Shown here piece by piece: positions 1 to 11,144 of a DNA stretch of 11,144 nucleotides. The notes under the pieces are model-generated. The model saw nothing but the letters and a program-made list of their open reading frames with translations. It made no database searches and had not been told where the DNA came from. Source of the stretch: an uncultured Deinococcales bacterium (lineage in GTDB: Bacteria; Deinococcota; Deinococci; Deinococcales; JAAFIG01). Every line of letters begins with the position of its first letter. The stretch's first letter is position 1. The translations under genes were made by a program, and so were the position numbers. Location of the stretch: contig CAXTTL010000161.1 in assembly GCA_964247135.1 (NCBI GenBank), positions 1-11,144 of the forward strand. The letters are read 5' to 3'.

Positions 1-2
1 CG

Positions 3-1055
3 TACCCAATGGAAGCGGTCTGGTTGGACAATTCAAGCCTAATTTGCGGTTACACCTTTGGTGGTTCGGGCGGCATTGCCAAGGTCACGCTGAAAGGCAA
101 AACCGAAATTTTGCACCTCGAGCCTGACACCAACATCAATTCTTTTGCCGCCGCAAACGGCAACATCGCCTTCATCCGTGAGGCGCACGACGAACTCGGT
201 GAGGTTTACCTCGAGACCAGCGAAGACATTAAACAACTCACCAATATCTCCGACAATGCGCTGCCGGAATCGATCTCGAGCGGCTTGGAATATATCAAAC
301 TCGAGCGTGACGGTTTTGTGGTCGAGGGTTGGCTGCTCAAACCCGTCGGTTTCTCGAGCGGCAAGAAATATCCTGTGGTGCTCTCGGTTCACGGCGGTCC
401 CGCCACAGCGTATGGTCACGGTTATTTTCACGAATTTCAATTGCTGGCAAGCCAAGGTTATGCGGTGTTGTACGGAAACATTCGTGGCAGCGTCGGTTAT
501 GGTGAAACCCAAACCGCAGCCACAAACGGCAGTTATGGCTTGGGTGATTACGACGATCTGATGGCACTTTTCGACACCGCCCTCGAGCGTTTCCCATACC
601 TCGACCCCGCTCGAGCCGCCGTGATCGGTGGCAGTTACGGCGGGTTCATGACCAACTGGGTGATCTCTCACACCGACCGATTTAAAGCCGCCATCACCGA
701 CCGTTGCATCTGTAATTTCTTGTCTTTTTACGGCACCTCCGACATCGGTTACCGTTTTACCCCCAGAGAATTGCGCGGCGTCGTCCCCGATGACCTCGAG
801 CATTTGTGGGAAGTTTCACCGCTCAAGCATGTCAAAAACGTTAAAACACCGTGTTTGATTATTCATTCCGAAGCCGACCACCGTTGCCCCATCGAACAGG
901 GCGAGCAGTGGTTTAATGCTTTAAAGCGGTTGAATGTTCCAACCCGATTTGTCAGGTTCCCCGATGAGGGTCACGAACTCTCGAGGAGCGGCAGACCCGA
1001 CCGGCGCGTTCGACGTTTGAGCGAAATGCTCGAGTGGTTTGAAAAACACTTGTAA
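3..1055 (+). CDS. S9 family (prolyl oligopeptidase/acylaminoacyl peptidase-like) serine peptidase, probably 5'-truncated by the window
   Basis: Motifs YPVVLSVHGGP, GSVGYG, nucleophile elbow GGSYGG, catalytic Asp (EADHRC) and His (EGHELSRSG). The frame is open from the window edge, and most of the usual beta-propeller is absent. Confidence 0.92.
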   Translation, partial: YPMEAVWLDNSSLICGYTFGGSGGIAKVTLKGKTEILHLEPDTNINSFAAANGNIAFIREAHDELGEVYLETSEDIKQLTNISDNALPESISSGLEYIKLERDGFVVEGWLLKPVGFSSGKKYPVVLSVHGGPATAYGHGYFHEFQLLASQGYAVLYGNIRGSVGYGETQTAATNGSYGLGDYDDLMALFDTALERFPYLDPARAAVIGGSYGGFMTNWVISHTDRFKAAITDRCICNFLSFYGTSDIGYRFTPRELRGVVPDDLEHLWEVSPLKHVKNVKTPCLIIHSEADHRCPIEQGEQWFNALKRLNVPTRFVRFPDEGHELSRSGRPDRRVRRLSEMLEWFEKHL

Positions 1056-1128
1056 GCGTGTGCCGCAAAATCATCTCGTTCAATTGGGAGTCCGTCGTGC
1101 ATAATCTTTATAAAGTCTCGAGTGTTCA

Positions 1129-2037
1129 ATGAAGCTTGAAGTCAGTCCAGAACTAAAATCCAACCAATCAGAAAACATGGCGTATGTATCGGCACTCACG
1201 GCGGTTACGTTCTGGGGCGTCAACGTCGTGCTGCTCAAATTTTTGACCGGTGTTTTGCCACTGGCGGCGCTGAACGGTGTGCGGCTTGGCGTCGCCGCCG
1301 CGATTTTGTTATTCATTACCGGTGTGGTACGGCGTAAAACCAGTTTTTTTCCCAAACTTGAGGCTCGAGAATGGTTGATTATTGCCCTCGTCGGCGTCAT
1401 GGGTACAAGTGCTTATCAGTTCTTGTTCTCGAGTGGTATCAGGCTCTCGAGCGCCAGCTTTTCCGCACTGGTCAGCAGTACCAGCCCAATTTGGGTGGCA
1501 TTGATTGGCGTGTTTTTTAAGGTCAGGCTTTCACCAAATCAGATTCTTGGCAGTGGCGTTGCCATTCTTGGCGTGGTGCTGCTGACCTTTGAAAATTTAA
1601 ACTTGGGCGTCAATTTTCTGGGCGTGTTGTTGCTGCTCGGCTCACAAATTGTCTGGGCAATTTACACCCTGGCATCAAAACCCCTCATGACCCGCCTCGA
1701 GCCACTCGAGTTCACAGGTTTTACCTTCGCCCTCGGTTCGTTGCCGTATCTTCTTTACTGCCTGCCCGTGTTTTTTACACCAGAAATCAAGAATGTTGCC
1801 GCGCCCTACTGGATTGGTGCGGCGCTCTCGGCAGTTCTTGCCCAGGTGATCGGGTTTATCGGTTGGTTCACGGGCGCAAAAACTTTGGGTGCGGCTCGAG
1901 TTGCGGTCATGCTCAACATCACCCCAGTGGTGGGCGTGTTGCTTGCCGCACTGGTCTTACACGAACCCTTAACCTTGCTCGAGGGTGTTGCCGCACTGGT
2001 GATTTTTTTCGGTGTGTACTTGGCAAACAGGAAGTAA
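1129..2037 (+). CDS. EamA/DMT family transporter (alternative start ATG 1177)
   Basis: About 10 hydrophobic segments with a duplicated EamA pattern (FWGVNVV..K, GVRL, STSPIW, WAIYT..SKP, NITPV...LHEPL). Confidence 0.88.
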   Translation: MKLEVSPELKSNQSENMAYVSALTAVTFWGVNVVLLKFLTGVLPLAALNGVRLGVAAAILLFITGVVRRKTSFFPKLEAREWLIIALVGVMGTSAYQFLFSSGIRLSSASFSALVSSTSPIWVALIGVFFKVRLSPNQILGSGVAILGVVLLTFENLNLGVNFLGVLLLLGSQIVWAIYTLASKPLMTRLEPLEFTGFTFALGSLPYLLYCLPVFFTPEIKNVAAPYWIGAALSAVLAQVIGFIGWFTGAKTLGAARVAVMLNITPVVGVLLAALVLHEPLTLLEGVAALVIFFGVYLANRK

Positions 2038-2039
2038 TT

Positions 2040-2813
2040 TCAAGCGTATTGGGCTGCGGTTTTGACGGCAACCAAAATGGCATTTTGAATCGCTTGGTCT
2101 TTCTTCTCGAGGATGATGCTTTCATTGTCTTGGCGCTGGGCGACCACGGCGCAAACGCAAGCCGCCCTAAAACCGTAAACGTCCCCCATTTTAAACAGCG
2201 TGCCAGATTCCATCTCGAAATTGAGCACGTTTAAATTCATGTACTCGAGAATCATGCCCTGATTGACGCGCATCAAATGCGGGTTTGCGCCGCCAGAACG
2301 TTCTTGCCCCTCGTAAAACGTGTCCACGCTGGCGGTGATGCCGACATGATGCTCAACATTTAAATCCCTGGCGGTATTGGCAAGTGCCACGGTGACAAAC
2401 GGATCGGCGGAACTTGGATACTCGAGCGGCGCAATGTCGTTGGCAGCGCCTTGCCTGCACAGTGCCGCTTTGGAGATCACGATGCTGCCTGCCTTCACAT
2501 GGTCTTGAATGCTGCCGCAGGTGCCAACCCGAATAATAGTTTGAATGCCAACCTGGATCAATTCATTCACCACAATGCTTAAACTTGGAGCGCCCATGCC
2601 AGAGGTTGCCGAGAGCATTCGTTTGCCGTTCTCGAGCGTGCCCACATACGAGAACAACCCGCGATGCTCCGAAAGCGTGGTGACATCGTGCAAATAGGTG
2701 TTGGCAATCAGTTTGGCGCGGTCTGGATCGCCCGAAAGCAACGCGACGGTTGGCGGGTTTGGCTCGAGGTCGGCGCGTCCAAAACCAACGTGATACAAAC
2801 GGTCTGAGGTCAT
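2040..2813 (-). CDS. udp: Uridine phosphorylase (PNP/UDP nucleoside phosphorylase family)
   Basis: Motifs LYHVG, GDPDRA, SGMGAPS, RVGTCG, DTFYEGQER and NFEMES resemble Udp. Start moved from 2831 to ATG 2813 because TATAGT lies exactly 6 nt upstream of it. Confidence 0.82.
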   Translation of the reverse strand: MTSDRLYHVGFGRADLEPNPPTVALLSGDPDRAKLIANTYLHDVTTLSEHRGLFSYVGTLENGKRMLSATSGMGAPSLSIVVNELIQVGIQTIIRVGTCGSIQDHVKAGSIVISKAALCRQGAANDIAPLEYPSSADPFVTVALANTARDLNVEHHVGITASVDTFYEGQERSGGANPHLMRVNQGMILEYMNLNVLNFEMESGTLFKMGDVYGFRAACVCAVVAQRQDNESIILEKKDQAIQNAILVAVKTAAQYA

Positions 2814-2825
2814 GAAATTACTATA
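2814..2825 (-). promoter_or_regulatory. -10 box (TATAGT) of a putative leaderless udp transcript
   Basis: Minus strand reads TATAGT-aatttc-ATG. No Shine-Dalgarno and no convincing -35. Confidence 0.55.
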
Positions 2826-2840
2826 AGCCATTCAACCAAC

Positions 2841-2869
2841 TTGCGTCTCGAGCCTGAGCTTCGTATACT
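2841..2869 (+). promoter_or_regulatory. Sigma70-type promoter for the metG leader
   Basis: TTGCGT (2841-2846), 17-nt spacer, TATACT (2864-2869), then 6 nt to ATG 2876. Confidence 0.72.
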
Positions 2870-2875
2870 TGAGAC

Positions 2876-2923
2876 ATGAACAAGGTCGTGATCACATGGC
2901 GAATGCGAGGAATCATCCGGTAA
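2876..2923 (+). CDS. Putative leaderless leader peptide MNKVVITWRMRGIIR upstream of metG
   Basis: ATG at the predicted +1, 15 codons, internal Met at codon 10. The stop codon overlaps the 5' arm of a predicted antiterminator. Confidence 0.55.
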   Translation: MNKVVITWRMRGIIR

Positions 2924-2947
2924 CTTGAGTTTTTCTCGAGAGACCGG
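2917..2947 (+). promoter_or_regulatory. Putative antiterminator hairpin
   Basis: CCGGT-aa-CTTGAG-ttttt-CTCGAG-ag-ACCGG. Its 3' arm uses 2945-2947, which the terminator stem also needs. Confidence 0.5.
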
Positions 2948-2971
2948 GGCTTTGGTTTGCCCCGTTTTTTT
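2945..2971 (+). terminator. Intrinsic terminator (attenuator) in the metG leader
   Basis: CGGGGC-tttggttt-GCCCCG followed by T7, lying between the promoter and metG. Confidence 0.78.
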
Positions 2972-2996
2972 ATGGAAATTTGCAAAATAATTACGT

Positions 2997-3021
2997 CGTA
3001 GGGGCGCTGCTTGCTGCGCCC
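2997..3021 (+). repeat. GTAG-type REP-like palindrome, copy 1 (metG leader)
   Basis: CGTAGGGGCGCTGCTTGCTGCGCCC: GTAG followed by the stem GGGCGC/GCGCCC. Identical to 4669-4693. Confidence 0.75.
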
Positions 3022-3085
3022 TTCCCGAGAAACGAAATTTTCGAGTCAACGAAAAACAATTTCTCGAGATTCTGGAGCGTGTTTT

Positions 3086-5092
3086 ATGGAAGAAAAAGTG
3101 TTTTACCTCACCACCGCGATTGATTACGCCAACGCCAACCCGCACATTGGGCATGTCTACGAAAAGATTGTTTCTGATGTGATCGTGCGGGTTCACAGGT
3201 TGCTCGGTTATCGCACGCGCTTTTCGACGGGCACGGACGAGCACGGCGAGAAGATTTACAAAGCGGCGAAAGCGAACCATGAAACGCCGCAAGAATTTGT
3301 GGATCGAATCGTACCAAGCGGCTTTCAGGCGTTGTATGACCGTTTGAACATCTCATACGACCGTTTTATTCGCACCACCGAAGCTGGGCACAAGGCATTC
3401 GTGCAAGTGATGCTGCAAAAAACCCATGACGCGGGCGATATTTACCTGGCGGAGTACGAGGGATTGTACTCGGTCGGTGCGGAACGGTACGTGACCGACA
3501 AAGAACTGGTGAACGGCATCCTGCCAGGGGACAAGGACCCGCCCGAGTTGCGCCGCGAGCAAAATTATTTTTTCAAAATGGAAAAATACCGCCCGTGGTT
3601 GCTCGAGCATCTGGCACAAAACCCAGACTTTATTCAACCCGCCCAATGGCGGAACGAACTGCTCGAGATGCTGCGCGAACCGATTGGGGATTTGAGCATT
3701 TCCAGACCGCTCGAGCGGCTGCCTTGGGGCATTCCGATTCCTTGGGACGATGGTCACGTGGTTTATGTTTGGTACGACGCGCTGATCAATTATTTGTCGC
3801 AACTTTACACGGACGGTTTGACGCCAGAGGATTCAGAAGTGTTTTGGAAACACGCTTGGCACGTGATCGGCAAGGATATTTTGCGTCCCCACGCGATTTT
3901 TTGGACGACCATGCTGAAAGCCGCCAATTACCCAATGTACGAGCGCCTCAACATTCACGGGCATATTCTCGCGCCTGACGGTCAAAAAATGGGCAAAAGC
4001 TTGGGCAATGCCATCAATCCGCTCGAGTTGCTCGAGAAGTACGGCATTGATGCGGTGCGTTACGCCTTGGTGCGCGACACAACTTACGGTCCCGATAGTG
4101 CTTTTGGCGAGAACGATTTGATCTCGAGGCTCAATTCTGACCTGGCAAACGATCTTGGGAATTTGCTCTCGCGGGTGCTCAGCATGGTGCAAAAATACCG
4201 TGATGGTGTCGTGCCAGCGCCCTCAGATTATTCCGAACGCGAACTGGGCATCAAAGCCGCCGCCGAAGCCTTGCCCGCCAAATTGCTCGAGGAAACCCGT
4301 GATTTACGGCTTCATTTGGCTATCGAAGCCGTGCTCGAGTTTGTGCGCGATTTAAATCGTTTTGTTGCTGAGTCCAAACCTTGGGAACTTGCACGCAATC
4401 TTGATAGCTCGAGTCGTCTCGATACCGTTCTGTACACGCTGCTCGAAGGAATTCGGTTTGCTTCACTGTTGCTCGAGCCTGTGATTCCCACAAAAGCCCT
4501 CGAGATTCGGGCGCAACTTGGGCTTGACGCTGTTGATGCGACGGGCGTAAACGGAACTCGAGACGGAGTGAATGCACTTGTTTGGGGTGCGACACCTTCT
4601 GGAATCAGCATCAAACCTGGTGGAATTCTGTTCCCGAAAATTGAACTCGAGAAATCCGAACCATCCAACGTAGGGGCGCTGCTTGCTGCGCCCAACGCAG
4701 CAACACAACCCAAACCTCAAAAGGAGAAACCAGCCGTGATTGACCCCGCCAAAGAAACCTCGAGCGAATTTATTACCATTGACGAATTTATGAAAGTTGA
4801 TCTGCGCATTGCCGAAGTCGTGGCTTGCGAAAAACTCGAGAAATCCGACAAACTTCTGAAATTCACGCTCAAACTTGGTGAGGAAACCCGCACGGTGCTT
4901 TCAGGCATTGCCGCCTGGTACGACCCAGCAACCTTGGTGGGGCGGCGCGTGGTGTTGGTGGCAAACCTCGCGCCTCGGGTGATGCGCGGTGTCGAATCTC
5001 AGGGCATGATTCTTTCTGCCGAGGATGAACATGGCAATGTCGTGCTGTTGACACCTGAGAAACTGGTGAATGGCGGCGCTCGAGTTCGTTAA
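3086..5092 (+). CDS. metG: Methionine--tRNA ligase with C-terminal tRNA-binding (Trbp111/CsaA-like OB-fold) domain
   Basis: FYLTTAIDYAN..PHIGH (HIGH), GTDEHG, YVWYDAL, IGKDI, KMGKS (KMSKS variant), NDLGNL and C-terminal DLRIAEV...ESQGM. GGAG Shine-Dalgarno precedes ATG 3086; the track's TTG 3011 start is unlikely. Confidence 0.97.
   Translation: MEEKVFYLTTAIDYANANPHIGHVYEKIVSDVIVRVHRLLGYRTRFSTGTDEHGEKIYKAAKANHETPQEFVDRIVPSGFQALYDRLNISYDRFIRTTEAGHKAFVQVMLQKTHDAGDIYLAEYEGLYSVGAERYVTDKELVNGILPGDKDPPELRREQNYFFKMEKYRPWLLEHLAQNPDFIQPAQWRNELLEMLREPIGDLSISRPLERLPWGIPIPWDDGHVVYVWYDALINYLSQLYTDGLTPEDSEVFWKHAWHVIGKDILRPHAIFWTTMLKAANYPMYERLNIHGHILAPDGQKMGKSLGNAINPLELLEKYGIDAVRYALVRDTTYGPDSAFGENDLISRLNSDLANDLGNLLSRVLSMVQKYRDGVVPAPSDYSERELGIKAAAEALPAKLLEETRDLRLHLAIEAVLEFVRDLNRFVAESKPWELARNLDSSSRLDTVLYTLLEGIRFASLLLEPVIPTKALEIRAQLGLDAVDATGVNGTRDGVNALVWGATPSGISIKPGGILFPKIELEKSEPSNVGALLAAPNAATQPKPQKEKPAVIDPAKETSSEFITIDEFMKVDLRIAEVVACEKLEKSDKLLKFTLKLGEETRTVLSGIAAWYDPATLVGRRVVLVANLAPRVMRGVESQGMILSAEDEHGNVVLLTPEKLVNGGARVR
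4669..4693 (+). repeat. GTAG-type REP-like palindrome, copy 2 (in-frame in the metG linker, encodes VGALLAAP)
   Basis: 25/25 identity to 2997-3021. Confidence 0.75.
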
Positions 5093-5126
5093 GACTCGAG
5101 CACGCTTTTCATTTTAGTTTGGTGTT

Positions 5127-5150
5127 CGATTTCTCTCGAGATCGCTTTTT
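5127..5150 (+). terminator. Weak candidate terminator after metG
   Basis: CGATTTC-tctc-GAGATCG (one G:U pair) followed by cTTTTT. Confidence 0.3.
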
Positions 5151-5291
5151 GGCATAGATTGAGATTTCATTAATTTTGCCGAAAAACGCGCTCCAGGGCG
5201 ATGATTATATTGCTCCAAACATCCAAAGTAATCCGTCAAAAAAGACCTCGGGACGCATAAATCTCATGTAATGAAAATTCTGTTGTAACAT

Positions 5292-7142
5292 GTGAAAACG
5301 ATGCAACGCGTTCAGCAAAAACTTGGACTTGACATTCTTTTATGGGTTTGTGCGGCGGTGGTTGCGTTTTTTATGCGAATTGACTTGCCGTTCCTCAGTT
5401 CAAAGCGCATTATTTTTTGGTTTGTCCTGCTGACGGCGCCCATTAAAATTGGTTTGGTCATTTTGTTTCAGTTGCACCGACAAAGTTGGCACCGTGTCGG
5501 CGTCCGTGACCTGTACCAACTTGGGTGGGCAATTGGTCTGTACACCGTGCCACTGTATTTGCTTAATTTTACCCTGGTCCAGATCACGCACATTCCGCGC
5601 AGCATTCCACTGATTGAGGGGGGCGTGGCGCTGCTTGCCCTTGGCGGGGTGCGTTTGATGACTCGGGTGTACTTTGAACGCGAAGATGCGAGAAGTTTTA
5701 CCGGTCGCAGCTCGAGTCGGGTTTTAATTGTTGGCGCAGGCGAGGCTGGCATCATGATTGCCAGGGAGATGTTGCGTCATCCTTCATCTGGGCTTGAACC
5801 CATCGGTTTTCTGGATGACGAACCCGCCAAAGCCAATCTTCGTTACATGGGTTTGCCAGTTTTGGGTGTAATTGACGCCCTGCCGCGCCTTGCCGCCAAA
5901 GCGAGCGCCGACCAAATTTTAATTGCGCTGCCAAGCGTTGCGGGTCGCGTGATTCGCCGCGTGGTAGACTTGGCACAAGAGTCAAACCTCAAGTACCGCA
6001 TCATTCCTGGCGTGTTTGAAATCCTCTCTGGCAAAGTTGGCATCAGCCAAATTCGTGACGTTGACCTGGAGGATTTGCTGCGCCGCGAACCCGTCAAACT
6101 GCATCTCGAGGACATTTCGGGCTATCTCGAGCAACGCACGGTCTTGATTACGGGTGCGGGCGGTTCAATCGGTTCAGAAATTGTGCGTCAGGTGGCACGT
6201 TTTCAACCGACTCGGGTGGTGCTGTTTGGGCGCGGTGAAAACAGCGTGTTTTTGATGGCTCAAGAATTGCGGCGCATGTGGCCCGAACTCGAGTATCACA
6301 ACCTGATCGGTGATGTGCGCGACAAGGGCAAGCTTGAGGAGGTGTTCTTACGATTTGCGCCGCAAGTGGTGTTTCATGCCGCAGCGCACAAGCACGTGGG
6401 GCTGATGGAACAAAACCCTGACGAAGCCGTGTTTAACAACGTCAAAGGTACCAAAAACCTGGTCGAACTCGCGCTCGAGTTCCATGTCGAGCGCTTTGTC
6501 AACATTTCCACCGATAAAGCGGTCAATCCCACATCAATCATGGGGGCAAGCAAACGCATCGCCGAGTACGTGGTCGAATGGGCGGCAGCCAGAGCTATGC
6601 CAGGACAGGTTTTTGTCAGCGTCCGTTTTGGCAATGTGCTCGGCTCGAGGGGCAGTGTGGTGCCGCTTTTTAAAGAGCAAATCAAGGCGGGCGGACCGGT
6701 TTTGGTGACGCATCCGGACATGACCCGGTACTTTATGACCATTCCAGAGGCGGCGCAATTGGTCTTGCAGGCGGGTGGTTTGGGAACCAACGGCGCGGTC
6801 TACGTGCTTGACATGGGCGAACCGGTCAAGATTTTGGACCTTGCCAAAGACGTGATTCGACTTTCGGGATTTGAGGCTGGGACGGACATCGACATTGTTT
6901 TTACGGGTGCGCAACCTGGGGAAAAACTTTTTGAAGAGTTGCTCACCCACGAGGAGGGAACAACCTCATCAAAATACGCCAAAATCTTTTCGGCAAAAAA
7001 GGCGGGAATGCCAGAATCCGACCTCGAGCTTGGTCTAGACGAATTGTTTCATGCGGCACAACTCCGCGATGCCGATTTGATTCGGGCGACCTTCAAAAAA
7101 TTGATTCCAAGTTTTGGGGTTTTTGCCGCAAATCGAAACTGA
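5292..7142 (+). CDS. CapD/PglF/WbpM-type membrane-anchored nucleoside-diphosphate sugar 4,6-dehydratase (alternative start ATG 5301)
   Basis: Four N-terminal TM segments, LIVGAGEAG domain, EDLLRREPV, TGAGGSIGSE, FHAAAHKHV, STDKAVNP, MGASK, RFGNVLGSRGSV, RYFMTIPEA. Confidence 0.93.
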   Translation: MKTMQRVQQKLGLDILLWVCAAVVAFFMRIDLPFLSSKRIIFWFVLLTAPIKIGLVILFQLHRQSWHRVGVRDLYQLGWAIGLYTVPLYLLNFTLVQITHIPRSIPLIEGGVALLALGGVRLMTRVYFEREDARSFTGRSSSRVLIVGAGEAGIMIAREMLRHPSSGLEPIGFLDDEPAKANLRYMGLPVLGVIDALPRLAAKASADQILIALPSVAGRVIRRVVDLAQESNLKYRIIPGVFEILSGKVGISQIRDVDLEDLLRREPVKLHLEDISGYLEQRTVLITGAGGSIGSEIVRQVARFQPTRVVLFGRGENSVFLMAQELRRMWPELEYHNLIGDVRDKGKLEEVFLRFAPQVVFHAAAHKHVGLMEQNPDEAVFNNVKGTKNLVELALEFHVERFVNISTDKAVNPTSIMGASKRIAEYVVEWAAARAMPGQVFVSVRFGNVLGSRGSVVPLFKEQIKAGGPVLVTHPDMTRYFMTIPEAAQLVLQAGGLGTNGAVYVLDMGEPVKILDLAKDVIRLSGFEAGTDIDIVFTGAQPGEKLFEELLTHEEGTTSSKYAKIFSAKKAGMPESDLELGLDELFHAAQLRDADLIRATFKKLIPSFGVFAANRN

Positions 7143-7186
7143 GACTTTGGGCTAAACGCCAGGCTCGAGAGGACTATGTTTCTTGA

Positions 7187-7215
7187 TTGAGCCTGACCCT
7201 CAAACCAAGTACCAT
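7187..7215 (+). promoter_or_regulatory. Sigma70-type promoter for a leaderless hisC-hisB transcript
   Basis: TTGAGC (7187-7192), 17-nt spacer, TACCAT (7210-7215), then 6 nt to the in-frame ATG 7222. Confidence 0.65.
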
Positions 7216-7221
7216 GTTTGC

Positions 7222-8316
7222 ATGACGATTTCGAGCGCCAAAAACCCAGCCAAGAATCCTGGCAAAAATCCGGTCAGGGCGCAGGTGCAAAACGCGCCTT
7301 TGTACCCTTTTACCCCAATTGATGCGCCGATCAAGCTCGATCAGAACGAAAGCCCGTCTGATGTCCCGCTCAGCTTGAAACGCGAGATTTTTGCGCGGCT
7401 CGAGCAAATTCCTTGGAATCGTTACCCCGAAATGCACAGCGATGGCTTAAAGCAAAAAATTGCCGCGCTCGAGGATTGGGATGCCGCAGGCGTGGTGCTC
7501 GCGCCTGGCTCGAACGTGTTGATTTACGCCTTGGCACAGATTGCTGGCATTGGTCAGCGAGTCTTGACCGTATCGCCTGGTTTTGCCCTCTATGCGCTCT
7601 CAGGCAAGCTTCTTGGCGGCACTCTAACCGAGTTGCCCCTCGAGCCAGATTTTTCGTTGCCCATCGATGATCTCTGCCGTGAATTGCGAAACGCTGGTCC
7701 TGGCATCTTGTTTTTGGCTGAGCCTCACGCGCCGACTGGGGCGTTACACCCAATTTCAGACATCTTGCGGATTCTCGAGGCGGCGAGGGGTGAATGGTTG
7801 GTGGTGCTTGACGAGGCTTATGTCCAATATGCCAATGGCAACCTCAAACAATTGGCACTCGAGCACGACAATGTGGTGATTTTGCGAACGTTTTCCAAAG
7901 CCTGGGGTTTGGCTGGCGTGCGGTTGGGGTACTTGCTTTCTAACCCGAATTTGGCAGCCAATGTTCAAAAAATGCTGTTGCCGTTTAACATCTCAATCCT
8001 GCACCAAGTCACTGCCGAGGTGATTCTCGAGCATCCCGAAATCACCAAATCTCTGATTCAGCACACGATTCTCGAGCGTGAGAGAGTGTTCAAAGCTCTT
8101 CTCGAGCACCCAAATTGGATTGCGTATCAATCAAATGCGAATTATATTTTGGTTCGCACCAATGACGCCAAACGGGTTCATGGAATGTTGCTGGAGCGTG
8201 GTATTTTGGTGCGTCGTCAAGATTCGTATCAGAACCTCGAGGGTTGTATTCGGGTCAGTATCGGCACAACCCTCGAAAACGATGCCTTCATTGCCGCCAT
8301 TAAGGACATTTCATGA
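7222..8316 (+). CDS. hisC: Histidinol-phosphate aminotransferase
   Basis: IKLDQNESP, NRYP, DEAY, PLP-lysine motif RTFSKAWGLAGVRLGY, IRVSIGT. Overlaps hisB. Start reassigned from TTG 7183 to ATG 7222. Confidence 0.93.
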   Translation: MTISSAKNPAKNPGKNPVRAQVQNAPLYPFTPIDAPIKLDQNESPSDVPLSLKREIFARLEQIPWNRYPEMHSDGLKQKIAALEDWDAAGVVLAPGSNVLIYALAQIAGIGQRVLTVSPGFALYALSGKLLGGTLTELPLEPDFSLPIDDLCRELRNAGPGILFLAEPHAPTGALHPISDILRILEAARGEWLVVLDEAYVQYANGNLKQLALEHDNVVILRTFSKAWGLAGVRLGYLLSNPNLAANVQKMLLPFNISILHQVTAEVILEHPEITKSLIQHTILERERVFKALLEHPNWIAYQSNANYILVRTNDAKRVHGMLLERGILVRRQDSYQNLEGCIRVSIGTTLENDAFIAAIKDIS

Positions 8317-8900
8317 CCCGAGCCGCCACCGTCGAGCGCAACACCTTGGAGACCCAAATCAAAATCAGCCTCGACCTGGATCAAAATTTGACGGGCAAGC
8401 TCGAGACGGGTCACGCATTTTTGGATCACATGCTCGACCAGATTCGCCGTCACGGTCGGCTTGGTTTGATTGTCGAGGGCAGGGGAGACTTGGCGGTGGA
8501 CGTGCATCATCTTGCCGAGGATACGGGCATCACGCTTGGCATGGCGGTGCTGCAAGCCCTGGGCGACAAGCGCGGGATCGAACGTTACGCCGATGCGTTC
8601 ATACCGATGGACGAAACCCTGGCGCAGGTGGTGCTCGACTTTTCTGGACGCGCCCACCTCGAGTTTAAACCCGAAGATTTGGGCGTTGCCGGCGACGCGG
8701 GCGGTTTTACGATTTACCATTTGCGCGAATTTTTGCGCGGATTTTGCAACCACGCGGGCGCAACCTTGCACGTTCGGTTGCTCAACGGCAAAGAAATCCA
8801 TCATGTGGTCGAAGCCATTTTTAAGGCTTTTGCCAGGGCATTGTTCGCCGCCACCCGAGTCACCAGCCAGGATTTGCCTAGCACCAAAGGCACCTTGTAA
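8313..8900 (+). CDS. hisB: Imidazoleglycerol-phosphate dehydratase
   Basis: RNTLETQI, FLDHML, DVHHLAEDTGI, PMDETL, HHVVEAIFKAFARAL, PSTKGTL. ATGA overlap with the hisC stop. Confidence 0.97.
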   Translation: MTRAATVERNTLETQIKISLDLDQNLTGKLETGHAFLDHMLDQIRRHGRLGLIVEGRGDLAVDVHHLAEDTGITLGMAVLQALGDKRGIERYADAFIPMDETLAQVVLDFSGRAHLEFKPEDLGVAGDAGGFTIYHLREFLRGFCNHAGATLHVRLLNGKEIHHVVEAIFKAFARALFAATRVTSQDLPSTKGTL

Positions 8901-8918
8901 ATCTCTGAGACTCGAGAT

Positions 8919-8956
8919 AAAAACCTCGAGCTTCCAAGCATCTGGAAGCTCGAGGT
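8919..8956 (-). terminator. Intrinsic terminator between convergent hisB and osmC (U-tail on the osmC strand)
   Basis: Perfect 14-bp stem ACCTCGAGCTTCCA (8923-8936) / TGGAAGCTCGAGGT (8943-8956) with a 6-nt loop. The A-run at 8919-8923 gives a T-tail on the minus strand. Confidence 0.75.
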
Positions 8957-8968
8957 GGGCTTAAATTT

Positions 8969-9394
8969 CTAGCCTTCTAACGCGGCATCAAGTTCCATCG
9001 GCACGCTTTGGAGTGCCCTTGAAACGATACAACCCGTTTTGGTCGCCTCGGCGAGTTCCAAAAATTGCTCGCTCGAGATGCCTGGTACGACCGCGCGGGT
9101 CACGAGTTTGAGTTTGGTGATGCTCATGCCGTCACCAACTTTTTCGACCGTGCAGTTGCCTTCGGTGGCGACCTTGATTGGCACAAAACCGTTGCGCTCG
9201 AGTGCGGCGTTCAGCGCCATCGAGTAACAGCCGGCGTGGGCGGCTGCCAATAATTCTTCTGGGTTGCTGCCAGGACCGTCCTCAAAGCGGCTCGAGAATG
9301 CGTATTGAATGTCAAGTCCAGATTGTCCGGTGATGTGTCCCTTGCCCTCTTTGAGCGTTCCAGTCCAGGTGGCGGCAGCTTTGCGTGTTGGCAT
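8969..9394 (-). CDS. osmC: OsmC family peroxiredoxin
   Basis: W.GTLKEGKG, FSSRFE, NPEELLAAAHAGCYSMAL, second Cys in KTGCIVSRAL. Shine-Dalgarno AAAGGAGA upstream. Confidence 0.93.
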   Translation of the reverse strand: MPTRKAAATWTGTLKEGKGHITGQSGLDIQYAFSSRFEDGPGSNPEELLAAAHAGCYSMALNAALERNGFVPIKVATEGNCTVEKVGDGMSITKLKLVTRAVVPGISSEQFLELAEATKTGCIVSRALQSVPMELDAALEG

Positions 9395-9476
9395 GTTGTT
9401 TCTCCTTTACTCGAGCGTTGAAACCCGAGGTTTTATTGTAAGCCAGCCAAGTTGAGGGATTTGTTATGTACGTTGC

Positions 9477-10106
9477 TCAAATTGCTGTTTTGGCTTGGAC
9501 GCCCAAAGCGCGACGCAAAAAGGCAACAGTCTCGGTAATGTAACGCTCGGGTTGAATGTCTGAGCGCCCAAAAATGATGGCGCGGCTGAGCGGCATCATC
9601 ACACCGCTGACCAATTCGGCGGTGATTTGCAAATCGAGACTCGCATCGATTTCTTGGCGCGCTCGTGCGGTCTCGAGCATCAAGATCATTTGCTTGACCT
9701 GCTGATCTTGCTCCATTTGCAGGCGTTTGCTGCCGCCCAAGAGCACATCCATTTCGATCACGTGCATCAGGTCACGGTGTCGTTGCGATACCTTGTACAC
9801 CGCCCAGATGATGGCTTGGATCATCTCGAGAATCGGTTTTTGAGCGTCCATCACCGAAAAAATGGCGCTACGAATCTCGAGCTGCAACCCTTCGGCGACG
9901 GCGGCGATCAAATCGGCTTTGGATGGAAAATAAAGGTAGAACGTGCCCTTGGCAATCCCCGCCAGTTCAACAATTTCGGATACTGGAACGTCGTCGTAAC
10001 GTTTTAAAGACAGGATCGAACGCGCCGCCTCGAGGATTCGCGCCCGTTTGTCAGATTCTTTGGGCTTGGCTGGGTCTGAAATGCTGCTCGAGTTGAGAAC
10101 GGTCAT
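9477..10106 (-). CDS. TetR/AcrR family transcriptional regulator (start ATG 10106, or TTG 10115 overlapping the RND stop)
   Basis: KRARILEAA...VSEIVELAGIAKGTFYLYFPSKADL helix-turn-helix. Lies directly downstream of the RND gene. Confidence 0.92.
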   Translation of the reverse strand: MTVLNSSSISDPAKPKESDKRARILEAARSILSLKRYDDVPVSEIVELAGIAKGTFYLYFPSKADLIAAVAEGLQLEIRSAIFSVMDAQKPILEMIQAIIWAVYKVSQRHRDLMHVIEMDVLLGGSKRLQMEQDQQVKQMILMLETARARQEIDASLDLQITAELVSGVMMPLSRAIIFGRSDIQPERYITETVAFLRRALGVQAKTAI

Positions 10107-10111
10107 CGGAT

Positions 10112-11143
10112 TCAATCTGCCGCCTGCGGCGCAAGCTTTGCGTCTGGGGTCAGGCTGCCCTCGCGCTTGGTTTGCGGTTGAATGCGTCGGCGTTCAAATC
10201 GGTAGAACGCCGATGGCACAACGAATAAAGTCAGGATGGTACTGGTGAGGACGCCGCCCAAAATTACCACGCCCAGACCTTTGCGAAACTCTGAACCCTC
10301 GCCCTCGCCCAGAATCAATGGGATGCTGATGACCAGCACGGTCAATGTGGTCATGATAATCGGACGAAGGCGCAAGCCTGCCGCCTCGACCAGGGCATCT
10401 GCCAATGGCATGGCTCGAGCGCGTTCGACCACAAAATCGAGCAGCAGAATCGCGTTTTTGGTGACCAAGCCGACCAAAACCACCATGCCCAAAACCGTGA
10501 TGATGTCGAGCGCCACGCCCAGAATGGCGAGCGCCCAGATGGCGCCGACCACCGCCAGCGGCACGGGAAGGAGCAAATATATGGGGTATCTAAAACTGTT
10601 GAACTGACTGCCGAGCACGATGTAATTCAACAGCAGCGCCACAACAATCGCAATCGGACCGTACAAGAACAAATTGCCCAACAGCGCCGCGCTGCCCGTC
10701 GAACTGCCCGAACCGATGCGCACCTGGTCATCGACCAAGCCCTGGTCTTTGAGCATTTTTTCGATGGGTGCTCGAGCCGCAAAACCGTTGACACCTTTTT
10801 TCAGCGTCAAGTTGAGGGTCGCATTGTAAGTTTTGGACAATCGACTGATGGTGCTGGGGGCTTGGCGCAACTCGAAATGCCCAAGTTCTGAGAGTGGCAG
10901 GACCGAAGCGAGCGTTGGTGCGTACACGGGCAAGTCGAGCAAGGATTGTTGCCCGCTGATCAGCACAGGATCAAGTTTGACGTTCACATTGTACGATTCG
11001 TCGCCGTCGCGGAACGTCCCCGCTTTCGTGCCCTGGTTGGCGGTGCGAATCGACTGCGCCAAATCGTCGGGCGTCAAACCGGTGCCCTCGAGTTTGCTCT
11101 GCTCTGGCACAAAAGACTGCTCGAGCGAGGTCTGGTTGATCGA
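10112..11143 (-). CDS. RND (AcrB/AcrD/AcrF family) efflux permease, C-terminal part, 5'-truncated by the window
   Basis: LGSQFNSFRYP, PLAVVGA, GLVTKNAILLLDF, RLRPIIMTT, GGVLTSTILTLFVVP. The frame is open to the window end. Confidence 0.93.
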   Translation of the reverse strand, partial: SINQTSLEQSFVPEQSKLEGTGLTPDDLAQSIRTANQGTKAGTFRDGDESYNVNVKLDPVLISGQQSLLDLPVYAPTLASVLPLSELGHFELRQAPSTISRLSKTYNATLNLTLKKGVNGFAARAPIEKMLKDQGLVDDQVRIGSGSSTGSAALLGNLFLYGPIAIVVALLLNYIVLGSQFNSFRYPIYLLLPVPLAVVGAIWALAILGVALDIITVLGMVVLVGLVTKNAILLLDFVVERARAMPLADALVEAAGLRLRPIIMTTLTVLVISIPLILGEGEGSEFRKGLGVVILGGVLTSTILTLFVVPSAFYRFERRRIQPQTKREGSLTPDAKLAPQAAD

Positions 11144-11144
11144 G

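Follow-up and report, generated by a model that had tools for sequence, protein, structure and literature searches.

The palindrome CTCGAG is highly iterated in the genome of an uncultured Deinococcales bacterium

CTCGAG sites in the window

The window, which is the whole stretch of 11,144 nucleotides analysed here, contains ten genes, and all of them are housekeeping genes (Table 1). CTCGAG occurs in it exactly 79 times, with the first copy at 117-122 and the last at 11120-11125. The computed GC content is 0.529, for which the mononucleotide expectation is 3.02 copies, so the excess is 26-fold. Dinucleotide-preserving shuffles of the window (n = 200) contained 1.82 copies on average and 5 at most, and none of the 200 reached 79. 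The original prediction had used a manual count (about 79 copies against about 3 expected, about 25-fold) and a GC content of 50-55% judged by eye, and both estimates agreed with the computed values.

It had also placed the motif in every gene and in all three frames. All of the 10 genes indeed carry it, with 2 to 17 sites apiece, and the frame is CTC-GAG at 48 sites, xCT-CGA-G at 8 and xxC-TCG-AG at 13. Ten further sites lie within or span non-coding DNA (~640 bp in total). Leu-Glu (LE) is encoded 48 times at these sites, and the other peptide contexts named beforehand (ISS, FSS and TSS; ARE, ARV and TRD) all occur. With housekeeping genes only, the window indeed lacks the responsible gene, as had been stated earlier.

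Table 1. Features of the window and their CTCGAG sites
Feature	Position	Strand	CTCGAG sites and remarks
Whole CTCGAG set	117..11125		79 sites; mean spacing ~141 bp
S9 peptidase gene, 5' end lost at contig end	3..1055	+	PF00326; 10 sites, frames 6/1/3
EamA transporter gene	1129..2037	+	7 sites, frames 3/2/2
Purine/uridine phosphorylase-family gene	2040..2831	-	5 sites, each CTC-GAG
Methionyl-tRNA synthetase (MetRS) gene	3011..5092	+	17 sites, frames 11/3/3
Sites shortly 3' of the MetRS stop codon	5095..5140		2 sites (5095, 5135)
Polysaccharide biosynthesis (Polysacc_synt_2) gene	5292..7142	+	7 sites, frames 5/0/2
Class I/II aminotransferase (HisC-like) gene	7183..8316	+	9 sites, each CTC-GAG
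Imidazoleglycerol-phosphate dehydratase (HisB) gene	8313..8900	+	2 sites
Sites crowded in the short hisB/OsmC-like intergenic spacer	8911..8954		3 sites (8911, 8925, 8949)
OsmC-like gene	8969..9394	-	3 sites
TetR-family regulator gene	9477..10115	-	5 sites
AcrB-family transporter gene, C-terminal part, ends at contig end	10112..11143	-	4 sites

CTCGAG across the genome and its relatives

The whole assembly (G000) contains 33,925 copies of CTCGAG (6.66 per kb), and the observed/expected ratio (O/E) of 24.8 makes it the top 6-mer of the genome. The word takes up 4% of the genome, with about one copy per 150 bp. Confinement to the window was checked and did not hold, since the motif is on all of the 386 contigs (minimum 2.56 per kb, median 6.81). 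The source is a fragmented metagenome-assembled genome (MAG) of 386 contigs that is 84% complete, which may raise the suspicion of an assembly, binning or library artefact. The probability of this is negligible. All of the 18 other family genomes, one of them a single closed contig, contain 4.3-6.8 copies per kb. Moreover, short contigs assembled independently from two other public runs (two studies) matched window positions 85-235, 1582-1814, 5928-6299 and others with 0-1 differences, and the matched segments include CTCGAG sites. Family-wide presence, the closed genome and the independent contigs together refute the artefact.

Non-coding DNA is denser in CTCGAG than coding DNA (7.30 versus 6.56 per kb), and the genome-wide density maximum (12.2 per kb) lies in the first 30 bp past stop codons. 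Coding sequences contain 28,599 copies (17,845, 4,206 and 6,548 in the three frames). Only 3,879-3,991 copies were left by a synonymous shuffle that kept the protein sequence and per-gene codon usage, a 7.3-fold difference, and 1,648-1,751 by a codon-order shuffle. The Leu codon CTC is used in 82% of cases ahead of Glu versus 15% elsewhere, and 77% of the Leu-Glu pairs (17,844/23,161) are spelled CTCGAG; the motif fills 42-77% of its synonymous opportunities. The excess therefore survives control for codon and dipeptide usage. The synonymous shuffle, the non-coding density and the context-specific codon choice rule out Leu-Glu or codon usage as the explanation. CTCGAG is truly a highly iterated palindrome, with an excess independent of protein coding. 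Our results also showed that it has added Leu-Glu pairs to proteins (dipeptide O/E of 2.34 for LE versus 1.01 for EL; 1.61 for SS).

The word could still be a by-product of composition, either through codon and dipeptide usage or as the sole palindrome missed by many restriction-modification (R-M) systems. CTC and GAG are ordinary codons, and in genus g9 CTCGAG and its reverse GAGCTC occur at about equal frequency, as codon usage alone predicts. Nearly every other 6-bp palindrome is subject to extreme avoidance in this genome, so the general remark in the original prediction that restriction-type palindromes are usually avoided was apt. However, escape from avoidance predicts an O/E near 1 rather than 25. 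Two genomes (G153 and G154) carry the trait without GGCC avoidance, and the closed genome (G011) avoids another set of palindromes. A by-product of composition is thus very improbable, and its codon/dipeptide form is refuted for this genome by the shuffles and the context-specific choice of Leu codons.

The sites are conserved beyond background. Against four same-genus genomes, 51/70, 38/52, 50/58 and 39/56 motif hexamers (70-86%) were fully conserved, versus 31-41% of control hexamers in the same comparisons. Non-coding motif bases were 86-100% identical in same-genus genomes versus 69-74% outside the motif. The MetRS gene was followed further with a codon alignment of 26 genomes and a tree of 30 genomes. 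The 15 family genes contain 44 motif columns. This genome has 12 of its 16 sites in common with close relatives but 1-3 of 16 with other genera. Among 38 testable columns, the outgroup-majority peptide was motif-compatible in 2, and 25 had no compatible outgroup. MetRS contains 8-14 LE pairs in the family versus 2-7 in outgroups. These results show that CTCGAG positions are kept within the genus and turn over between genera at constant density, often by amino-acid replacement. The one-mismatch neighbours are not over-represented (O/E 0.08-1.74, genome median 0.79); a directional test of change from one-mismatch forms to CTCGAG covered just 6 ancestral positions and was underpowered.

Among 363 Deinococcales genomes the trait is patchy. 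One genus mixes two carriers (G154 and G153, 7-9 per kb, O/E 25-30) with a non-carrier (G155, 0.3 per kb, O/E 1.2). Weaker carriers were found in high-GC genera, and G036, G193 and G179 have an O/E of about 10. Genera g9 and g7, which we take to be Thermus and Deinococcus, are without the trait. This patchy pattern points to a determinant that was gained and lost in Deinococcales. Codon control, conservation and lineage-wide spread all agree with the earlier claim that a genome-wide process makes or maintains CTCGAG and that Leu-Glu usage is insufficient. In the literature searched we found no published report of CTCGAG iteration here.

Candidate mechanisms

The distribution of sites was examined in 20 evenly spaced 20-kb samples of the closed genome. 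Each contained 63-111 copies (SD 11.2 versus a Poisson SD of 9.5), and CTCGAG is thus spread uniformly along this chromosome. No periodicity was found at spacings up to 1.5 kb. At short range, the pair correlation g(r) is 0.5 below 30 bp, and a second copy is excluded within ~13-18 bp. The flanks show a weak symmetric preference for A at -3 and T at +3. An exact 6-bp palindrome with symmetric flanks and short-range exclusion points to recognition of CTCGAG as double-stranded DNA by a symmetric, presumably dimeric, factor. The longest motif-free gaps are low-GC islands (GC 0.27-0.40), and low-GC R-M genes still carry 3.8-7.3 sites per kb.

The CRISPR arrays gave a view of mobile DNA. The 91 unique spacers from 5 genomes contain 23 CTCGAG versus 0.74 expected at random, which is 8.5 per kb and thus at host density. 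The 3-mer compositions of spacers and host are correlated at 0.90. Of the 16 spacers of G000, 1 has a near full-length match in its own assembly, 1 of the 35 spacers of G002 matches, weakly, in five same-genus genomes, and three viral and two metagenome scans for spacer targets gave no match. The CRISPR repeat itself contains CTCGAG. These data show that the DNA targeted by the family's CRISPR systems carries the word at host density.

An abundant nucleoid-associated or chromosome-structuring protein might bind such sites, as Xu, Lawrence and Durand (2018) suggested for HIP1. The uniform distribution, the short-range exclusion and the symmetric flanks are consistent with this, and site conservation supports it by the same argument as that reported for HIP1 (PMC5861425). 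However, the positions turn over freely between genera, and a signal for chromosome architecture would not be expected in mobile DNA at full density. No nucleoid protein is known to us that binds as many as 34,000 sites with strict 6-bp specificity, and we consider this role improbable.

The family is very rich in methyltransferases and has many R-M systems. Nearly all methyltransferases of G000 belong to R-M pairs or fused enzymes of another kind (partners NgoPII-, Eco29kI-, PvuII-, MvaI/BcnI-, SacI- and NotI-like, two MmeI-like enzymes and one helicase fusion). Two cases stand apart, namely a fragment truncated at a contig end and a pair without assigned specificity, which is present in 7 of 31 genomes only and is interrupted by stop codons in two. 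An XhoI-family nuclease was found only in G021, of the sister family, where it adjoins an N4/N6 methylase. In tblastn against G000 this nuclease gave no match, and the best identity to its methylase was 25%. With the nuclease in 0 of 19 family genomes and no homolog in G000, an XhoI-type R-M system was rejected as the reader of CTCGAG.

Elhai's HIP model couples methylation to biased repair: a methyltransferase would mark CTCGAG or its TCGA core, methyl-directed or very-short-patch repair would turn near-sites into perfect ones, and the word would accumulate without a function of its own. HIP1 and alternate HIPs of cyanobacteria are reported to co-occur with cognate methyltransferases (Elhai 2015, PMC4390886), and an orphan CTCGAG methylase is reported from Nocardia (Blow et al. 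2016, PMC4752239). The many methyltransferases of the family also favour this model, and a bias inside the cell would extend to mobile DNA, in line with the spacer density. However, Vsr endonuclease (PF03852) and the XhoI nuclease family (PF04555) were each found in 0 of 19 family genomes, and TaqI_C in 0 of 5 genomes. G008 lacks C5 methylases, the closed genome lacks N4/N6 methylases, and the methyltransferases of G000 mostly have partners in R-M systems of other kinds. No methyltransferase class universal in the family was found; this means "not found" rather than "absent", as MAG incompleteness and unlisted specificities leave room, and non-orthologous enzymes of equal specificity would keep the model alive. 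Nor is there any depletion of the one-mismatch neighbours, including the deamination-type words TTCGAG (O/E 1.74) and CTTGAG (O/E 1.17). The original prediction had listed an orphan methyltransferase with methyl-directed repair first among its candidates and had named Vsr-like nucleases as genes to look for. This candidate gained no support from the results. Methylation-coupled repair is therefore unlikely.

The word could also mark self for defence or maintenance, if a nuclease or surveillance system spared CTCGAG-dense DNA in the manner of Chi or of an inverse restriction, and chromosome and mobile elements were selected to carry it. The host-level density and host-like composition of CRISPR-targeted DNA, the motif in low-GC R-M genes and its lack in recently acquired low-GC islands would agree with this. 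So would the signs of intense conflict with foreign DNA, namely the extreme avoidance of palindromes, the large number of R-M systems and the lack of an HK97-capsid match above the cut-off in all 19 family genomes. In E. coli, Chi shields DNA against RecBCD, and known Chi sites are asymmetric and oriented; the palindromic CTCGAG cannot be oriented, and a Chi-like strand or orientation bias does not apply. None of the 5 genus representatives searched had RecC (PF04257), and no candidate system emerged. The motif-free islands persist in the genome, and phages commonly share host oligonucleotide signatures for other reasons. Self-marking of this kind is distinctly unlikely.

Our results suggest that a weak, persistent directional force on the DNA itself maintains CTCGAG at roughly one copy per 150 bp. 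The motif-to-neighbour ratio of ~25 would correspond to a fixation bias of about 25:1, or a scaled strength near 3 per site, so density would matter rather than any single site. Tentatively, the most likely mechanism is a density-type signal of kin DNA, read on double-stranded DNA and resembling the uptake sequences of Neisseria and Haemophilus and a reinterpreted HIP1. CTCGAG-rich DNA would be preferentially taken up, recombined or spared, and this preference itself would drive the build-up of the word in every replicon circulating in the lineage. Turnover of positions at constant density, uniform spread and the lack of periodicity up to 1.5 kb are consistent with a kin-DNA signal, as are the approximate doubling of encoded peptides and the motif-free low-GC islands, which parallel uptake sequences. 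The spacers indicate that the mobilome carries the motif, and the pattern of gain and loss (G154 and G153 versus G155; G036, G193 and G179) agrees. All 5 genus representatives have an intact ComEC (PF03772), with frames that span 760-824 aa except in G010, where the frame lies at a contig edge and has 561 aa, but ComEC is to our knowledge nearly universal, and its presence is therefore weak support for uptake.

Several points stand against a kin-DNA signal. With 6 bp and 6.7 copies per kb, CTCGAG is far shorter and denser than uptake sequences, and a 25-fold ratio is a modest discrimination per site. The natural competence of cultured Thermus and Deinococcus is not known to involve a sequence preference, and g9 and g7 lack the trait. 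If CRISPR targets lytic phages, which have no uptake route, the host-level spacer density favours a force inside the cell. One-mismatch forms are not over-represented, unlike in the graded drive with mismatched forms reported for uptake sequences (Bakkali 2007, PMC1939737).

It is possible, but doubtful, that the density of CTCGAG marks the identity of resident DNA heritably and is read by a sequence-specific system other than methylation that was repeatedly gained and lost in Deinococcales. This would be a new way of telling self from non-self or a new repair bias directed by sequence. Acting on chromosome and mobile elements alike, such a system would have changed 4% of the genome and thousands of positions in proteins; the HIP phenomenon would thereby gain a second instance, independent of the first and accessible to experiment. 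The patchiness across 363 genomes, the weaker carriers of high GC, the spacers at host density and the lack of a detected XhoI nuclease, Vsr or conserved methyltransferase are new here.

Comparison with known systems

XhoI/PaeR7I R-M systems recognise the same CTCGAG, as the sister-family nuclease beside its methylase recalls. R-M target sites are normally avoided, whereas CTCGAG is enriched here and none of the 19 family genomes has the nuclease. In Nocardia the same word has a role other than restriction: the motif of the orphan methylase is reported to cluster at the replication origin near dnaA (PMC4752239). Those clusters are local and come with a methylase, in contrast to the uniform density and the lack of a matching methylase found here.

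Uptake sequences are 9-12 bp long, non-palindromic and occur about once per kb. CTCGAG is a 6-bp palindrome, ~6 times denser at 6.7 per kb, and its one-mismatch forms are not enriched. The likeness to the uptake sequences of Neisseriaceae and Pasteurellaceae (DUS/USS) lies elsewhere. Both are short words in genome-wide excess under a weak directional force, without orientation or replication bias. For uptake sequences, encoded peptides are reported to be about doubled, and the words to be absent from genes without homologs in relatives and to lie at poorly conserved residues (Findlay & Redfield 2009, PMC2817400). CTCGAG likewise about doubles its peptides, is absent from newly acquired genes and lies at poorly conserved residues.

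HIP1 (GCGATCGC) is reported to recur along the chromosome with a periodicity of 10-90 kb (Xu, Lawrence & Durand 2018, PMC5861425) and, according to another proposal, acts as an uptake sequence and raises transformation (PMC13756078). CTCGAG differs from it in phylum, in being a hexamer rather than an octamer at 6.7 per kb and 4% of the genome, in having no cognate or conserved methyltransferase found, and in a patchiness that includes presence and absence inside one genus. Like HIP1 and the alternate HIPs, however, CTCGAG is a short exact palindrome with an over-representation of at least 15-fold. It shares with them its occurrence in non-coding DNA and in every frame of coding DNA, a conservation above background, a spread throughout the lineage apart from some exceptions, and an unexplained function. 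The CRISPR repeat holds the word here, as the Synechocystis CRISPR repeat is reported to contain HIP1 (PMC6604393).

Excess of CTCGAG in the window and its genome

The original prediction had counted CTCGAG in the window by hand and read its frames and peptide contexts, and both readings were correct. Our exact count gave 79 sites spanning 117 to 11125. They occur in all ten genes (2-17 per gene) and in all three frames (48, 8 and 13 sites), with ten further sites in or across the spacer DNA, about 640 bp in total. These genes are ordinary ones (S9 peptidase, EamA, phosphorylase, MetRS, polysaccharide-synthesis enzyme, HisC-like, HisB, OsmC, TetR and AcrB). The mononucleotide expectation was 3.02 at GC 0.529, which corresponds to a 26-fold excess, and 200 dinucleotide-preserving shuffles of the window gave a mean of 1.82 sites and a maximum of 5.

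G000, the 5.09-Mb assembly of 386 contigs to which the window belongs as contig C161, showed the predicted genome-wide excess: CTCGAG was the top over-represented 6-mer, with 33,925 sites (6.66 per kb, observed/expected (O/E) 24.8), a median per-contig density of 6.81 per kb and a minimum of 2.56 per kb. A fourth-order Markov expectation gave only 1.24, but this model is unusable as a null because 5-mers such as CTCGA enter into it, and 88% of those lie within CTCGAG (33,925/38,652). The core of the word is the hexamer and its flank preferences are weak; TCGA outside CTCGAG was about as frequent as expected (54,610 minus 33,925 versus about 19,800, a derived figure).

An assembly or library artefact does not explain the excess. 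Window segments, motif sites included, were matched with 0-1 differences by independently built contigs of two public freshwater runs from two studies, and the family's remaining 18 genomes (19 genomes in five genera) all carried 4.3-6.8 CTCGAG per kb, calculated with rounded genome sizes. Parts of the window were present in only two public runs (word shares 0.17 and 0.08; contig data, which report presence only). Consistently, O/E was 20-32 in five MetRS loci titled 'MAG: Deinococcales bacterium' and 0-5.5 in 75 loci of other phyla.

Genes of G000 were called with our own ORF-plus-codon-score caller (4,320 genes, 85.7% coding), which recovers ten Pfam-supported genes in the window. CTCGAG density was 6.56 per kb in coding and 7.30 per kb in non-coding DNA. 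When synonymous codons were shuffled within genes, which preserves protein sequence and per-gene codon usage, 3,879-3,991 sites were left in five replicates versus 28,599 observed; shuffling codon order left 1,648-1,751. CTC-GAG encodes 17,844 of the 23,161 Leu-Glu pairs. CTC makes up 82% of Leu codons preceding Glu and 15% elsewhere, and GAG makes up 84% of Glu codons following Leu and 32% elsewhere. The word also filled 6,548/13,494 opportunities in the xxC-TCG-AGx frame and 4,206/9,960 in the xCT-CGA-Gxx frame. The dipeptide LE itself occurs at 2.34 times expectation, EL at 1.01 times. Because of the shuffles, the codon contexts and the difference between LE and EL, the excess survives control for codon and dipeptide usage.

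Placement, conservation and turnover of the sites

CTCGAG showed no periodicity up to 1.5 kb in G000. Second sites were under-represented at distances up to 30 bp (g(r) 0.5); the depletion was strong in coding DNA, and in non-coding DNA it applied to distances under about 13 bp. A centre-to-centre spacing of 8 (CTCGAGNNCTCGAG) was nearly forbidden genome-wide (11 versus 216 expected, 1 of them in non-coding DNA); avoidance of GAGNNCTC (O/E 0.31-0.45) is too mild to be the cause. Two pairs in the window, at 1696/1705 and 4022/4031, have spacing 9. Density was flat along genes apart from a dip in their first 30 bp, and it peaked at 12.2 per kb directly 3' of stop codons. This peak was the sole sign favouring a role as a hairpin or terminator stem, which was rejected: complementarity of the ±1 flanks was 0.21 versus 0.27 expected, and close pairs are depleted. 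The same low flank complementarity shows that the sites do not lie at the centre of longer palindromes. In non-coding DNA the flanks were symmetric, with A at -3 in 0.43 and T at +3 in 0.42 against a background of 0.26-0.27.

In the closed family genome G011, twenty 20-kb samples contained 63-111 sites each (SD 11.2 versus Poisson 9.5), with no origin-to-terminus gradient. The longest motif-free gaps of G000 have a GC of 0.27-0.40 (table) and are probably recently acquired islands.

Compared with four same-genus genomes, 51/70, 38/52, 50/58 and 39/56 CTCGAG hexamers were fully conserved, versus 31-41% of control hexamers. Third-codon-position identity within the genus was 83-93% inside CTCGAG and 61-69% outside, and non-coding identity was 86-100% for CTCGAG bases and 69-74% for others. 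A MetRS codon alignment of 15 family and 11 outgroup genomes contained 44 CTCGAG columns. Of the 16 MetRS sites of G000, 12 were shared by the closest relatives but only 1-3 by genera whose protein identity is about 62%. Positions thus turn over between genera, yet every MetRS gene keeps 3.6-8.2 sites per kb. Enough outgroups were available for 38 columns: in 2 of these the majority outgroup peptide could encode CTCGAG, and in 25 no outgroup peptide could; LE pairs numbered 8-14 per family protein and 2-7 per outgroup protein. Given this conservation within the genus, the turnover between genera and the mostly motif-incompatible outgroup peptides, CTCGAG sites arise continually, often through amino-acid replacement, and are then kept.

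One-mismatch neighbours of CTCGAG occurred at ordinary frequency (O/E 0.08-1.74, genome median 0.79), transition neighbours being the highest. We infer from these equilibrium counts that the word-to-neighbour ratio of about 25 reflects a fixation bias of about 25:1, which is weak at any one site and large when added over all of them. A test of the direction from one-off to motif in the window was underpowered, with just 6 ancestral one-off positions, and synteny along contig C1 was patchy (70-81% identity). Taken together, our analysis shows a continually acting, DNA-level, density-type force on all resident DNA.

Carriers, methyltransferases and avoided palindromes

CTCGAG was counted in 363 Deinococcales genomes, one of which (G329) is unpublished and supports no claim here. 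Density was uniformly extreme across the family. The 111 genomes of genus g7 contained 26-1,372 sites each, and in genus g9 the word was about as frequent as its reverse, which matches the codon-usage prediction. Genus g19 holds both states, with carriers G153 (8.6 per kb) and G154 (7.0 per kb) and the non-carrier G155 (0.3 per kb). In sampled DNA, G154 (GC 0.52) had a CTCGAG O/E of 25.6, 86% of LE written as CTCGAG and an LE O/E of 2.66; the values for G155 (GC 0.50) were 1.2, 6% and 1.14. Three weaker, high-GC carriers (G036, G193 and G179) had an O/E of about 10, 63-75% of LE written as CTCGAG, 19-28% of Leu as CTC elsewhere and 2.6-3.4 sites per kb in non-coding DNA, values obtained with a crude ORF caller on samples of small size. 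In a quick, midpoint-rooted tree of the single gene MetRS, the family was monophyletic (support 98) and G154 and G155 were sisters (support 99, long branches). Since the non-carrier genera g7 and g14 were placed between carrier lineages, the trait may either have been gained several times or be old and have been lost several times. The distribution points to a determinant gained and lost over evolutionary time.

The census of methyltransferases and nucleases revealed no enzyme universal to the family. Vsr and XhoI-family nucleases were not found in any of the 19 family genomes, nor TaqI_C in the five genomes searched; C5 methylases were absent from G008, and N4/N6 methylases from closed G011. 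Among five genus representatives, ComEC was found in all and RecC in none. The methylases of G000 adjoin NgoPII-, Eco29kI-, PvuII-, MvaI/BcnI-, NotI- or SacI-like nucleases (D12 methylases partner the SacI-like or NotI-like ones), or are MmeI-like or helicase-fused. In one 1,499-aa protein, encoded at locus L295, an Eco57I/N6-type methylase domain is joined to an SNF2-type helicase; the protein may belong to a larger defence system. An N6_N4 methylase fragment on contig C4 ends at the contig edge. The C4 pair, of unassigned specificity, was rejected as determinant: it is patchy (7/31 genomes) and has internal stop codons in two, as in a pseudogene.

Nearly all other 6-bp palindromes were extremely avoided in G000 (GGGCCC 1, CGGCCG 3, AGGCCT 4, CGTACG 5, GGATCC 7), and GGCC (380, O/E 0.016), CCGCGG (11), CAGCTG (15) and GAGCTC (0) were also scarce. 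The specificities that we take the resident restriction-modification (R-M) pairs to have from their family names match several of these palindromes, and would explain the near-absence of GGCC, CCGCGG, CAGCTG and GAGCTC. GGCC was not avoided in G153 and G154 (O/E 0.80 and 0.91). The SacI-like nuclease with its D12-class methylase is conserved across genera; the nuclease was found in 20/363 genomes and coincides with the lowest GAGCTC counts (10-75 in the six g7 genomes that have it). It was rejected as the CTCGAG determinant, as it tracks low GAGCTC and not CTCGAG. Other compositional features of G000 are strong over-representation of A- and T-runs (AAAA/TTTT O/E 3.0, CAAA/TTTG 2.9) and strong under-representation of all TAG-containing 4-mers (CTAG 0.07, ACTA/TAGT 0.11).

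Locations of motif-free stretches, enzyme loci and CRISPR features
Feature	Genome	Location	Description
Motif-free stretch	G000	C13:11898-14536	five stretches, 1.7-2.6 kb
Motif-free stretch	G000	C70:14173-16418	
Motif-free stretch	G000	C135:851-3324	
Motif-free stretch	G000	C13:4763-6745	
Motif-free stretch	G000	C20:7991-9673	
R-M pair	G000	L288 (C14)	one of four pairs (L288-L291) with NgoPII-, Eco29kI-, PvuII- and MvaI/BcnI-like nucleases and their methylases
R-M pair	G000	L289 (C178)	see L288
R-M pair	G000	L290 (C36)	see L288
R-M pair	G000	L291 (C189)	see L288
R-M pair	G000	L097:320-2244 (C320)	SacI-like nuclease, D12-class methylase; 72-83% identity to G011
R-M pair	G011	L099	SacI-like nuclease, D12-class methylase
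R-M pair	G005	L103	SacI-like nuclease, D12-class methylase
Methylase-helicase fusion	G000	L295:1668-6167 (C112)	
CRISPR array	G000	C221:7026-8137	
CRISPR array	G000	C9:61-168	
Spacer match	G000	C25:927-961	35/37 nt, thioredoxin-like gene
Spacer with 13-nt core	G002	L325 (C57)	
Spacer with 13-nt core	G008	L327 (C36)	

CRISPR spacers and the meaning of the word

The CRISPR array of G000 carries CTCGAG inside its 37-nt repeat, and arrays of the same repeat family occur in G002, G003, G007 and G008. The 91 unique spacers (3,162 nt, GC 0.53) contained 23 CTCGAG (8.5 per kb), versus 0.74 at random and about 18 at host density. These sites lie in 21 spacers at offsets spread over 0-27, with 6/23 in the first three. 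GGCC occurred 3 times versus 14 expected, and spacer 3-mer composition correlated at 0.90 with the host and at 0.59 with unrelated bacteria. Only one of 16 G000 spacers had a near-full-length match in its own assembly, a possible case of self-targeting, and of the 35 spacers of the G002 array only 1 found a match, a weak one (88-89% identity), in a search of five same-genus genomes. Since so few spacers match their own or same-genus genomes, the targeted DNA is mostly non-chromosomal, yet it bears the host signature.

The spacer cores had no match in three viral and two metagenome scans. Two spacers from different genera agree exactly over a 13-nt core, which suggests that they target a gene conserved among related mobile elements. 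A further spacer of G002 matches a 20-21-nt element with copies on 8 or more G000 contigs, which may be a REP-like repeat. Viral contigs held at least 80 loci with three clustered CTCGAG, and the 80 examined were mostly high-GC and unrelated. The best candidate among the viral sequences, G031 (IMG/VR, behind L142; L230-L232), is a complete 46-kb phage genome with terminal repeats. It is rich in TCGA-containing palindromes (CTCGAG O/E 6.7, CGATCG 6.4) and lacks 18 of the 64 palindromic hexamers. A link to the family was dropped, as the phage is enriched in CGATCG and GGATCC, both avoided by the host; its own host is probably outside the family. HK97-type capsids gave no match above cut-off in the 19 family genomes, and in G000 neither HK97-capsid nor TerL_ATPase matched, so no prophage was found as bait. 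In this family, with its many R-M systems, prophages of common types are apparently either rare or left unbinned.

The CTCGAG density of the spacers fits equally well with a repair bias inside the cell, with a self-mark read by a defence system, and with a tag of kin DNA that would act like uptake sequences. We tentatively rank the kin-DNA tag first, at well short of even confidence, because it best unites several observations: encoded peptides are doubled, new islands lack the word, the sites fall at variable residues, their positions turn over, and the mobile pool shares the word. Under the kin-tag reading, CTCGAG would resemble HIP1, the highly iterated palindrome of cyanobacteria, as recast in a recent reinterpretation (PMC13756078).

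Natural presence/absence contrasts are available, with G153 and G154 versus G155 in one genus and with carrier versus non-carrier genera in one family. Some of the weaker carriers are near-complete genomes of few contigs, which by completeness and contig counts may be cultured strains; that would bring methylome, XhoI-digestion, uptake and pull-down work within reach. The word flags foreign DNA in carrier genomes and marks mobile DNA belonging to the lineage, and it must be taken into account when codon usage, selection or binning is analysed for these MAGs. No published report of CTCGAG iteration in Deinococcota was found in the literature searched, whose coverage was limited. In cyanobacteria, highly iterated palindromes have remained puzzling for three decades. 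In comparison with them, the CTCGAG system belongs to another phylum, uses a different word at higher density and lacks an obvious cognate methylase, and such a second iterated-palindrome system would make the competing ideas testable by comparison.
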